64,000 nt of DNA, from the IMG/VR virus record IMGVR_UViG_3300042691_038938, one strand, 5' to 3'. The translations under genes and the position numbers were made by a program. Of this stretch, positions 1-64,000 are shown one piece after another. The stretch comes from a virus (Duplodnaviria; Caudoviricetes). The notes beneath the pieces were generated by a model. That model worked only from the letters and a program-made list of their open reading frames with translations. It was not told the origin of the DNA and ran no database searches. The first letter of the stretch is position 1. Each line of letters starts with the position of its first letter.

Positions 1-1435
1 CCTCCTGTTGTAATGACTCTATCTCTAAGAGCTTGTCGTTAAATCTAGTCTGTAACTGTTTAAACTCAGTCAAAACATCAGTGAATAGCTCTAGAGAAAA
101 GGTAGAGTAATCGTTTATTGACTTCTCTATCTTAGTATCCTCAGCCGACGTGTCAAGCTTGAGATTTAACTTAAATGAAAAGGCATTACCGTTTGTCTTA
201 TTTAGAGGGTCCGGTTTGTACTTAGAAATAGGCGGAATCTCAAATTCTAATCCAGACTGTTGTATTCTATCTAAGAATAGTACACCATATAGGTTGGTTC
301 GTATGTCTATTGGAACCCCTGAAGCATCTACGTTATTTGGATCGTATACATCATAGTACACTAAGATCGCATTGAATTCAAAGTCACGATTTGCTACGTA
401 ATCATTGAATTGTGAAAATACTTTTATCTCAGGATTTTCACTGGCTAGTTTGTAATTAGCTAAATCAAAGTCTAGAGATATTCCGTCTAATGTGGTTCTA
501 GGATATTCGACGGATGTTATTCCTAACTGTTTTAGAACGTATTGATCAGTCGCAACATCGTATACACCAGTGTTATTGTAATTATCTGTGTAGTAGGCGT
601 TATTGATCGTCTTATTGAACCAATTACCTGGAGCGTATGCACCAGTATATGAATTTTTAATTTGAGTAAACACGCTCTGATCGTCAAGATCGTAAAAGGC
701 CTTTATTGAAAGCCCAAATGGGTGAGTCTCATTGTATCTTCTTCCAGAGAGATACTCAATGTTTAGAGGATCAATTGGAGAATTAGCAATCGTCATGTTT
801 GGAAAGTAATTGAAATCACTAACTGATTTAAACAGGACGTGAGGCGTTGTACCAACATTCGTTGGCACGTGAATATAGACCTCAGTGTAAGAGTTGGCAG
901 CCGATGCTAGTGAGTTAACAACGTCAATGTCCCCGATGTATTTTACTACACGGTTATAGGTAGAAGTCGTCTCAGGTTTTTCAACGAATCTCTTCTCTGT
1001 TCCAAGAACATTTATGTTCTTTTCTAAGGTATTTGCATCTTGAAAGCGAACTGCTCCTAATTCTTTTAACCACTTCCAAAAGACTCTTTCAGAAACAGTC
1101 AGTCTCTCGTTTCTTTTGTATTGTGGCCTACTTAATAATAATGCCTCAAGGTTAAGGGCATAGTTTTGAAAACTCTCAGCTAAGTTAACGTTATTATCGG
1201 GATTTAATCCCTCAATCAGTGGAGTTTCTCCTGGGGCAGCAAACTGTATCTTGTTGTCAGTCGCTAGAGAATTTGGTTCGCCGATCTCAGGTATTCTTAA
1301 TAGGGCAAACTTGGAAAAACGTACAGCACCCTCACTGTTACTTAAGGTGATATTAATATCCTCAAGCGCGCTTTGAAAGTTGTAAAATATTCCCTTTTTA
1401 TTCTGAACTGGCTTTATTAAAGGAGTTACTGCCAT
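1..1435 (-). CDS. Large hypothetical virion structural protein (partial, runs off window start)
   Basis: Not in ORF track. ATG at 1435 (MAVTPLIKPVQNKKGIFYNFQSALED...), frame open by manual translation to the window start (~478 codons); downstream of 1455..2411 in a late minus-strand operon. Confidence 0.7.
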   Translation of the reverse strand, partial: MAVTPLIKPVQNKKGIFYNFQSALEDINITLSNSEGAVRFSKFALLRIPEIGEPNSLATDNKIQFAAPGETPLIEGLNPDNNVNLAESFQNYALNLEALLLSRPQYKRNERLTVSERVFWKWLKELGAVRFQDANTLEKNINVLGTEKRFVEKPETTSTYNRVVKYIGDIDVVNSLASAANSYTEVYIHVPTNVGTTPHVLFKSVSDFNYFPNMTIANSPIDPLNIEYLSGRRYNETHPFGLSIKAFYDLDDQSVFTQIKNSYTGAYAPGNWFNKTINNAYYTDNYNNTGVYDVATDQYVLKQLGITSVEYPRTTLDGISLDFDLANYKLASENPEIKVFSQFNDYVANRDFEFNAILVYYDVYDPNNVDASGVPIDIRTNLYGVLFLDRIQQSGLEFEIPPISKYKPDPLNKTNGNAFSFKLNLKLDTSAEDTKIEKSINDYSTFSLELFTDVLTEFKQLQTRFNDKLLEIESLQQE

Positions 1436-1454
1436 TTACTTTTTTTTATTTTTA

Positions 1455-2411
1455 TTAGAATTGCTCCATTCCTACCGCGCCGGTGATCAAGAGACGATCG
1501 TTTGTTAATTCATCTAGGATATAAAGCAGTGAAGCATTACTTCCATACGCAGATAAAGTGGTATTAGGAATCACTGTACTTGCAGGATTTACTCCCAATG
1601 AGAAGCTTCCATCATGTAAGATGATTGGAGAGCTAGTATTTTGATTCGTTCCAGCCTTTATGTAAACCGGTAAGGATGCACCGTTTACTGCGGTAAGGAT
1701 TGATGTGAGGTTAACGTCCTCAACAACATCGACGATGTGAATAGTATACCTAGCATTTGGTGCTGGTGGGTTAGTCGCATCGAAATCAATATAGAGCGCG
1801 ATATTAGTGATTGTTCCAATGATGTTACCAACTCCATCGTATACTGGAGGTATGTTCGGTGAAGTCACCGCTTTCAACTTAACAAATATGTTCTGTCTAG
1901 AAGTATTAGTTAATGTGATTGTCGCTTTAGCTTCGGAACCATTTGCAGCAAGGTCCAATACAACAGATTCTTTTGATTCAATCACGCTTGACTTAAAGTT
2001 CACAGTTGAATTAAACTCAGATGGGCCGTTAAATGATGAAGCGTCTGTCACTATCATGTCGTTAACGTTCAACTCATTTAAGCTAGTTATCGCATTAACA
2101 TTAAGCAAGTCAACAGTAAAGATAGATTCGTTTAGACCGTTTTTTTCCAATTTTGCGATAATTTGGTTTGGAGTACCGGTCTGATAGATGATTCCCTGAT
2201 CCTGTAGAATGACTGATTGCGTCTTGATAAAATTTATCGCGTTATCAGTTCCTATTGAGAGAGAATTCACGTCTATCTCCAAGTTATTGATAAGATCCTC
2301 TAATTTAGCCTGTAGAAGTAGGTCATTTGCGTTACTGATGGTTGCGATGTCCGTCACAAAATTAGTAAGCAAGATCTCTTGGATCGGTAAAGAAACTGGT
2401 GTAAATGCCAT
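1455..2411 (-). CDS. Hypothetical late/structural protein (beta-rich, Asn/Thr/Ile-rich)
   Basis: 318-aa ORF; ATAAATA late-promoter motif at 2432-2438 just upstream. Confidence 0.55.
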   Translation of the reverse strand: MAFTPVSLPIQEILLTNFVTDIATISNANDLLLQAKLEDLINNLEIDVNSLSIGTDNAINFIKTQSVILQDQGIIYQTGTPNQIIAKLEKNGLNESIFTVDLLNVNAITSLNELNVNDMIVTDASSFNGPSEFNSTVNFKSSVIESKESVVLDLAANGSEAKATITLTNTSRQNIFVKLKAVTSPNIPPVYDGVGNIIGTITNIALYIDFDATNPPAPNARYTIHIVDVVEDVNLTSILTAVNGASLPVYIKAGTNQNTSSPIILHDGSFSLGVNPASTVIPNTTLSAYGSNASLLYILDELTNDRLLITGAVGMEQF

Positions 2412-2431
2412 TTCAATTAATTATTTTTAGT

Positions 2432-2438
2432 TATTTAT
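2432..2438 (-). promoter_or_regulatory. T4-like late promoter ATAAATA (representative of about 15 copies)
   Basis: Same heptamer a short distance upstream of late genes at 5532, 6692, 23345, 24339, 27380, 41551, 43187, 43715, 44994, 46998, 56659, 60412 (minus strand) and 14079, 17269, 17985 (plus strand); gp55-like sigma present. Confidence 0.8.
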
Positions 2439-2440
2439 TA

Positions 2441-5400
2441 TTAGTAAGGCTTGTTCTTTAATAATTGAACTTTCCTTTCGTTTAATCTTGTTTCTATCTC
2501 ATTCACGTAACTAGTCTTATTCAAGACTCTAATAAAGTTTTGTACTACAGTCTCGTATTTTGTTTTACGATTGTCGTACACTTCAACGCTTAATGTAAAA
2601 TTACCTAAGTCTTTGAACTTCCAAACAAAGAATGGAACTGATCTTACTTTTATTACTTCTTCGCCTGTGATGTCATTTTTTAAGGTCCATACGAAATCGG
2701 ATTTTCCGTCTAAGTTATTCACAACAAAGAAGCATATGGCATTCTTAGGAGCAGCAAAGGTGCCGTTAAAAAGTTTTATGTCGGTTATGTTAAAGACATT
2801 TTGGTCTATTGTGGTAGGCAAGTATCCTATCTGCTCATCGTTTACATATTTCCAATATTTCTCGTCCCTCCAAAAGACTGGATCCTGTACTGCTCCATTG
2901 ATCACGTCGCTAGTTTTAGCAAATAGGAATAGGGTTTCCACATCAAAGACTGGTGAGATGGATTGTAAAAAGCTTATTAACGACGCTGAGAATACCTTTT
3001 TAGGTAGGAAAAAGGTGTACTCATCGTTTTTTCCACCAGCTCCATTACCTCCGCCTCCTGGGCTTGGGCTAAATCCTGGGCTTGGGCTAAACTGTCCTGG
3101 AGAATAGAGCATGTGATACATGATACGGCTTAAGTATTCTGCCTGTGCATGAATGCGACCGTTTATGATCTCATAATTGAATAATCTGATGGCTGGATGA
3201 TTGCTCTCATTGAGTATCGTGATTAGCTCATCAACGGTTGAATAGTTTGGAACAACGTAATCTGAATAAAGAGAGATCTTTATTATGCTTCCTGGAGGTG
3301 GAACTTTGATGTAAAATCCTGCGTTAAAATCATCAACATAAACTAGATCAGTAAGTCGCATCCAATACATGTCACCGACTCTAACGTCTCTAAAATCCTT
3401 TAGTGTTATGGGTATGTCGTTTTCACCTAATCCCCAAGAAAGCTTTTCTGGATGGGATTGTGCTGGATCTAGGTATGGAACGAATTGACCTGTGTCTGAA
3501 TTATATAGCTCTGCCAGATAAAGGTTTTGTCCCAATCCATAGCTATTCTTGTAGAATGAGATCCACTCTAATAGGTTCTTGTAAACGTTGATCTCCACTG
3601 CAGAGTCCTCATTATTGAGAACATTGACCTTTGGATAGTAAATCGGCGATGCTCCAAAATCCTGTAATCTAACGTTACTTAGGTTTTGTACACTGTACTC
3701 AAACTTGTCCTCAAGTCTAGAAAACGCGATGATTTCAGGTTTCATCTGGTCGGAAACAGTCACAAACTTTGAGAATGTGCTCACGTTGCCGCAAAAGTCA
3801 AAGAGCTCAATGATGACTCTATACTCTCCAGCATAGGGTAAAAAATGAGGTAATATATGCAGGTCAACAAGCTTACCCCTATACTCAAAGTTATAGGGAT
3901 TTGGAGAGGCTTTTACTATTCTCCAGTTTATCTCATAATAGTTCTTAAAATCTATGTTCTCTAGGGTCCAATATGGATCCAGTCCAGGAGCGATTGCATC
4001 TAGATCGTCTATTCTTACTCCTCGAAGATCGGCTATTGTGAATCGACCAACATCTGCGGTAAGAACCACTGGGGCACCTATCACCCTTTGAGGATCGTCA
4101 CCAAACTCCCAACTTAACCTAGCGTTAAGATCTGGAATTCTTTGGTCACGAATCTCAACATAATATTTTTCTATATAGTCAACTATTCCTGGTATCTCTT
4201 CCCTAGTGTAAAATTGAAAGGATTCAAATGGATTTTTGCTTGACTCATTGAGTTGAACCACTCCAAAGTCTATTCCATTAGGCTCGGCCGTTCTGTACAG
4301 AGGATCTAGTGATCTTAAAACAAGGTTAGTATCGTTCCCAGGATATAGTGTCACCTTGGCAGGCTCATTGATATCGTAATCTCTGATCTTAGTAGAATCG
4401 CTCCAATAATTGATCGTTAGTTTTTGAAAGTAGATGAACTCCCCTATGATGTCCCTGATCTTTACGTTGATTGGAATGAATTCATTCTTTAGTTTCTTGC
4501 GAAGCAGATCCAACTTATAGAAGATCTCATTAACACTAAAGTCAGTGGTCTCCTGTACGAGAGGAATCCCATCATCGTCAAACTCGTCAGTCATTTGAGT
4601 AAACTCATAAACTAATGCTAAGAACTCTGTCTTTTTAAACTGACTCCCTTCCTTTAATCCTCTATTTGCATCGACTAGATCTAGAGTGTCGATCTTGCCG
4701 TCATCTAAGTAATCGGTGAGATCCACCATAGTAAGAGTATTAAAGTATGGAGACCTGGGATTTGAATTTATCCAATATTCCTTTACTCGAAGAACGTCTT
4801 TGTATCCAAGAAGATTCACGATATTTGCGAGTCCCCTGTAAGTACCGATGTATGGAAAAACTTCTTCCTTGTTTACTAATAGGTTCTTTCTTGCGGCATT
4901 CAACGCCTCAAGGTCTGGATATGCCTCCTTGATGTCGTAGTCCTTAAGCACGTTTGCGTCCTCGCGTAGGAACTTGATTCCAAAGTTCTGACACCATACC
5001 TTAAATCGATCTTCTTCCTCCTCGCCTTCACCATAGAAGGATATCTCAACTATGAGTTCAGTCACCGCTCCTATCTTTCTATGTACAAGCAAGGTCCTTT
5101 CGTACCTAGCTTCAGTGTAGGGATTAAATGCGATGTTTGCCTGTAAAGGAAACCTTAAGTCTAGCGGAGAAGAGAGATTTGAGTAGTCTGAGTGAGCGAA
5201 TGTCTTGGTCTCTATCTTATTGATAAAGTTTTCCTGTAGTTCTAAATCCCTAATCACATCATAGAGAAAGAACTCATCTGAGTTTTTAGAATCCTTCCAT
5301 GAAAATATCAGTGACTCGTTTTGAACTAGAGTCGGAAACTTATAAGCATTACCAACTTTCTCAAGAATAAAGAGGTTCTCATTCTCAAATAGGTATGCTG

Positions 5401-5509
5401 AAATTGGTTCAAAGTAGATAGCCCCTTTCCAGACTTCGTTAATAGCATCGTACTCTAGGTTCAGGTTCTTTCCGAACTTATCAAAGAAGTTGAGATTTTG
5501 AACATTCAT
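2441..5509 (-). CDS. Large virion protein, probably baseplate wedge-like with PKD/Ig-like modules
   Basis: 1022 aa; YIGTYRGLANIVNLLGY..VKEYW resembles the KGT-motif of baseplate wedge proteins; two PKD-like segments (GEYRVIIELFDFCGN; GNFTLSVEVYDN); late promoter at 5532-5538. Confidence 0.45.
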   Translation of the reverse strand: MNVQNLNFFDKFGKNLNLEYDAINEVWKGAIYFEPISAYLFENENLFILEKVGNAYKFPTLVQNESLIFSWKDSKNSDEFFLYDVIRDLELQENFINKIETKTFAHSDYSNLSSPLDLRFPLQANIAFNPYTEARYERTLLVHRKIGAVTELIVEISFYGEGEEEEDRFKVWCQNFGIKFLREDANVLKDYDIKEAYPDLEALNAARKNLLVNKEEVFPYIGTYRGLANIVNLLGYKDVLRVKEYWINSNPRSPYFNTLTMVDLTDYLDDGKIDTLDLVDANRGLKEGSQFKKTEFLALVYEFTQMTDEFDDDGIPLVQETTDFSVNEIFYKLDLLRKKLKNEFIPINVKIRDIIGEFIYFQKLTINYWSDSTKIRDYDINEPAKVTLYPGNDTNLVLRSLDPLYRTAEPNGIDFGVVQLNESSKNPFESFQFYTREEIPGIVDYIEKYYVEIRDQRIPDLNARLSWEFGDDPQRVIGAPVVLTADVGRFTIADLRGVRIDDLDAIAPGLDPYWTLENIDFKNYYEINWRIVKASPNPYNFEYRGKLVDLHILPHFLPYAGEYRVIIELFDFCGNVSTFSKFVTVSDQMKPEIIAFSRLEDKFEYSVQNLSNVRLQDFGASPIYYPKVNVLNNEDSAVEINVYKNLLEWISFYKNSYGLGQNLYLAELYNSDTGQFVPYLDPAQSHPEKLSWGLGENDIPITLKDFRDVRVGDMYWMRLTDLVYVDDFNAGFYIKVPPPGSIIKISLYSDYVVPNYSTVDELITILNESNHPAIRLFNYEIINGRIHAQAEYLSRIMYHMLYSPGQFSPSPGFSPSPGGGGNGAGGKNDEYTFFLPKKVFSASLISFLQSISPVFDVETLFLFAKTSDVINGAVQDPVFWRDEKYWKYVNDEQIGYLPTTIDQNVFNITDIKLFNGTFAAPKNAICFFVVNNLDGKSDFVWTLKNDITGEEVIKVRSVPFFVWKFKDLGNFTLSVEVYDNRKTKYETVVQNFIRVLNKTSYVNEIETRLNERKVQLLKNKPY
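3057..3092. repeat. 18-bp tandem repeat (2 copies) encoding FSPSPG linker
   Basis: CCTGGGCTTGGGCTAAAT / CCTGGGCTTGGGCTAAAC; protein QFSPSPGFSPSPGGGG. Confidence 0.8.
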
Positions 5510-5550
5510 TCGCTTTTTCTTGCCTTTATGTTATTTATTAAGATTTAGAG

Positions 5551-5949
5551 CTAGATGCTGTAAACTGAACTTTCTCCATTAGAATTGATAGAGATGAAAT
5601 CTAGGCTCTCGTCAGAGTCTAAGCCAGTTTTACGGTGTATGCTCTTCCACTGTTTTGCGTAACCGTTTTTACAGATCTGAGTAAAATAAGCAAAGGCGTT
5701 TGGTGTCGCCATTTTGCTCTCGTCAAAGCTCTTCCAATATTTTAGGCAGTCTAATATGGCAGACTGTACGCAGTCTTCCTTGTCTCGATAGTCCTTAAAG
5801 TATAGTCGATCTACTGCTCGGTTTGCGAGTGAGATAAAACAGTTTACTGAGAACTCCGAGAGCTCTCCGTTATTTTTACATTTAATGATGTCAGCTGTGA
5901 ATTCCTTATTATTGATATAGTGGGTGTCCCCTCTTCTTTTTCTTGCCAT
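5551..5949 (-). CDS. T4 gp55-like late-transcription sigma factor
   Basis: HYINNKEF, NAFAYFTQICKN motif typical of gp55; SLDF near the C-terminus resembles the gp55 clamp-binding motif. Confidence 0.85.
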   Translation of the reverse strand: MARKRRGDTHYINNKEFTADIIKCKNNGELSEFSVNCFISLANRAVDRLYFKDYRDKEDCVQSAILDCLKYWKSFDESKMATPNAFAYFTQICKNGYAKQWKSIHRKTGLDSDESLDFISINSNGESSVYSI

Positions 5950-5959
5950 TTATCCAAGA

Positions 5960-6619
5960 TTATTTTGAAAGCTGGTAGACCTTCGCTATTCCTAGATAAG
6001 AGTCCACCATGTCAATGATTGGGGAGACTATTCGTTCCCCATCGACTATCCATTTCTCTTGGTTAACGGCTTGAAAAAGATCAGAGTTCTTTACTGCTTC
6101 CATGCCAGGATCCTCTTTAAAACGTTCAAAGATGTCCTTTTTGTTAGCGTTTCCCTTGCAGCCTATCGCGTTCTTTAGCTCGCTAGGGCTAAAGATAAAG
6201 AGTCGGTCGGCTTGACCTTTTAGTACCTTTGTTAAGAGTTCGTGCTTTAAGATTCCTGTTGATTGTGAAATATCGACCAGTGAGTTTCCTTTAGATCCAA
6301 ATGAGATGCCTTCTAGAGCAACGATTACTTCATCGTCGCCTACTTCAGATAAGAGTTCAGAGATAATTAAATTGATGAGTTCTTGGTAGTTTATCAGTTT
6401 CGTCCTTTCGGTGATGTGATACTCTGGATGAGTCTTTCGGATAGTGCTAGTCTTTAGGATCTTTATGGCTGGATACTTTTGAGTAAGGTAGTCCAAGTTA
6501 GCTTGATCGGCTTTCTTTAGCTTAGTGTTTACTACAGAAAACCACTTAAACTCTTTTAGGTCCTTACAGACACAGATTCCAGGATAAAGAATAGAAAAGT
6601 CTATGCTGACTATCGTCAT
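5960..6619 (-). CDS. RuvC-like Holliday junction resolvase
   Basis: N-terminal SIDFSILYPG, ALEGISFGSKG, ELKNAIGCKGNANK, terminal DMVDSY acidic motif. Confidence 0.7.
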   Translation of the reverse strand: MTIVSIDFSILYPGICVCKDLKEFKWFSVVNTKLKKADQANLDYLTQKYPAIKILKTSTIRKTHPEYHITERTKLINYQELINLIISELLSEVGDDEVIVALEGISFGSKGNSLVDISQSTGILKHELLTKVLKGQADRLFIFSPSELKNAIGCKGNANKKDIFERFKEDPGMEAVKNSDLFQAVNQEKWIVDGERIVSPIIDMVDSYLGIAKVYQLSK

Positions 6620-6704
6620 TCATAACTGATATTTTTTAGATGCTCTAGTTATACTATGCAGCTTTAAAAAAGTTCTTGATTTCAAAAATATTATTTATCT
6701 TTGA

Positions 6705-6815
6705 AAACCTTTGCTATTTTCCCTAGTACAATGGGATGGCGGGTGGGTTACTAGTAGTATTACTTTAATCTTACTTTAATCTTACTAGATAGTACTCTAG
6801 TATACTCGTGCACAC
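6705..6815 (+). other. Non-coding promoter + G-rich + AT-rich repeat element (candidate replication origin)
   Basis: Promoter-like AAAC-N17-GTACAA at 6705-6731 with no ORF behind it, then GGGATGGCGGGTGGG, then TTACTTTAATC x2.5 (6760-6786) and ACTAGT/AGTACT/GTATAC palindromes; lies at a divergent strand switch. Confidence 0.35.
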
Positions 6816-6864
6816 GGAAAAAGCGAAATTTTAAGAATTCCCCTAAATTTAGTATAATATCTCT

Positions 6865-7830
6865 ATGAGATTAGGATACTGTTGCATCAACCTTAGCCTT
6901 AGAGATAAAGGCATTACCGCTAACCGCGGCATGATCAAAAAGACTTGGCAGGAGCAGGGCATGGCCCGAGCCAGCGAGCTTGCGATCCTTAACTTGACCG
7001 ATCTGTATGAGATCATCAAGTGGAATATCGAACATGATATCCAAGTCTATCGCATGTCTAGCGATATCTTTCCCTGGATGAGCGAGTATAGGTTTGAGGA
7101 ATTACCAAAATACGAAGAGATATGCTCTCTCCTCAAGCGAATAGGCTCGCTAGCCATGCAAAACAATATACGTCTATCCTTTCATCCTGGCCAGTTTGAC
7201 GTGCTTGCTTCTCCTAATCCTGACGTGGTTAGTAAGACCATTTATGACTTGGACCAACACGCTAGGATCATGGATCTCATGGGTCTACCTCAAGACTATC
7301 GTTCTCCCATCAACATTCACATCGGTGGATCGTATGGAGACAAGGAAAGCGCTTTGTCTAGGTTCTGTGAAAACTTCAAGCGACTCGCCCCCTCCACGCA
7401 AGCTAGGCTGGTGGTTGAAAACGACGATAAAGCGAGCCAGTTCTCAGTCAAGGATCTCTACTATGGCGTCTACCGTGTAGTGGGTTGCCCAGTCACATTC
7501 GATCACCTACACCACAGGTTCTGTACAGGTGATCTCTCTGCCAGCGAGGCCGCTCACTTGGCTGCTTCTACCTGGCACGGCTTTACTCCCATGCAGCACT
7601 ACTCCAGTTCCAAGTCACTGTATGAGGACTCTTCAGCGATCAACCGTTCCCATGCTGATTACGTCTATGATCTTATTCCAAGCTATGGTCTTGATGTAGA
7701 CGTTGAGGTCGAAGCCAAAGCCAAGGACCTAGCCGTTTTAAAATATCGTCAAGATTTAGTATCTAATGACCCAGTATTACAAAACCCAATTTTATTCGAA
7801 TTTGAAAGTTATGAAAATGTACAAGATTGA
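6865..7830 (+). CDS. uvsE: UV-damage endonuclease (UvsE/UVDE family)
   Basis: RLGYCCIN, YRMSSDIFPW, RLSFHPGQF, INIHIGG, RLVVENDD, FDHLHH, QHYSS, HADY, EAKAKDLA motifs. Confidence 0.92.
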   Translation: MRLGYCCINLSLRDKGITANRGMIKKTWQEQGMARASELAILNLTDLYEIIKWNIEHDIQVYRMSSDIFPWMSEYRFEELPKYEEICSLLKRIGSLAMQNNIRLSFHPGQFDVLASPNPDVVSKTIYDLDQHARIMDLMGLPQDYRSPINIHIGGSYGDKESALSRFCENFKRLAPSTQARLVVENDDKASQFSVKDLYYGVYRVVGCPVTFDHLHHRFCTGDLSASEAAHLAASTWHGFTPMQHYSSSKSLYEDSSAINRSHADYVYDLIPSYGLDVDVEVEAKAKDLAVLKYRQDLVSNDPVLQNPILFEFESYENVQD

Positions 7831-8266
7831 GCTTAATGAGACACAACTAGTAGTGATGCAAGAGGCACTAGAATTCTATTCAAGGTTCCTACATGGACAG
7901 GTCGACCGAATTCCCTTTTCTCTAGACTTTAGGCTAAAGAACGAACATCGTCCTTGCTACAACAACCAGATACTTGATGATGCCTTTTGGGTCATTAAAA
8001 GAGAGATGTTTGGACTTAAGAATCGAGGAGCGTCATATCCGATTGGTGCTAGAACAATAAACACTTTAGAGGAGGACAAGGAGTTACCTGAACCTCAAAT
8101 CGCTTACGAAATGTACAAGATGATACTTTACTTATGGCGCCAGGAATCAATCACCAAGGCAATCACAGAGGGCAAGGATCCAGGCTGGACCGTTCATGAT
8201 GATCTGCCCTTGCACTATTCGGATCAGCCCTTCATAAAAATCAAAAAAATAGAGCAAAATGGATAA
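7810..8266 (+). CDS. Hypothetical protein
   Basis: ORF-track frame 7766..8266; likely start MKMYKIEL at 7810 overlapping the uvsE end. Confidence 0.6.
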
Positions 8267-8852
8267 AATCTTTTTACCCAAGAACCTAATGAGCCTAGTA
8301 TCAAAAGGCAGAGAAAGGTTTCTTAGTTTTTCATCAGACTACATGAAGAAGTATGATAGTCGAGAGAAATTTAGAGTAGGAGTTTCGTGGCACGTTCCCA
8401 CACAGTTCCTTATCGATCTCATGAAGAAACACTCACCGCTAGTTTCCGTAGGAAGCGGTTTTGCATACACTGAGAGCCTTGCAATAGAACAGGGAGTCGA
8501 CATCATACCTACTGATTTATCTCCAAACGTAAATAATAGTTGGTGCAGAGAGGGAAAGTTCTTTTGTGAGGTCGAGGAGATAGACGCAGTGTTTGCGGTT
8601 GACAAGTATAAAGACCGAAATGTGTTTATGGCATGGCCCCCTTACGATACTTCAATGGCATACGATGTTGCCTTTACAATGCTCCCAGGTCAGTGCTTGA
8701 TATACATCGGTGAGGGTTACGGAGGATGTAACGGAGACGACCAGTTTTTTGATTACTTAGAGAATCATTTTGAAGAGGTCGATCGTTTGACCATTCCTCA
8801 ATGGTTTGGTCTACATGATTACTGTTCAGTTCACATAAAAAAATCTAAATGA
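8259..8852 (+). CDS. Putative class I SAM-dependent methyltransferase-like protein
   Basis: LVSVGSGFAYTE glycine loop, IIPTD, MAWPPYD, LIYIGEGYGGCNGD motifs. Confidence 0.55.
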   Translation: MDKIFLPKNLMSLVSKGRERFLSFSSDYMKKYDSREKFRVGVSWHVPTQFLIDLMKKHSPLVSVGSGFAYTESLAIEQGVDIIPTDLSPNVNNSWCREGKFFCEVEEIDAVFAVDKYKDRNVFMAWPPYDTSMAYDVAFTMLPGQCLIYIGEGYGGCNGDDQFFDYLENHFEEVDRLTIPQWFGLHDYCSVHIKKSK

Positions 8853-9421
8853 TGAAAAGTATCAGACTTTGGTGGAAGTTCGATGGTCAGTACTATCACA
8901 AGGACTTTGCAAACGGCATACTAAACCTATGGAGGTGGTTTCCAACAATTTGGAAAGATCGTAACTGGGATCAGTCCTACATATACAAGATAATAGCTAA
9001 AAAGCTAGAGCTTCAAGCGGATTACATCGGTAGTCGCGATTTTCACGTTGACGCTAAACGCGACGCTGAGCGTATGCGGCTAGTCATTAGACTCATTGAA
9101 CACCAATTGGAAGACACGTATGAAATCGAATACATGGATTATCATGATATTAAATACGATTTTATTCCAACTGACGAGACTGAAAAGTGGTATGAGATGA
9201 AGGACACTCATATATCTGAAAAGTACGATGAATTTTTTGCAAAGTATCCCCGTCAATATAAAAGAGCTCTTAGTGGAGAGATTAGTCGATTCAATAGGAG
9301 TGAAGATCCGATTGAGAATAAAAAACTAATAGCAATGGACATATCTCATGAAAACCAAGAGAGGTCTCGTGAGTTATTATTTAAGATAATGAGCGATCAC
9401 ATCGAGAGATGGTGGGACTAA
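8849..9421 (+). CDS. Hypothetical phage protein
   Basis: 190-aa ORF coupled by ATGA overlap. Confidence 0.6.
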   Translation: MMKSIRLWWKFDGQYYHKDFANGILNLWRWFPTIWKDRNWDQSYIYKIIAKKLELQADYIGSRDFHVDAKRDAERMRLVIRLIEHQLEDTYEIEYMDYHDIKYDFIPTDETEKWYEMKDTHISEKYDEFFAKYPRQYKRALSGEISRFNRSEDPIENKKLIAMDISHENQERSRELLFKIMSDHIERWWD

Positions 9422-9431
9422 ATAAATCAGC

Positions 9432-9680
9432 ATGGCTTTAAAAATCATAAAATTTGTATTCATTCCAATCATATTGATTCAGATACTTGTAGTGATCTAT
9501 TTTTCTTATAAAAAGAATAATACGTGTGCCACTAGGATCCTAATGAAAGACGGTACCGAATATCTTGTAGTAAGAACCTTTCACACAAATGATGGCATGA
9601 CATGGATGAAGGACTGTGCAGGAAGTGAAAAAAGTTTTCCGACAGTCGATATCAAAACAATTGAACAAATAAATCAATAA
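9432..9680 (+). CDS. Small membrane-anchored hypothetical protein
   Basis: N-terminal hydrophobic helix (IIKFVFIPIILIQILVVIYF). Confidence 0.55.
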   Translation: MALKIIKFVFIPIILIQILVVIYFSYKKNNTCATRILMKDGTEYLVVRTFHTNDGMTWMKDCAGSEKSFPTVDIKTIEQINQ

Positions 9681-9681
9681 T

Positions 9682-10415
9682 ATGTACACACCTAATGAAC
9701 TATCAAAGATGGTCTTTTTTGACCTAGAAACCGCACCGGAATTTGAATCACTAGATTCTCTCGCGATTCATAAACCCAAGATGGCTGAGCTCTGGTCAAA
9801 GCGTTGTGAATACCTACGCTCTAGATTTGAGGAGAACAAGGACCTTACTGACGAGGAACTTTACACGACAAAAGCTGCCTTGACTCCCGAGTTTGCACGT
9901 ATCGTTTGTGCGTCATTCGGTCGAGTGGGTTATAAAGATGGAGAGGCGTCAGTCATCATCAAAAGTTATAGCTCAACTTCTGAATCTGAAATACTTGACG
10001 GTATTGAAAAAGTCTTTACTAATTTCGCAACAATGAAATTTGTAGGACACAACATCAAGCGATTTGATGTGCCGATGATGTGTAAGAGACTCTTAATCAA
10101 CAGTCGATCTCTACCGAAAGGGCTACAGATTCAAAACCTAAAACCTTGGGAGATGCCATTCATCGATACTTCAGAGTTATGGAGTTTTGGCGCTTGGCAA
10201 GAAAGCTTTGCTTCCCTTGAGTTACTCGTAACATCAATCGGTCTTGATACTCCAAAGAGCGATATTCGAGGAGAAGAAGTAGGTCGAGTTTTTTGGGAAG
10301 AAATGAATGTTCAACGAATCACGGAATACTGTCAACGCGATGTGCTGGCAACAATTCAAGCTCTTTTAAAACTTTCCGGTCAACCGGTAGTAGAAGAGTT
10401 TGAATTACAAGCATA

Positions 10416-10416
<1 letters not shown>
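9682..10416 (+). CDS. DEDD 3'-5' exonuclease (PolB-exo-like stand-alone family)
   Basis: FFDLET (ExoI), GHNIKRFD (ExoII), YCQRDV (ExoIII). Confidence 0.85.
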
Positions 10417-12784
<2,368 letters not shown>

Positions 12785-12808
12785 GATAAATAAACAAGGT
12801 TTAATAAG

Positions 12809-12837
12809 AAAGGAGATAGCTAAACTATCTCCTTTTT
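12809..12837 (+). terminator. Intrinsic terminator after groEL
   Basis: AAAGGAGATAG-CTAAA-CTATCTCCTTT followed by T-run. Confidence 0.85.
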
Positions 12838-12885
12838 GTCTAAAACTATTTTAACTACCTGTGTATAAGCTTTAAAAATAAAAAA

Positions 12886-14043
12886 ATGTCAAACCAAGAC
12901 CCATTTAAAATTACCGGAAAATACAACACTTCCGTAAAACTAACAGACGATGACAAGAAGAGTGGAGTAAAAATATTTTGCCATGAACCGTATGCTCAAG
13001 AGCTATATGATGCAATGGTCAAGTATGAAAAATCAAACTCTAGAATTTCAAAGGACCTTCAAGAAGGAGCCGTCTGTAAAGTAATAGCAAAAACCATCTC
13101 ATACGACGATAAGACTATCTATGCAGAAGATATTTCTTCTAGCATGCCAGTCGCGATTCCATTTAGAGAATTCTCAAAGGACATGAGCGCTCTTGCAAAC
13201 GGAGAAGACCGTGAGTTTTTTGTGATGATTTACAAGTCTACAAAGTTTGGTGAAAACTTCGGGTCAGAGAAGAAAGCCCTTTCAATATCCTATAAGCAAG
13301 AGCTATTTGATCACTTGAATGAGGATCAGTGGTTTGACGTTACAATCACAAAGCTAATTAAAGGAGGATACCTTGCTCTCTACAAGAAAGAGATCGAATG
13401 TTTTATTCCAGGTTCACACGCAGCAGCCAATATCATTCATAACTTTAATGACATGCTGAATAAGACACTGACTGTCATGGTAGATAACTATGATCAAGCA
13501 AATGACCTATTCATCCTTTCATACAAGAAGTACGTCACTCAATCGATGCCTACTATGATTGAGAATCTAGAGTTCAATAGAGAATATACTGGTGTACTAA
13601 CCAGTAAACCTTATGACTTTGGAGTCTTTGTTGAGATTGACGGTTACTTCACAGGTCTTATACATCAGTCTGAATTTGAAGACTATGAGATCACTAAGAG
13701 AACCTTGAAAACGGGAGACACTCTTCCTGTTTACGTTAAAGATATCACTACAAAAGGTTCGCAGTTTAGAATCGTTCTTACTCTTAAGTCTGACAACGTT
13801 AATTCTGAAAAATTAGCTTGGCAGAACCTAAAAGAGAAGACTCAAAATAAGTGTTTCCCATACGACGTCAATTCTAAAAAGAATTCCATTTCTATTGAGA
13901 TTGACGGTGAAAACTTTGAAGTGTCTCTAAAGCGTAGAGACTTGGACAAGAACCTAAGTCGATACCCATTCGTTAAGGTTTCTAAGGTAGATTTGATCAA
14001 TAAGAGCCTAAAATTTGAGTTCGTTGAAGAATCTTCAAATTAA
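12886..14043 (+). CDS. Ribosomal protein bS1-like multi-S1-domain protein
   Basis: S1 repeats: ITKLIKGGYLA...CFIPGSH; YDFGVFVEIDGYFTGLIHQSE; own promoter at 12843-12868. Confidence 0.75.
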   Translation: MSNQDPFKITGKYNTSVKLTDDDKKSGVKIFCHEPYAQELYDAMVKYEKSNSRISKDLQEGAVCKVIAKTISYDDKTIYAEDISSSMPVAIPFREFSKDMSALANGEDREFFVMIYKSTKFGENFGSEKKALSISYKQELFDHLNEDQWFDVTITKLIKGGYLALYKKEIECFIPGSHAAANIIHNFNDMLNKTLTVMVDNYDQANDLFILSYKKYVTQSMPTMIENLEFNREYTGVLTSKPYDFGVFVEIDGYFTGLIHQSEFEDYEITKRTLKTGDTLPVYVKDITTKGSQFRIVLTLKSDNVNSEKLAWQNLKEKTQNKCFPYDVNSKKNSISIEIDGENFEVSLKRRDLDKNLSRYPFVKVSKVDLINKSLKFEFVEESSN

Positions 14044-14192
14044 TTTTACAAGGATGGCTCTCATCAATTCTTGACCTGATAAATAAATTAGAATCTTAAA
14101 CGATTTAATCTGGATTAAGCATACAAATAAAAAAATCTAACAATTAGCGATGCTGATAGTATAGCCTCGCTGTCTAAAAAAACAAGAAGAAA

Positions 14193-15200
14193 ATGGCAAA
14201 CTCACTCTTTACTGAACGCGTAGAATACAAACCATTCGAATACCCTATCTATTACACTGAAGGCTGGTTAAAGCAAGCTCAAGCCTTTTGGCTTCACACT
14301 GAGATCTCAATGCAGGGAGACATTAAGGACTGGAATGAGCACTTGAGTAAAGCTGAAAAGAATCTAGTAGGTAATATCCTTTTGGGGTTTGCTCAGACTG
14401 AGTGTGCAGTCTCAGACTATTGGACTGGAATGGTATCTAAGTGGTTTCCTAAGCATGAAATAAAGCAGATGGCCATGATCTTCGGTTCTCAAGAAACCAT
14501 ACACGCGACCGCTTATTCATATTTGAATGAATCACTAGGTTTGGAAGATTTTAAAGCATTTTTACATGAGCCAGCAATCGCTCAAAAATTTGAATACTTA
14601 CTAGAGACGAATTACGATTACTCATACACTGATCTTGCTGAATCATCAGATGCCCGTAGAGACGTTGCTCGCTCTCTTGCTATATTTTCCGCATTTGCTG
14701 AAGGAGTATCCCTCTACTCATCCTTTGCTGTTCTCTATTCTTTTCAAATGCGTAATCTCTTAAAAGGAATAGGCCAGCAAATGAAATGGTCAGTTCGCGA
14801 TGAGTCTTTACACTCTAAGATGGGATGTCAATTATTTAGACACATGTGCGAAGAATATCCAGAACTAAAAGAAGCGGTTCGATCTCAAGTTGAAGAGGCC
14901 GCTGCTATCATGGTAGAGATGGAGTTGACATTTATCGATAAGATGTTTGAGATGGGAGATCTTGAGAACCTAAAATCCAACGATCTTAAGGAATTCATCA
15001 AGAAGAGAGCTAATGAGAAACTTAATGAGTTAGGTTATGAGTCAATATTTAATTATGACGAATATCTAGCTTCTGAACTTGACTGGTTTTATCATCTTAC
15101 TGGAGGACACACTCACACAGATTTCTTTGCGATCCGACCTACTGATTATGCAAAGGCTGGCGAAAACGAAGATTGGGACGAAGACTCACTTTTTAGTTAA
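14193..15200 (+). CDS. nrdB: Ribonucleotide reductase class Ia beta subunit
   Basis: FWLHTEI, QETIHA, EGVSLYSSF, RDESLH di-iron ligands. Confidence 0.95.
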   Translation: MANSLFTERVEYKPFEYPIYYTEGWLKQAQAFWLHTEISMQGDIKDWNEHLSKAEKNLVGNILLGFAQTECAVSDYWTGMVSKWFPKHEIKQMAMIFGSQETIHATAYSYLNESLGLEDFKAFLHEPAIAQKFEYLLETNYDYSYTDLAESSDARRDVARSLAIFSAFAEGVSLYSSFAVLYSFQMRNLLKGIGQQMKWSVRDESLHSKMGCQLFRHMCEEYPELKEAVRSQVEEAAAIMVEMELTFIDKMFEMGDLENLKSNDLKEFIKKRANEKLNELGYESIFNYDEYLASELDWFYHLTGGHTHTDFFAIRPTDYAKAGENEDWDEDSLFS

Positions 15201-15409
15201 TGGAAAAATCAGTATTACAACTATGGGAAGAGTATTGCGAGTCGGCTCATGCCAAGAGCATAGATTCTCCCTACATCATCGTCAGTGAAGAGTTATCAAA
15301 AAAAATAAGAGAGATAAATGGAAGAATTAGAAAAAGAGATAGAAGTTTGCTTGGGAGTGGGCACAAATCAAATATTTCCCGAGATCATAAAGATCAAAGT
15401 ACCAATTAA
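15200..15409 (+). CDS. Small hypothetical protein (an overlapping 48-aa alternative at 15318..15464 is also plausible)
   Basis: Coupled to the nrdB stop; coding frame in its 3' half is uncertain. Confidence 0.35.
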   Translation: MEKSVLQLWEEYCESAHAKSIDSPYIIVSEELSKKIREINGRIRKRDRSLLGSGHKSNISRDHKDQSTN

Positions 15410-15466
15410 CTTTAATCCGGATCACGCTTGGGAAAGAGTAGAAGAAGAATCAAATAAACAATAAAA

Positions 15467-17272
15467 ATGGAAGAGACTGAAATAAATCACGGAGCAGAAC
15501 ATGGATGGGAAGTCGGAGTTCATTTTCCAGTATGGGCAAACACTGAAGTCTATGTCAAAACTGTATCTAAAGGCTACTTATTAGAGGGTGAAACACCAAA
15601 GGACTCTTATTGGAGAGTGGCAAGCGCAGTAGCTAAAAGACTTAAACGACCTGAACTTGCTTCTAAGTTCTTTGATTATATGTGGCGCGGCTGGCTAAAC
15701 TTAGCTACTCCAGTTTTTTCAAACACTGGAACTGAAAGAGGTTTACCTATTTCATGTTTTGGAATCGACGTTGCCGATTCTATCGCAGACATTGGAGGCA
15801 AAAACCTAGAGCTAATGCTCCTTGCTAAGCACGGCGGAGGAGTCGGAATTGGAATCAATCAAGTTCGACCTGCAGGTTCAACTATATCTCAAAACGGAAC
15901 TTCTGATGGAGTCGTTCCTTTTTGTAAGATCTATGATTCATCAGTCTTGGCTACCAATCAAGGAAATGTTCGTAGGGGAGCAGCGTCAGTAAACATAGAC
16001 ATTGAGCATGGAGACTTTTGGGACTGGCTAGAGATCAGGGAGCCTAAAGGAGAGATCAATCGCCAGTGTCTAAACTTACACCAATGTGTAGTAGTCTCAG
16101 ACGATTTCATGCAAAAACTAGAGCATGGCGACAAGGAAGCGCGTCGACGTTGGACTGCTGTGATCAGAAAAAGAAAGGCCACTGGCGAACCTTACATCAT
16201 GTACAAAGGAAACGTTAATCGTCAAAGTCCAGAAGCATACAAAAAGAACGGTCTTAAAGTGTATATGACCAATATTTGTTCGGAGATCACCTTGCATACT
16301 GATGAGAACCATTCATTCGTTTGCTGTCTTTCTTCGCTAAACCTTGCAAAATATGAGGAGTGGAAGGATACTGACTTGATCTATACTGCTACTTGGTTTT
16401 TGGATGGAGTCCTAGAAGAGTTTATTCATCGTTCTAAATACATGAGAGGTTTTGAAAACTCAGTACGTTCAGCAGAAAAGGGTAGAGCTTTAGGTTTGGG
16501 AGTATTGGGCTGGCACACTTATTTACAAAACAAAAATATTCCATTCGATTCCCTAACTGCTCAGTTTGAGACTCGAAAGATATTCTCACAACTTAAGATT
16601 GAGAGCGAGAGAGCGAGTCGAGACCTTGCTAAAGAGTTCGGCGAGCCGTTATGGTGTGTTGGTACTGGAATGAGAAACTCTCACCTTAGAGCCATTGCTC
16701 CTACTGTTTCTAACTCTAAATTAGCAGGAAATGTTTCAGCTGGAATTGAGCCATGGGCAGCAAACGTATTCACTGAACAGACAGCTAAAGGTACATTCAT
16801 TCGTAAAAATCCTTCGCTAGAGAAAGTACTAGACAAGATCGGTCATAATACTAAAGAGGTTTGGGATCAGATATTAGCAGACGGTGGATCAGTTCAAGGA
16901 CTCGATTTTATGGATAACTATCGAGTAAAATTAGGAGAAGTTAGCTTTCCTATAACTTTAACTAAGTGGTCAAAGCTTCCTGATGTAGAGCAAGCCAATT
17001 ATCTCCCTCTTAAGGAGGTTTACTTGACCTTCAAGGAGATAAATCAGTTAGAATTAGTAAGACAGGCTGGAGTTCGTCAACAGTACATCGATCAAGCAGT
17101 CTCTCTAAACCTGGCCTTTCCTAGTGAAGCTGAACCTAAGTTTATCAATCAAGTTCACCTAGAAGCCTATAATGCTGGAATCAAGACTTTATATTACATG
17201 AGAACTGAGTCTGTTTTAAGAGGAGACATCGCGACTAGGGCAATGACAGATTGCCTAGCATGCGACGGATAA
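15467..17272 (+). CDS. nrdA: Ribonucleotide reductase class Ia alpha subunit (no ATP-cone)
   Basis: LATPVFSN, PISCF, GGGVG, TNICSEI, CCLSSLN, IAPTVS, KTLYY, C-terminal CLAC. Confidence 0.95.
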   Translation: MEETEINHGAEHGWEVGVHFPVWANTEVYVKTVSKGYLLEGETPKDSYWRVASAVAKRLKRPELASKFFDYMWRGWLNLATPVFSNTGTERGLPISCFGIDVADSIADIGGKNLELMLLAKHGGGVGIGINQVRPAGSTISQNGTSDGVVPFCKIYDSSVLATNQGNVRRGAASVNIDIEHGDFWDWLEIREPKGEINRQCLNLHQCVVVSDDFMQKLEHGDKEARRRWTAVIRKRKATGEPYIMYKGNVNRQSPEAYKKNGLKVYMTNICSEITLHTDENHSFVCCLSSLNLAKYEEWKDTDLIYTATWFLDGVLEEFIHRSKYMRGFENSVRSAEKGRALGLGVLGWHTYLQNKNIPFDSLTAQFETRKIFSQLKIESERASRDLAKEFGEPLWCVGTGMRNSHLRAIAPTVSNSKLAGNVSAGIEPWAANVFTEQTAKGTFIRKNPSLEKVLDKIGHNTKEVWDQILADGGSVQGLDFMDNYRVKLGEVSFPITLTKWSKLPDVEQANYLPLKEVYLTFKEINQLELVRQAGVRQQYIDQAVSLNLAFPSEAEPKFINQVHLEAYNAGIKTLYYMRTESVLRGDIATRAMTDCLACDG

Positions 17273-17282
17273 ATAAAGATAT

Positions 17283-17507
17283 ATGAAATACATCATGACA
17301 TACACAGAATTATTTGAAGACGTTAGAAAGGTCGGAAACAGATATTGTGTGTATATCGATGATAAGGTATTAAAAAAGAACAAGAAGCCTGGTGAGAGAC
17401 TTGGAGCTACTCGTAAGACCAAATCTGGAAAGATTAAAATGAAGAGTGCTGCATGTCATCCGACTCGTAAAAAAGCCAATAATCACATGGCAGCCGTAAT
17501 GCAATAA
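17283..17507 (+). CDS. Small basic late protein, putative internal head protein
   Basis: ATAAATA at 17269-17275; N-terminus MKYIMTYTELFE. Confidence 0.55.
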   Translation: MKYIMTYTELFEDVRKVGNRYCVYIDDKVLKKNKKPGERLGATRKTKSGKIKMKSAACHPTRKKANNHMAAVMQ

Positions 17508-17510
17508 GAT

Positions 17511-17930
17511 ATGATACTAAATGACTTTAACCAATTCGTAAATGAGGCCAACTCAGCCGACTCTTGTCCAAGAGCAGCAAAAGATTTAAAGCTAAATACT
17601 AAAAATCGTAATCATGCGATCAAAGCTGAACACATCGAGTACGGTCCACTAAACCTTTCTGATGAGGGATATTGGGAGCACATCGCTGAACACTGGAAGA
17701 CCACAGTAAAAGTTGCTAAGAAATCAACTTGTGGAAATTGTGCCGCCTTTGACGTCTCACCTAGAATGGATAAATGTATGCCTGGAAAGCTAGAAGATAA
17801 AGACGGTAGGCTTGGGTATTGTTGGATGCATGACTTCAAATGTCACTCAGCTAGAACCTGTTATACTTGGGCGGCAGGCGGGCCAATCAAAAAAGATTCT
17901 ACTTCCTTAAGCTGGCAGAAGAAAAAATAA
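17511..17930 (+). CDS. Cys/His-rich putative metal-binding late protein
   Basis: MILNDFNQFVNEA tag; CGNC...GYCWMHDFKCHSARTCYTW. Confidence 0.6.
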   Translation: MILNDFNQFVNEANSADSCPRAAKDLKLNTKNRNHAIKAEHIEYGPLNLSDEGYWEHIAEHWKTTVKVAKKSTCGNCAAFDVSPRMDKCMPGKLEDKDGRLGYCWMHDFKCHSARTCYTWAAGGPIKKDSTSLSWQKKK

Positions 17931-17951
17931 AAGAGACCTACTCTTAATTAC

Positions 17952-17978
17952 GAGCAATAGGAAACTATTGCTCTTTTT
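17952..17978 (+). terminator. Intrinsic terminator
   Basis: GAGCAATAG-GAAA-CTATTGCTC-TTTTT. Confidence 0.8.
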
Positions 17979-18008
17979 ATTTAGATAAATAATAAAAAAT
18001 CCATTTTC

Positions 18009-18278
18009 ATGCTGAATAATTTCAACCAGTTCATAAACGAAAGCAAAGAGGATGAATTTAATTCCATAGTAAAAGGTGATATCGTATTACATAGAGGACA
18101 CCGATGTAAAGTTTTATCCGTCATGAAAGACAAAGAAGGAATCGTTTATTCTATTAAAATAGATCCTATTGAAAGGAAGGAAGCTTCAAAATTTGATAGA
18201 TCATTAAATCTTTCTCAATTTAAACAACAGGTATCTGGAGTAATTAAAAAAGAAAAAACTGAGGAAGATGAGGACTAA
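18009..18278 (+). CDS. Hypothetical late protein (SH3/KOW-like), putative internal head protein
   Basis: ATAAATA at 17985-17991; MLNNFNQFINES tag; KGDIVLHRG..CKVLSV. Confidence 0.55.
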   Translation: MLNNFNQFINESKEDEFNSIVKGDIVLHRGHRCKVLSVMKDKEGIVYSIKIDPIERKEASKFDRSLNLSQFKQQVSGVIKKEKTEEDED

Positions 18279-18765
18279 GCACATCAAGCAATATTATGAC
18301 TTTCTCTTAGAACAAGACATGATGGCTGGCGTTCCGGGTGCTCCAGGAGGAGCCCCTGCTCCTAAGCTTGAGAAGTATAAATTCATTTTTCTAGTAAAAC
18401 CTGAAGATCCTTCAGTTCCAAGCAGAAAATATCCAGATGGAAGCATTATAGCAAAATACCCATGTTACTCCATAACTCTTCCTGACTTGGAAAAATGGGT
18501 TAATTCTAATGTGATTTCAACCGATAAATTAGAACTTAATCCTTCCGAATTAGAACTAAAAAGAAAGAACATAGTACAGATAGTAAAAGGAGATAAAACG
18601 AACGTGACAAAAGACGATAAGTCATTTATTGAAAAGCTTAAAAACTCAATAGCTAGTGATATAATAGGAAAGAGAGAAGTAGATATTGAAGTTGTCTATG
18701 CAACTGATCGTAATCCGACTACTGAACACATTGATGTTACTTTCATAAAACTTCCAGAAAAATGA
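18268..18765 (+). CDS. Hypothetical late protein, putative internal head protein
   Basis: HIKQYYDFLLEQ N-terminal tag. Confidence 0.55.
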   Translation: MRTKHIKQYYDFLLEQDMMAGVPGAPGGAPAPKLEKYKFIFLVKPEDPSVPSRKYPDGSIIAKYPCYSITLPDLEKWVNSNVISTDKLELNPSELELKRKNIVQIVKGDKTNVTKDDKSFIEKLKNSIASDIIGKREVDIEVVYATDRNPTTEHIDVTFIKLPEK

Positions 18766-19511
18766 TAAAATCGTTCTTAGAATTTATAAATGAAAGCATG
18801 GAAAACAACGTAGAGTTTCTTAAAAAGCTTACTATCGACATCATAGCAAAGCTTAGGGAATCTTCTAAGGAAGAAAGTTCCAGCTATGCGACATTCTCTG
18901 GGATGGAATTCACGGAACCGTTCATGTTTGATCTCATATTAAAGGTTCGTAGAGAAACTGATCCTGATCTTAGACGAGACCCTCACTTCAATGATCTTTC
19001 TTGGGAAAAATTAAATTATGACAACCTTGGATATTCAATAGATGCGAATACTCGAATGAGTAAATCAAAAGCGGCTGTGCCAAAGATAACAATGCACTTA
19101 ATCTTAAATCCAAAAAAGGAGCCAATCCTTTATGAAAAGCTCTACGCTAGGCTATTAGATATTTTAGTGCATGAGACGAATCACCTAGACCAGTTAGGAA
19201 TAAACCGTGATCCATTCAACGTAAAAGTCTCAGATCCAAGAGAAAGAGCAAAGGCTAAAAAGAGCCACAAATACTTTCTTTTATCTGATGAAGTTGAATC
19301 CATGATAGAGGGAATGTACGTTAGATCAAAGGAACAGAGAATTCCACTAGATAAAGTCTTTCTAGAATATTTAACTCCTTTTCTTGAGACTAGATACATC
19401 AGTAGTTCAGAATTTCAAAAAGTAATGTTCACATGGATAACCAGATCCTTAGAGCTTTATCCTGATGCTGAATTTTCACCCTCTGCTAAAAAAATAATAG
19501 ACTCAATCTAA
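18762..19511 (+). CDS. Putative zincin metallopeptidase-like protein, putative internal head protein
   Basis: MIKSFLEFINES tag; ILVHETNH (HExxH) with downstream DEVES. Confidence 0.55.
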   Translation: MIKSFLEFINESMENNVEFLKKLTIDIIAKLRESSKEESSSYATFSGMEFTEPFMFDLILKVRRETDPDLRRDPHFNDLSWEKLNYDNLGYSIDANTRMSKSKAAVPKITMHLILNPKKEPILYEKLYARLLDILVHETNHLDQLGINRDPFNVKVSDPRERAKAKKSHKYFLLSDEVESMIEGMYVRSKEQRIPLDKVFLEYLTPFLETRYISSSEFQKVMFTWITRSLELYPDAEFSPSAKKIIDSI

Positions 19512-19557
19512 AACTTTTATCTAATTCTTAGTAGAAGATTAGAAAAATTTTAGAATA

Positions 19558-19836
19558 ATGAATCAATTCGAAGAACTTAAAGCAGAGATTGCTGCCGCTC
19601 AAGAGGCAATTTTTGGACCTCTTAACTCGCTGATTACTGCAGCGGAAGACGACGCTTCAAAATACTATGATAAAGGCGTAAAAAGTGCTGGTAACAGACT
19701 AAAGAAAAAAATGCAAGAGATTCGTAAGGTGATCAAGCATCCAGTGACTAAGGCTCACATGACAAAAATCCAAAACATGGCAAAGGACGCTCGTCAAGCT
19801 CTTACTGATGAGATTTCAGCTAAAGCTACCGCTTAA
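19558..19836 (+). CDS. Histone H1-like Hc1-family nucleoid protein
   Basis: AAEDDASKYYDKGVKSAGNRLKKKMQEI matches the Hc1 core seen in Bacteroidota; own promoter and terminator. Confidence 0.7.
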   Translation: MNQFEELKAEIAAAQEAIFGPLNSLITAAEDDASKYYDKGVKSAGNRLKKKMQEIRKVIKHPVTKAHMTKIQNMAKDARQALTDEISAKATA

Positions 19837-19856
19837 TTAAACTTATAATTCATTTG

Positions 19857-19886
19857 AAAAATGCCTCTTTTTGAGGCATTTTTTTT
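19857..19886 (+). terminator. Intrinsic terminator
   Basis: AAAATGCCTC-TTTTT-GAGGCATTTT plus T-run. Confidence 0.85.
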
Positions 19887-19895
19887 GTTTTCTAA

Positions 19896-19922
19896 AAACT
19901 TTTAACTTTAAAGAAGTATAAT
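19896..19922 (+). promoter_or_regulatory. Putative early/middle promoter AAAC-N16/17-GTATAA (representative)
   Basis: Related motifs at ~6705, 12843, 19511, 31377, 38009, 61462 (plus strand) and ~6650-6677, ~61483-61508 (minus strand). Confidence 0.6.
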
Positions 19923-19945
19923 ATTATAAAAAATAACTATTTATT

Positions 19946-20956
19946 ATGACAGATTTTTTCGATTTACCGGAAGATGGTTTTTCAAAACAAAAATCATCCT
20001 CCTTAGGTAAAAAAGTGGATCCAAACGTTTACGATCCAGATCCTAATGCTTACAACGGTTCTTACAAATCGGTTTTTCGATTTATTCCGTATGTGTTCGA
20101 TAAGAGCAAGAGCAAGTACATCAAGTACACAGCAAAATTTTGGAATCCTCTAACTAAGGAATCTCTTTTTGTTGATTGTCCATCAAATGTTGAAAAACCT
20201 TCGATTCTTTGGACGATCGAATCTACATTAAGAGGTCTTAGGAAAGAAGAACCTGAATTAGTTGGTGAAATTGATAAGCAATTCTCTCGATGGAGCACAT
20301 ATCATTCAGCCGTTTACATTAAGAAGGATCCACAACGTCCTGACTTAGAAGGATCAATCAAGATCTTTAAGTTTAGAAATCAGATTGACATGTTGATTGA
20401 TCAACTTGTAAATCCTGAAGAGGTTGATGGAATCTCTCTAAGTAAAAAAGTCAATCCTTATCACCTATTAGAAGGAAAAGATTTCCTATGTGTAGTAGGT
20501 AAGAAGACTCAGCAATTTAGAGACTGGTCAAAATGTAAGTTTATGGATGAAGTAACTCCTTTAATCTTTAAGATTGGCGACACACAAGTAGCCGTTGAGA
20601 ACAGTGAAAAATCAGTAAAACTTGTGAATGAGTTCTTGACTAAGAACACTCCAAAAATGGATGAGTATTATCATCAAGAGTGGACTGATGATACTTTTAA
20701 TAAAGTTGCTGAAGCAATCGTTGCTGCAATTCCTCAAAAGGAAATCTTAGAGATGATCTTAGGTCGAAGCAAAGACACTCGAATGAATGAGCTTGTTCGT
20801 GCTAGAATGGGAGGAGCTTCAAGAGCGGCTAGACCTGCTCAAAAAGTTGATGAGGATCTAGAATTCACATCATCTAAAACAGCAAGTGAGCCAGTTACTG
20901 AATCTACTTCTTCTGACTCAGATGATGAATACGATTCACTATTTTCTGATCTATAA
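19946..20956 (+). CDS. T4 gp32-like single-stranded DNA-binding protein
   Basis: SVFRFIP, VDCPS, IYIKKDP...IKIFKF, LEGKDF, DWSKCKF; acidic C-tail DDEYDSLFSDL. Confidence 0.8.
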   Translation: MTDFFDLPEDGFSKQKSSSLGKKVDPNVYDPDPNAYNGSYKSVFRFIPYVFDKSKSKYIKYTAKFWNPLTKESLFVDCPSNVEKPSILWTIESTLRGLRKEEPELVGEIDKQFSRWSTYHSAVYIKKDPQRPDLEGSIKIFKFRNQIDMLIDQLVNPEEVDGISLSKKVNPYHLLEGKDFLCVVGKKTQQFRDWSKCKFMDEVTPLIFKIGDTQVAVENSEKSVKLVNEFLTKNTPKMDEYYHQEWTDDTFNKVAEAIVAAIPQKEILEMILGRSKDTRMNELVRARMGGASRAARPAQKVDEDLEFTSSKTASEPVTESTSSDSDDEYDSLFSDL

Positions 20957-20970
20957 AAAAATAAAGTAAT

Positions 20971-21249
20971 ATGGAAAACAACGAATCTGAAGTATCAGTA
21001 GAAAAAAACGACGTGTCTGCTGAGAATCCAAAAAATGTTCTTTTTGGAACTATAACGTATGCTGATGACGATGCATATGAGAACTTTATTGCTAACTTGG
21101 ACATAAATCAATCAATATTCATCCTAGTCGCTTCTGCTAATTTTGCACAAGCTAAAGGAGCTTTCAATATTCTTGAATCAGAAGTCCTATCGTCAGCAAT
21201 AAGAGTCATTAGAAAAAACTCTAAGCCTTCTCAAAAAGACGGCGAATAA
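20971..21249 (+). CDS. Hypothetical protein
   Basis: 92-aa ORF in the replication operon. Confidence 0.6.
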   Translation: MENNESEVSVEKNDVSAENPKNVLFGTITYADDDAYENFIANLDINQSIFILVASANFAQAKGAFNILESEVLSSAIRVIRKNSKPSQKDGE

Positions 21250-21258
21250 AACAACGGT

Positions 21259-22398
21259 ATGGACTTAATAATAGATGGAAATGCCTTTATCAACATTGCG
21301 ATAAGTGTCACCAAGTCTCTTTCTCAAAAGGATAAGAGAGTGGGTGAAGCTTATTACGTTAATGATCTGTTCAGCGACGGCGGATTCATCTTAAAGGATC
21401 AAGTTAAAGTAGCTTTTAAGAATTTTTGTTTTACTTACTTGAATTCTCTGATTGCGCCAATCTCATCAAGTCCAGAAAAGATACACATCGTCTTTGATTC
21501 TACGAGTTGGAGAAAAGATTACACTGATCGATTCTTCAGAAATTCTGAATTCAAGACTAGCTCAGCACCAACTGAATTTAAGTATAAGGGTAATCGCAAA
21601 TATGATGACCACCAATACTTATTCTTTGACTATTTTCAACAAGTGATCATGTCAGCTCTAACTCAAAGGGCTGGCATAAATCACTACAAATTCAAAGGCA
21701 CTGAAGGTGATGACATAATAGCTTACTTGTGTGACGTTATTGAGGGTGATATCCTGATCTACTCAGTCGATCAGGATCTAAAACAATTGACTGGGCACTC
21801 TAAAAAGAATGTCCTATTGATAACTCCAAAACAAATGGCCAAGACCAAGAGACTCTTTGTACCTGCTCAATTGGTTCCAACCGCCGCCGATGACGAAGTA
21901 GATAATTTCTTTTCTTTGAATGATGTTCACATAACTGGAGCAACCATTGAAAAGACTATATCTAATCTCACAAGTAAAGATTATGTAGAGCATAAAGTAG
22001 ACTTCGTGGATGATATCTTAAGCAAGATCCTTTTAGGAGACAAGTCGGATAACATTCCAAAGATCACAAATATTTCTCCATCTAAAGCAAAAAAAGTAAT
22101 ATCTTCGATTCAGGAAAGATTTGGAGAAAATCTTATCGAGCAATTAGATGATCTAAATGAGGAACTGATCTTAGGAATAGTGAATGAGATCAAGATAGTA
22201 AATAAGATAAAGGACCAGGATAAATTAGATGAGGTTAGAGAGCATCTTCTCTTTAATACTAAGCTAATACGTCTTTCAGTTAAAGTGTTTCCTAAGGAAA
22301 TCAGAGATCTCCTAGATGAATTCTTTAGCACATACGAAAGCACAACCTTTAATCAAAAAGAATTTAACAATTTAAAAAATAACTTATCGCTCTTATGA
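21259..22398 (+). CDS. T4 RNase H-like 5'-3' exonuclease/flap endonuclease
   Basis: LIIDGN, IVFD..SWRK, YKGNR, EGDDIIA, SVDQDLKQL, LGDKSDNIP. Confidence 0.9.
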   Translation: MDLIIDGNAFINIAISVTKSLSQKDKRVGEAYYVNDLFSDGGFILKDQVKVAFKNFCFTYLNSLIAPISSSPEKIHIVFDSTSWRKDYTDRFFRNSEFKTSSAPTEFKYKGNRKYDDHQYLFFDYFQQVIMSALTQRAGINHYKFKGTEGDDIIAYLCDVIEGDILIYSVDQDLKQLTGHSKKNVLLITPKQMAKTKRLFVPAQLVPTAADDEVDNFFSLNDVHITGATIEKTISNLTSKDYVEHKVDFVDDILSKILLGDKSDNIPKITNISPSKAKKVISSIQERFGENLIEQLDDLNEELILGIVNEIKIVNKIKDQDKLDEVREHLLFNTKLIRLSVKVFPKEIRDLLDEFFSTYESTTFNQKEFNNLKNNLSLL

Positions 22399-22694
22399 AG
22401 CCATTATATGAAAGAATTCTGGTAAAACCCAGAGAAAAAGAGATCAGAACTAAGCAAGGAATACTTCTTCCTGAAAAAGCCGTAAAGAAACCAAATATCG
22501 GTGTTGTTATCTCATGCGGAGACGGAACTCCTAATAATCCAATGAAAGTTTCTCCAGGAGACAAAGTTCTATTCAATCGATATGCTGGAGTAGAATTAAA
22601 CTTTAGAGGAGAAAAACACTATGTGATACTCTCAAATGAAGTAATTGGAGTCTTAGAAGACTTTGATGATATCTCTTTAGAGGATTTTGAATAA
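22395..22694 (+). CDS. groES: Co-chaperonin GroES
   Basis: KPLYERILVK, GILLPE, GDKVLFNRYAGVE motifs. Confidence 0.93.
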   Translation: MKPLYERILVKPREKEIRTKQGILLPEKAVKKPNIGVVISCGDGTPNNPMKVSPGDKVLFNRYAGVELNFRGEKHYVILSNEVIGVLEDFDDISLEDFE

Positions 22695-22722
22695 AAAAAA
22701 GGAGCTTTAAAGCTCCTTTTTT
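22693..22722. terminator. Bidirectional terminator between convergent genes
   Basis: A8-GGAGC-TTTAAA-GCTCC-T6. Confidence 0.85.
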
Positions 22723-23329
22723 ATTTAATATCAGTTGATTCCAATAGTGTATATGAAAAAGCATTTCCATGAATCTTAGAGGCTTTTCTACAAATAGCCA
22801 TAAAAGCATCAAAATCCTTCACTCTTTTAAATACTTGACACCCTTCTGACCAGTTTTCTACCCAAGTAGAATCTTGTCCAGCCTTATGGATGTTTATTCC
22901 AAACATTCCAGTATCAGTCGTATTTTCCTCAAACACTAAATCGCGATTAGCGTCTCTCCAAACAGTCACGTTTCCGTTTCTTTGACAAAGAGCATCATAC
23001 TTTCCTTGATGTTTGTCAATCTTCCATACTCCTCGATACTGTCCAGGAACAAGCCTAGCGACTCCTTTTTTATTATGGAACTCCTGAACTCCCTTTTTTC
23101 CAGGATCACAAGTTGCCATCCAACAGAAAAACTGCTTTACTCCATTTTCATCTTTATATGAAATCGTCAAGTGATCATCAAATACGTTAGTTACCTTTTT
23201 GTATACTGCTGGAGAGGTGTTTCTTACTCCAATAATGTTCACGTCATAAGTCTTGTTTGAAGCATCCTCAAACCACTTATAGCCTTTTGCTTTGACTGCG
23301 GCCTCGACCTGTTCTCTTGTATAGCACAT
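22721..23329 (-). CDS. Putative L,D-transpeptidase-like (YkuD-fold) cell-wall enzyme, candidate lysin
   Basis: GINIHKAG...WSEGCQV resembles the H..S-x-G-C catalytic motif; late promoter at 23345-23351. Confidence 0.5.
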   Translation of the reverse strand: MCYTREQVEAAVKAKGYKWFEDASNKTYDVNIIGVRNTSPAVYKKVTNVFDDHLTISYKDENGVKQFFCWMATCDPGKKGVQEFHNKKGVARLVPGQYRGVWKIDKHQGKYDALCQRNGNVTVWRDANRDLVFEENTTDTGMFGINIHKAGQDSTWVENWSEGCQVFKRVKDFDAFMAICRKASKIHGNAFSYTLLESTDIK

Positions 23330-23358
23330 AATTTAATTGCGTTTTATTTATTTATTTG

Positions 23359-24291
23359 TTAAAGAGCGGTGATTCCAGCAGCAGACTCAGCTCTACCTGT
23401 ACCAGCATCCCTAGAATTGATTATTCTATTGGGTTTTACCCAATCTTTTAGCCCAATGTAAAATCCATCCTTAAGCGAATCGGTGACTTCAAATTTATTT
23501 AAGATTTCTTCTGTATTTGAGTACCCTGCCTCTTCTAACTTAGATTTAATCTCGTCACTGGTGTATTTCTTATCATCAAGGTCAGGTTCGTCTACCGCCT
23601 GGTACCAGTCAAGATATTGATAGATGCCTGACTCCTGATCAGATGTATCTATGTGTTCTGTAGTATTTTCACTATTGTTACGGGAGATGATGTTTTCTAA
23701 GTATTTATCAAGAGGTGTAAAGATGAGTACGTCCTTGATTTTATCTGAGTCGTAATAGTTTTTAATAGCATCACCTACATCATCAAAAAGAATGGTCTTG
23801 GCAGAGAGTAATGCTGCTGCCCATGCCATTGCGCTAACTCGACCGTCTCCCTGTCTGCCACCCATTTTTCTTATGGTTGACTTGCACTTTTCTGGATCGT
23901 ATCCTGCGATCCTCTCGATCTCCTCATACTTTGATTTTTCTTCTGGGCTTGCCTCTTCTTCCCATTCCTTAAACTTATCATCGTATAATTTTATCACGTG
24001 AGGAGAGTCTGTCTCAGCTGCGATTTTAGCAAGAGTCGGCATTCCGGCTTCTTCTACCAGTTTGATGAAGGCTGGTCCTACTTCAGGATTATTAAAGTTA
24101 TCAGTTCCGACTAATACTGTTTCAGCATCAAGATCATCATACCAGTGCTTCGCACCCAATTGATTCATTGCAAAATAAGTCTTGCCTGATGCACTTGGAC
24201 CTGAGAGCAATATAAGATCCTTTTGATCTAAATTAAACTCACGAGCTTCATATAATGCTACCCACCTAGTGTAATTTAATAAGTACTTCAT
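23359..24291 (-). CDS. P-loop NTPase/kinase-like late protein
   Basis: LSGPSASGKT Walker A, ILFDDV; MKYLLNYTRWVALYEA tag; late promoter at 24339-24345. Confidence 0.6.
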   Translation of the reverse strand: MKYLLNYTRWVALYEAREFNLDQKDLILLSGPSASGKTYFAMNQLGAKHWYDDLDAETVLVGTDNFNNPEVGPAFIKLVEEAGMPTLAKIAAETDSPHVIKLYDDKFKEWEEEASPEEKSKYEEIERIAGYDPEKCKSTIRKMGGRQGDGRVSAMAWAAALLSAKTILFDDVGDAIKNYYDSDKIKDVLIFTPLDKYLENIISRNNSENTTEHIDTSDQESGIYQYLDWYQAVDEPDLDDKKYTSDEIKSKLEEAGYSNTEEILNKFEVTDSLKDGFYIGLKDWVKPNRIINSRDAGTGRAESAAGITAL

Positions 24292-24357
24292 TTTCTAGTC
24301 AATTTTAATAAAAAAGGAGACCCAAAGATCTCCTTTCATATTTATAAGCAATAGTCA

Positions 24358-27357
24358 TTAGAAGCTCGGTATAAATCCAGTAGAATCTGAACTTAACGTT
24401 CCTCCAACTCTTGTGATAGTGATTCGGTTGATGAACTTTTGAATTCCTCTTGGGAAGTCTACTCGAATATCAATGATTGCTGCATTTGCAGAGATCACCT
24501 CGTTCGTATTATTTGAAGAATCAAATATCACTTCAAAAGAGTTGACTCCTCGGGCATTCAATACTGCCGTCATGTAGTTTTCAACGATAGTTCTTACTCT
24601 TAGTCTTGTGATCTCATCATTGAAATCAAACAAGAAGTTGAACAAGATCTTCTCAATGTCTCTCTCGATAGTCGATAAGTTATCTCTAACGTGAGCGTTG
24701 TTAAGAGCTGAATTGATTCTTTGGTATGCAGTGTTATTAGAGAATAGGATGATTCCAAATCCTCTACGTTTAACTGTCAAGTTGAATCCAGCTGGCTCCA
24801 AGTAATCTCTGTCCTCGTCAGTAAGATCGTATTCTAATCCTACTACTTCAGGATCTGTGATTGCTCCACGTTTTCCTCCAGCTACGATCAAGAAAGGAGT
24901 TCCGTTCTTGAATTTTCTAACGTATAAGTTAGAGATGTAACCAGCTTGTGGAACCGAGATGTTCTTGCTTCCACTTCTAACTATCAAGTTAGGGAAGTGA
25001 TAAGAAGCATAAGAAGATAGAGGAACTCCCTTAACATCCTCTTCAGCAAACTTAAACGTGAAGCTTGGATTTAAAGAAAGATCTCCACCTTGAGAGATAT
25101 ACTCAGTTGAAACCAATTTAGTAGTTCTATTGATGAAGCTAGGATCTACTGATTTCTCAAACTGCTGAACAGATGGAGCGTTTAGTAGAGCCATTGCTTG
25201 GCCGTTAAGAGCAGCTAACTTAGCTAAGTGATACTTAGAAGATGCAGAGATTGTTCCAGCATAAGAGTCAACCACGTATCTAAAGTCTACAACTTCTCCG
25301 TTTGCTAAGGTCTGTGGAATTGAAGTCGAAGTGAAAAGGTAATCTAAGATTCCGCCTGTTCCTTCAAGTCTTTCAGCAGTTCCATTAGGAAGAAGATCAT
25401 TACGAAGAGCAAAAGGTTTCAAGTTTTGTCCCTTTAAGCTTGTCGCAAAGTTATAGATTCCTTTGTAAACTGAAACCTCATTTCCAGTTGTGTCTAGTCC
25501 TTGAACCTCATCTACACTAGGTGCCATTGTAGTCACAGTGTAAGTCAAAGTATAAGGGCTAAGCTCCTCAGCTTGAGAGACTGAGATGATTTTTAGCAAT
25601 CGTGGACGAACTGATCCGGTGATCTTTGCTTTGATAAAGTTATTCACCTTAATGAATTCGTCGATCTTAGCTTTGTTTGCTGTGTTCGCAGTATTGATTC
25701 CCAAAATCAGCTTATTAGGCTGTATGATATCGTAGCTAGTAAAGAAGTTAGTATCAGTAAGATCAAAAATGTGCTTGAATTCTTCACCAGAATCTAAAAT
25801 GATCTTTACATAGTCTTCTGTGTCAGGTCCAGTGTAATAGTTAACACTCACTTGATTCAATAAAGAAATGTCTTGGAAGATAAGAATCTTAATATAAGGA
25901 ATGGTTCCATTCAAGAAGTTATCAAGCACTTTAACATAATAAGTGTTAGATCCATCGACCATTTCATCACCAGTCTGAATGAATCCCATCATGTACGACT
26001 CATATAACTTACTTCCTTTAGTCGCAACTAAGTAAGAATCACCAACGAGTGGAGTCACTTCATAAAGGTCTCCTTCTTGGATAGGAAGAGTGTTTCCGTT
26101 ATCCTGGAATCCAGCGTTGAATGAAGATTCATTTAATACTCCGACTACCGATGGATTATTTGATAACATAAAGATAAGCTCTCCATCAGAAGGCTTAGCG
26201 TAACTTAATGTGTTAATCAATGGAGTTGAAAGCTGAGTAGTTAAGTCAGTATCGTATCCAAAATCATCAGCTGCATAAGAATCTAGTGAATCTAATTCAT
26301 CAAATCCGTGTCCAACTAAGTCAATTCTATGAGTAGTGACGTCTTGATCAGCGAATGACGTGTTAGTCAAGTCAATCAAGTCTAGTTTTTCAATGTCTAA
26401 TGCACAAAGAATTCCAGTAGTAGGATATGCACGATTTACTAATCTATCGATAGAAACAGTAACTCCGCTCTGGTCTCTAAAATCAGGAATTAAACATCCG
26501 ATTGTTCTTGTAATTACTTTGATCTCTCTTAATGCAAAGAAATCAGATGCTTTAGCAGATTTTAGTCCTACTGAATCAAAAAACTGGCTGTATACTGGGT
26601 CTTTTGAAAGTTTCAAATAATTAGACCAGTCACCGCTAATCATGATTACTTCAACGAAATAATCAGCGATAAAATCATCAGGGTGAACAAATTCAGGAAA
26701 TTCTGTTCCTGCGCCAGCAACATTTGAATACCATTCTTTTGCAGTTACGTCATATCCTGTAATAGCTGCTTTTCTTACCCAAATCGTAGCATTATTGTAT
26801 CCTAAGTTAGCAAAGGAAAGAATTTTATTCGCATCAATTGAAGTTATTCCAAATCCTCCAGGGTTAGTGATGTAATCATCACCTAAGGAAATATTCTTTG
26901 ACTTGTTTAACTCATCAGCAGATGCAAACCATAATCTTTGACGATTAAAGAAGTTAACCGCTGGCCATGCATCAGGTACAGCATCCGAGTTATTTGAAGA
27001 AGCTTCAGTATTGAACGTAGTGTAATACGCTAGGTCCAAGTTTAACGCAGGATCTTCCTCAATGTCTAAAGGCATAACGTTTAGAGCAAAAACAGGTCCT
27101 TCTCTAAGAGCGACTTCAATCGTTCTATGGAAGTAACTTCCTGCTTTTTCTAGTTTTGGATCGATCTCTCCAAATACTGCTTTTAGGGTTCTAACGTCGT
27201 TAATTAACACAACAGTATTGTAGGGTCCTACTCGGCTAGATCCGACAACAAGTCGGCCGGTCGTAAGAGGCAAGACGATGTTCTCGCTCGCGTCTATCTC
27301 AACCGTGTAAACACCGCTTGACTTGTAATTGTTCAGGTTTATCCTTGGTTCAGCCAT
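24358..27357 (-). CDS. Tail sheath protein (gp18-like, with large insertion)
   Basis: YKSSGVYTVEID N-terminus; PFLIVAGGKRG, C-terminal ...VRDNL..IERDIEK..FLFDFNDEITR..FEVIFDSSNNT; late promoter at 27380-27386. Confidence 0.92.
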   Translation of the reverse strand: MAEPRINLNNYKSSGVYTVEIDASENIVLPLTTGRLVVGSSRVGPYNTVVLINDVRTLKAVFGEIDPKLEKAGSYFHRTIEVALREGPVFALNVMPLDIEEDPALNLDLAYYTTFNTEASSNNSDAVPDAWPAVNFFNRQRLWFASADELNKSKNISLGDDYITNPGGFGITSIDANKILSFANLGYNNATIWVRKAAITGYDVTAKEWYSNVAGAGTEFPEFVHPDDFIADYFVEVIMISGDWSNYLKLSKDPVYSQFFDSVGLKSAKASDFFALREIKVITRTIGCLIPDFRDQSGVTVSIDRLVNRAYPTTGILCALDIEKLDLIDLTNTSFADQDVTTHRIDLVGHGFDELDSLDSYAADDFGYDTDLTTQLSTPLINTLSYAKPSDGELIFMLSNNPSVVGVLNESSFNAGFQDNGNTLPIQEGDLYEVTPLVGDSYLVATKGSKLYESYMMGFIQTGDEMVDGSNTYYVKVLDNFLNGTIPYIKILIFQDISLLNQVSVNYYTGPDTEDYVKIILDSGEEFKHIFDLTDTNFFTSYDIIQPNKLILGINTANTANKAKIDEFIKVNNFIKAKITGSVRPRLLKIISVSQAEELSPYTLTYTVTTMAPSVDEVQGLDTTGNEVSVYKGIYNFATSLKGQNLKPFALRNDLLPNGTAERLEGTGGILDYLFTSTSIPQTLANGEVVDFRYVVDSYAGTISASSKYHLAKLAALNGQAMALLNAPSVQQFEKSVDPSFINRTTKLVSTEYISQGGDLSLNPSFTFKFAEEDVKGVPLSSYASYHFPNLIVRSGSKNISVPQAGYISNLYVRKFKNGTPFLIVAGGKRGAITDPEVVGLEYDLTDEDRDYLEPAGFNLTVKRRGFGIILFSNNTAYQRINSALNNAHVRDNLSTIERDIEKILFNFLFDFNDEITRLRVRTIVENYMTAVLNARGVNSFEVIFDSSNNTNEVISANAAIIDIRVDFPRGIQKFINRITITRVGGTLSSDSTGFIPSF

Positions 27358-27473
27358 TTCTGTGTAGATATTTTTAGTTTATTTATCTAAATTTATAGCA
27401 ACAAATCCAAAAAATTTGAAAAATTAAGATCCTCTGGCCCGTTTCTAGTATAATATAACAAATACTGTGTATA

Positions 27474-27941
27474 ATGGCAAACGTAGACAACACTTGTGCT
27501 GACTTAGAGATTGAAGATCTTTACTCAAAAAGCACCGATACTTTAGGCGACATCATGGCTCTCCAAAAGGACACTCAAAACAACGTTTATGGATGGGATT
27601 TTGAGGGCATGACTCTTCGAGAGATCATGTCATTTTGGCACGCAAATACTCACGCAATGGTCGATGAGATTCATGAAGCGACTGATGCATTGGGAGGAAT
27701 CAAAGACGGAAGCGGAAACGCCATTTGGAAATATTGGAAGAAGGACTTTGAAAAGTACAGTTTCATGAAATTCTCAGATCTTTCCGAGACTGATCAGCTT
27801 GAAGCAAAATTTGAAATCATTGACATGCTTCATTTTTTTATGAATTACGCAATCTCAATCGGAATGACTCCTCAGGAGATGTACAACATGTACATGTCTA
27901 AGAATAAGGAGAACAGAGATCGTCAATCTAGAGGCTATTAA
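27474..27941 (+). CDS. T4 gp56-like dCTPase/dUTPase
   Basis: WKYWK and DQLEAKFEIIDMLHFFMN...KNKENRDRQSRGY closely parallel T4 gp56 (DQLEIKFELVDIFHF...KNKHNFERQDNGY, recalled). Confidence 0.85.
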   Translation: MANVDNTCADLEIEDLYSKSTDTLGDIMALQKDTQNNVYGWDFEGMTLREIMSFWHANTHAMVDEIHEATDALGGIKDGSGNAIWKYWKKDFEKYSFMKFSDLSETDQLEAKFEIIDMLHFFMNYAISIGMTPQEMYNMYMSKNKENRDRQSRGY

Positions 27942-27983
27942 TTTTAATAGTTACCATAAATTTAGTAAAATAACCCCAATACA

Positions 27984-28214
27984 ATGGATACAATCCCAGG
28001 CGGAGGTGGACAACCTCAATTAAACATTAACTTAGCTGATGCTCCATACATGGAGTGTGAAGAGTGTCAAGGAAAGCTTTTTGAAGAAAAGATGATGATC
28101 AAAAAGGTTTCTAAATTCATGACTGGCTCCGATCAGGACTCAATCGTCCCAATTCCAGTCATCGCTTGCGCTAAGTGTGGACACGTAAACGAATTATTTA
28201 AACCAAAAGTATGA
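27984..28214 (+). CDS. Small zinc-ribbon protein
   Basis: CEEC...CAKC. Confidence 0.7.
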   Translation: MDTIPGGGGQPQLNINLADAPYMECEECQGKLFEEKMMIKKVSKFMTGSDQDSIVPIPVIACAKCGHVNELFKPKV

Positions 28215-29629
28215 TAGTAGGATCTGAAGTATTGAATGATGGAACTTTTCTAGTCTCTTATTATGATGAGAACGGTAAAACCGCTTTCATGAAGAAGAGG
28301 TTAGCTGACCATGAGCTCTATAACTGGGTCGAATCTTCTAATCCAACTGCTACTCGCAATTGGGATGGGAAGTTCGTCAAACGTGGAATGAGCGCCGGCC
28401 AATACATCAATCAATTTAGGATCCAAGAACTAATTCGTGAAAAACTCACAGCCGAGGAGATCGCAGCAGTCTATAACCAAGATAACTTTCCTAAAAAGAC
28501 TTACCTCGATATCGAGATCAAGCTAATAGACGATAGCTTTCCAGAACCAGATAAAGCTCGAATGCCAGTAGGTCTTATCTCCTTTTGTAATGAGGATAAC
28601 GTCACCTACATTCTTTCTATTCTTAACTCTGAAGATCAGCCTGACGGTTTGACTCAAGATCAGATAACTCAGATGGAAAAGGACGTGAACGATTACTTTA
28701 GAAAGACCGTTCCTCTTAGAGAAGCCGACCGTGCACTATTTGAGCAAGATTTTAAGATCAAATACAAGTTCTTCAAGACTGAGGAAGAGTTAATGGAATT
28801 CTATTTTCATCGAATCATGCCGCATTTCTCATTTGTTACTGGATGGAATGTGACTGAATTTGACTGGAAGTATCTCATGAATCGAGCCAAAAACATCAAA
28901 GTCGATGCAATGGCAACCATGCCGACTAAATCTACTTTCTCAAAGGTAAAGATACCAACTCACCTAGGAGTTCTCGATTACATGCAAGTCTTTGAAAAGC
29001 TCAAGCCTTATAAAGTCGTTGAGAATTACAAGTTAGACTATATTGCAGAACTCGTCCTAGGTACCGCCAAATTGAAGCACGATTACTCATCATTCATAGA
29101 GTTTCAAAAAGATACTTATCTCTTTACTATGTATAACGTGATTGACGTCATCCTAGTAAAACTAATTGAAGATAAGCTTTCAATCCTAGATGTTGCCTTT
29201 GAGATGTCTAACGTTGCCCAAGTCGATGTGAATAAAGTATTTAGTCCAGTACACATTGCAGAGCTTCTAATGTGTCGTGAATTTCTAAATAAGAATCTTA
29301 AAATGATGAAGCTCCCTTGGGGAGAAGAGGTACTCGATGCGACCTATGCTGGTGCATACGTTAAGGATCCTATTCCAGGTTACTATAACGCGATCGCATG
29401 TTATGACTTCTCTTCAATGTATCCAAACATTCAGATTCAATTCAATATCTCACCAGACACTTATTTAGGCAAGATTGATAAAGTAAAGAAGGATGGAACC
29501 GAGATCCATACTAAAAACGATACCATGTTTTCAAGCAAATCAGACTCTGTTGCTCGAACAATACTGACTCGACTCTATGATGAAAGAATCAAGACACAAG
29601 GGGAGATCAAAAAACTTAAAAACTCATAA
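28211..29629 (+). CDS. Family B DNA polymerase, N-terminal half (exonuclease + palm motif A); split gene
   Basis: YLDIE, GWNVTEFD, YNVIDV, YAGAYVKDP, DFSSMYP, NISPDT; ends before motifs B and C. Confidence 0.9.
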   Translation: MIVGSEVLNDGTFLVSYYDENGKTAFMKKRLADHELYNWVESSNPTATRNWDGKFVKRGMSAGQYINQFRIQELIREKLTAEEIAAVYNQDNFPKKTYLDIEIKLIDDSFPEPDKARMPVGLISFCNEDNVTYILSILNSEDQPDGLTQDQITQMEKDVNDYFRKTVPLREADRALFEQDFKIKYKFFKTEEELMEFYFHRIMPHFSFVTGWNVTEFDWKYLMNRAKNIKVDAMATMPTKSTFSKVKIPTHLGVLDYMQVFEKLKPYKVVENYKLDYIAELVLGTAKLKHDYSSFIEFQKDTYLFTMYNVIDVILVKLIEDKLSILDVAFEMSNVAQVDVNKVFSPVHIAELLMCREFLNKNLKMMKLPWGEEVLDATYAGAYVKDPIPGYYNAIACYDFSSMYPNIQIQFNISPDTYLGKIDKVKKDGTEIHTKNDTMFSSKSDSVARTILTRLYDERIKTQGEIKKLKNS

Positions 29630-29630
29630 A

Positions 29631-29858
29631 ATGGCAAAACCTATACTAGTAGTTGCATTTCCAGTACAAGTAGAGCTAGATGAAATATCTGCAGTAATCA
29701 TACCTCTTGAACGTAGGCTCACTGATTACCACGTCATCGCATATCGAGCATCAGACATAACTGAATTAAATCTTAAAGTTCTCAATCCTGGAGAGTCTTC
29801 TGATCTTGATATTGAGGCTCTTAAAAAACAAATCAAAGAAAAAATCTTTAAACAATAA
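29631..29858 (+). CDS. Hypothetical protein
   Basis: Likely start MAKPILVV at 29631 directly after the polymerase stop. Confidence 0.6.
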   Translation: MAKPILVVAFPVQVELDEISAVIIPLERRLTDYHVIAYRASDITELNLKVLNPGESSDLDIEALKKQIKEKIFKQ

Positions 29859-29860
29859 AT

Positions 29861-30166
29861 ATGAACACACCAGAAAATTTTATCAATTGGCTTGAGGGAT
29901 TCCTCGATGCATGTAAAAACAAACCAACTGCTCCTCAAATCAAGGAGATCAGAAAGAAGATATCAGATATCAAACCCTCAAGTGGTGATACTTATCAAGC
30001 TCTTTGGAATCCAAATGTTGAACCCATGCCTATGAATAGTTTCCCAACTATAGGACTAGTTCAACCAGACAGTATTGAACCAAATAATGGCCCACTAGAT
30101 GAAGCGTTTATGGCAGAAATTGAAAAAAGAAAGTCCGCTACTACAATGGACGAGCTTTTTGACTAA
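29861..30166 (+). CDS. Hypothetical protein
   Basis: MNTPENFINWLEGF, an N-terminus common in phage proteins. Confidence 0.6.
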   Translation: MNTPENFINWLEGFLDACKNKPTAPQIKEIRKKISDIKPSSGDTYQALWNPNVEPMPMNSFPTIGLVQPDSIEPNNGPLDEAFMAEIEKRKSATTMDELFD

Positions 30167-30182
30167 AAAAAATAAGAAGAAG

Positions 30183-30830
30183 ATGAATGAGGATAAGTTG
30201 ATTTCTCTTATGGAGAACTTCACTGGTCAGAAATTCCAGTGGATCAAAACAAATAGACCTGAACTTTTAGGTAAGGTCGTGACTTGTAGAAATATTGAGC
30301 CTAGAGGAGATCGCTTTTTTGCTCAATTTGATGATGGGTCATCAGTGGACACCGCTCAATTAAACTCTAATCTTTTAATGATTAGCGGTGACATGCATCC
30401 TTTAACTAAAGCGGAAGTCGAGGCGATTTCAGGTCCACGTCGACCCACTACTTCTCCTGCCCAACAAAGACATTCTGCCGCACAACCTGCATCACAACAG
30501 ACTTCTCCACACATGGGAGCTCAGCCTGCGAATCAGCCAGTCTCTCATGCAGGCCCTAAAGCCAATATGTTTGACATGTTTAGTTCAGAAAACAGTCAGA
30601 TCAGTCTAAGCCTTCTAGTAAAGCTTCCAGACAAGAAGCTATTAAAGCTTATGTACACTAACGCTGAAGACAAGGAGAAGTTTTTAGAAGAACTTTCTGA
30701 GTACGTTTTTCGTGAGATAAATAAAACTGTAGTGAAGGAAGCCGTTTCTTCTATAGTAGTTCCTCCTGGACAGACTAAAAGAGAACGCACTGGACCTACT
30801 ATAACAGTGAACGAGATCCATGAAACTTGA
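30183..30830 (+). CDS. Hypothetical protein with Pro/Gln-rich linker
   Basis: ORF-track frame 30099..30830; likely start MNEDKL at 30183. Confidence 0.6.
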   Translation: MNEDKLISLMENFTGQKFQWIKTNRPELLGKVVTCRNIEPRGDRFFAQFDDGSSVDTAQLNSNLLMISGDMHPLTKAEVEAISGPRRPTTSPAQQRHSAAQPASQQTSPHMGAQPANQPVSHAGPKANMFDMFSSENSQISLSLLVKLPDKKLLKLMYTNAEDKEKFLEELSEYVFREINKTVVKEAVSSIVVPPGQTKRERTGPTITVNEIHET

Positions 30831-31377
30831 TGCTTTTAACCAGACTGAAGAATACTCTGACGGAACCTATAAGGTTTTAAACTTTACCGGAGATAAGGGA
30901 AAATTCAAAAGAATTTCTTGTTCAAAGGAAGCAATATGTTTGCTTCCTTTTGACGTTAATGAAGACGGTAAGATCAAGAATGTGTATCTTGCTAAATACC
31001 ATGACTATGTCCTAGATGGACAGAACCACCGGTGTATCACAACTAGCCTGGAGCCTGATGATTTTGAGACCTATCATGATTCTTTGATCAGCTGTATTGA
31101 CCGTGAGTTAGGATTAGATGACGTTGAAGTCAATGACTTATATTATTTAGGCCAAGTTAGACACACTATCCCATTTACTAAGAATTATAAGTGTTACGCA
31201 GTAAATGTGACTAATTATTCAGAAGATCCTACTGGATTTACTCCTAAGCTATCGGATCCAACTGATAAGCTTCACTCTATCGATAAGGTACGATTTAGCA
31301 GAGTCATTAATGGAGAGATCTGTGATTCTTTAACTTTGTCCTGTGCGATTTTACTCATTTCTTACCTTTCTGAGTAG
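30820..31377 (+). CDS. Degenerate Nudix-fold protein
   Basis: ICLLPFD...YLAKY...SCIDRELGL...DLYYLG, like ADP-ribose pyrophosphatase Nudix layout with an eroded Nudix box. Confidence 0.5.
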   Translation: MKLDAFNQTEEYSDGTYKVLNFTGDKGKFKRISCSKEAICLLPFDVNEDGKIKNVYLAKYHDYVLDGQNHRCITTSLEPDDFETYHDSLISCIDRELGLDDVEVNDLYYLGQVRHTIPFTKNYKCYAVNVTNYSEDPTGFTPKLSDPTDKLHSIDKVRFSRVINGEICDSLTLSCAILLISYLSE

Positions 31378-31421
31378 AACTTTTATCCTTTTTTAAGTAA
31401 AAGATAAAAAAATAGATAAAC

Positions 31422-32618
31422 ATGGCAAAAGTGAATGACGCTATCTCAGCGTTCAACAAATTCAATGACCTCCTTGAAAAGAAAGTAAAATCGAAAGTTT
31501 CCTTAATGGGATTTTCGGACATCGATGAGTACATTCCTACTGGAAACTATTTACTAAATGCTCAAATCTCAGGTTCAGTATTTGGCGGTTATCCAAACAC
31601 ACGTAGCATAGGCATTGCTGGTGATTCTGGCGCAGGAAAGACTTTCTTGTGTCTAAACGCTGTACGAGAGCTTCAAAAGAAAGATTATTTCGTCTTTTAT
31701 ATAGATACTGAGGGAGCAATCGACAGATCAGACTACATCAAGTTTGGAGTAGACCTAGAGAAATTAAAGTATCTTCGTATGGGTCTAATCAGCGACGTCA
31801 AGTTCTTTATCAATGACTTTATTGATACGATGAAGGAGAACCCTGGACTTAAAGCAGCAATCTTTGTTGATTCAGTTGGAATGCTTGATACTGATAAAAG
31901 CAAGAGAGACATGGACGCTGGTAAAAATGCAGCAGACATGGGACTAAGATCTAAGGAGCTTCGTGCGATGTTTAAGTCATTTACCCTAGATCTTTCAAAC
32001 TTGAAAGTTCCATTCCTGTTTACCAATCATACGTATGCCTCAATGGATCAGTATACTCCTAAAGGAATGTCTGGAGGAGGCGGTCCTGAGTTTTCAGCCT
32101 CAATCATCTTGATGTTAAGTAAAGGAACTTTGCGTGATGAGACCAAGACTACTACTGGAATCATTGTTAGATCCAAGACTAGAAAGAATCGATTAGCTAA
32201 GCCTATCGATATCGAGTTTCACATCTCCTTTCATAAGGGAATGAATCAATTTGTCGGCCTTGAGCAATTCGTGAGTTGGGAAAACTGTGGAGTAGGTAGA
32301 GGAAATAAACTTACTGAAAAGGAGTTCTCAAAACTTAAACCTGATGAGCAGTCTCTCTGTTCAGAGTTCGACGTCGATGGAGAAAAGTTTTATTTTCTTC
32401 CTAAGAAGCTAGGAAAGAACTATGTGATTCGACACAATGGTGACTTAGTACCAGTAAAAGATTTCTTTTCAGCTCGTCTCTTTACTCAAGAGGTCTTACA
32501 GGAATTAGATGAAAAAGTAATCAAGCCAACTTTTAAGTTTCCTGAATCTCAAGACGAAATAGATCTTTTAGAGAATGATGAACTTGGAAATTTGACCGAC
32601 GATGAGGACTCGCTCTAA
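31422..32618 (+). CDS. uvsX: UvsX/RecA-like recombinase
   Basis: PTGNYLLN, AGDSGAGKT, IDTEGA, FVDSVG, FTNHTY, GGGG. Confidence 0.92.
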   Translation: MAKVNDAISAFNKFNDLLEKKVKSKVSLMGFSDIDEYIPTGNYLLNAQISGSVFGGYPNTRSIGIAGDSGAGKTFLCLNAVRELQKKDYFVFYIDTEGAIDRSDYIKFGVDLEKLKYLRMGLISDVKFFINDFIDTMKENPGLKAAIFVDSVGMLDTDKSKRDMDAGKNAADMGLRSKELRAMFKSFTLDLSNLKVPFLFTNHTYASMDQYTPKGMSGGGGPEFSASIILMLSKGTLRDETKTTTGIIVRSKTRKNRLAKPIDIEFHISFHKGMNQFVGLEQFVSWENCGVGRGNKLTEKEFSKLKPDEQSLCSEFDVDGEKFYFLPKKLGKNYVIRHNGDLVPVKDFFSARLFTQEVLQELDEKVIKPTFKFPESQDEIDLLENDELGNLTDDEDSL

Positions 32619-32934
32619 TCTTCCTATAAAGTACTATTTAGGGCTTCATAATGAGGAAGGACTAAGTGATAAGTTTTCCATTCTTTTTGAGATCTCACAA
32701 TACTTAATTAGGGTCCATGAATCCAAAGGAAAGACTCTTGATATAGAATCAATGAAGTTCTCGTCTAAATCTCTAAAATATGTTTTTGGAGATAGGATAA
32801 AAGATGAAACCTTTAAGTTAACTCTAGTTAAATCATTAAAGGAACTTATTTCTGACGAGTATATTAGACCTCAGGGAGATTTCATGTTCTTTACTAAAAA
32901 AAGCATAACACATTTTTACATCATAAATGATTGA
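32602..32934 (+). CDS. Hypothetical protein (possibly winged-helix) between recombinase and helicase
   Basis: 110-aa ORF overlapping both neighbours. Confidence 0.55.
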   Translation: MRTRSNLPIKYYLGLHNEEGLSDKFSILFEISQYLIRVHESKGKTLDIESMKFSSKSLKYVFGDRIKDETFKLTLVKSLKELISDEYIRPQGDFMFFTKKSITHFYIIND

Positions 32935-34408
32935 TTTTACCGAAAATATCGACTCTTTAGAGCTAATGGTTTGGAACTTTGTCCTGAATCCCAATAACGA
33001 TTCAAGTGAGCTTCGTCCATCTAACCATGATTCTCTAAGAAGAGAGGAACTGATCACAATGATCAAGCCAAACTATTTTAATGATGACGATCGGTTAGAA
33101 TCATTCAAAGCAGCGTTAAAGTTTTTTAGGGAATATGAAAAGATTCCAAATCGAAAAGAACTAAGAAGCTATTTAGACTTGATCCATGTGAACCTAACAG
33201 AGGATGAGTTTGAAAACCTGTACTCATTCAACCTAAAAGAATACAATTATGACTATCTATATAGTTACGTCAGAGCCTTTATTCTTCTGAGGAATCTAAA
33301 TCTTACTGTTCAGGATCTATTTACTTATTTAAAGACGACTGTGATCGATCCTAAAAACATCGATAAAGTATCAGAAAAAGTTAGGAATGATATTTCAAAC
33401 AAGCTAGCGCTAAACTTTTCTAGTGCAGATACTGGCCTAAACTTCTTTAATCCAGACTCTCACATTCAAATCTCAAAAGAAGGAAGCCCTACCGGTTTTC
33501 CTTTTCTAGACAAGGTGCAAGGTGGTGGCTGGAATTCAAAGTCGCTAGTCGTTTTCCAGGGAAGACCAAAGGTTGGTAAGTCAATGGTATTAGGAAACAT
33601 CGCAGCACGATCCTTTCTTTCAGGCAATGTTACTGGCTTGGTGACAGTGGAATTAGCTGACCGTGCCTACATGAAAAGAATCGGCTCAAACATCCTAAGT
33701 ATCAAATCTGAGGATTATGCAAAGGTGACTGACTCTCAAGCGGCCGTCTTAATTCAACAAAAGATCGAAGAACTTCGTCTTTCTGGTAGACATGTTGGTG
33801 AACTGATAGTAAAGGAATTTCCTACTGGAGGAGCGACTGCTATTGACATTGAGAATTACTTTATTAGACTTGAACAAAAACTAAATAAGAAATTTAAGGT
33901 CATAGTGGTCGATTACTTGAATCTACTTAAACCCATCAACAATCAGAATGGTCTCTATGAAAAGATCAAAGCAATCTCCGAGGAACTTAGAGGAGTCGCG
34001 ATGAGAAACGAATGGTGTATAATCAGTGCCACTCAAATTCGTAGAGAGGACATTGATAACTTTGACTTAGGCATGGATTCAGTCGCAGAGTCCTTTGGAT
34101 TGATCCACACAGTGGACGCCCTATTTGGTCTAATGCGAAGCCCTCTTGAGAGCAGGATGAAGATCAAAGTAATAGCGAATAGAGATAACGGCTATGAAGA
34201 AAGCTATAAGTTCTATACGATGCACAAAGATTACTTTAGGCTTTCTGAAGAGAATGGAGTAAATAGTGAATTCTACAGCGACGACGAAGAAGTTAGTCGA
34301 CTTGCTGATGAATTAAGAAATGAATATTCTGAATTGAATACAAACTCAACGTCACCAGTCAATACCCCATCGGATGATGACTATGACTCCCTATTCAATT
34401 CAATCTAA
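32927..34408 (+). CDS. T4 gp41-like DnaB-family replicative helicase
   Basis: GRPKVGKS, VTVELAD, IVVDYLNLL, SATQIRR, AESFG. Confidence 0.92.
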   Translation: MIDFTENIDSLELMVWNFVLNPNNDSSELRPSNHDSLRREELITMIKPNYFNDDDRLESFKAALKFFREYEKIPNRKELRSYLDLIHVNLTEDEFENLYSFNLKEYNYDYLYSYVRAFILLRNLNLTVQDLFTYLKTTVIDPKNIDKVSEKVRNDISNKLALNFSSADTGLNFFNPDSHIQISKEGSPTGFPFLDKVQGGGWNSKSLVVFQGRPKVGKSMVLGNIAARSFLSGNVTGLVTVELADRAYMKRIGSNILSIKSEDYAKVTDSQAAVLIQQKIEELRLSGRHVGELIVKEFPTGGATAIDIENYFIRLEQKLNKKFKVIVVDYLNLLKPINNQNGLYEKIKAISEELRGVAMRNEWCIISATQIRREDIDNFDLGMDSVAESFGLIHTVDALFGLMRSPLESRMKIKVIANRDNGYEESYKFYTMHKDYFRLSEENGVNSEFYSDDEEVSRLADELRNEYSELNTNSTSPVNTPSDDDYDSLFNSI

Positions 34409-34424
34409 AAATAATCGAACATGA

Positions 34425-34982
34425 ATGACGATAGACGATTTTACAGAAGAATTTGAAAACGAAGAGACCCAGAGTTTTGAGATTCGCGAAGATAAAATAT
34501 TTAACAATAGCTATTATAACGGCGATAAACTAAAGGATTCTGATGAATATGAGTTTTCAAAAAAGATATCAGTCGCATCGGACTACTCAGATAACTACTT
34601 AAAGGACCTTTATGATTATGAAGAGCAGCTAGAATCAAAGTTCATACTTGATGCGATCTTTGATCTATTTCAAACGGACGAGATATTATTAACCTATACC
34701 TCTGCCCTTTCTAAGGACAAGAACTTGCCGAAGGTGAAACTCTCAAAAGAGGACATCAATCTCATCTTCAATACAGTTCATGAAAACTTGGATTTGGCTG
34801 CACATGGAATAAGTTTCTACAGTCCAATTTACATATTGGAAGCAATCTCATCAATCTCTTCAATGGAATATAAAAAGATATTTGATGCCTTGGAAACAGA
34901 CACTCAAGAAATCCTAATAATTGAACTAAATAAGAAATACCGATTCCTAGACGGAAAGATGAACAAAAAAAAGATACACTAA
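34425..34982 (+). CDS. Acidic hypothetical protein
   Basis: 185-aa ORF in the replication operon. Confidence 0.6.
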   Translation: MTIDDFTEEFENEETQSFEIREDKIFNNSYYNGDKLKDSDEYEFSKKISVASDYSDNYLKDLYDYEEQLESKFILDAIFDLFQTDEILLTYTSALSKDKNLPKVKLSKEDINLIFNTVHENLDLAAHGISFYSPIYILEAISSISSMEYKKIFDALETDTQEILIIELNKKYRFLDGKMNKKKIH

Positions 34983-35209
34983 TGACTTGGATAAAATTTA
35001 CTCACACTGGTGGAACTTCATATCTTAATCTTGACCAGTACTATACTTTTGAGGAGACTGCACCCGCAGTTTTGACTTTCTATGATGCTGGTTCAGGATC
35101 GGCCACTAACTACACTTTCTCTTCAGCTTCTGCTTTGGCAACATTTGTTAAGAAACTTGAGAGCCTTTCTAGAGTAATTGATATTGATCAGTTATCTATA
35201 CAAGCATGA
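34982..35209 (+). CDS. Small hypothetical protein
   Basis: 75-aa ORF coupled to both neighbours. Confidence 0.55.
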   Translation: MTWIKFTHTGGTSYLNLDQYYTFEETAPAVLTFYDAGSGSATNYTFSSASALATFVKKLESLSRVIDIDQLSIQA

Positions 35210-36312
35210 CATTAAAAGGAGTTCGCAAAATATTTGTCTTGGGTGATCTTCACCTAGGCGTAAGAAATAACTCGTTAGAGTGGTCGGAAATACAAAGCGA
35301 TTTTCTTCTGGACTTTTTCTTAAAGAAAGTAGATGAAGAAGGATTTGATCCTGAACAGGACATACTCGTACAGGTAGGGGATTGGAATCACGTCAGAGAA
35401 TCTACTAATACTAGAATCTATAAGCTTTCCTTGAAGATTGCTGAAAAGTTGACCTCCAAGTTCAAGAGAGGCGTTTTTGTGATCTTGGGAAATCATGATG
35501 TGTATTATAAAGATCGAACTGATACTCACTCACTAGAGGGATTTGATAAGATTTATGAAAACTTTCACGTATTCGAAGAGCCTGAGACACTGACGATAAA
35601 CTCCCATCGATTCTTAATGATGCCTTGGGTGGAAAACTTGGAAGATCTCAAGAAAAAGGTTTCATCTAGACCAGCAGACTTTGTTTTTTGTCATGCTGAC
35701 ATCAAGGGATTTAGCTTGAATTCCTTTCAAAAGCTTGAACACGGCCTAGAGGGAAAGGACTTGAGTCCATTCAAGAGAATTTATTCAGGTCACATCCACA
35801 TTCGACAAGAGAAGGGTAACGTGCTCTATGTCGGCACTCCATACGAGATGGACAGGGGAGATCGAGGAAACACTAAAGGCTTCTACGTACTAGACGTTAG
35901 CGGAAAAGAGGTTTCTGAAAAGTTCATTGAGAATACAGTATCCCCTAGACACGTAAAACACGACGTGTATGATCTTCTAAACTTAAACTTGGAAGAGATC
36001 GCTGAACTATTTAAGAACAACTTTGTGGATCTTACTATCGAGTCCTCTTTTTCTCAAAGATTTCCAATGTCTCAGTTTACTGAGATGATCAAGGATCTTG
36101 GGCATCGTCGAGCTGAATTTTTCTCCTATTCTAGAGAACAGCTTAAAAAGAACAGTGAGGTTGAGATAGATTCAAGCTATGAGTATAACATCTTTACAAT
36201 ACTAGATGAGAATCTTCGTGAAATGAACCTACCTGACAGTCAGGCATCTCTGATAAGCTCCACATTCAAGGAGATCTATGATTCTTTAAAAAACACTAAA
36301 CAATACGATTAA
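35206..36312 (+). CDS. T4 gp47/Mre11/SbcD-like nuclease
   Basis: GDLHLG, VGDWNH, GNHD, CHAD, SGHIH metallophosphoesterase motifs. Confidence 0.93.
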   Translation: MTLKGVRKIFVLGDLHLGVRNNSLEWSEIQSDFLLDFFLKKVDEEGFDPEQDILVQVGDWNHVRESTNTRIYKLSLKIAEKLTSKFKRGVFVILGNHDVYYKDRTDTHSLEGFDKIYENFHVFEEPETLTINSHRFLMMPWVENLEDLKKKVSSRPADFVFCHADIKGFSLNSFQKLEHGLEGKDLSPFKRIYSGHIHIRQEKGNVLYVGTPYEMDRGDRGNTKGFYVLDVSGKEVSEKFIENTVSPRHVKHDVYDLLNLNLEEIAELFKNNFVDLTIESSFSQRFPMSQFTEMIKDLGHRRAEFFSYSREQLKKNSEVEIDSSYEYNIFTILDENLREMNLPDSQASLISSTFKEIYDSLKNTKQYD

Positions 36313-37979
36313 TGAGGTTACAGGAATTTTCTTATAAGAACATCATATCCTATGGAAACAAGCTTCAGACTTTTAAGTTTGATGACGGTCCTCGCCTCAT
36401 TCTAGTGGAGGGAGAAAACGGTGCTGGAAAGTCTTCTATCAAAGAAGCTCTGACCGTTTCAATATACGGCAGATCAGCTATTCGAAAGATGAAGGATATT
36501 CCAAACTGGATAAATCGAAACGCTTACACTAACGTAAAATTCGTCACTAATTCAGGAGAATCTATCGAAATAGACAGAGGAATCGATCCAAATTTTAGTG
36601 ACATCAAGATAAACGGTGCTCACTTCAATCTTCCAGACAAGAGAAAGGTCGATGAATTCATTGAGGAAGAACTAGTAAAGATCCCATTTACAGTCTTTTG
36701 TAATACAATCTCTCTTTCCTTTGATGACTTTAAGTCCTTTGCTAACTTAAGCAAGGACGATAAGAGAAAGATCATAGACCGAATATTTGGGATAGACATC
36801 CTAAGCGATATGCGAGCTAAGGTCAAGGACAAGCTTAGGGAAAACAAGTCAGAGCTTGACCTTCTTGAACTTGCGACTTCACGAAACGAATCAAATCTTT
36901 CTAATTATCGGGACCAGCTGGATTCCCTAAAGAATAGGCTTGCTAAAAAGAAAGAAGAACTCACTGAGAAGCTTCAAGCAGAGATTAAATCAAAAAAGAA
37001 AGAGGTAGACTCTGCACTACAAAAAAAGAACGATCACCAAACCAAGATAAAAGACAATGCTGCTCTGCTTACCAGTGCAAAACAGGACAGAGATAAGATG
37101 AAATCTTCTATTTCTGATCTTTCCTCTAAGTTAAATCTCTACTCAAAGAATAGGTGCCCTCATTGTCTAAATGACCTTCACTCTGACTCCTCAGTTGAGA
37201 TAAAAGAAAAGATTGAACAGAAATTAGACGCTCTAAAAAAGAGTCTTCCTGATGCTCAGAAGAAGGTGGAAGATCTAGATGAGCTTGCGACTTCTCTTCT
37301 TTTTGATAAAGGCGATATCGATTCAGACTACTTCAATCGAAAGGCTGAACTGAGCGGATTGGAGAACTCACTCGAGGCTGCTCAGGAGACAGACAATCCG
37401 GAAGAAGTGTCTTCAATCACCAAGATCATAACTGATCTAGAGACTCAAATGAAGACTGATCAGAACTCCTCTTACTCTTTGACTGAATCTCGTAATCTTT
37501 ATCTTAGGCTAGACGATCTCCTCTCTGATTCCGGAATAAAGAAATCAATGATCGACAAGATCATCCCTACCCTAAATAGTAGGATACTTGAGATTTCAGA
37601 AAAATTAGAATTTAAGTTTCAATTTGAGTTCAATAATGAGTTTGATCCGGTCATCACCTATTTAGGAATGCAGGTCTCACCAGACAGCCTCTCTAGCGGT
37701 CAGCGAAAAAAGATGAATCTAATCATCCTACTCGCTTTTATTGAGATCATCAAAATGAAACACAATCACATGAACGTGATGTTTTTAGATGAAATCTTTA
37801 GTTCTTTAGACAAGATCAATGTGTATAAAGCGATCGAGATCCTTAAAGAATACGCGATAAAATACAACATGACCATTTTTGTTGTGTCGCATGAAGCTTT
37901 ACCTGAAGAGTTCTTTGATTATAAAATCATGGTGAATCAAGTAGATCATTTTTCTGAGATGGAAATAATTAAAATCTAA
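36312..37979 (+). CDS. T4 gp46/Rad50/SbcC-like SMC ATPase
   Basis: GENGAGKS, CPHC zinc hook, LSSGQ signature, FLDE. Confidence 0.93.
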   Translation: MRLQEFSYKNIISYGNKLQTFKFDDGPRLILVEGENGAGKSSIKEALTVSIYGRSAIRKMKDIPNWINRNAYTNVKFVTNSGESIEIDRGIDPNFSDIKINGAHFNLPDKRKVDEFIEEELVKIPFTVFCNTISLSFDDFKSFANLSKDDKRKIIDRIFGIDILSDMRAKVKDKLRENKSELDLLELATSRNESNLSNYRDQLDSLKNRLAKKKEELTEKLQAEIKSKKKEVDSALQKKNDHQTKIKDNAALLTSAKQDRDKMKSSISDLSSKLNLYSKNRCPHCLNDLHSDSSVEIKEKIEQKLDALKKSLPDAQKKVEDLDELATSLLFDKGDIDSDYFNRKAELSGLENSLEAAQETDNPEEVSSITKIITDLETQMKTDQNSSYSLTESRNLYLRLDDLLSDSGIKKSMIDKIIPTLNSRILEISEKLEFKFQFEFNNEFDPVITYLGMQVSPDSLSSGQRKKMNLIILLAFIEIIKMKHNHMNVMFLDEIFSSLDKINVYKAIEILKEYAIKYNMTIFVVSHEALPEEFFDYKIMVNQVDHFSEMEIIKI

Positions 37980-38044
37980 TCGAATCTTTGTATATTTATT
38001 CAAATCGTGAAACTTTTTTACGATCACTGAATATAATATATAGC

Positions 38045-38281
38045 ATGAAGACAAAGATTCACATCAATCAACATCATATTAGATCTAATAAGACCAGCGG
38101 TACTGATCTTCCTGTTGTGACTATAAAGCAGGGAAAGAAGAACACCTACTGCAATGAAGTGGAGATCATGGGACCTAGTAAAATAGTCTATGGTGGTCAT
38201 GGGTGTGATGCAAAAGCTTTACTTAGTTGTGGAGCTAGAGTAATTATTGAGACTGAAAGCGAAATTAAAATACTAAGATAA
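38045..38281 (+). CDS. Conserved small phage hypothetical protein
   Basis: IHINQHHIRSN...LSCGARVIIET; likely start at 38045 after the promoter at ~38009-38036. Confidence 0.6.
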   Translation: MKTKIHINQHHIRSNKTSGTDLPVVTIKQGKKNTYCNEVEIMGPSKIVYGGHGCDAKALLSCGARVIIETESEIKILR

Positions 38282-38282
38282 C

Positions 38283-39155
38283 ATGATAATCTATCAATCA
38301 AGAGGATTTGCAGAAGTATATGAGGAAGCTCTTTACGATCTAATCAAGCATCCTGAGTATACTACTCAACCTAGAGACATGAAGATCAAGGAGAACTGTG
38401 ACGTTGCTCTAGTAATTGAGGATCCTCTCTCTTGTCTATACACAAATCCAGAAAGGTCTTCCCAATCTAAATACATCGCTGCCGAGCTCCTATGGTATTT
38501 TATGGGCAGAAATGATGTTGAGTACATCTCAAAGTTTGCCAAGTTTTGGGAATCGATCAAAAACGATGATGATACTGTAAACTCATCGTATGGAAACCTT
38601 CTCTTTACTAACAAGAATGAGCATGGGTTAACTCAATATCAATGGGCATTAGAATCATTAGTTAAGGACAAGGATTCACGACAAGCGATCCTGCACTTTA
38701 ACTTGCCTATCCATCAGAGATACGGTAATAAGGATTTTGTTTGCACAGTATATGGGATCTTTCAGATTAGGAACAATAAGCTAAACTTTACCGTTCACAT
38801 GCGCAGCAATGACGTGATCTTAGGTCTTCCGACTGATGTTGCTTTCTTTGCGACTCTGCAGAGTCAGATGTTAAAACATCTAAGACACGAAGGTGGATAT
38901 ACTAATTTAGAGTTAGGCATATACACTCACATCGCGAACTCATTCCACGTTTACGAGAGACACTTTGATCTTGTTGAGCGAATGATCAAGCATAAGTTTG
39001 AGCCGGACTCAATTCCAAAAGTTGAGTGTAACTTAATTAAAACAGATGGCGCTCCGACATCAGCATTCAGTTACCTGTTTGATGTACAGGACAGGATCGT
39101 TGCAGCAACCGGCGATGACCTATTTGATTGGATCCTAACTAATTTGAACTCATGA
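38283..39155 (+). CDS. Thymidylate-synthase-superfamily enzyme, T4 gp42-like dCMP (hydroxy)methylase
   Basis: YIAAELLWY, VNSSYG, DFVCT, RSNDVILGLPTD (Asp at the specificity position), FHVYERHF. Confidence 0.75.
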   Translation: MIIYQSRGFAEVYEEALYDLIKHPEYTTQPRDMKIKENCDVALVIEDPLSCLYTNPERSSQSKYIAAELLWYFMGRNDVEYISKFAKFWESIKNDDDTVNSSYGNLLFTNKNEHGLTQYQWALESLVKDKDSRQAILHFNLPIHQRYGNKDFVCTVYGIFQIRNNKLNFTVHMRSNDVILGLPTDVAFFATLQSQMLKHLRHEGGYTNLELGIYTHIANSFHVYERHFDLVERMIKHKFEPDSIPKVECNLIKTDGAPTSAFSYLFDVQDRIVAATGDDLFDWILTNLNS

Positions 39156-39409
39156 AGAATCACATTAAAAGAATACTGATCACGATAGCTACGCTATCTT
39201 TAATCGCCTTAATATGTAACCTAACCTATGATTGGTCGGGACTGGACAAAAAGTTTGGAATGGAGTTCTCTTTCTTTCAATGGTATGCGATGGTGATACT
39301 CGCGAATCTACTCTTTCCAGGCAAAGACATTTTTAAACAACAAGAAGAAAAAAAAGATGACAACAAAGGACCTAAAATACCACGTGACATACCTTCGCAT
39401 GGCCTCTGA
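39152..39409 (+). CDS. Small membrane protein
   Basis: Two hydrophobic segments. Confidence 0.5.
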   Translation: MKNHIKRILITIATLSLIALICNLTYDWSGLDKKFGMEFSFFQWYAMVILANLLFPGKDIFKQQEEKKDDNKGPKIPRDIPSHGL

Positions 39410-39776
39410 GTGGGCATCACTCTCTTGCTGTAAGCGAAAAAAGGTAGGCGCACTAATCGTTAAGGACGGTACGATAATCTCAGACGGATTTAATGGAACT
39501 CCTAAGGGGTTTCCAAATGACTGTGAAGACGCAGACGGCAACACTCATTGGTATGTTCTACACGCTGAGGCGAATGCCATGCTAAAGGTTGCTCGCTCTA
39601 CTCAAAGCACGGAAGGTGCGACCTTATATGTTACCTACTCTCCTTGTAAAGAGTGTTCAAAGATGATAGTCCAGTCTGGAATCAAGCGAGTGATCTATCG
39701 AGAGGAATACCGGGACCTTTCAGGAGTAAAGATATTAAGAGAGGCAGGAATAGATGTCGTTCAACTTTCAGTGTAA
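39357..39776 (+). CDS. dCMP deaminase
   Basis: VGALIV, GFNGTP, HAEANA, PCKEC. Confidence 0.93.
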   Translation: MTTKDLKYHVTYLRMASEWASLSCCKRKKVGALIVKDGTIISDGFNGTPKGFPNDCEDADGNTHWYVLHAEANAMLKVARSTQSTEGATLYVTYSPCKECSKMIVQSGIKRVIYREEYRDLSGVKILREAGIDVVQLSV

Positions 39777-40198
39777 TGGAAAAGAGAAACATGGACATAA
39801 TATTTGTTAAAGACTATAAGAGCTTCATTCAGAACTTTGGACAGAAAGAAAAGGATAACTACGTTCTAAATGTGAGCAAGTTGATCAAAGATAAATTTAG
39901 CACAAAATTCATAGTCCCAAACAAAGTACAGTCATTTCTCTTAAATTATGAGATAAAAAAGCTGCTAGACAAGGCAATCACGCTAAAGAATGATAAGTAC
40001 ACAAAGATAGTTTACTTGAATTCAAACTTATCCGCTGCTACCATCCTAAACACAATAGATTTTATTGAGGATGAGTACTCAGATTTTAAGTTTTCTTACT
40101 TCTTAGTGAATTCAGAAGAGTTAGGAATTGAAGACCTTGGAGAGTCAGTCAAGATAATAAATGGAGATCAATCGTCTCCCCACTCGTCTCCTAAGTAG
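39776..40198 (+). CDS. Hypothetical protein
   Basis: Likely start MEKRNMD at 39776, coupled to the deaminase stop. Confidence 0.55.
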   Translation: MEKRNMDIIFVKDYKSFIQNFGQKEKDNYVLNVSKLIKDKFSTKFIVPNKVQSFLLNYEIKKLLDKAITLKNDKYTKIVYLNSNLSAATILNTIDFIEDEYSDFKFSYFLVNSEELGIEDLGESVKIINGDQSSPHSSPK

Positions 40199-40935
40199 TC
40201 AACAACGTCTTCTACTTTGTCCTTCCAGCTTTCTGGAAAAAATCCAGCTTCAAACTCATCCCAATTAGGTTCTTCAGAATCCTCTTCTTCATCGTATTCA
40301 TCTTCAGAATAACTCTCTTCGGGATACATTCCTGCATCCATCATGGCCGGTTCTTCGCTTGGATTCATTCCATACCCAAAATAGTCATCGCTAGGATTTG
40401 CACCGGCTTGAATGTTCTTTAACCATTTAAGGTCTTCTTTACTAGGCTGCCCAAACTCAGTAGGAAGCTCGGCAAGCATGGCTTTCATCTCCGCGTCCTC
40501 TTCTCCCTCTTCACCTGGGTTTGCGCCAGCCTCGTAAGATCTTAATTCGTCCTCAATCTCAGATAGAGACTTTTCCTCGTTGACGAATCTTTTGAATGAT
40601 TCATATGATTTACCCTCACTAGTTGGATCGTATTCGATCACAGGAACAGCTGTCCTGTATGGGTCTGTATACTTAAATGGTTTCTTGTTCTCCTGCTTGT
40701 AGACCAAATCGTGAGTCATTGCCTTGTAAGTAGGATTGTACACCTGGTTAGAGAATGCAGGATCCCTTTCAACAGTTCGTTGATAATCTGCTAATTTAGG
40801 ATTCTTGTTGATCTTTCTTCCTCTTTCGTCCCTTAGGGCGATCGCAGAAGAAGGACCTCCGAATCCAGGTTTCTTTAGATCCATGTAGTTATCAAAATCC
40901 ATGATGTCTCTACGATGAGCGTTGAACATTTCCAT
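40168..40935 (-). CDS. Acidic late hypothetical protein
   Basis: Likely start MEMFNAH at 40935, just past the tail tube stop; very acidic C-terminus. Confidence 0.6.
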   Translation of the reverse strand: MEMFNAHRRDIMDFDNYMDLKKPGFGGPSSAIALRDERGRKINKNPKLADYQRTVERDPAFSNQVYNPTYKAMTHDLVYKQENKKPFKYTDPYRTAVPVIEYDPTSEGKSYESFKRFVNEEKSLSEIEDELRSYEAGANPGEEGEEDAEMKAMLAELPTEFGQPSKEDLKWLKNIQAGANPSDDYFGYGMNPSEEPAMMDAGMYPEESYSEDEYDEEEDSEEPNWDEFEAGFFPESWKDKVEDVVDYLGDEWGDD

Positions 40936-40951
40936 CCTCAATCTTAATTTT

Positions 40952-41530
40952 TTATACGATAATCTCGCCGATTCTAGTTTCTCGCCAGTAGTCAGCTCGA
41001 TATGTTGCACTAACTCCAAAAAGAGTGGTTCCTCCAGCATAATCTAGAGAAAGCTCACTCAGCTTAGTCGTCGGAAACACGGATGGAAACTTCCATTCTC
41101 TAAAGATGTCTCCTCGTTTGTTGAATACCACACATGCGATCTCACCAACATACTCTCTCTTGAGTCCTTGTGAACCCGTTTGAGGGTTGTACATGATATC
41201 GTTCCATGCTCTAAGGATGTTGTAAACGTATGCGTCGTTCTCCTCGTTCAAGTTGACTGTGAAGTCTATCACTAGATCAGCAGTCGTCTTGTCAGGAACT
41301 GCTCCAGCGTAGCTTCTACTAGCGAACTTATACTTTTGTTCAACCACTGTACCTGATGACTGGATCTCAGGCAAACCTGTGATCTTGGTCACGTGTTCTA
41401 CTAAAAGAGCAACATTCGGCCCTCCGATCACTGCCGGCGGAGTTATTACCACCTCAAATTGGTTCTGATATATGGGTTCGTAGTAGTTAACTGCTGCTAC
41501 TGAATTGGTCCAATACGGTAAACCTGCCAT
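40952..41530 (-). CDS. Tail tube protein (gp19-like)
   Basis: YEPIYQNQFEVVITPP, LRAWND..YNPQTG, REWKFPSVFP; late promoter at 41551-41557. Confidence 0.85.
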   Translation of the reverse strand: MAGLPYWTNSVAAVNYYEPIYQNQFEVVITPPAVIGGPNVALLVEHVTKITGLPEIQSSGTVVEQKYKFASRSYAGAVPDKTTADLVIDFTVNLNEENDAYVYNILRAWNDIMYNPQTGSQGLKREYVGEIACVVFNKRGDIFREWKFPSVFPTTKLSELSLDYAGGTTLFGVSATYRADYWRETRIGEIIV

Positions 41531-41545
41531 TTCGTAATGATTATT

Positions 41546-42667
41546 TTAGTTATTTATTCGCGGAGAAGGCGGATTCTCATCAGCATCCTCTTCTTCCTGT
41601 TTAGTCTCTAGCTCTTCTCCCTCTTCTGGTTCTTCTACTGGAGTCGTCTTATTTAGATCAGGCTCAAATAGAGAATCAAAGTTGATGGTTGACTTGATTG
41701 CCACCTGAGACGAACGATTTGAATAAGTGTCGATCTGCACGGCGTCTCCTTTGAATTCCAATGATAAGGAAGGTAGAATAGTCTTGAATATCTGCTCATT
41801 CACGTTCTCAATCGGATCGTACACGATGATCTTAGAGATCGGTGGCTCACTCTTTTCGTCAATGATAAAGTTGTTAGTGAGTCCGCCAGACACAGCCACA
41901 CTGAAGCCCTCCCAGCTGTTTATCTCAGCTCCATCCAAGGTTGTCACCATTCCAGTAGAAAGCTTAAGAGTCACTCTAGGATTACCTGAATCTATACCGC
42001 TAGTCGAGACCTCACGTAAGACAGTTCGATTTGTGGTGAACCTCACGCTGAATCTAGTTCCACTAAAGTATCGATCATTTAATTCCTTTCTTTGGGCTGC
42101 AGTCAGGTAAGTTGTTCTTGCGGATTCTCCTATAGGTTTAGGTAATCCTTTTTGTCCAGGATTTAGTTGGTCTTGGCCCTTGTCTAATTGAGGCTGACCT
42201 TGATCCAATTGACCTTGACCGGCATCCAATCCTTCTTGTCCTTTACCCAATCCTTTTTGAGGTTCAGGCAAACCTGGTACTTCAGGATTCTTAGGTTCTT
42301 CGGGTTCTTCGGTTTTTTCAGGTTCAGTCTCCGGAGGCAAAGGTTCTCCTGCAATCACTGCTTCGAAAGCCGCAGCATAATCAGGATTGATCCTTTTCTT
42401 GATCTCCTCGTTTGCCAAGTCAATCTTTCTCTTTAGGAGATTTACCTCGCTTAGGATAACATAGGTCAGGGTAGCATAGCCTTCTTGAAATTTCATGTCA
42501 GGAAAGGCGTCCACTTGATGTAGCCTAGCCGAAACATCCTTCTGGTCAAAGACGGTTTCTCCGTCAACTATTGCCCACAAAAGGTCATAGCTTAGGATTG
42601 CCTGGAAGATGAATCCTCCGTCCCTAAGTCTGATTTCGTCTGATTCTGCCTCAAATATGCTATCCAT
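41546..42667 (-). CDS. Late hypothetical protein with Pro/Glu and GQ-repeat linker
   Basis: PEEP/GLPEP and 7-aa GQxQLDx repeats. Confidence 0.6.
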   Translation of the reverse strand: MDSIFEAESDEIRLRDGGFIFQAILSYDLLWAIVDGETVFDQKDVSARLHQVDAFPDMKFQEGYATLTYVILSEVNLLKRKIDLANEEIKKRINPDYAAAFEAVIAGEPLPPETEPEKTEEPEEPKNPEVPGLPEPQKGLGKGQEGLDAGQGQLDQGQPQLDKGQDQLNPGQKGLPKPIGESARTTYLTAAQRKELNDRYFSGTRFSVRFTTNRTVLREVSTSGIDSGNPRVTLKLSTGMVTTLDGAEINSWEGFSVAVSGGLTNNFIIDEKSEPPISKIIVYDPIENVNEQIFKTILPSLSLEFKGDAVQIDTYSNRSSQVAIKSTINFDSLFEPDLNKTTPVEEPEEGEELETKQEEEDADENPPSPRINN

Positions 42668-42918
42668 TACTTGCGATCTCTGACTCGTTTATAGTTTTTC
42701 CAAAGCTCATTATAGATATTACATGAGGCGCCTAAGAAGTTGATGATTCCAACAAACTTCTTTTTTTCTTCGCCCTCCATGTTAGCGACCTTTACTCCAA
42801 TCTTCTTGGCGTCATTAACTGTGAGTTCCTCGTCCTCGTCCTTACCTACTAACTTCTTTAGATCGCCCTTCTTTTCTAATAGAGCATATCTTTGAAAGCT
42901 TGTGATTGCTCTCTTCAT
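42667..42918 (-). CDS. Small late protein, putative internal head protein
   Basis: MKRAITSFQRYALLE tag. Confidence 0.55.
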   Translation of the reverse strand: MKRAITSFQRYALLEKKGDLKKLVGKDEDEELTVNDAKKIGVKVANMEGEEKKKFVGIINFLGASCNIYNELWKNYKRVRDRK

Positions 42919-42927
42919 CGGTTTAGA

Positions 42928-43167
42928 TTATTTACGTTTTCCTCCGCCTACGATGTTCTTGTTCTTAGCCGTAGTCATGTACTGCTTAGTGTACTTATCG
43001 ATGTGTGGAGTTCCTTTACCTTTAACTGGTCCTTCAATCAATCCTTGGTTGATCTTCATAGATCCATTCTTATCGTTTGCAGAAACGTTTGCTTTTCCAC
43101 GGTACCCGCTTTCAGCCTTTTTGAATGCTGCCATAAACTGGTTGTAGTTCATAACTGGATTTGCCAT
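42928..43167 (-). CDS. Small basic late protein, putative internal head protein
   Basis: PVMNYNQFM tag; late promoter at 43187-43193. Confidence 0.55.
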   Translation of the reverse strand: MANPVMNYNQFMAAFKKAESGYRGKANVSANDKNGSMKINQGLIEGPVKGKGTPHIDKYTKQYMTTAKNKNIVGGGKRK

Positions 43168-43254
43168 TGTTACTTAATTTTTTTATTATTTATCTTACTT
43201 TAAAAGAAAAAACCGAAAATGTCTTGACATAATCTAATCAGATATTCTAAAAAT

Positions 43255-43284
43255 AAAAAACCCCACTTTATCAGCGGGGTTTTT
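43255..43284 (-). terminator. Intrinsic terminator
   Basis: AAAAAACCCC-ACTTTATCAGC-GGGGTTTTT. Confidence 0.7.
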
Positions 43285-43301
43285 ATACTTTATTTAAAAA
43301 T

Positions 43302-43694
43302 TTATCCCTTAGGAAAAAATTGCTTTTTTAATTTAACTGCATACGCAACAGCGTCTGTCGCGGCCTTTTTAACTTCTGCATCTGTTCCATTTGGCCATCC
43401 AAATTCCTTCTTGTTTTTATTGCCATCTGAGTAAACAACATATTTCCAAGGATCAGTTAACTTTGAGTTAAGAAAAAGATTGACTCCTGTATTATGATCA
43501 GGATAACAAAAGTATCCCTTACCATATGATGAAAATCCAGACACATTTGGTTCATCAATGTATTTGAATCCAGCTGCAGCCATTCCTGGTTTTACAATTT
43601 GACCAAAGTGATCAAAATCCTTAACTCGCTCCATTTCAGCTTCTTCAGATTCATGAAGCTTACGCCAATTACTAAAATTTAAAACATTTCCCAT
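43302..43694 (-). CDS. Late hypothetical protein, putative internal head protein
   Basis: MGNVLNFSNWRKLHES tag; late promoter at 43715-43721. Confidence 0.6.
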   Translation of the reverse strand: MGNVLNFSNWRKLHESEEAEMERVKDFDHFGQIVKPGMAAAGFKYIDEPNVSGFSSYGKGYFCYPDHNTGVNLFLNSKLTDPWKYVVYSDGNKNKKEFGWPNGTDAEVKKAATDAVAYAVKLKKQFFPKG

Positions 43695-43795
43695 ATTTTA
43701 AAAATATTTTTTATTATTTATCTTTTTAAAGGAGAGATTTTTATAGTATAATAGACTTAACTACATAAATTAAACGCCATGAAAAAGTTAGTAAT
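43665..43795. repeat. Copy 1 of duplicated divergent-promoter module
   Basis: Aligns by eye with 44946-45074, including the first codons of both flanking genes. Confidence 0.8.
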
Positions 43796-44231
43796 TCTTT
43801 TAGTTCTATTGGTTTTAGCCGCTAAAGCCTTCTCTCAAACGATCACAATCGATGTTAAAGAAGCACAGTCTTACATTGATATAGGTCAGACCGACTTCCA
43901 AAGCGTTCTTGATGAACCTGATTGGGAAGACTTTCCTAGAACAACTAACTGTCGATATGTGATCGATTTACAGGACAGCACTTCAACCTTTTACCGAGAT
44001 GGAAAATTCGTAAGTGAGGTAAAGATTGACTATACTGAAGTATCTCCAGGTAAATACGTGATGACTACATACGACACTGCTGTTGAGTCTCACCGCTCAT
44101 CAATATCAGCACAAATGGTATTGGATACTAACGAGAAAACCGAAGAGTTTTTGTACAGCTACTATGACTTTATGGACGATAAGACGTATGTCGACATCCT
44201 AACTAAGTTCACGATAGTTCGACCTGTATAA
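43779..44231 (+). CDS. Secreted hypothetical protein (Sec signal peptide, ...AFS|Q)
   Basis: MKKLVILLVLLVLAAKAFSQ. Confidence 0.7.
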   Translation: MKKLVILLVLLVLAAKAFSQTITIDVKEAQSYIDIGQTDFQSVLDEPDWEDFPRTTNCRYVIDLQDSTSTFYRDGKFVSEVKIDYTEVSPGKYVMTTYDTAVESHRSSISAQMVLDTNEKTEEFLYSYYDFMDDKTYVDILTKFTIVRPV

Positions 44232-44247
44232 TATCTCTAAAGACAAG

Positions 44248-44275
44248 AAAAGCTCCTCAATTGAGGAGCTTTTTT
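44248..44275. terminator. Bidirectional terminator
   Basis: AAAAGCTCCTC-AATT-GAGGAGCTTTTTT. Confidence 0.85.
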
Positions 44276-44294
44276 AGTTTTATAAGGAAAGTAA

Positions 44295-44975
44295 TTAAGG
44301 CTTTTGAGTAGGAGTTGCCTTAGCTCTTTCCGTAGCAAGAAAATTACTTAGGAGAGAATGATCCTTTGAATACTTAACGTTGCCGTCTCCTCTAGGAACT
44401 CCGAAAGCTGCCGCAGCGTTACCGCCAGCCTCTCCAAGTTCTTTTTGTGAGATGATCGTCGCGATCCCTGCTGCAATCTGAGCCGCGTCACCATCGTTTG
44501 AAGGTTCTGCTCCAGATTGCACATCTAATTCATAATTTTTATCAGGTCCAATAGACATGATTTGTGACCATGAGCCATGACCTTTTAACACAACATCTCC
44601 GGCTAAATACTGAACACCATTCTTATAAACCAACGCTCTTAATACTCCGTTTTCTGCAGAGAATATCGCTTTTATGGTATTCACCTTTTTAGATTTATCA
44701 GCAGGGTCGAGTGAAGTCTTAAAGCTAATCACCTTGTAAGGTTGTCCAGTCTGTAGACCCATTTGTGTTGTGGTACCGGTAGTGGTTCCTACCATAGTCG
44801 TTAGTGTTTCAGCCTTTCCAGAATTTGTTCCAATTCGATTGAACGCTTTTGCGCTTTGTTCAGCTACAAATTGAATCTTATCAAGAGCTGCAAGATCAGC
44901 TGGAGTCGAACCTGTACCGGTCTCATCAGACTCGTATACTCTATACCAATTTCTAAAATTTAAAACGTGTGACAT
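44295..44975 (-). CDS. Late hypothetical protein, putative internal head protein
   Basis: MSHVLNFRNWYRVYES tag; late promoter at 44994-45000. Confidence 0.6.
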   Translation of the reverse strand: MSHVLNFRNWYRVYESDETGTGSTPADLAALDKIQFVAEQSAKAFNRIGTNSGKAETLTTMVGTTTGTTTQMGLQTGQPYKVISFKTSLDPADKSKKVNTIKAIFSAENGVLRALVYKNGVQYLAGDVVLKGHGSWSQIMSIGPDKNYELDVQSGAEPSNDGDAAQIAAGIATIISQKELGEAGGNAAAAFGVPRGDGNVKYSKDHSLLSNFLATERAKATPTQKP

Positions 44976-45074
44976 ACTAAAAATCTTTTTTGTTATTTAT
45001 CTTTAAAAGTTAGCAACTTTTTTAGTATAATAGACTTAACCACATAAATTAAACACCATGAAAAAGTTAGCAAT
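44946..45074. repeat. Copy 2 of duplicated divergent-promoter module
   Basis: TAGTATAATAGACTTAAC.ACATAAATTAAAC.CCATGAAAAAGTTAG shared with copy 1. Confidence 0.8.
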
Positions 45075-45597
45075 CATCTTGATCTTATTAGTAGTAGCAT
45101 TCGAGTCTTTCTCTCAAGTTCAATATGTAGAATCTTCAAAGTTAGATTCCCTAGTTTGGCATCGAATCAACTCTTACCTAGTCTCACTGGGCAAGACTCC
45201 AATCAAACACTTTGAGGACAGTCTCTCTCGAGAATACAGTTATGAAGTCACTAGAGTAAATGCTGACGCTGAGATGATCGCCCACAGCAAGAACGTAGGA
45301 TTGGTGACCACTGCTGAGTGCATCTATCAAGAGACTCACCGAGGCATGAATAGCGAGTTACAAGTGATGATTGATAAAAAAGAATATGATAAGATAGCAA
45401 AGCTTATCGTTGACTCTTGGATCGCTTCTGAGACCCATCGAAACCTGATCTCAATAAACAATTATGCTGCGACTACTGTGACTACTGTCCTGAAATACGA
45501 TAAGACCGGAAAGATCGCATCAGTCACCGCATCATGGCACGCAATCGACGATCCTAAGATCTGGACCACACGCAGCGGATATGTTTTTCGACCATAA
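45058..45597 (+). CDS. Secreted CAP/SCP-domain-like protein
   Basis: Signal peptide MKKLAII...SFS|Q; RINSYLVSLGKTPI and IVDSWIASETHRNLI resemble CAP motifs. Confidence 0.6.
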   Translation: MKKLAIILILLVVAFESFSQVQYVESSKLDSLVWHRINSYLVSLGKTPIKHFEDSLSREYSYEVTRVNADAEMIAHSKNVGLVTTAECIYQETHRGMNSELQVMIDKKEYDKIAKLIVDSWIASETHRNLISINNYAATTVTTVLKYDKTGKIASVTASWHAIDDPKIWTTRSGYVFRP

Positions 45598-45598
45598 C

Positions 45599-45627
45599 AA
45601 AAAAGGAGAGCAATTGCTCTCCTTTTT
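45599..45627. terminator. Bidirectional terminator
   Basis: AAAAGGAGAG-CAATTG-CTCTCCTTTTT. Confidence 0.85.
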
Positions 45628-45646
45628 CTATTTTAATAAGTAAGTA

Positions 45647-46978
45647 TTATTTCTTACCTACTGGCCTCTTTGCGCTAAAGTAATAAACTAGACATTCCAT
45701 TGCTTCTTTACCTCCTCTAGTAGAACCTGCAGTAGCAGTACTTCCAACTTTAGTTCCAACCTTTTCGATCTTAGGTTTTTGCTCGTTTGTTGCCAAGTTC
45801 AAGTCAACGAATCGACCGTTATTGTTAGGTCCTCCGGTAGATGCGATCTTCCACGTGATGGTGTAATCTTGGAAACCTGCATGACCTTGACCTGCCAATT
45901 GAGTGTTTAGCTCAGTCATGAAAGAGACTCCTCTGTCGTATGCTAATTTCTTGTTTTTAGCAGAGTCAGTTGTTCCTACTCCAGGATCAGTTGTTCCAGT
46001 AGTTACATCGTAACTCTTTTCCCAACCCGTAACGTTTTTGATCGCGCCGTATTCTGGGCTTGCTGAAGATATCAAATTAAATCCTGTAACAGTCTGGCCT
46101 TTAAACTTCTCAAGAATAGTCTTAGCAAGTTCTGCTACTTGCGTCTTACCTGCAGCAGTTAGGATAGATGATCCTACTTCAAATCCTACGTCTGCTTGAG
46201 TCTTATCTGCACTCACTCCTGCTGTAACTTTAGTCACATCAGTCTCAGTTCTAGTTGTAGTTGATCCTGAAGTGAGCTGAGGAATAAAGAAGATCACAGG
46301 ATCATCGACTCCTCCTGCTCCTGGAGTCAAGCTAATATCGAAAAATCCATCTGTGAAGTTATCTTCCTTCCCATTATACTGACCTGTGCTTGATCCAAAT
46401 GCCTTTGATTTTATGTTATATGAATTCATCGCTCTGATTGCATGTTCATATGACATGAATGCGTCATCGCCAACATTTCTTGCACTAATTACGCTGCCGC
46501 CAAAATACCAATCGCCTTTAGATGCGACATAACCTTCGTCTGGAGTAAATTTTACAGTATATCCAGCATCAGTGAATGATATTGAATTTGGGTCAAGCAT
46601 TTCAAATTCTTTTTCAGTAAACTGACCGGTAGCCGCTGTTAATAGCGTGGTTAGCAGAGTTGCTCCTACTTTTTCTATACTGCCGGCTTCAAGATTACCT
46701 CCATATTCTGTTACTGTTGATCCGCCGAGCAAACCAGAATGGCCTCCATTTTGATTAGAGATGCTCTTTAGTGAATTTGCAATTTTAACAATATTTTGAT
46801 TCTTATCATTAGCTGCAATAAATCCTCTTGCAAAGCCCCCATCAAAGATGATGTCCCTTAGATCAAGTTTATTAGCAATAGTAAGCTCTTGCTTAGGTAG
46901 CATCGGGTCGTTCTTTCCCTCAAAGATGGCAGCTTCATGTACAGCTCTCCACTTCTTGTAATTTAAAATGTATCCCAT
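45647..46978 (-). CDS. Late protein with C-terminal OmpA-like peptidoglycan-binding domain
   Basis: MGYILNYKKWRAVHEA tag; FEVGSSIL...LISSASPE...NKKLAYDRG...GRFVDL; late promoter at 46998-47004. Confidence 0.6.
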   Translation of the reverse strand: MGYILNYKKWRAVHEAAIFEGKNDPMLPKQELTIANKLDLRDIIFDGGFARGFIAANDKNQNIVKIANSLKSISNQNGGHSGLLGGSTVTEYGGNLEAGSIEKVGATLLTTLLTAATGQFTEKEFEMLDPNSISFTDAGYTVKFTPDEGYVASKGDWYFGGSVISARNVGDDAFMSYEHAIRAMNSYNIKSKAFGSSTGQYNGKEDNFTDGFFDISLTPGAGGVDDPVIFFIPQLTSGSTTTRTETDVTKVTAGVSADKTQADVGFEVGSSILTAAGKTQVAELAKTILEKFKGQTVTGFNLISSASPEYGAIKNVTGWEKSYDVTTGTTDPGVGTTDSAKNKKLAYDRGVSFMTELNTQLAGQGHAGFQDYTITWKIASTGGPNNNGRFVDLNLATNEQKPKIEKVGTKVGSTATAGSTRGGKEAMECLVYYFSAKRPVGKK

Positions 46979-47042
46979 TTTTTAGTTAGTTTTTAGTTAT
47001 TTATTCTTTAAAGCGGTCAAATTTTTTAGTATTTTATCTAAT

Positions 47043-47837
47043 ATGCCAGAATTAGCAGAGATAAAGATAATGGCGGACTACATCAATAAAGTCTGTCAGG
47101 AGAAGGATTTTACGAGCATCTCTTTCTCGGAGAGCGCACAGAGTAGAAAGTTAGGAATCACTCAACCCACTGACCTACAGATATTTAGGATTTCAGCTGA
47201 GTCTAGGGGCAAGGAGCTCATGCTCAGTCTCATTCAAGGAGGCGAAGTCTTTATGAAGATCTCCTTCTCAATGGGAATGTCGGGTCACTGGAGAGAGGTT
47301 CCTCCAGGATTTGAGCCTCCTAAGCACACGCATCTCCTATTTAATTACATAGGATTCGGATCCTTGTGCCTAGTTGACGTACGTCGATTCGCCAGATGGA
47401 AAGTAGTTGAAGACTGGTCCCAAAACCGTGGGCCCTGTCCAGTACACGATTTTACTGAGTTCAAGCACAACATCCTAGGAAACTTAGAGAAGCGAGAGTT
47501 TAATAAACCAATCCATCTTGTGCTCATGAATCAAAAGTATTTTAATGGAATAGGAAACTATCTCCGAGCCGAGATCCTCTTTCACGCCGATCAGGACCCT
47601 TTCATGGACGCTCGTACCGCTCTCTCAACAAATCCCGCAATCATTGAGCTTTGCGAAAGGCTTCCTAAAGAAGCATACGTTCTTGGAGGAGGTCAGCTAA
47701 AGGACTGGGAAAACCCATTTGAGGCCCCAGCTGGAGGATTTAATGAGTGGATGCAATGCTACGGTCGATCCAACCATATTGTGGACAAGAACGGTCGAAC
47801 CTTATGGTATCATGATTCCCAAGTCAAAACCAGTTAG
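47043..47837 (+). CDS. Fpg/Nei-family DNA glycosylase/AP lyase, NEIL1-like (zincless finger)
   Basis: MPELAE, RGKEL, GMSG, VDVRRFARW, RGPC, NQKYFNGIGNYLRAEILF, DKNGRTLWY. Confidence 0.9.
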   Translation: MPELAEIKIMADYINKVCQEKDFTSISFSESAQSRKLGITQPTDLQIFRISAESRGKELMLSLIQGGEVFMKISFSMGMSGHWREVPPGFEPPKHTHLLFNYIGFGSLCLVDVRRFARWKVVEDWSQNRGPCPVHDFTEFKHNILGNLEKREFNKPIHLVLMNQKYFNGIGNYLRAEILFHADQDPFMDARTALSTNPAIIELCERLPKEAYVLGGGQLKDWENPFEAPAGGFNEWMQCYGRSNHIVDKNGRTLWYHDSQVKTS

Positions 47838-47874
47838 GATTCTAGAGTTCTATACTATGTCTTAAACTTTTACC

Positions 47875-48048
47875 ATGATTAAACGATTGATTAGGAAGAG
47901 ATTGACTCGAAGAGAAAAGATCATCACACAAGTATGTTGTATTCAGATCTTAGATGCAATGAAAAAGAGGGAAGCTGAGCTTAGTGATATCGAAAGAGAA
48001 GTCCTTCCTGAGATAGAGATGATAATCAAAAAACTCGAAGTAAAATAA
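47875..48048 (+). CDS. 57-aa hypothetical protein (below ORF-track cutoff)
   Basis: MIKRLIRKRLTRREK...; stop overlaps the next ATG. Confidence 0.45.
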   Translation: MIKRLIRKRLTRREKIITQVCCIQILDAMKKREAELSDIEREVLPEIEMIIKKLEVK

Positions 48049-49643
48049 TGAGTGAAATCACACTGGGCTTTGAGCCTCGCCCACAACAGGTTCAGATCCT
48101 GGACTTTGTGAAAGAATCCATCAAGGATAAGAAAAAATTCATCATGATTGACGCTCCCACTGGAGTAGGCAAGTCATATGCGGCCATCATGATCGCGGAC
48201 TGGTACCGAAAGGAAATCACCAAAAAGGCCAAGGTAGACATAGTCACAAATACTAAGATCTTACAGGATCAGTATATTAAAGACTTTGAGTTTGCTGCAA
48301 ACCTAAAGGGTAAGAACAATTATTGGTGTCGTCGTCAGGGTATGGGCTGCGGAGATGCACAGATCATAAATAAAGCAAACGAGAACAAGTGCGAGCCCTG
48401 TCCACACAGGATGGCCCAGTCCAAGTTTCTACGCAGCCCCTTGAGTCTCACTAACTTTCACCTCATCACTACCTACTCGATGTACTCGCCTGAGATGATG
48501 ATCCAACGCAAGTCTAGGTTACTCATAATCGACGAGGCACACGCCTTTGAGGAGACCTATTGTGACTTCATCTCTTCAGTCTATTCTGAACGTAGCATCA
48601 GGTTACTAGACGTCTGGAGAGACTGGATGGAAAAGGACTTAGATGGAATCACCTCTCTCAACGAGCTTTCAGAGTGGACTAGAACAGTCCTGGTTCCATT
48701 ACTCGCACAGAAGGCTGAAGAGTTACTAAGCGAGGCTAAGGAAACTCGAATAAAGAAGAAAAAGATAGACTTGATCAAGAAAGCCGACCATGTCGACAAG
48801 TCGATGTGTAAGTATAACAGGTTCGTCAATGATAAGGAAAACTACAAGACTAACTGGACTTTTGAAAAGGACTTAGATCAGCATGGCAAGACTAGAATCT
48901 TAGTCGAACCTATCTGGGGAAACATCTACCTAAAGGACATGTTTTGGAACCAGTACGATCATGTGATATTCATGTCAGGTACGCTACTTGATAGGGAACT
49001 TATCTCATTCATCATGGGAGTCAATGAAGAAGAATCATCTTACATGGCTCTTCCATGTCCGTTCAAGGCTGAGAAGAGACCTGTGATCTACTTAAAATTC
49101 GGCAAGATGTCCTATTACCATAAGAAAGAGACCTTTGCTAGAGCAGTGCCGGTGATCTCTAGGATACTTGAGAAAAACCATGAGGTAAAGGGAATCATCC
49201 ACACTGCAAACTACGAGTTTAGTAACTGGATCAAGGCCTCAATCAAGGACAAACGACTCATATTTCACGACTCGGCCACTAGAGAGAAGTCATTAGAGAA
49301 TCACCTTACTTCCAAGTTAGAGACTGTCCTAGTCTCTCCGTCAATGATAAATGGAGTCGACTTGAAGGATGAACTCTCCCGTTTTCAGGTGATCCTAAAG
49401 GTTCCCTTTCCTAACCTAGTGAGCACCAAGATCAAGAAGAGGCTTGAATCCAAGCCAGAATGGTACAATTGGAAGACTCTAGTCGACCTCTTACAGGCAT
49501 ATGGTAGATCAATTAGAAACGACGAGGACTGGGCAGAAACGTTCATCTTAGACGAATGCTTCGATCAGGTGTTAAATAATAAAACGGTGCCCAAATATTT
49601 TTTAGAGGCACTAAAAATTAAAAAGCTAGGAAACAAGGCATGA
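48048..49643 (+). CDS. DinG/XPD (Rad3)-family SF2 helicase
   Basis: DAPTGVGKS, Cys cluster (WCRRQGMGC...CEPC), DEAH, MSGTL, GVDL, QAYGRSIR. Confidence 0.88.
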   Translation: MSEITLGFEPRPQQVQILDFVKESIKDKKKFIMIDAPTGVGKSYAAIMIADWYRKEITKKAKVDIVTNTKILQDQYIKDFEFAANLKGKNNYWCRRQGMGCGDAQIINKANENKCEPCPHRMAQSKFLRSPLSLTNFHLITTYSMYSPEMMIQRKSRLLIIDEAHAFEETYCDFISSVYSERSIRLLDVWRDWMEKDLDGITSLNELSEWTRTVLVPLLAQKAEELLSEAKETRIKKKKIDLIKKADHVDKSMCKYNRFVNDKENYKTNWTFEKDLDQHGKTRILVEPIWGNIYLKDMFWNQYDHVIFMSGTLLDRELISFIMGVNEEESSYMALPCPFKAEKRPVIYLKFGKMSYYHKKETFARAVPVISRILEKNHEVKGIIHTANYEFSNWIKASIKDKRLIFHDSATREKSLENHLTSKLETVLVSPSMINGVDLKDELSRFQVILKVPFPNLVSTKIKKRLESKPEWYNWKTLVDLLQAYGRSIRNDEDWAETFILDECFDQVLNNKTVPKYFLEALKIKKLGNKA

Positions 49644-50815
49644 AATACTTAAGAATAAGTTATCCACAGCTTAGAACAGAGGTCTTGTCTGGGCTTACTA
49701 TCTCAACTGCGCTGGTTCCTGAAGCAATCTCATTTGCTCTACTCATTGGAGTGTCTCCAACTGCTGGTATATGGGCAGCCTTCTTCATGGCATTATCCAC
49801 TTCCCTTTTTGGAGGCAGGCCTGCCATAATAAGCGGTGCGACTGGCGCGACTGCAGTCATACTAGCGGCCCTTGTTTCTCTTCATGGAGAAGATAATCTA
49901 TACCTTGCTGTGATTTTAGCTGGAGTGATCCAGTTAATCTTGTGGATTAGCGGAGGTTGGAAAGTATTCAAGACGGTTCCTAAGATCGTAATTTCCGGAT
50001 TCCTAATTTCACTATCGATACTAATACTTCAAAGTCAATTCAAGTATTTTAAGATAGGTGGACTTTCGAGTATCCAACAGGTAATAATGGTAGGGATAGT
50101 TGTAGTATCAGCCGGCTCAATGTATGTTTCCAGTAAAAGATTCAAATTTCCTCCAGCAATCGCCGCAATATTGATGGGATCAGTTCTTAGTTCTTTCTTT
50201 GCTCTTCCTCTAATACAGGATCTTTCTGCTATATCAAATCGTTTACCTGAATTAGTCACTCCATCAGTTTCATTAGAGTCTTTATTACTAGTCTTGCCGT
50301 ATTCATTAGGTATGGCAATTTCCGGTCTTACTGAATCTCTAATCGCAGTAGATGAAGTCTGTCATAAACTAGGAACCCCAAAGGGAAAAGATCCAAAGTC
50401 TAAAGAAACCTTTGCTCAAGGCATAGGTAATATAGTGAGCGGCTTTTTTACTTCAATTGGAGGCTGTGTCCTCGTAGGTCAGACTAATTTAAACGTCGCA
50501 GCTGGCGCAAAATATCGAGTATCATCCCTAATTGCGAGCCTAGGTCTCTTATTGATCATACTCATTTTTGGAAAGTATATTCAGCTAATTCCTTTAGCTG
50601 GACTCATAGGAGTAATGATAATTGTAGTCTATGAAACTGGCGATTGGTCAAAACTTAAGGATAAAAATAGAGTAAATATAGCAACTCTTATCGTGACGAT
50701 AGCCGCTTCGCTAATCACTCACAATCTTGCGGTAGGAGTCTTGTTTGGAAGTATCACATACTACGCAATAAAAAAGTTAGTAAAGAATAATGGCAAAGAA
50801 AAAGATCGAGGATAA
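49640..50815 (+). CDS. SulP/SLC26-family anion transporter, TM domain only (no STAS)
   Basis: EVLSGLT...VPEAISFAL..GV.P..G; FGGRPAIISGATGA; QGIGNIVSGFF..IGGC..VGQT. Confidence 0.85.
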   Translation: MKYLRISYPQLRTEVLSGLTISTALVPEAISFALLIGVSPTAGIWAAFFMALSTSLFGGRPAIISGATGATAVILAALVSLHGEDNLYLAVILAGVIQLILWISGGWKVFKTVPKIVISGFLISLSILILQSQFKYFKIGGLSSIQQVIMVGIVVVSAGSMYVSSKRFKFPPAIAAILMGSVLSSFFALPLIQDLSAISNRLPELVTPSVSLESLLLVLPYSLGMAISGLTESLIAVDEVCHKLGTPKGKDPKSKETFAQGIGNIVSGFFTSIGGCVLVGQTNLNVAAGAKYRVSSLIASLGLLLIILIFGKYIQLIPLAGLIGVMIIVVYETGDWSKLKDKNRVNIATLIVTIAASLITHNLAVGVLFGSITYYAIKKLVKNNGKEKDRG

Positions 50816-52661
50816 GTATCAAAAGCTAACAGATACTGAACACGTTCTTCTTAGACCCTCAATGTATATCGGATCAGTTGCGATCCACACCGGTGAGCAG
50901 CACTTATATGACGGTGAAAAGGTCTGGATAGAAGAAGTCAATTACAATCCAGGTTTCATAAAGATATTTGATGAGATCGTCTCAAACTCAGTTGACGAAC
51001 ACAGAAGAAATCCAAAACTAAACGAGATTAGAGTCACAATCGACCTAGATAAGGCCCATATCTCTATTTGGGACAACGGTGGAATCCCAGTTGAGAAACA
51101 TAAGGTCCACAAGGAATGGATCCCAGAGATGATCTTCTCAAACCTTAAGGCAGGATCCAATTTTGATGACTCAGAGCAGCGCACAGTCGCTGGAACCAAT
51201 GGAGTAGGGTCGACTTTAACTAACATATTCAGTAAAAAGTTCACGGTTTCAACCTGTGACGGCAAGAATCGCTTCGATCAGGTCTTTACTGATAACATGG
51301 GTAAGAGGACTGTTGCCAAAGTATCCCCAGCCAAGCGAGGATTCACAGAAATCTCATTCTTTCCCGACCTAGAGCGTTTTAAGATGAGAAGGATCGACGA
51401 AAAGTCCTTTGGAATACTCTTTAAACGTTGTTTGGACCTAGTTGCATGTAACAATAAGCTTACCCTAAAGCTAACTAAGATTCTGGACGGAAAAAAGAGC
51501 GATTTTGTGCTTAAATTTAAGAGCTTTGAGGAATATATTGCTCTCTACTCGCAAGATTACTTCTTTGAGGAGACTAAAGATTGGAAAATAGGTTTTGCAA
51601 GGTCAGAAAACGGCTTTCAAAACGTAAGTTTCGTCAATTCTGTTCATACTAAGGACGGCGGAACTCACGTTGAGTACATAACCAATCAGCTCATAGCCCA
51701 ACTGAGGGAAATGATCAAGAAGAAACATAAAGTAGACGTAAAACCTAGCGATATTCGTAATCATCTCTATGTTTTTATCGATTCTACGATAGTAAACTCA
51801 TTTTTTAGCTCCCAGACCAAGGAAAAGCTCATCACTGAGGTCAAGGATTTCGGAACCAAGCATGAAGTTACTGATAAGTTAGCAAAATTAGTGTTTAAGT
51901 CCGAAATAATCCAATCTGTGCTAGACTGGGTGGAGAAAAAGGCCCTAGCTCAAGAAAGAGCTGAGCTTCGAAAGCTAAATAAGGACTTAGACAAGACAAA
52001 AATCCCAAAACTGATCGACGCACAGAAAAAAGGTGATCGTGGACCTTGTATTTTAGGAATCTACGAAGGATTAAGTGCAGTATCAGCAGTTCGTAAGTTT
52101 AGGGACACTCAGACAATAGGTGCTTTCCCTCTAAAGGGTAAATTCATCAACGTAAGTGAGATGAAGAGCTCCGAAATCATTAAAAACGACGAAGCTGTGC
52201 AACTAATGGCCTCACTTGGACTAAAACTAGGAGAAGAGCCTAAAGGATTACGATACGGTCGCATCTATATCTATACTGATGCGGATCCAGACGGTAGCCA
52301 CATCGCTGCAACCCTAATAAACTTCTTCGATCGCTTCTGGCCGGAGCTTTTTGAGCAAGGTAGGGTCTACAAGGTGATGACTCCTCTTGTAGTGGCTAAA
52401 AAGGGTAAAGATTCCCTAAACTTCTACACCAATGAGGAGTTTGACGCTTGGGAGAAGAAAACCAAGACCTCAGGTTGGGAGATTGAGTACAAGAAGGGAC
52501 TTGGAGCCCTTGAGGACGCAGAATACGAAGAAATAATAAAGAATCCTTACTTAGTACAGATAAAGAACGATAAGGATTACAAGGGATCGCTAGAATCTTG
52601 GTTTGGGAGAGATTCTCAACCTAGGAAGGAAAAGATCCTCGGAAATAACGAAGAGAGATGA
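50790..52661 (+). CDS. Type IIA topoisomerase, GyrB/ParE-like subunit (gp39+gp60 fused)
   Basis: EHVLLRPSMYIGS, EIVSNSVDE, GTNGVG, EGLSA, PLKGK, TDADPDG, YKKGLG. Confidence 0.95.
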   Translation: MAKKKIEDKYQKLTDTEHVLLRPSMYIGSVAIHTGEQHLYDGEKVWIEEVNYNPGFIKIFDEIVSNSVDEHRRNPKLNEIRVTIDLDKAHISIWDNGGIPVEKHKVHKEWIPEMIFSNLKAGSNFDDSEQRTVAGTNGVGSTLTNIFSKKFTVSTCDGKNRFDQVFTDNMGKRTVAKVSPAKRGFTEISFFPDLERFKMRRIDEKSFGILFKRCLDLVACNNKLTLKLTKILDGKKSDFVLKFKSFEEYIALYSQDYFFEETKDWKIGFARSENGFQNVSFVNSVHTKDGGTHVEYITNQLIAQLREMIKKKHKVDVKPSDIRNHLYVFIDSTIVNSFFSSQTKEKLITEVKDFGTKHEVTDKLAKLVFKSEIIQSVLDWVEKKALAQERAELRKLNKDLDKTKIPKLIDAQKKGDRGPCILGIYEGLSAVSAVRKFRDTQTIGAFPLKGKFINVSEMKSSEIIKNDEAVQLMASLGLKLGEEPKGLRYGRIYIYTDADPDGSHIAATLINFFDRFWPELFEQGRVYKVMTPLVVAKKGKDSLNFYTNEEFDAWEKKTKTSGWEIEYKKGLGALEDAEYEEIIKNPYLVQIKNDKDYKGSLESWFGRDSQPRKEKILGNNEER

Positions 52662-52771
52662 AATATCATAATGAACACCAAAGAGCTCCCAAATTTATCC
52701 TTATTTGGGTCATAATCCTAGTTGGATTCTTCGCTGGAATGACAGCAATCATCTCAACCGCAATAAAATAG
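52658..52771 (+). CDS. 37-aa membrane peptide between the topoisomerase subunits
   Basis: MKYHNEHQRAPKFILIWVIILVGFFAGMTAIISTAIK; ATGA overlap. Confidence 0.4.
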   Translation: MKYHNEHQRAPKFILIWVIILVGFFAGMTAIISTAIK

Positions 52772-52777
52772 AGAAGA

Positions 52778-54151
52778 ATGGCAAAACCCATCATAAAAAC
52801 AGTAACTGACTACTTAGACAACGATTATAAGGAATATGCAGTCTATGTTGTCGAAGAGAGAGCAATACCTTCAGTGATTGACGGGTTCAAGCCCACTCAA
52901 CGTAAGGTGATATTCATTGCCAATAAGGTATGGAGAAACGGGAGTGAGAAACCACTAAAGATATTTCAGTTAGCCGGTAGAGTCGCAGCAGACGCCTTTT
53001 ATCACCATGGAGACGGATCCTTAAACTCTGCGATCATTGGAATGGCTCAAAGATTCAAAAACTCTATGCCTGTCCTAGAAGATATTGGACAGTTCGGTTC
53101 TTTGCGATCGCCGGAGGCGGCCGCTCCTCGATATATCGCAACTAGATTACATAAGAACTTTAGACTTCTATACAAGGACTTTGAGCTTCTTGAATCTAGA
53201 CACGAGGAGGGCAATGAGATCGAACCTAAATACTTTTTACCCATAATTCCTACTGTTCTCCTAAATGGAGGTAGCGGAATCGCAGTCGGCTTCTCAACCA
53301 ACATCCTAAATAGAAACCCTTTGCACCTAATTGATGCCTGCTTAAAGTCGCTGGAAGGTAAAAAATATACTGAGCCTGCACCATGGTATCAGGAATTTAG
53401 AGGAACATGTCAGCTATTAGATACTCCTGATGCTAAGTTCTCATGGCTATTTTCAGGCAAGTATGAGGTAAGGAACACATCCACTGTCACGATCAGCGAT
53501 CTTCCTCCTTCCGTTACCTATGAGAAGTTTGATCAATATCTAATAGATCTTGAGGATTCTCGTAGGATTGTGAGCTATGAAAACAACTGTAAGTCGAACA
53601 TAAGTTATACTATAAAGTTCAGAAGAGAGGACCTAAAAGCTCTTTCTGATTCTTCCAGGCTAAACCGATTCCTAAAGATGGAGGAGAAGCAGACTGAAAA
53701 CTTCACAGTATTAGATGAGTTCGGCAAGCTTAAAGTATTTACTTCAGCCAGTGAGATCATTGAGTATTTCGTCAGCTTTAGGCTCTCTTTCTACGATAAG
53801 CGTAAGCAGTACCTAATAGACAAAGCAGAACAAGAATTATTAGTCCTTTCAAACAAGGCCAGGTTCATCAAGGATATTATTGATGGCAAACTAAAGGTGA
53901 ACAATGTTCCTCGTAAGGAGATAGTTCTGTATTTACAGACTGCTGATTTTGATGAGGTAAACGGATCGTATCAGTATCTACTTTCTCTTCCTATCTATAC
54001 TCTTACTAAGGAGACGTATGAGGAATTGATCGAAGCTGAAAAGCAAAAAATTGAGGAAATCACTAGGCTAAAAGCGATGGAACCTAAACAAATGTATAGG
54101 GAAGATTTACAAGAATTGAAAAAAGCCCTACAAAAGGAGTATAATAACTAA
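52778..54151 (+). CDS. Type IIA topoisomerase, GyrA/ParC-like subunit (gp52)
   Basis: RAIPSVIDGFKPTQRK, YHHGD, AAPRY catalytic Tyr. Confidence 0.95.
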   Translation: MAKPIIKTVTDYLDNDYKEYAVYVVEERAIPSVIDGFKPTQRKVIFIANKVWRNGSEKPLKIFQLAGRVAADAFYHHGDGSLNSAIIGMAQRFKNSMPVLEDIGQFGSLRSPEAAAPRYIATRLHKNFRLLYKDFELLESRHEEGNEIEPKYFLPIIPTVLLNGGSGIAVGFSTNILNRNPLHLIDACLKSLEGKKYTEPAPWYQEFRGTCQLLDTPDAKFSWLFSGKYEVRNTSTVTISDLPPSVTYEKFDQYLIDLEDSRRIVSYENNCKSNISYTIKFRREDLKALSDSSRLNRFLKMEEKQTENFTVLDEFGKLKVFTSASEIIEYFVSFRLSFYDKRKQYLIDKAEQELLVLSNKARFIKDIIDGKLKVNNVPRKEIVLYLQTADFDEVNGSYQYLLSLPIYTLTKETYEELIEAEKQKIEEITRLKAMEPKQMYREDLQELKKALQKEYNN

Positions 54152-54154
54152 AAT

Positions 54155-54394
54155 ATGGCAGAATTCTCAAAACAATACTGTGAAAGAAAGTTTCCTGAGA
54201 TGCCAGGAGACTTTGATATCCTGGAAATGGCTAAGGATCTTTCTAACGGCAACTATGTTCCCATGATCTGTGAGGGTTATGGATTCATCGCTATAGGTAA
54301 GGACGAGACTGGATCGATAGTGCTCGCATTTCCTGAAGATTCTAACCCGACTCCATCAGCGATTTGGAAACCTTATGAGGAAGTCGTAGTTTAA
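54155..54394 (+). CDS. Hypothetical protein
   Basis: MAEFSKQYC...ICEGYG. Confidence 0.6.
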   Translation: MAEFSKQYCERKFPEMPGDFDILEMAKDLSNGNYVPMICEGYGFIAIGKDETGSIVLAFPEDSNPTPSAIWKPYEEVVV

Positions 54395-54410
54395 TAGAAA
54401 AACTTAAACG

Positions 54411-54677
54411 ATGAAGCTTCTTACTTTACTTACTTTTTTCACAAGCATGGGTATAGCCTTATCCCAGGAACCCATCATAAATGATTATGTCGTGGCTACG
54501 CCAGACAGATCTAAAGTCTGGATAATAAACAATCCGACTGGTCAATTAATATACGACAACTGGCAACAGAATCCAGAATACAATGGAATTAGGCCAAGTG
54601 TTGCCCTAGTTGAGGACCTGGAACCATATCGTAGGAGGGTAAAAAAGATGACTAAAAATTCTAAAAAAAGCAAATAA
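54411..54677 (+). CDS. Small secreted hypothetical protein
   Basis: Signal peptide ...IALS|Q. Confidence 0.55.
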   Translation: MKLLTLLTFFTSMGIALSQEPIINDYVVATPDRSKVWIINNPTGQLIYDNWQQNPEYNGIRPSVALVEDLEPYRRRVKKMTKNSKKSK

Positions 54678-54678
54678 T

Positions 54679-55107
54679 ATGACTATTGCACAAGCATTAA
54701 AAGAAAAGAACAAAAAGGTGACTAAGTTATCTAGTATGTGGGACAGACTTCAGCGTTACAACGTGGTGAATGAGGGAGAGGCTAAACCGTATACTAGCGA
54801 AAATACTTGGGAGGAGATCAATCGATTAACTAGCGAACTGATAGAATTAAAGACTAGAATTCATGCGGCGTCTGAGCCTGTTCGAGCTAAGATCTTTATG
54901 CTTTCTGAACTAAAGAGCAAGGCACAACGACTAAAGGGTATGAACACAAACAATGGAACCTATAGAGATCGTTATTCTGAAACAACTATCTCACAAGTAG
55001 CAGAGTTTGATGTGCTTTGGAAGGACGGAATGGTTGAACTTATCGAAATGGAAATAGAAACTATTCAGGAAGAACTAGATAAGTTTAACCATACAACGAA
55101 CATCTAG
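54679..55107 (+). CDS. DIP1984-like coiled-coil protein
   Basis: MTIAQAL, NVVNEGE.KP, DRYSE, FNHTTNI parallel the recalled DIP1984-family pattern MKLAEAL..VQEGE.P..DRYS..ANWTTEL. Confidence 0.7.
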   Translation: MTIAQALKEKNKKVTKLSSMWDRLQRYNVVNEGEAKPYTSENTWEEINRLTSELIELKTRIHAASEPVRAKIFMLSELKSKAQRLKGMNTNNGTYRDRYSETTISQVAEFDVLWKDGMVELIEMEIETIQEELDKFNHTTNI

Positions 55108-55300
55108 GGCGGGCCCAAGACTAGGGAGCGGACTATTAGTATGTGAAGCAGCAAAGCTTTGTACAACTTCTAGACTTTAAAGGATGTTAGATGGTGATTG
55201 TGAGGGTCAAGATTCAAGATTCATAATGGTTCAACACTCTTCTGTCAAACATCAAAACTCTGGATTACTTTTAGACCATCACTTTTCACGGGCTTGCCCT
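55106..55300 (+). ncRNA. Putative ~195-nt structured ncRNA or 3' RNA element
   Basis: Ends pair (AGGGCGGGCCC 55106-55116 with GGGCTTGCCCT 55290-55300); internal helices; periodic TCAA motifs; followed by a terminator. Confidence 0.6.
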
Positions 55301-55311
55301 CCTATATATAG

Positions 55312-55340
55312 AAGAAGAGGATCTTTCGATCCTCTTCTTT
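55312..55340. terminator. Bidirectional terminator
   Basis: AAGAAGAGGATC-TTTC-GATCCTCTTCTT. Confidence 0.85.
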
Positions 55341-55341
55341 G

Positions 55342-56271
55342 TTATAATATGATTTCTAAGATCTTTTCAGCGACGCTAATAAATTGATCACTAGTTAATA
55401 CTGGTTCTCCAGGCTGAGTCGAAACTAATGCATACACGATTCTGCTTCTATCTGAGATTCCTATTACTGCATGATCATCGTTATCGTTACTATCTCCTCC
55501 ATCGTCGTCTTCAAATTCGTGAGTTATGCCATCCGAACTTCCTGGAATCAAGATCAGGTGATTTATCGTAGGGTCTGTGTCCAATGGATCTTCCAAATTA
55601 GTCTTATAGAAAAGGGTCCAGCCAGGTATGACTTCTTCAATTGATCCGCCATTAACCGTGTCTTCATCTGAACCTACATTACCTGTTATCGAAAATTCTG
55701 ATACTGATGTATTGTCAGCAACCATCACAAAGAGTCCAGGATACATGTTTGTGAAGTACTTTGATCCTGGTCCAAAGTAAGAGTTTCCGTCGCTTACTAT
55801 ACCATCCATTGGAGGACTTGTGTATTCGTTCTCATCATCTTCATTATCAGCCTGAGTGTGAGTGTACGGTATGCTGGTTGCTGCTAATGGATTATCCTCG
55901 TCTATCCCACCTTCTTTAATGATATCATACAGATTAGTCAAGTTAGTGTTCAAGTAGTTTCCACCGTCGTACATATCGTCTCCTCCGTCGTTTATTCCTG
56001 GCAAAGGATCGCCAGTCTCCCCGCTCGTAGTGTAATCGTCCCAAAAAAGATAGATGTTCGGCACAAGAGCAGTGATTTCAGAATACTTAGCATTCAATTT
56101 ACTTAAAGCTAGATCTATCCACTCGCTAGTTTGGATTCTGCTGCCGCCTCCTACTCCTCCTTGAGCTTGAAGTCTCATGCGCATTGCTTGCTCATATAGA
56201 GCCTGTTGTTCAAAGAAAGATCGCAAGTCCTTTTGTTCTCTGCTCTCTTCTCCCCAATTTATAAATGACAT
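55342..56271 (-). CDS. Acidic late hypothetical protein (possible head decoration/internal protein)
   Basis: 309 aa, Asp/Gly-rich; downstream of the capsid operon. Confidence 0.55.
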   Translation of the reverse strand: MSFINWGEESREQKDLRSFFEQQALYEQAMRMRLQAQGGVGGGSRIQTSEWIDLALSKLNAKYSEITALVPNIYLFWDDYTTSGETGDPLPGINDGGDDMYDGGNYLNTNLTNLYDIIKEGGIDEDNPLAATSIPYTHTQADNEDDENEYTSPPMDGIVSDGNSYFGPGSKYFTNMYPGLFVMVADNTSVSEFSITGNVGSDEDTVNGGSIEEVIPGWTLFYKTNLEDPLDTDPTINHLILIPGSSDGITHEFEDDDGGDSNDNDDHAVIGISDRSRIVYALVSTQPGEPVLTSDQFISVAEKILEIIL

Positions 56272-56280
56272 AATAAAAGA

Positions 56281-56643
56281 TTATTTTAGTGTAAGCAAGT
56301 ATTTTAGCTTATTTACTGCAGCAAGCAGCTCATCTCTCAGGTTTAAGAGATCACTATCTCGTTGAGGATTTAACTGATTATTAAGAGACAATAGGAAATC
56401 TGTAATAGTCTCTAAGAACTCATCCTGGTTCATCTCGCCGATGTTTGATAAGATAATTTGATCATCCTTTTCTACTGCAAGACGTCCATATTTTCCCATG
56501 TATATCTCTACGAAATCATCAGTCAGAGCGCTAAATGTATCGTATGCTTCTCCATATGCTTGGTGTCGTGCGTAGGATTGGGTCTGCCAGTGTAGTACTT
56601 TAAACTGTGACTGTATGCCCAAGAACATTGATATGATTGTCAT
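56281..56643 (-). CDS. Ferritin/Dps-like four-helix protein (DUF5856-like)
   Basis: VLHWQT.SYARH.A....YD......D..VE..MGKYG; late promoter at 56659-56665. Confidence 0.75.
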   Translation of the reverse strand: MTIISMFLGIQSQFKVLHWQTQSYARHQAYGEAYDTFSALTDDFVEIYMGKYGRLAVEKDDQIILSNIGEMNQDEFLETITDFLLSLNNQLNPQRDSDLLNLRDELLAAVNKLKYLLTLK

Positions 56644-56679
56644 CTTGTGAGTTTTTATTATTTATCTCTATAAACAAAA

Positions 56680-56706
56680 AAAGAGGACTCTTACGAATCC
56701 TCTTTC
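56680..56706 (-). terminator. Terminator after the major capsid gene
   Basis: AAAGAGGA-CTCTTACGAA-TCCTCTTT inverted repeat. Confidence 0.7.
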
Positions 56707-56726
56707 TATATTTGCTTTTATTCAGA

Positions 56727-58394
56727 TTAGCTGAATGAAGGAGCAACACCACCAGTAAGAACTGCGATATCACCTTGGATATCCATGTTCACATACTGAG
56801 TTTCAGGATGCCATCCACCCTCTGTGATCGCGTAACGAGATTTCATACCGATCTTAGGAGAGAATGTTCCTTCAGAGATAGTCTGAAGAGATTCAGCCAT
56901 GATGTACGGCATGAATTTAACTCCAGGCTCCTCGTCTGCACCTTTACGTCCGATACAGATTCTTGGATCTCCCCAAGATAAGTTAGGATCAACGTAAACT
57001 TGTACACCGTAAACTTTACCAGCTGGGTAAAGGTTACCTGCAACACCGCCCATATCAGTAGGTACAGTTGCAATAGAGTAACCAGCAACGTCAGCCAAAG
57101 CAGAAGCAAGGCGACCGTTGGTTACCATGAATGTACCAGCACCGAAACGACCTCTGTGGTAGATTAGGTTAGCAAGTTCAAGAACTTTAGTAACCAATCT
57201 TCTTTGCAATGTAGAAACGTTTTCGAATCCACCTGCACCAGCAGCTAGGTCAAGAGTAGTGATTCCAGCACCCTCAACTAGCGCGATCTCACCGTTGTGA
57301 TAATCAGCCAATTGGAATACTCGGTCAACCAATCTCTTATTGATAGATTGAGCAAGCTCGTTAACTGCTACGTTCTCTAACATAGAGATAACGTCGTAGT
57401 TCCAAACTCTGTTCAAGTCTTGGATCTGCTCAACAGTTGCAGAGATTGATACTTGATCAGTCTCAGCTTCAACGAACTTAGTGAACATTCTAAGACCCAT
57501 TTGACGGAACTTAGAGTTCTCACCAGCTTCTCTCTTCATTGATCCAGGAACGTTTCCTGTACCAGGAAGGTAAGAACCATTGAATTGGCTGCTAGTTGAA
57601 GATGTACCAGCATCCCAGTAATCAGCATCAGAAACTGATGTGAAACCAGAAATGTGGTTCTCTAAAGCAGAAACCAACTGAACGTTAGCTGGAACAATTG
57701 CAGCAGAAGTATCACCAGCAATAGTGAAAGTAACACCATTCAACTGAGTTGCAAGAGAATCACTAGTTCCATCGTCTTCAAGGATACGAACAATTGCCGT
57801 TCCGTCTACACGAGAGAATCCAACGAAATCTGCAGATCCACCCCAACCTGCACCACCGGGAGTAACAGCGTCACCCGCAACAGCACTGTTGAAAGTAGAG
57901 TAGTCAAAACCTACAAGTTTAACCAAGTAAGGTTCGAACTCAGAACCAGAAGTACGACCTCCAGCATATAGATAATCCAAGTAAGGAAGGAATCCAACTG
58001 GAGAATCCATAGGGATAACTGGAACTAGGTCGAAACCAATAGTTTTTGCTGCTACTTGAATAGCAACTGGTAAAAGTGATGGAAATTTATCACCAGAACC
58101 GTTAGCGCTAGCTGAGAAAGAATTCTTAGCTCCTGCAGTGAACGGAGTCATTGCTGATGTTGGAGCTGATGGGTTCCCCATGAAACCACCAAGAGATCCT
58201 GGTGTTTGGAAGAACACTCCTGGAGAAGAATTCTCGAATACAGGTGCTGTGTTGTCGAAGATCGCGTGGTTGTGAGCGTACTCAGCTAACCAAGGCGTGT
58301 TCTCAACGTTCGCACCATATCCTTCAAGAATCGGCTTCCAGGTGTTTGTCAAACGAGTGTCGTTTGAACGTCTGAAAATTTTAGTACGTGCCAT
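56727..58394 (-). CDS. Major capsid protein (T4 gp23-like)
   Basis: WKPILE, DLVPVIPMDSPVG, EQIQDL, NELAQSINK, FMPY, GMKSRYA motifs. Confidence 0.92.
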   Translation of the reverse strand: MARTKIFRRSNDTRLTNTWKPILEGYGANVENTPWLAEYAHNHAIFDNTAPVFENSSPGVFFQTPGSLGGFMGNPSAPTSAMTPFTAGAKNSFSASANGSGDKFPSLLPVAIQVAAKTIGFDLVPVIPMDSPVGFLPYLDYLYAGGRTSGSEFEPYLVKLVGFDYSTFNSAVAGDAVTPGGAGWGGSADFVGFSRVDGTAIVRILEDDGTSDSLATQLNGVTFTIAGDTSAAIVPANVQLVSALENHISGFTSVSDADYWDAGTSSTSSQFNGSYLPGTGNVPGSMKREAGENSKFRQMGLRMFTKFVEAETDQVSISATVEQIQDLNRVWNYDVISMLENVAVNELAQSINKRLVDRVFQLADYHNGEIALVEGAGITTLDLAAGAGGFENVSTLQRRLVTKVLELANLIYHRGRFGAGTFMVTNGRLASALADVAGYSIATVPTDMGGVAGNLYPAGKVYGVQVYVDPNLSWGDPRICIGRKGADEEPGVKFMPYIMAESLQTISEGTFSPKIGMKSRYAITEGGWHPETQYVNMDIQGDIAVLTGGVAPSFS

Positions 58395-58423
58395 TTTTAT
58401 ACACTGATTTTTTTAGTTGTTTA

Positions 58424-60394
58424 TTACCCTCGGTAGTTTGCTCCTCTGAGCATGTTCTCTAGGTAATTTTGAGAGTAACCTCTCTGCATCTCAACAACCT
58501 GATTTACAGGTACTAGGCCTTCTGTACTTTGGCTCTCGTTGAGTTGTTGCATTTTATTATTTTGTTTTTGAATTTCAATTCTTTCGTTAACTCCTCTTAG
58601 GTCTACTTCGTCCCAGAAAGCTTTAACTTGATATGGAGTGTTCACTGAATAAAGCTGAGCTTTTGCGTGAATTCTTCCTTGCTCGCTCTCATTCATCTCG
58701 TTCCAGATAGGTTTGTACTCAGCTGGCATGAATCGTAAGTAAGTAGGAATGTTTTGCTCTTTGTGATTGATCACTGCTTCCATGATTCCAGTGATATCAT
58801 TCTCATTGAACCATACTGATCCGTTAAGAGCTTCTACGATAGCTTGTTTAGTTCCTGCTTCAAGACCAAAGAAAGATTTCTTGTTTGCCTCACTCATAAC
58901 CTTTAAGAAAGGATATTTGTTTTCAAGCACTGCTTTAGAAGACTTATCGTTTACTTCAGTGATCACTCGGTCAACTTTAGAGATAAGGTTATCGATTGAG
59001 CTAGACTCATTCAATCCGCTAACTCCTCCAAGAACGTTTCTAGTTCTTAGTTTAGTTCCGTCTGTTAAAGACTCGGCAATGTACTCAGAGTATCCAATAG
59101 ATTGTCCAAGTTTTTCAGATAAGTACTGAGCGTATTCTCTGTTCAAGTTAACGTTCTCAGAAACGTATTCAGTAAATTCAATTCCTCGGTTAGCACCTTC
59201 AGCAACGTATTCTGTGTACTGGATGTTTTTGTCAAGCTCCTCAGCCAAGTAGTTTTGGTACTTGATAGAATTGTTTAAGCTCTCTTTAATGTATTCAGAA
59301 TAGTTGATAGACTGATTCAATTTCTCAGAAACATAATCTTGGTAGTTTACTGAACGGTTCAACATCTCTCCAAGGTAAGAAGAATATTCGATACCATTGT
59401 TCGCTGTCTCAGCAACGTGCTCAGTATAATTAATAGACTGATTTACCTTGTGAGAAAGATAATCAGCGTAATTGATTACTCCCTCAAGAGATTCTGCCAA
59501 GTAATTAACATAGCTTCTCAAATCAGAGTCAGTACTTGGAGAATTTTGTGATGATTCAAGCACGGATCTGTGATTCTTCAATTCTTTCTTAATACCAGTG
59601 AACTGTTTTTGCAGAACTTCGGAATACTTATCCATCTGCTCTTTTGTTACAAACTCTGCCATTGTGTTGTTATTTTTTTGTTCTTGTATAGTTCGCTGGA
59701 AATTGTTTCCTGAACTATTTTCTAGTTTATTTATCTTGTAAACTTTAAAATTGTCTGCAAAGTTTAAACTTTCAGATAAGTCAACTAGTCCAGATTTTTG
59801 TATTAAGGAATTTTCTTTCATTGATGAGTAACTCTCGTTAATCATCGAGAAGTTAGACTTAAGAGATTCGCTCACAGTCTGACGAAGAACAGCCTCAGTA
59901 AAACCAGGCTCTCCGACTAAATCGTAAGTAAATATTCTTTGTAATTTTACTGCTCCGCTCTCGCTTACTTGACCTGCGGCTCTAGAAGAGATCGACAATT
60001 GAACTCCTCCATCGATGAGTGCTTTGGCAAGCTTTCCATGAGGAGTGTTCTCCAAGAGTCTTACTTTAATATGGACCTTGTTTCCTCCGTCATAATTAAG
60101 ACCCTCAATGATGTGTGATGCCTCGCTCAACTTAGCCTCAAAGTGCTGAGGGTGATCGATTGTTCCAACCAACTGTCTTTTTGAGATCTTGTCCTGCAAG
60201 TAAGTAAGATGAGGAAGGTATTCAGTCTTTTCGTATACCCTACGATTGTTATTCATCTGACCAAACACGGCACATACTCCTTCGAGTACTGTTCCTGCCG
60301 ATCCGGTGTTCTGAACTTGGAGTTTTTCTCCAACGTTCTCTACGATTAGCACCCAATCATTACGATCGATTTGTGCTGAGTTAGGATTCATCAA
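58424..60394 (-). CDS. Prohead protease (gp21-like) fused to scaffold/core domain
   Basis: LEGVC..FGQMNNNRRVY, GTIDHP, LSISSRAAG, TYDLVGEPGF; 14-aa helical repeats; late promoter at 60412-60418. Confidence 0.88.
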   Translation of the reverse strand: MMNPNSAQIDRNDWVLIVENVGEKLQVQNTGSAGTVLEGVCAVFGQMNNNRRVYEKTEYLPHLTYLQDKISKRQLVGTIDHPQHFEAKLSEASHIIEGLNYDGGNKVHIKVRLLENTPHGKLAKALIDGGVQLSISSRAAGQVSESGAVKLQRIFTYDLVGEPGFTEAVLRQTVSESLKSNFSMINESYSSMKENSLIQKSGLVDLSESLNFADNFKVYKINKLENSSGNNFQRTIQEQKNNNTMAEFVTKEQMDKYSEVLQKQFTGIKKELKNHRSVLESSQNSPSTDSDLRSYVNYLAESLEGVINYADYLSHKVNQSINYTEHVAETANNGIEYSSYLGEMLNRSVNYQDYVSEKLNQSINYSEYIKESLNNSIKYQNYLAEELDKNIQYTEYVAEGANRGIEFTEYVSENVNLNREYAQYLSEKLGQSIGYSEYIAESLTDGTKLRTRNVLGGVSGLNESSSIDNLISKVDRVITEVNDKSSKAVLENKYPFLKVMSEANKKSFFGLEAGTKQAIVEALNGSVWFNENDITGIMEAVINHKEQNIPTYLRFMPAEYKPIWNEMNESEQGRIHAKAQLYSVNTPYQVKAFWDEVDLRGVNERIEIQKQNNKMQQLNESQSTEGLVPVNQVVEMQRGYSQNYLENMLRGANYRG

Positions 60395-60438
60395 AGCCTA
60401 AAATTTTTTATTATTTATTATGGCTTTGAGTAATTTTT

Positions 60439-61443
60439 CTAAGTTTTAGACTCGCAGTCTAACATTAGTGCTCTTAATTTATCAGATTTTTCTTTACTTA
60501 AGGAATAAACGTCAGGCACAGAGACATCGAACTTGACTAAATATTCCCCTACCTTTCCCTTATCGTCCTTAATTCCGCTATTGGGTATGGAGAACTTTAA
60601 GTTATTTAGAGTCTTTGGTCCATTTATCGATGCTTCGTATTTCTTATTGAATAGAGTCTCGATCTGTACTTTTTCTTCCCCGAATAGGACCTTACTTAAC
60701 GGCACCTCTATCGTGTGAACTATTTTATTCTCCTCAATTGATATTTTTTCGGGAATCTTGAACTCTATCGTCAGGTACAGATCACCAACTAGAGGTATCT
60801 GTTCCAGTTCTCCCCAAATATTGGTTCTGGTCACAACTTCTTCGTTGCCTAGTCCTGAGACTCTGACTACAGTAAAGGTCTTTCCCTTTTCTTTCTTGAT
60901 CTGAAAGTGGGTCGCTCTAAGGTCTATCGCTATTGTGATCTCCTTTTCCTCGTCCTCAACCAAGTAGTTTATTAGGTTTGATACTTTTCCAGTATAATTT
61001 ATCTTTTTTCTGGTGAACTCAAGCTTTATCTTTGTGCCAATTAGTGCATCTGATAGATCTATTTCATGATTTAACTTGATGTCCAGGTGATTGGTAGTCG
61101 GTGGCGGCGCGTGAGTTCTTCCTTGGGTCTTTTTTTCTCTATTTGATCTCTCTCTCCGCCAATCCTCGTTCTTAAAGTTATTCATGAATTCCTCAAAACC
61201 GAATCCTCCGCCCTGTCCTCCTTGACGAGGCCCTCCTCCAAAGTTTCTAGAGTCGTACTCTTGTCTCTTTTTAGAATCGCTCAGAACCGAGTAGGCCTCT
61301 GCCAACCTTTTAAACTTTTCTTCTGCTTGTGAATCATCCTTATTTTTATCAGGATGATACTGTAGAGCCAGCTTACGATATGCCTTTTTTATCTCGGCTT
61401 CGTTTGCAGTTCTTGCAACCCCTAAAACTGAATAATAGTCCAA
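60439..61443 (-). CDS. dnaJ: DnaJ-family co-chaperone (J-domain + C-terminal domain, no zinc finger)
   Basis: [24 protein letters not shown]; TTG start. Confidence 0.9.
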
Positions 61444-61507
61444 TTAACTTGATTATTTTCTAAACCTAGTGTTCTCTATATTGTATAACAAAAAAAGAAA
61501 AAGTTTC

Positions 61508-62122
61508 ATGTCTCTAATTAAGACGTTAAAGGAATTCGCTGGCATACATACTGGAAAAAAGATAATAGTTTGCGGCTGCGGAGTCTCGCTAGTAGATTTT
61601 AAGGAACATCACCAAGATTTCATAACGATTGGGGTGAATGACGTTAGTGAGCTATTCGATCCCACATATCTACTAGTCACTGATCATTCAGGAAGGTTCA
61701 GCTCTGATAGGAGACGAAGAGTTCACGGAACCAATGCAAAATACGTGTTTACTTGTGCTAAGGGTTGGTATCACAAAAACCTAGTCCATTTTGAATTAGG
61801 AAGCAGGTCCCTTACTAACCTTGACCATCCTGATAGAATAGATCATTACATGAATTCTCCGTATGCTGCTGCGATCCTTGCCTACAAGATGGGAGCGAAG
61901 AATATCGGCCTGATTGGAGTCGATTTTACAGATGGCCATTTCTATAATCTAAAGGACGGTAAACATCCTATAGTGAAATCAAACTACCTTAACAAAGTGA
62001 ATTCAGCCTATCAGACTCTTAGCAGCGAGCTTGCTAAGAGAGGCACAACGCTAGTCAACCTAAGTCCAATCAGCAACCTCGCAATACGAAAAATAAGCTT
62101 GGAGGAGTTTAAAAAGATATGA
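61508..62122 (+). CDS. DUF115/Maf/GT42-like (sialyltransferase-like fold) protein
   Basis: IIVCGCGVSL, TIGVND, SPYAA..LAYKMGAKNIGLIGVDF; likely start MSLIK at 61508. Confidence 0.6.
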   Translation: MSLIKTLKEFAGIHTGKKIIVCGCGVSLVDFKEHHQDFITIGVNDVSELFDPTYLLVTDHSGRFSSDRRRRVHGTNAKYVFTCAKGWYHKNLVHFELGSRSLTNLDHPDRIDHYMNSPYAAAILAYKMGAKNIGLIGVDFTDGHFYNLKDGKHPIVKSNYLNKVNSAYQTLSSELAKRGTTLVNLSPISNLAIRKISLEEFKKI

Positions 62123-62748
62123 AGATAATAATACCCGCTCGAATGGGATCCAAGGGTCTTCCATTTAAGAATAGAACGTTGTTTAAGTACACGGCAGAAT
62201 CGATTCCTAATGAATTAAGAGGAGACACATTCGTCACGACGGACGATTCAGATATCATGATAATGGCTAGAGCTCATGGTTTCAATGTCATCGACCGACC
62301 CTTTTGCCTTGCTCAAGATACAACTTCCACTAAAGATGTCTTGATCCATGCACTGGGTGAAATTAATCCCGATCCTTACGAGGATGTCATTGTTCTCTAT
62401 CTTACTTATCCTCAGCGTTCCTGGAAAGACGTTAAGTCTGCTATGGAGTACGCCGATTCACTAGATTTCAGCGTTAACTCTCTACTCTGTAAAAAGGAAT
62501 GCCCGAGCCCATACTTGATGATGTTTGAGAAGGGACCATTTGGTACCCAAGTCATCCCACACGACCTATATCGACGCCAAGACTATCCTTCCTGTTTTGA
62601 GATAAGTCACTTTGTCATAATCTTTAAGGCGCATTACATAAATAACTTAAATAGTAATCTGTATTCTGAAACTACTGTTTTCTATGGAATAGACGATGTA
62701 GTTGACGTTGACTTACAGAGAGACCTAAATCAATTTTATGAAAATTAA
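62119..62748 (+). CDS. Acylneuraminate/KDO cytidylyltransferase-family protein
   Basis: IIIPARMGSKGLPFKN signature, VTTDD, C-terminal DVD. Confidence 0.8.
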   Translation: MKIIIPARMGSKGLPFKNRTLFKYTAESIPNELRGDTFVTTDDSDIMIMARAHGFNVIDRPFCLAQDTTSTKDVLIHALGEINPDPYEDVIVLYLTYPQRSWKDVKSAMEYADSLDFSVNSLLCKKECPSPYLMMFEKGPFGTQVIPHDLYRRQDYPSCFEISHFVIIFKAHYINNLNSNLYSETTVFYGIDDVVDVDLQRDLNQFYEN

Positions 62749-64000
62749 CTTAGCAATAGACTGTCTAGAAGGATATGAATTTAATGCTATTACCTCAATA
62801 CATTCATTCCTGAATACTAACAAATGGTTTGATGGTAAGATATACATAATAGTGCCCAAGCATTCTGTGATTACTTCTAGAATCTCTTCGGAAATTCTAT
62901 CAATCTATGAGAATTTTGAGATAGTCAATGCTCAAGAAGATTTGAATTTTTCAAATGAATTAAGTAAAGCCTCTTCTGACTTAACAAAGATTCAAACTAT
63001 TCTTTCAATCAAAAGCCTTTACATTAAAGAGGAACGTGTCCTATTCATTTCAAGTGGGTGTCTCATCTTCAAGGACTTGAGTAAATTACTAGGCACCAAC
63101 GAAGTAACGCTGATTAGCAATCCATCAGCAGAAATAGACTTTTCTGTATTCTATCGAAATAAGATAGCTAATTCTTCTCTATCAATCTCTCAATTACTCA
63201 ATCAGGTTTTTACTGATCGTAATTCAATACTTTCCCTGTTTCAAACTAACCAAAAGATCACAACTGTTTTGGGAGAAACTTCTTCTAGTTTTAATGATAG
63301 GGTCTTTCTAAAGAAGAAATCAGTCTTAAATCTTCTTAATTTCATTAAATATGACACATTAAGAGGAGAATCTAGGAACTATTCTAAGATAAACTATATT
63401 TGGATTCAGCATCAAAAGGTAGTCAAAAACATCCTAAAAAGACCGGCATCCTTCAAAGGAAAGAGGACTTTAAATAAAAGTCTCTCCCCTAAACTTGATG
63501 GACTACTTAATTCTCCACAGGCTCAGCCAACTCAAAATAAGAACATCCAGTCGGCCACAAAGGAAGTAAATCTAAATAAGGCGAGAAGTCTCTTAAGAGT
63601 CAGGGAAACGGATAAGAGATACTTACTTAATGAGAAGAAAAAAGCAGAGAGTCTTTCTCAATATCATGAAACTGTCTCACAATATTCTGAGACTCCTCCT
63701 CGACACGATTATGCTACTGCTTGTGTGATAGCATTTTTAGATCGGCATGAGATGGTTGAACTTAATGTCAAGCTTCTAAGCCAACAAAGTTTGGTACCTG
63801 CGATAGTCCTAGTTGCTTCAAATCCAACAGATGCTGCATTTGCTAATGGGTTAATTGAAAGATATCCTAACGTGTTCGTCACCTACTATCAAAATTATCC
63901 AATAGGCGGAAAGTGGAGAGCCGGGGTAAAGTATGCACAGCGTCTGAACGTTAGAGGACTGATGATACTCGGATCAGATGATCTACTATCACTAGATTAC
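62738..64000 (+). CDS. Multidomain glycosyltransferase-like protein (partial; GT2-like C-terminal domain)
   Basis: Not in ORF track. ATG at 62738, frame open to the window end by manual translation; CVIAFLDR...KWRAG...MILGSDD. Confidence 0.6.
   Translation, partial: MKINLAIDCLEGYEFNAITSIHSFLNTNKWFDGKIYIIVPKHSVITSRISSEILSIYENFEIVNAQEDLNFSNELSKASSDLTKIQTILSIKSLYIKEERVLFISSGCLIFKDLSKLLGTNEVTLISNPSAEIDFSVFYRNKIANSSLSISQLLNQVFTDRNSILSLFQTNQKITTVLGETSSSFNDRVFLKKKSVLNLLNFIKYDTLRGESRNYSKINYIWIQHQKVVKNILKRPASFKGKRTLNKSLSPKLDGLLNSPQAQPTQNKNIQSATKEVNLNKARSLLRVRETDKRYLLNEKKKAESLSQYHETVSQYSETPPRHDYATACVIAFLDRHEMVELNVKLLSQQSLVPAIVLVASNPTDAAFANGLIERYPNVFVTYYQNYPIGGKWRAGVKYAQRLNVRGLMILGSDDLLSLDY

What the first reader, a model, noticed from the sequence alone, without database searches (positions are those of the whole stretch)
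54679..55340. DIP1984-like protein followed by a closed ~195-nt RNA with periodic UCAA motifs: candidate protein-ncRNA system
Seen: the last gene of the early block encodes a 142-aa coiled-coil protein matching the recalled DIP1984 ('septicolysin'-misannotated) pattern. Overlapping its TAG is a GC-rich 11-bp helix (55106-55116 with 55290-55300) that closes the whole intergenic region in an otherwise AT-rich genome. Inside are GTGAA(55143)/TTCAC(55285), a GAAG..CTTC arm containing CAAAGCTTTG, and GATGTTAGATGG(55183-55194)/CTGTCAAACATC(55242-55253), with an alternative GATGGT/ACCATC(55275) pairing that could be a switch or pseudoknot. TCA(A/T) recurs at 55207, 55214, 55221, 55231, 55245 and 55252 (spacing 7,7,10,14,7), including CAAGATT-CAAGATT-CA. 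A strong terminator follows. No useful readthrough or frameshift ORF extends from the stop. Inference: a ribonucleoprotein in which an oligomer of the protein reads repeated UCAA motifs, as TRAP or CsrA read repeats. It could be an autoregulatory switch, RNA antitoxin, sponge or template-like RNA. I know no characterised function for this family or pairing.
Basis: partly seen in the sequence, partly recalled or inferred. Interest (0 to 1): 0.82.

Follow-up and report, generated by a model that had tools for sequence, protein, structure and literature searches.

The report
Circular RNA partner of DIP1984-like gene
Right behind a small phage gene of unknown function lies a conserved, folded RNA of about 200 bases that public river RNA data show joined head to tail, most simply as a circle, which points to an undescribed protein-RNA particle shared by huge phages and bacteria.

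Summary
The window is part of a huge uncultured phage. Its 142-aa ORF (54679-55107) has the DIP1984 fold: the top structural match is 3KDQ, Z 13.5.

The roughly 200 nt behind it are a real, conserved structured RNA. A covariance model finds one next to the gene in 82 of 84 phage sources and 27 of 35 further loci. There is one copy per genome, always on the gene's strand. The closing helices covary strongly, and UCAA units recur at 7-8 nt spacing. Rfam has no match, and no paper in the library describes it.

RNA-library contigs of four river metatranscriptomes were laid on the region. The contigs that lie on the element are 200-231 nt long, and three of the four are circularly permuted (joints 55305>55102, 55303>55103, 55311>55108). 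This implies a 201-204-nt circle or head-to-tail multimer whose ends sit just outside helix P1.

In Lentisphaeria genomes the same gene-plus-RNA pair sits between a Ro60-like gene and the RNA ligase RtcB. In some phages it sits inside tRNA clusters.

Best reading: a protein-RNA module of stable-RNA/repair biology whose RNA is excised and ligated. Protein-RNA binding, the ligase and the function are inferred, not shown. Earlier notes of this scan reported the same pairing on other DNA.

The parts
54116..54145 (+). Promoter-like site TTGAAA-18-TATAAT, a candidate start of the transcription unit 79aa-88aa-DIP1984-like-RNA
   Evidence: Consensus scan, 11 of 12 matches. This is a consensus match only. 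No comparable site lies directly upstream of the RNA.
54155..54677 (+). Two small upstream ORFs of 79 aa (phrog_2210) and 88 aa, co-oriented with the gene and tightly spaced
   Evidence: The same two small ORFs precede the gene in close relatives L088, L089 and L090.
54679..55107 (+). DIP1984/DUF6847-fold protein gene, 142 aa
   Evidence: NCBIfam NF038048 E 1.2e-8 (35 bits, cut-off 70). Pfam PF20935 26.4 bits against a cut-off of 27. AF2 model pLDDT 89. 3KDQ is the top match with TM 0.69-0.76 and Z 13.5 over 140 residues.
55103..55306 (+). The structured RNA as it appears in RNA libraries: a 201-204-nt unit joined head to tail
   Evidence: Contig joints 55305>55102 (X22) and 55303>55103 (X21), and a loose end after 55311 that reads 55108-55122 (X19). 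The covariance model R2 hits 55118-55305 on the + strand.
55106..55116 (+). P1 5' arm (AGGGCGGGCCC), overlapping the stop codon
   Evidence: It covaries with the 3' arm in close relatives and across the family.
55290..55300 (+). P1 3' arm (GGGCUUGCCCU)
55146..55159 (+). Hairpin P4, AAGC-AGCAAA-GCUU, followed by the conserved UACAAC (55162-55167)
   Evidence: The stem changes by compensation in relatives, e.g. AGAC/GUCU, CAGA/UCUG, UACC/GGUA.
55183..55204 (+). GAU run (GAU at 55183, 55190 and 55196, then GAG)
   Evidence: Family consensus GAU..GAU..UGAU. GAT spacing of 6-8 nt is enriched.
55207..55260 (+). G-poor array of UCAA-type units ending in UCAAAACUC
   Evidence: Family consensus. In 58 elements, spacing 7 occurs 51 times and spacing 8 occurs 32 times, against about 0-1 in shuffles.
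55312..55339 (+). 12-bp hairpin shared with the convergent 309-aa gene (55342-56271, - strand). It is a likely bidirectional terminator and lies outside the joined RNA unit.
   Evidence: The consensus scan did not flag it.

Best explanation
The locus is one copy of a widespread two-part module: a small self-associating protein of the DIP1984 fold, and directly 3' of it a cognate structured RNA of about 200 nt.

The RNA is transcribed with the gene. Helix P1 holds its two ends together. The RNA is cut out of the message, with the 5' cut two bases before the stop codon and the 3' cut 3-6 bases past P1. The ends are then ligated into a covalently closed circle of 201-204 nt.

The circle presents a partly single-stranded array of UCAA/GAU units at 7-8 nt spacing, which the protein oligomer most likely binds. 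The particle belongs to stable-RNA or RNA-repair biology (the world of RtcB, Ro60 and tRNA). The ligase would be the host's RtcB or a phage ATP-dependent RNA ligase.

Shown: the conserved RNA, covarying closing helices, periodic motif, strict linkage to the gene, presence in RNA libraries and head-to-tail joints.

Inferred: a circle rather than a multimer, the processing enzymes, protein-RNA binding and the function.
For: Linkage to the gene
- Model R2 hits directly behind the gene in 82 of 84 phage sources, all on the + strand, and in 27 of 35 further loci.
- There is one copy per carrier genome.

Structure
- 87% of cells in the closing helices are paired. 288 cells show a double change against 85+-9 in shuffles, all 18 pairs have compensatory changes, and slid controls give 33-49% paired.
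- In a test that does not depend on the alignment, each 5' arm pairs best with its own 3' arm: mean rank 1.8 against 15.5 expected, and 0 of 20,000 permutations reach the observed value.
- P1 covaries among close relatives.

Periodicity
- UCAA spacing of 7-8 nt occurs 83 times against about 0-1 expected.

RNA form
- In four metatranscriptome runs, the contigs of 200-231 nt that lie on the element are 99% or more identical to the window.
- Two carry back-joints (55305>55102 and 55303>55103). A third ends at 55311 and continues with 55108-55122.
- The last two differ from each other only by a synonymous C/A at 55104.
- 20 RNA runs of 17 studies hold 69-94% of the sampled words of the 204-nt stretch.

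Context
- In six Lentisphaeria loci RtcB follows the RNA. In L121 the order is Ro60-vWA gene, DIP1984-like gene, RNA, RtcB (RtcB 362 bits).
- In L045, L074 and L075 the module sits inside tRNA arrays; L043 and L049 have a tRNA-Ser, and L049 a tmRNA, within about 1 kb downstream.
- Complete carrier phages encode Rnl1- or Rnl2-type ligases.

Protein
- It has the 3KDQ fold.
- A four-copy model scores 0.66, best of 3 controls 0.02. That mark was reached by 20 of 30 proteins solved as pairs of one chain and by 1 of 23 proteins solved as single chains. Runs agree in at least 97% of contacts and the partner's pLDDT is at least 87.
- 3KDQ was itself solved with four chains, so the pass may come from memory.
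Against: - No experiment or computation here shows that the protein touches the RNA.
- The joints come from assembled contigs, not raw reads, at depth 3-8. They differ between runs (201 against 204 nt).
- One run gives a linear contig that runs on to 55315.
- The strand and the ends of the RNA cannot be read from contigs.
- A tandem DNA duplication in the river strain, or head-to-tail multimers, would give the same contigs.
- RtcB is absent from the four other carrier phage genomes searched, three of them complete, and from this record, which is only 26% complete.
- The conserved core shows no covariation, so its fold is not established.
- Folding energy is only modestly better than shuffles (z -2.07 linear, -1.74 circular).
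- R2 does not recognise the region behind two bona fide, above-cut-off bacterial DIP1984 genes, L124 and L125. Homology of the RNA across the whole protein family is therefore not shown here.
Confidence: 0.55

Rival explanations
1. The element is only a cis-acting 3' UTR, for example an mRNA stabiliser, a termination or processing signal, or an autoregulatory operator of the DIP1984-like gene. On this reading the head-to-tail contigs are artefacts of library preparation or assembly.
For: The element starts at the stop codon and ends at a hairpin. No promoter of its own was found. Only contigs were available.
Against: Three of four independent runs give permuted contigs, with the joint exactly at the foot of P1. 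There is no 31-nt direct repeat in the DNA that could mislead an assembler. In L045, L074 and L075 the element sits among tRNA genes, like a stable RNA gene. A 200-nt multi-helix structure with a conserved motif array is far more than a terminator needs.
Confidence: 0.15
2. The RNA acts without the neighbouring protein, as a stable decoy or sponge for a host RNA-binding factor (Hfq, ProQ, CsrA, Rho, RNase E or Ro60). The gene next door is only co-expressed with it.
For: The repeat array is G-poor, C/A-rich and partly unpaired. The form held in RNA libraries is consistent with a stable circular RNA.
Against: Linkage to this one protein family is near-absolute across phages with 26-97% protein identity and across bacterial MAGs, with one copy per genome. 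The motif matches no known site: CsrA binds GGA, TRAP binds GAG/UAG at 5-6 nt spacing, and Rho sites are spaced about 12 nt (own knowledge).
Confidence: 0.12
3. The RNA is a divergent Y RNA whose true partner is Ro60 (Rsr). The DIP1984-like protein is an accessory of the Ro60/RtcB repair operon.
For: L121 has a Ro60-vWA gene, then the DIP1984-like gene, then the RNA, then RtcB. This is the position that yrlA/yrlB hold in the Salmonella rsr-yrlBA-rtcBA operon as named in earlier scan notes. Searches give the L121 order. Like a Y RNA, its 5' and 3' ends pair.
Against: No Rfam Y RNA family matches, even at E up to 1-10, in the window or in 11 diverse members. TROVE/Ro60 is found in only 1 of 5 carrier phage records and in 0 of 3 complete ones. 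No tRNA-like domain was detected.
Confidence: 0.08
4. It is a toxin-antitoxin pair of the type III kind, in which a protein toxin is held in check by a repetitive RNA.
For: A small protein lies next to a repetitive RNA, and the pair occurs on mobile elements.
Against: The repeat units are 7 nt long and sit inside a single closed scaffold, not tandem repeats of about 36 nt. The gene order is the reverse of ToxIN, and the fold is 3KDQ rather than ToxN/AbiQ. PADLOC models were not searched.
Confidence: 0.04
5. The river strains carry a tandem DNA duplication of the 204-bp unit. The joints would then be genomic, not made at the RNA level.
For: Contigs cannot tell DNA-encoded repeats from RNA circles.
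Against: None of about 120 DNA loci examined has two adjacent copies. The joint falls 3 nt before and 3-6 nt after helix P1, where processed ends would lie. The contigs are 99-100% identical to this single-copy window.
Confidence: 0.06

Closest known systems
Ro60 (Rsr) with bacterial Y RNAs (Yrn1, YrlA/YrlB), found near rsr in over 250 bacteria and in phages (PMC4201824)
   Same: A structured non-coding RNA whose 5' and 3' ends pair, encoded beside its protein partner on the same strand. It is linked to RtcB and to tRNA biology. In L121 the element lies between a Ro60-like gene and rtcB.
   Different: The partner protein is a small helical DIP1984-fold protein, not a TROVE ring. No Rfam Y RNA match and no tRNA-like domain were detected. 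The element carries a 7-8-nt periodic motif array and is apparently circular. Most carrier phages lack Ro60.
Circular RNAs made by RtcB-type ligation: archaeal circles released at bulge-helix-bulge sites, and engineered ribozyme-flanked 'Tornado' circles (own knowledge)
   Same: A helix brings the two ends together, and the product is a small covalently closed RNA. RtcB is encoded next to the element in six bacterial loci.
   Different: No bulge-helix-bulge motif and no flanking self-cleaving ribozyme were detected (Rfam). The end chemistry is unknown. The carrier phages encode Rnl-type ligases rather than RtcB.
Multi-site RNAs read by protein oligomers: TRAP with GAG/UAG repeats, and CsrA with CsrB/CsrC (own knowledge)
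   Same: A short motif is repeated at regular spacing in a partly single-stranded stretch. The partner protein is predicted to self-associate.
   Different: The motif, spacing and protein fold all differ. The array is embedded in a closed scaffold and encoded in cis with the protein. Binding has not been shown.
Type III toxin-antitoxin systems (ToxIN, CptIN, TenpIN)
   Same: A protein gene lies next to a repetitive RNA on phages and mobile DNA.
   Different: The repeats are 7 nt rather than about 36 nt. The RNA lies downstream rather than upstream. The protein has no ToxN-like endoribonuclease fold.
Viroid-like circular RNAs and Obelisks (PMC9911046 and PMC11949080, as cited in PMC12571901)
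   Same: A small circular RNA with a largely rod-like predicted fold, seen as permuted contigs in metatranscriptomes.
   Different: This RNA is encoded in the DNA of a phage, has no ribozyme or replicase, and is tied to a neighbouring protein gene.
DIP1984 of Corynebacterium diphtheriae (PDB 3KDQ; NCBIfam NF038048; Pfam DUF6847), often mislabelled 'septicolysin'
   Same: The same fold over the whole length (Z 13.5, 140 residues).
   Different: About 19% identity, with HMM scores below the curated cut-offs. No function is known for any member, so the match names the protein but explains nothing.

Membership tests
DIP1984 family (NCBIfam NF038048 / Pfam PF20935 DUF6847) | A sequence match to the family model at or above the curated cut-off | tested here: not met
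   NF038048 scores 35.2 bits against a cut-off of 70, E 1.2e-8, covering the profile end to end. PF20935 scores 26.4 against 27. Many homologues carry a precomputed PF20935 hit. This is a remote subfamily, just under the cut-offs.
DIP1984 family (NCBIfam NF038048 / Pfam PF20935 DUF6847) | The fold of the solved member 3KDQ | tested here: met
   Foldseek gives 3kdq_A/C TM 0.69-0.76 with probability 1.00, and the next hit has TM below 0.4. VIA-align gives Z 13.5, rmsd 3.3 and 140 of 142 residues, with the next hit at Z 9.2 over 65 residues.
Any Rfam family (release 15) | A covariance-model match at the gathering score | tested here: not met
   No match in the whole window. Nothing relevant at E up to 10 in 54900-55500. 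Nothing on the element at E up to 1 in 11 diverse members.
Bacterial Y RNA (YrlA-like) with Ro60 | A tRNA-like domain and Ro60-binding helix, with Ro60 encoded nearby | tested here: not met
   No Rfam Y RNA hit. ARAGORN finds nothing in the window. TROVE is present in 1 of 5 carrier phage records, and there it lies far from the locus. A Ro60-vWA gene is adjacent only in L121.
Type III toxin-antitoxin (ToxIN-like) | Tandem direct repeats of about 34-36 nt upstream of a ToxN/AbiQ-fold endoribonuclease gene | tested here: not met
   The only tandem array is a 7-nt unit x2.4. The RNA lies downstream of the gene. The fold is 3KDQ. Absence of a ToxN-like fold rests on fold ranking only.
Covalently closed circular RNA | A head-to-tail junction in RNA that is absent from DNA, and resistance to exonuclease | tested here: inconclusive
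   Junctions appear in contigs of 3 of 4 RNA runs. The window's DNA has a single copy. Exonuclease resistance cannot be tested with these tools.
Self-cleaving ribozyme-flanked cassette | A hammerhead, twister, HDV, pistol or hatchet motif at the ends | tested here: inconclusive
   No Rfam ribozyme family matches at E up to 10 around the ends. An unknown ribozyme class cannot be excluded.

The most novel reading that the evidence does not exclude
DIP1984-fold proteins and their neighbouring RNAs form a previously unrecognised, very widespread class of ribonucleoprotein in bacteria and huge phages. The RNA is a natural, DNA-encoded circular non-coding RNA, closed by an RtcB- or Rnl-type ligase. 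The particle acts in RNA repair or tRNA surveillance during phage-host conflict.
Probability: 0.4. Interest if true: 0.92.

Novelty: categorically new. Interest (0 to 1): 0.86.

Why it matters
It would give a first functional handle on a protein family that has had a solved structure since 2009 (PDB 3KDQ) but no known function, and that is still mislabelled as a toxin ('septicolysin') on clinical plasmids.

It would add an RNA family that Rfam lacks.

It would also be a natural case of a DNA-encoded circular non-coding RNA in phages and bacteria, tied to the RtcB/Ro60 repair machinery whose physiological substrates are still poorly known.

A compact natural scaffold that makes RNA circles in bacteria could also serve as a tool.

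Tried and rejected
- **Junction searches in JGI metagenome contigs.** The window's own joint gave no hit. A joint pattern for the GGGCGA/CCCACCA clade of relatives gave two chance matches, a tRNA 3' end and a coding region.
- **Endless reading frame around the circle.** Every frame has stops; the best frame has one stop per turn.
- **Uncovered ORF and convergent gene.** In the four RNA runs no contig lay on the ORF or on the convergent gene.
- **GenBank phages.** Distant blastn found no match. tblastn found only two uncultured huge phages, LR756500 and LR756511, so no cultured carrier was identified.
- **Plasmids.** tblastn with the Lentisphaeria protein found no match.
- **Single-sequence PDB search.** Nothing was found. 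The profile search found 3KDQ only at E 0.65.
- **Energy z-scores of closing duplexes.** Against mononucleotide shuffles the signal was weak (median z -1.9). I replaced this with the cognate versus non-cognate test.
- **RNAalifold on a broad MAFFT alignment.** It recovered only P1 and part of P2 because the inner regions misalign.
- **Covariation scan of the core.** No further supported pairs were found. The rod-like pairing of the GAU run with the UCAA run therefore remains a prediction.
- **GTGAA/TTCAC helix and the GATGGT/ACCATC switch.** Relatives do not support either.
- **tRNA-like 3' end.** The GCCCACCA ending in one clade is not a family trait.
- **HEPN-like reading of the conserved R-x-H.** Fold search gave no support.
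- **R2 on two above-cut-off bacterial DIP1984 loci and one weak one.** No hit.
Full report
**1. Observation**

- The ORF at 54679-55107 encodes 142 aa.
- Its TAG lies inside an 11-bp helix, P1: AGGGCGGGCCC at 55106-55116 pairs with GGGCUUGCCCU at 55290-55300.
- Inside the closed region are a hairpin AAGC-AGCAAA-GCUU (55146-55159), three GAU units (55183, 55190, 55196) and a G-poor run of TCAA-type units at 55207, 55214, 55221, 55231, 45245-equivalent 55245 and 55252.
- A perfect 12-bp hairpin follows at 55312-55339. It is shared with a convergent 309-aa gene.
- The consensus terminator scan did not flag that hairpin, because its tail is only moderately T-rich.
- The predicted folding energy alone is unremarkable: z -2.07 without the hairpin.

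**2. Setting**

The window belongs to an IMG/VR virus record of 78 kb that CheckV rates 26% complete, so this is a phage of roughly 300 kb. Upstream lie the two topoisomerase II subunit genes.

A promoter-like site at 54116-54145 (11 of 12 matches) precedes a tight run of three small genes that ends in the ORF and the RNA. No comparable site precedes the RNA itself. I infer that the gene and the RNA are co-transcribed.

**3. The protein**
- Sequence models place it just under the cut-offs of the DIP1984 family: NF038048 E 1.2e-8, 35 bits against 70; DUF6847 26.4 bits against 27.
- An AlphaFold model from 30 homologues has pLDDT 89. It shows four helices and a beta-hairpin.
- Its only convincing structural neighbour is 3KDQ, the DIP1984 crystal structure: TM 0.69-0.76 and Z 13.5 over 140 of 142 residues.
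- A four-copy model supports self-association but does not show it. The score was 0.66, best of 3 controls 0.02. That mark was reached by 20 of 30 proteins solved as pairs of one chain and by 1 of 23 solved as single chains. Runs agree in at least 97% of contacts, and the partner's pLDDT is at least 87.
- 3KDQ was solved with four chains, so this pass may come from memory.
- The paper library holds nothing on the function of this family.

**4. The RNA is conserved with the gene**

A protein search gave 159 homologues, many on contigs of 100-320 kb. I fetched 83 phage loci. By eye, almost every one has an ORF-free element of 165-215 nt right after the stop codon. Each element has the same parts in the same order:
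- closing helices;
- a small hairpin;
- UAC(A);
- a GAU..GAU..UGAU run;
- a G-poor run of the type UCAAAAUUCAAGAU..CAAGAG.UCAAAA...UCAAAACUC;
- the 3' strands of the closing helices;
- often a terminator.

A first covariance model built from eight sequences hit 55 sources. A second model built from those hits (R2) did better:
- It hit 82 of 84 sources directly behind the gene, always on the gene's strand. Only three weak hits lay elsewhere in 351 kb.
- It hit 27 of 35 further loci from MAGs and close relatives.
- It gave exactly one hit in each of G000, G001, G002 and G004, next to the gene; the G003 element is of a type the model misses.

**5. Structure**

On the model-fitted alignment, the 18 pairs of the closing helices perform as follows:
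- 87% of cells are paired.
- 288 cells changed on both sides, against 85+-9 in shuffles.
- All 18 pairs show compensatory changes.
- Controls slid by 1-3 columns give 33-49% paired.

That alignment is fitted to the structure, so I added a test that needs no alignment. For 30 diverse loci, the 48 nt around the stop codon were duplexed with the 3' region of every locus. The cognate partner ranked 1.8 on average (15.5 expected) and was best in 20 of 30 cases. None of 20,000 permutations reached the observed sum.

Among the window's closest relatives, P1 changes by compensation, for example AAGGCU-U-GCCC with GGGCAGCCUU.

UCAA units recur at 7 nt (51 times) and 8 nt (32 times) in 58 distinct elements, against about 0-1 in shuffles. 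GAU spacing of 6-8 nt is enriched in the same way.

The conserved core does not vary enough to show covariation. The rod-like pairing of the GAU run with the distal UCAA units, predicted for the window's clade, is therefore unproven. Predicted accessibility is higher over the UCAA run than over the GAU run.

No Rfam family matches the window or 11 diverse members.

**6. The RNA exists and is joined head to tail**

Twenty metatranscriptome runs from 17 studies, mostly riverine, hold 69-94% of the sampled words of 55103-55306. I laid four of them on 54400-55700. Each gave one contig of 200-231 nt on the element, 99% or more identical to the window. Three of the four are permuted:
- X22 reads 55239-55305 and then 55102-55265, a step back of 204 nt.
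- X21 reads 55143-55303 and then 55103-55161, a step back of 201 nt.
- X19 ends at 55311 and continues with fifteen letters that equal 55108-55122.

Because AU and UAG recur at both ends, the X22 and X19 joints are the same 204-nt circle. They differ only by C or A at 55104, which is a synonymous change in the last codon. X21 is 3 nt shorter at the 3' side. X20 gave a linear contig, 55116-55315.

The DNA has no long direct repeat that could create such joins. The joint lies 3 nt before and 3-6 nt after P1, where the ends of a processed RNA held together by P1 would be.

The simplest reading is a covalently closed RNA of 201-204 nt. Head-to-tail multimers, or a strain with a tandem DNA duplication, are not excluded, because contigs show neither topology nor the DNA state. 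Searches for such joints in JGI contigs found nothing real. The circle carries no endless reading frame.

**7. Context elsewhere**
- RtcB is absent from this record and from the four other carrier phage records searched, three of them complete.
- The three complete genomes encode ATP-dependent RNA ligases of the Rnl1 or Rnl2 type.
- Ro60/TROVE occurs in one carrier, far from the locus.
- A scan of prokaryote genomes found the gene on freshwater Bacteroidota MAG contigs (42-49% identity, probably binned phage DNA) and on rumen and gut Victivallales/Lentisphaeria MAGs at about 30% identity.
- In six of the Lentisphaeria loci RtcB starts right after the RNA. In L121 the order is a Ro60-vWA protein gene, the DIP1984-like gene, the RNA, then RtcB at 362 bits.
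- In L045, L074 and L075 the gene plus RNA is embedded in a tRNA array; L043 and L049 have a tRNA-Ser, and L049 a tmRNA, within about 1 kb downstream. Seven of 99 distinct loci have a tRNA or tmRNA gene within 1.5 kb.
- Two canonical, above-cut-off DIP1984 genes in the same phylum are also followed by ORF-free G+C-rich sequence, but R2 does not recognise it.

**8. Mechanism**

Shown:
- A structured RNA with covarying end-to-end helices and a periodic motif is inherited together with a DIP1984-fold gene.
- That RNA is present in RNA libraries in a head-to-tail joined form.

Inferred, in falling order of confidence:
- (a) The RNA is released from the 3' end of the gene's transcript.
- (b) P1 aligns the ends for ligation, giving a circle with P1 capped by a loop of about 9 nt. 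This geometry resembles a nicked anticodon loop, which is the natural substrate of RtcB and of T4-type RNA ligases (own knowledge).
- (c) The self-associating protein binds the motif array.
- (d) The particle serves RNA repair or tRNA surveillance, as its neighbours in bacteria and in phage tRNA clusters suggest.

In this window the 5' cut removes the stop codon from the message. Excision would therefore leave a non-stop mRNA, which is a possible feedback on the protein's own synthesis. This is inference, and it is specific to clades where P1 overlaps the stop codon.

**9. Rivals**
- A purely cis-acting 3' UTR, with the joints as artefacts.
- A host-factor sponge that does not depend on the protein.
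- A divergent Y RNA for Ro60.
- A type III-like toxin-antitoxin pair.
- A genomic tandem duplication.

Each is weighed in its own section of this report. None explains linkage, structure and joints together as well as the module reading does.

**10. Comparison and novelty**

The module works most like a Y RNA with Ro60: a cis-encoded structured RNA with paired ends, RtcB and tRNA neighbours. It also resembles RtcB-made RNA circles. It fails the defining tests of those families: the RNA motifs, the protein fold and the presence of Ro60.

It matches no Rfam family, and the paper library has no description of it. I rate it categorically new as a system.

Earlier notes of this scan reported the same gene-plus-RNA pairing on other DNA. 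One suspected a circle and one suspected a link to an RNA-repair operon. Here both leads were tested on independent data and held as far as these tools reach.

**11. Limits**
- There are no raw reads, no strand information, no end chemistry and no binding data.
- The calibration of the covariance models is rough.
- Several loci are near-duplicates. Identical rows were counted once.

Noticed in passing
L045:1-3426, L074:1342-3273, L075:1177-2596, L049:2411-3249: In several huge phages the DIP1984-like gene and its RNA are the only protein-coding insert in a dense tRNA array. L045 has 17 tRNAs. L049 also has a tmRNA with tag GVNNYALAA.
   Followed up: partly
L033, L035, L036: about 1938-2126: A small Cys-rich ORF (CxxC...CxxC, zinc-ribbon-like) is inserted between the DIP1984-like gene and the RNA, so the element starts about 190 nt after the stop codon.
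   Followed up: no
window 56281-56643 (- strand): A 120-aa DUF5856 gene (phrog_858, named 'starvation-inducible transcriptional regulator') is conserved opposite the module in close relatives (L089, L090, L091 and the contig of P0003).
   Followed up: no
G004:C1:186749-186970 (phage of L022): A 207-kb carrier phage encodes a 583-aa ORF with a TROVE/Ro60 match (33.5 bits), about 125 kb from its DIP1984-like locus.
   Followed up: no
L092-L105 (genome contigs): Phage-like contigs carrying the module are binned into freshwater Crocinitomicaceae, Flavobacteriales and Cryomorphaceae MAGs. This is a weak hint at the host clade of this phage group.
   Followed up: no
window 62912-63024, both strands: Weak R2 hits (E 0.1-0.6) fall on both strands at one place. 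This is probably an A/T-rich palindromic chance match.
   Followed up: no
window 55104: The X19 RNA contig implies A instead of C at 55104. This is a synonymous change (ATC to ATA, Ile) in the last codon, which lies inside the joined RNA unit.
   Followed up: partly
L124:1100-1500 (- strand): An above-cut-off bacterial DIP1984 gene (186 bits) is followed by about 350 nt of G+C-rich ORF-free sequence containing GGUCCUUUGAG. This resembles the GGUCCUUUAGUCAAG of one phage clade, but the phage model does not recognise the region.
   Followed up: partly
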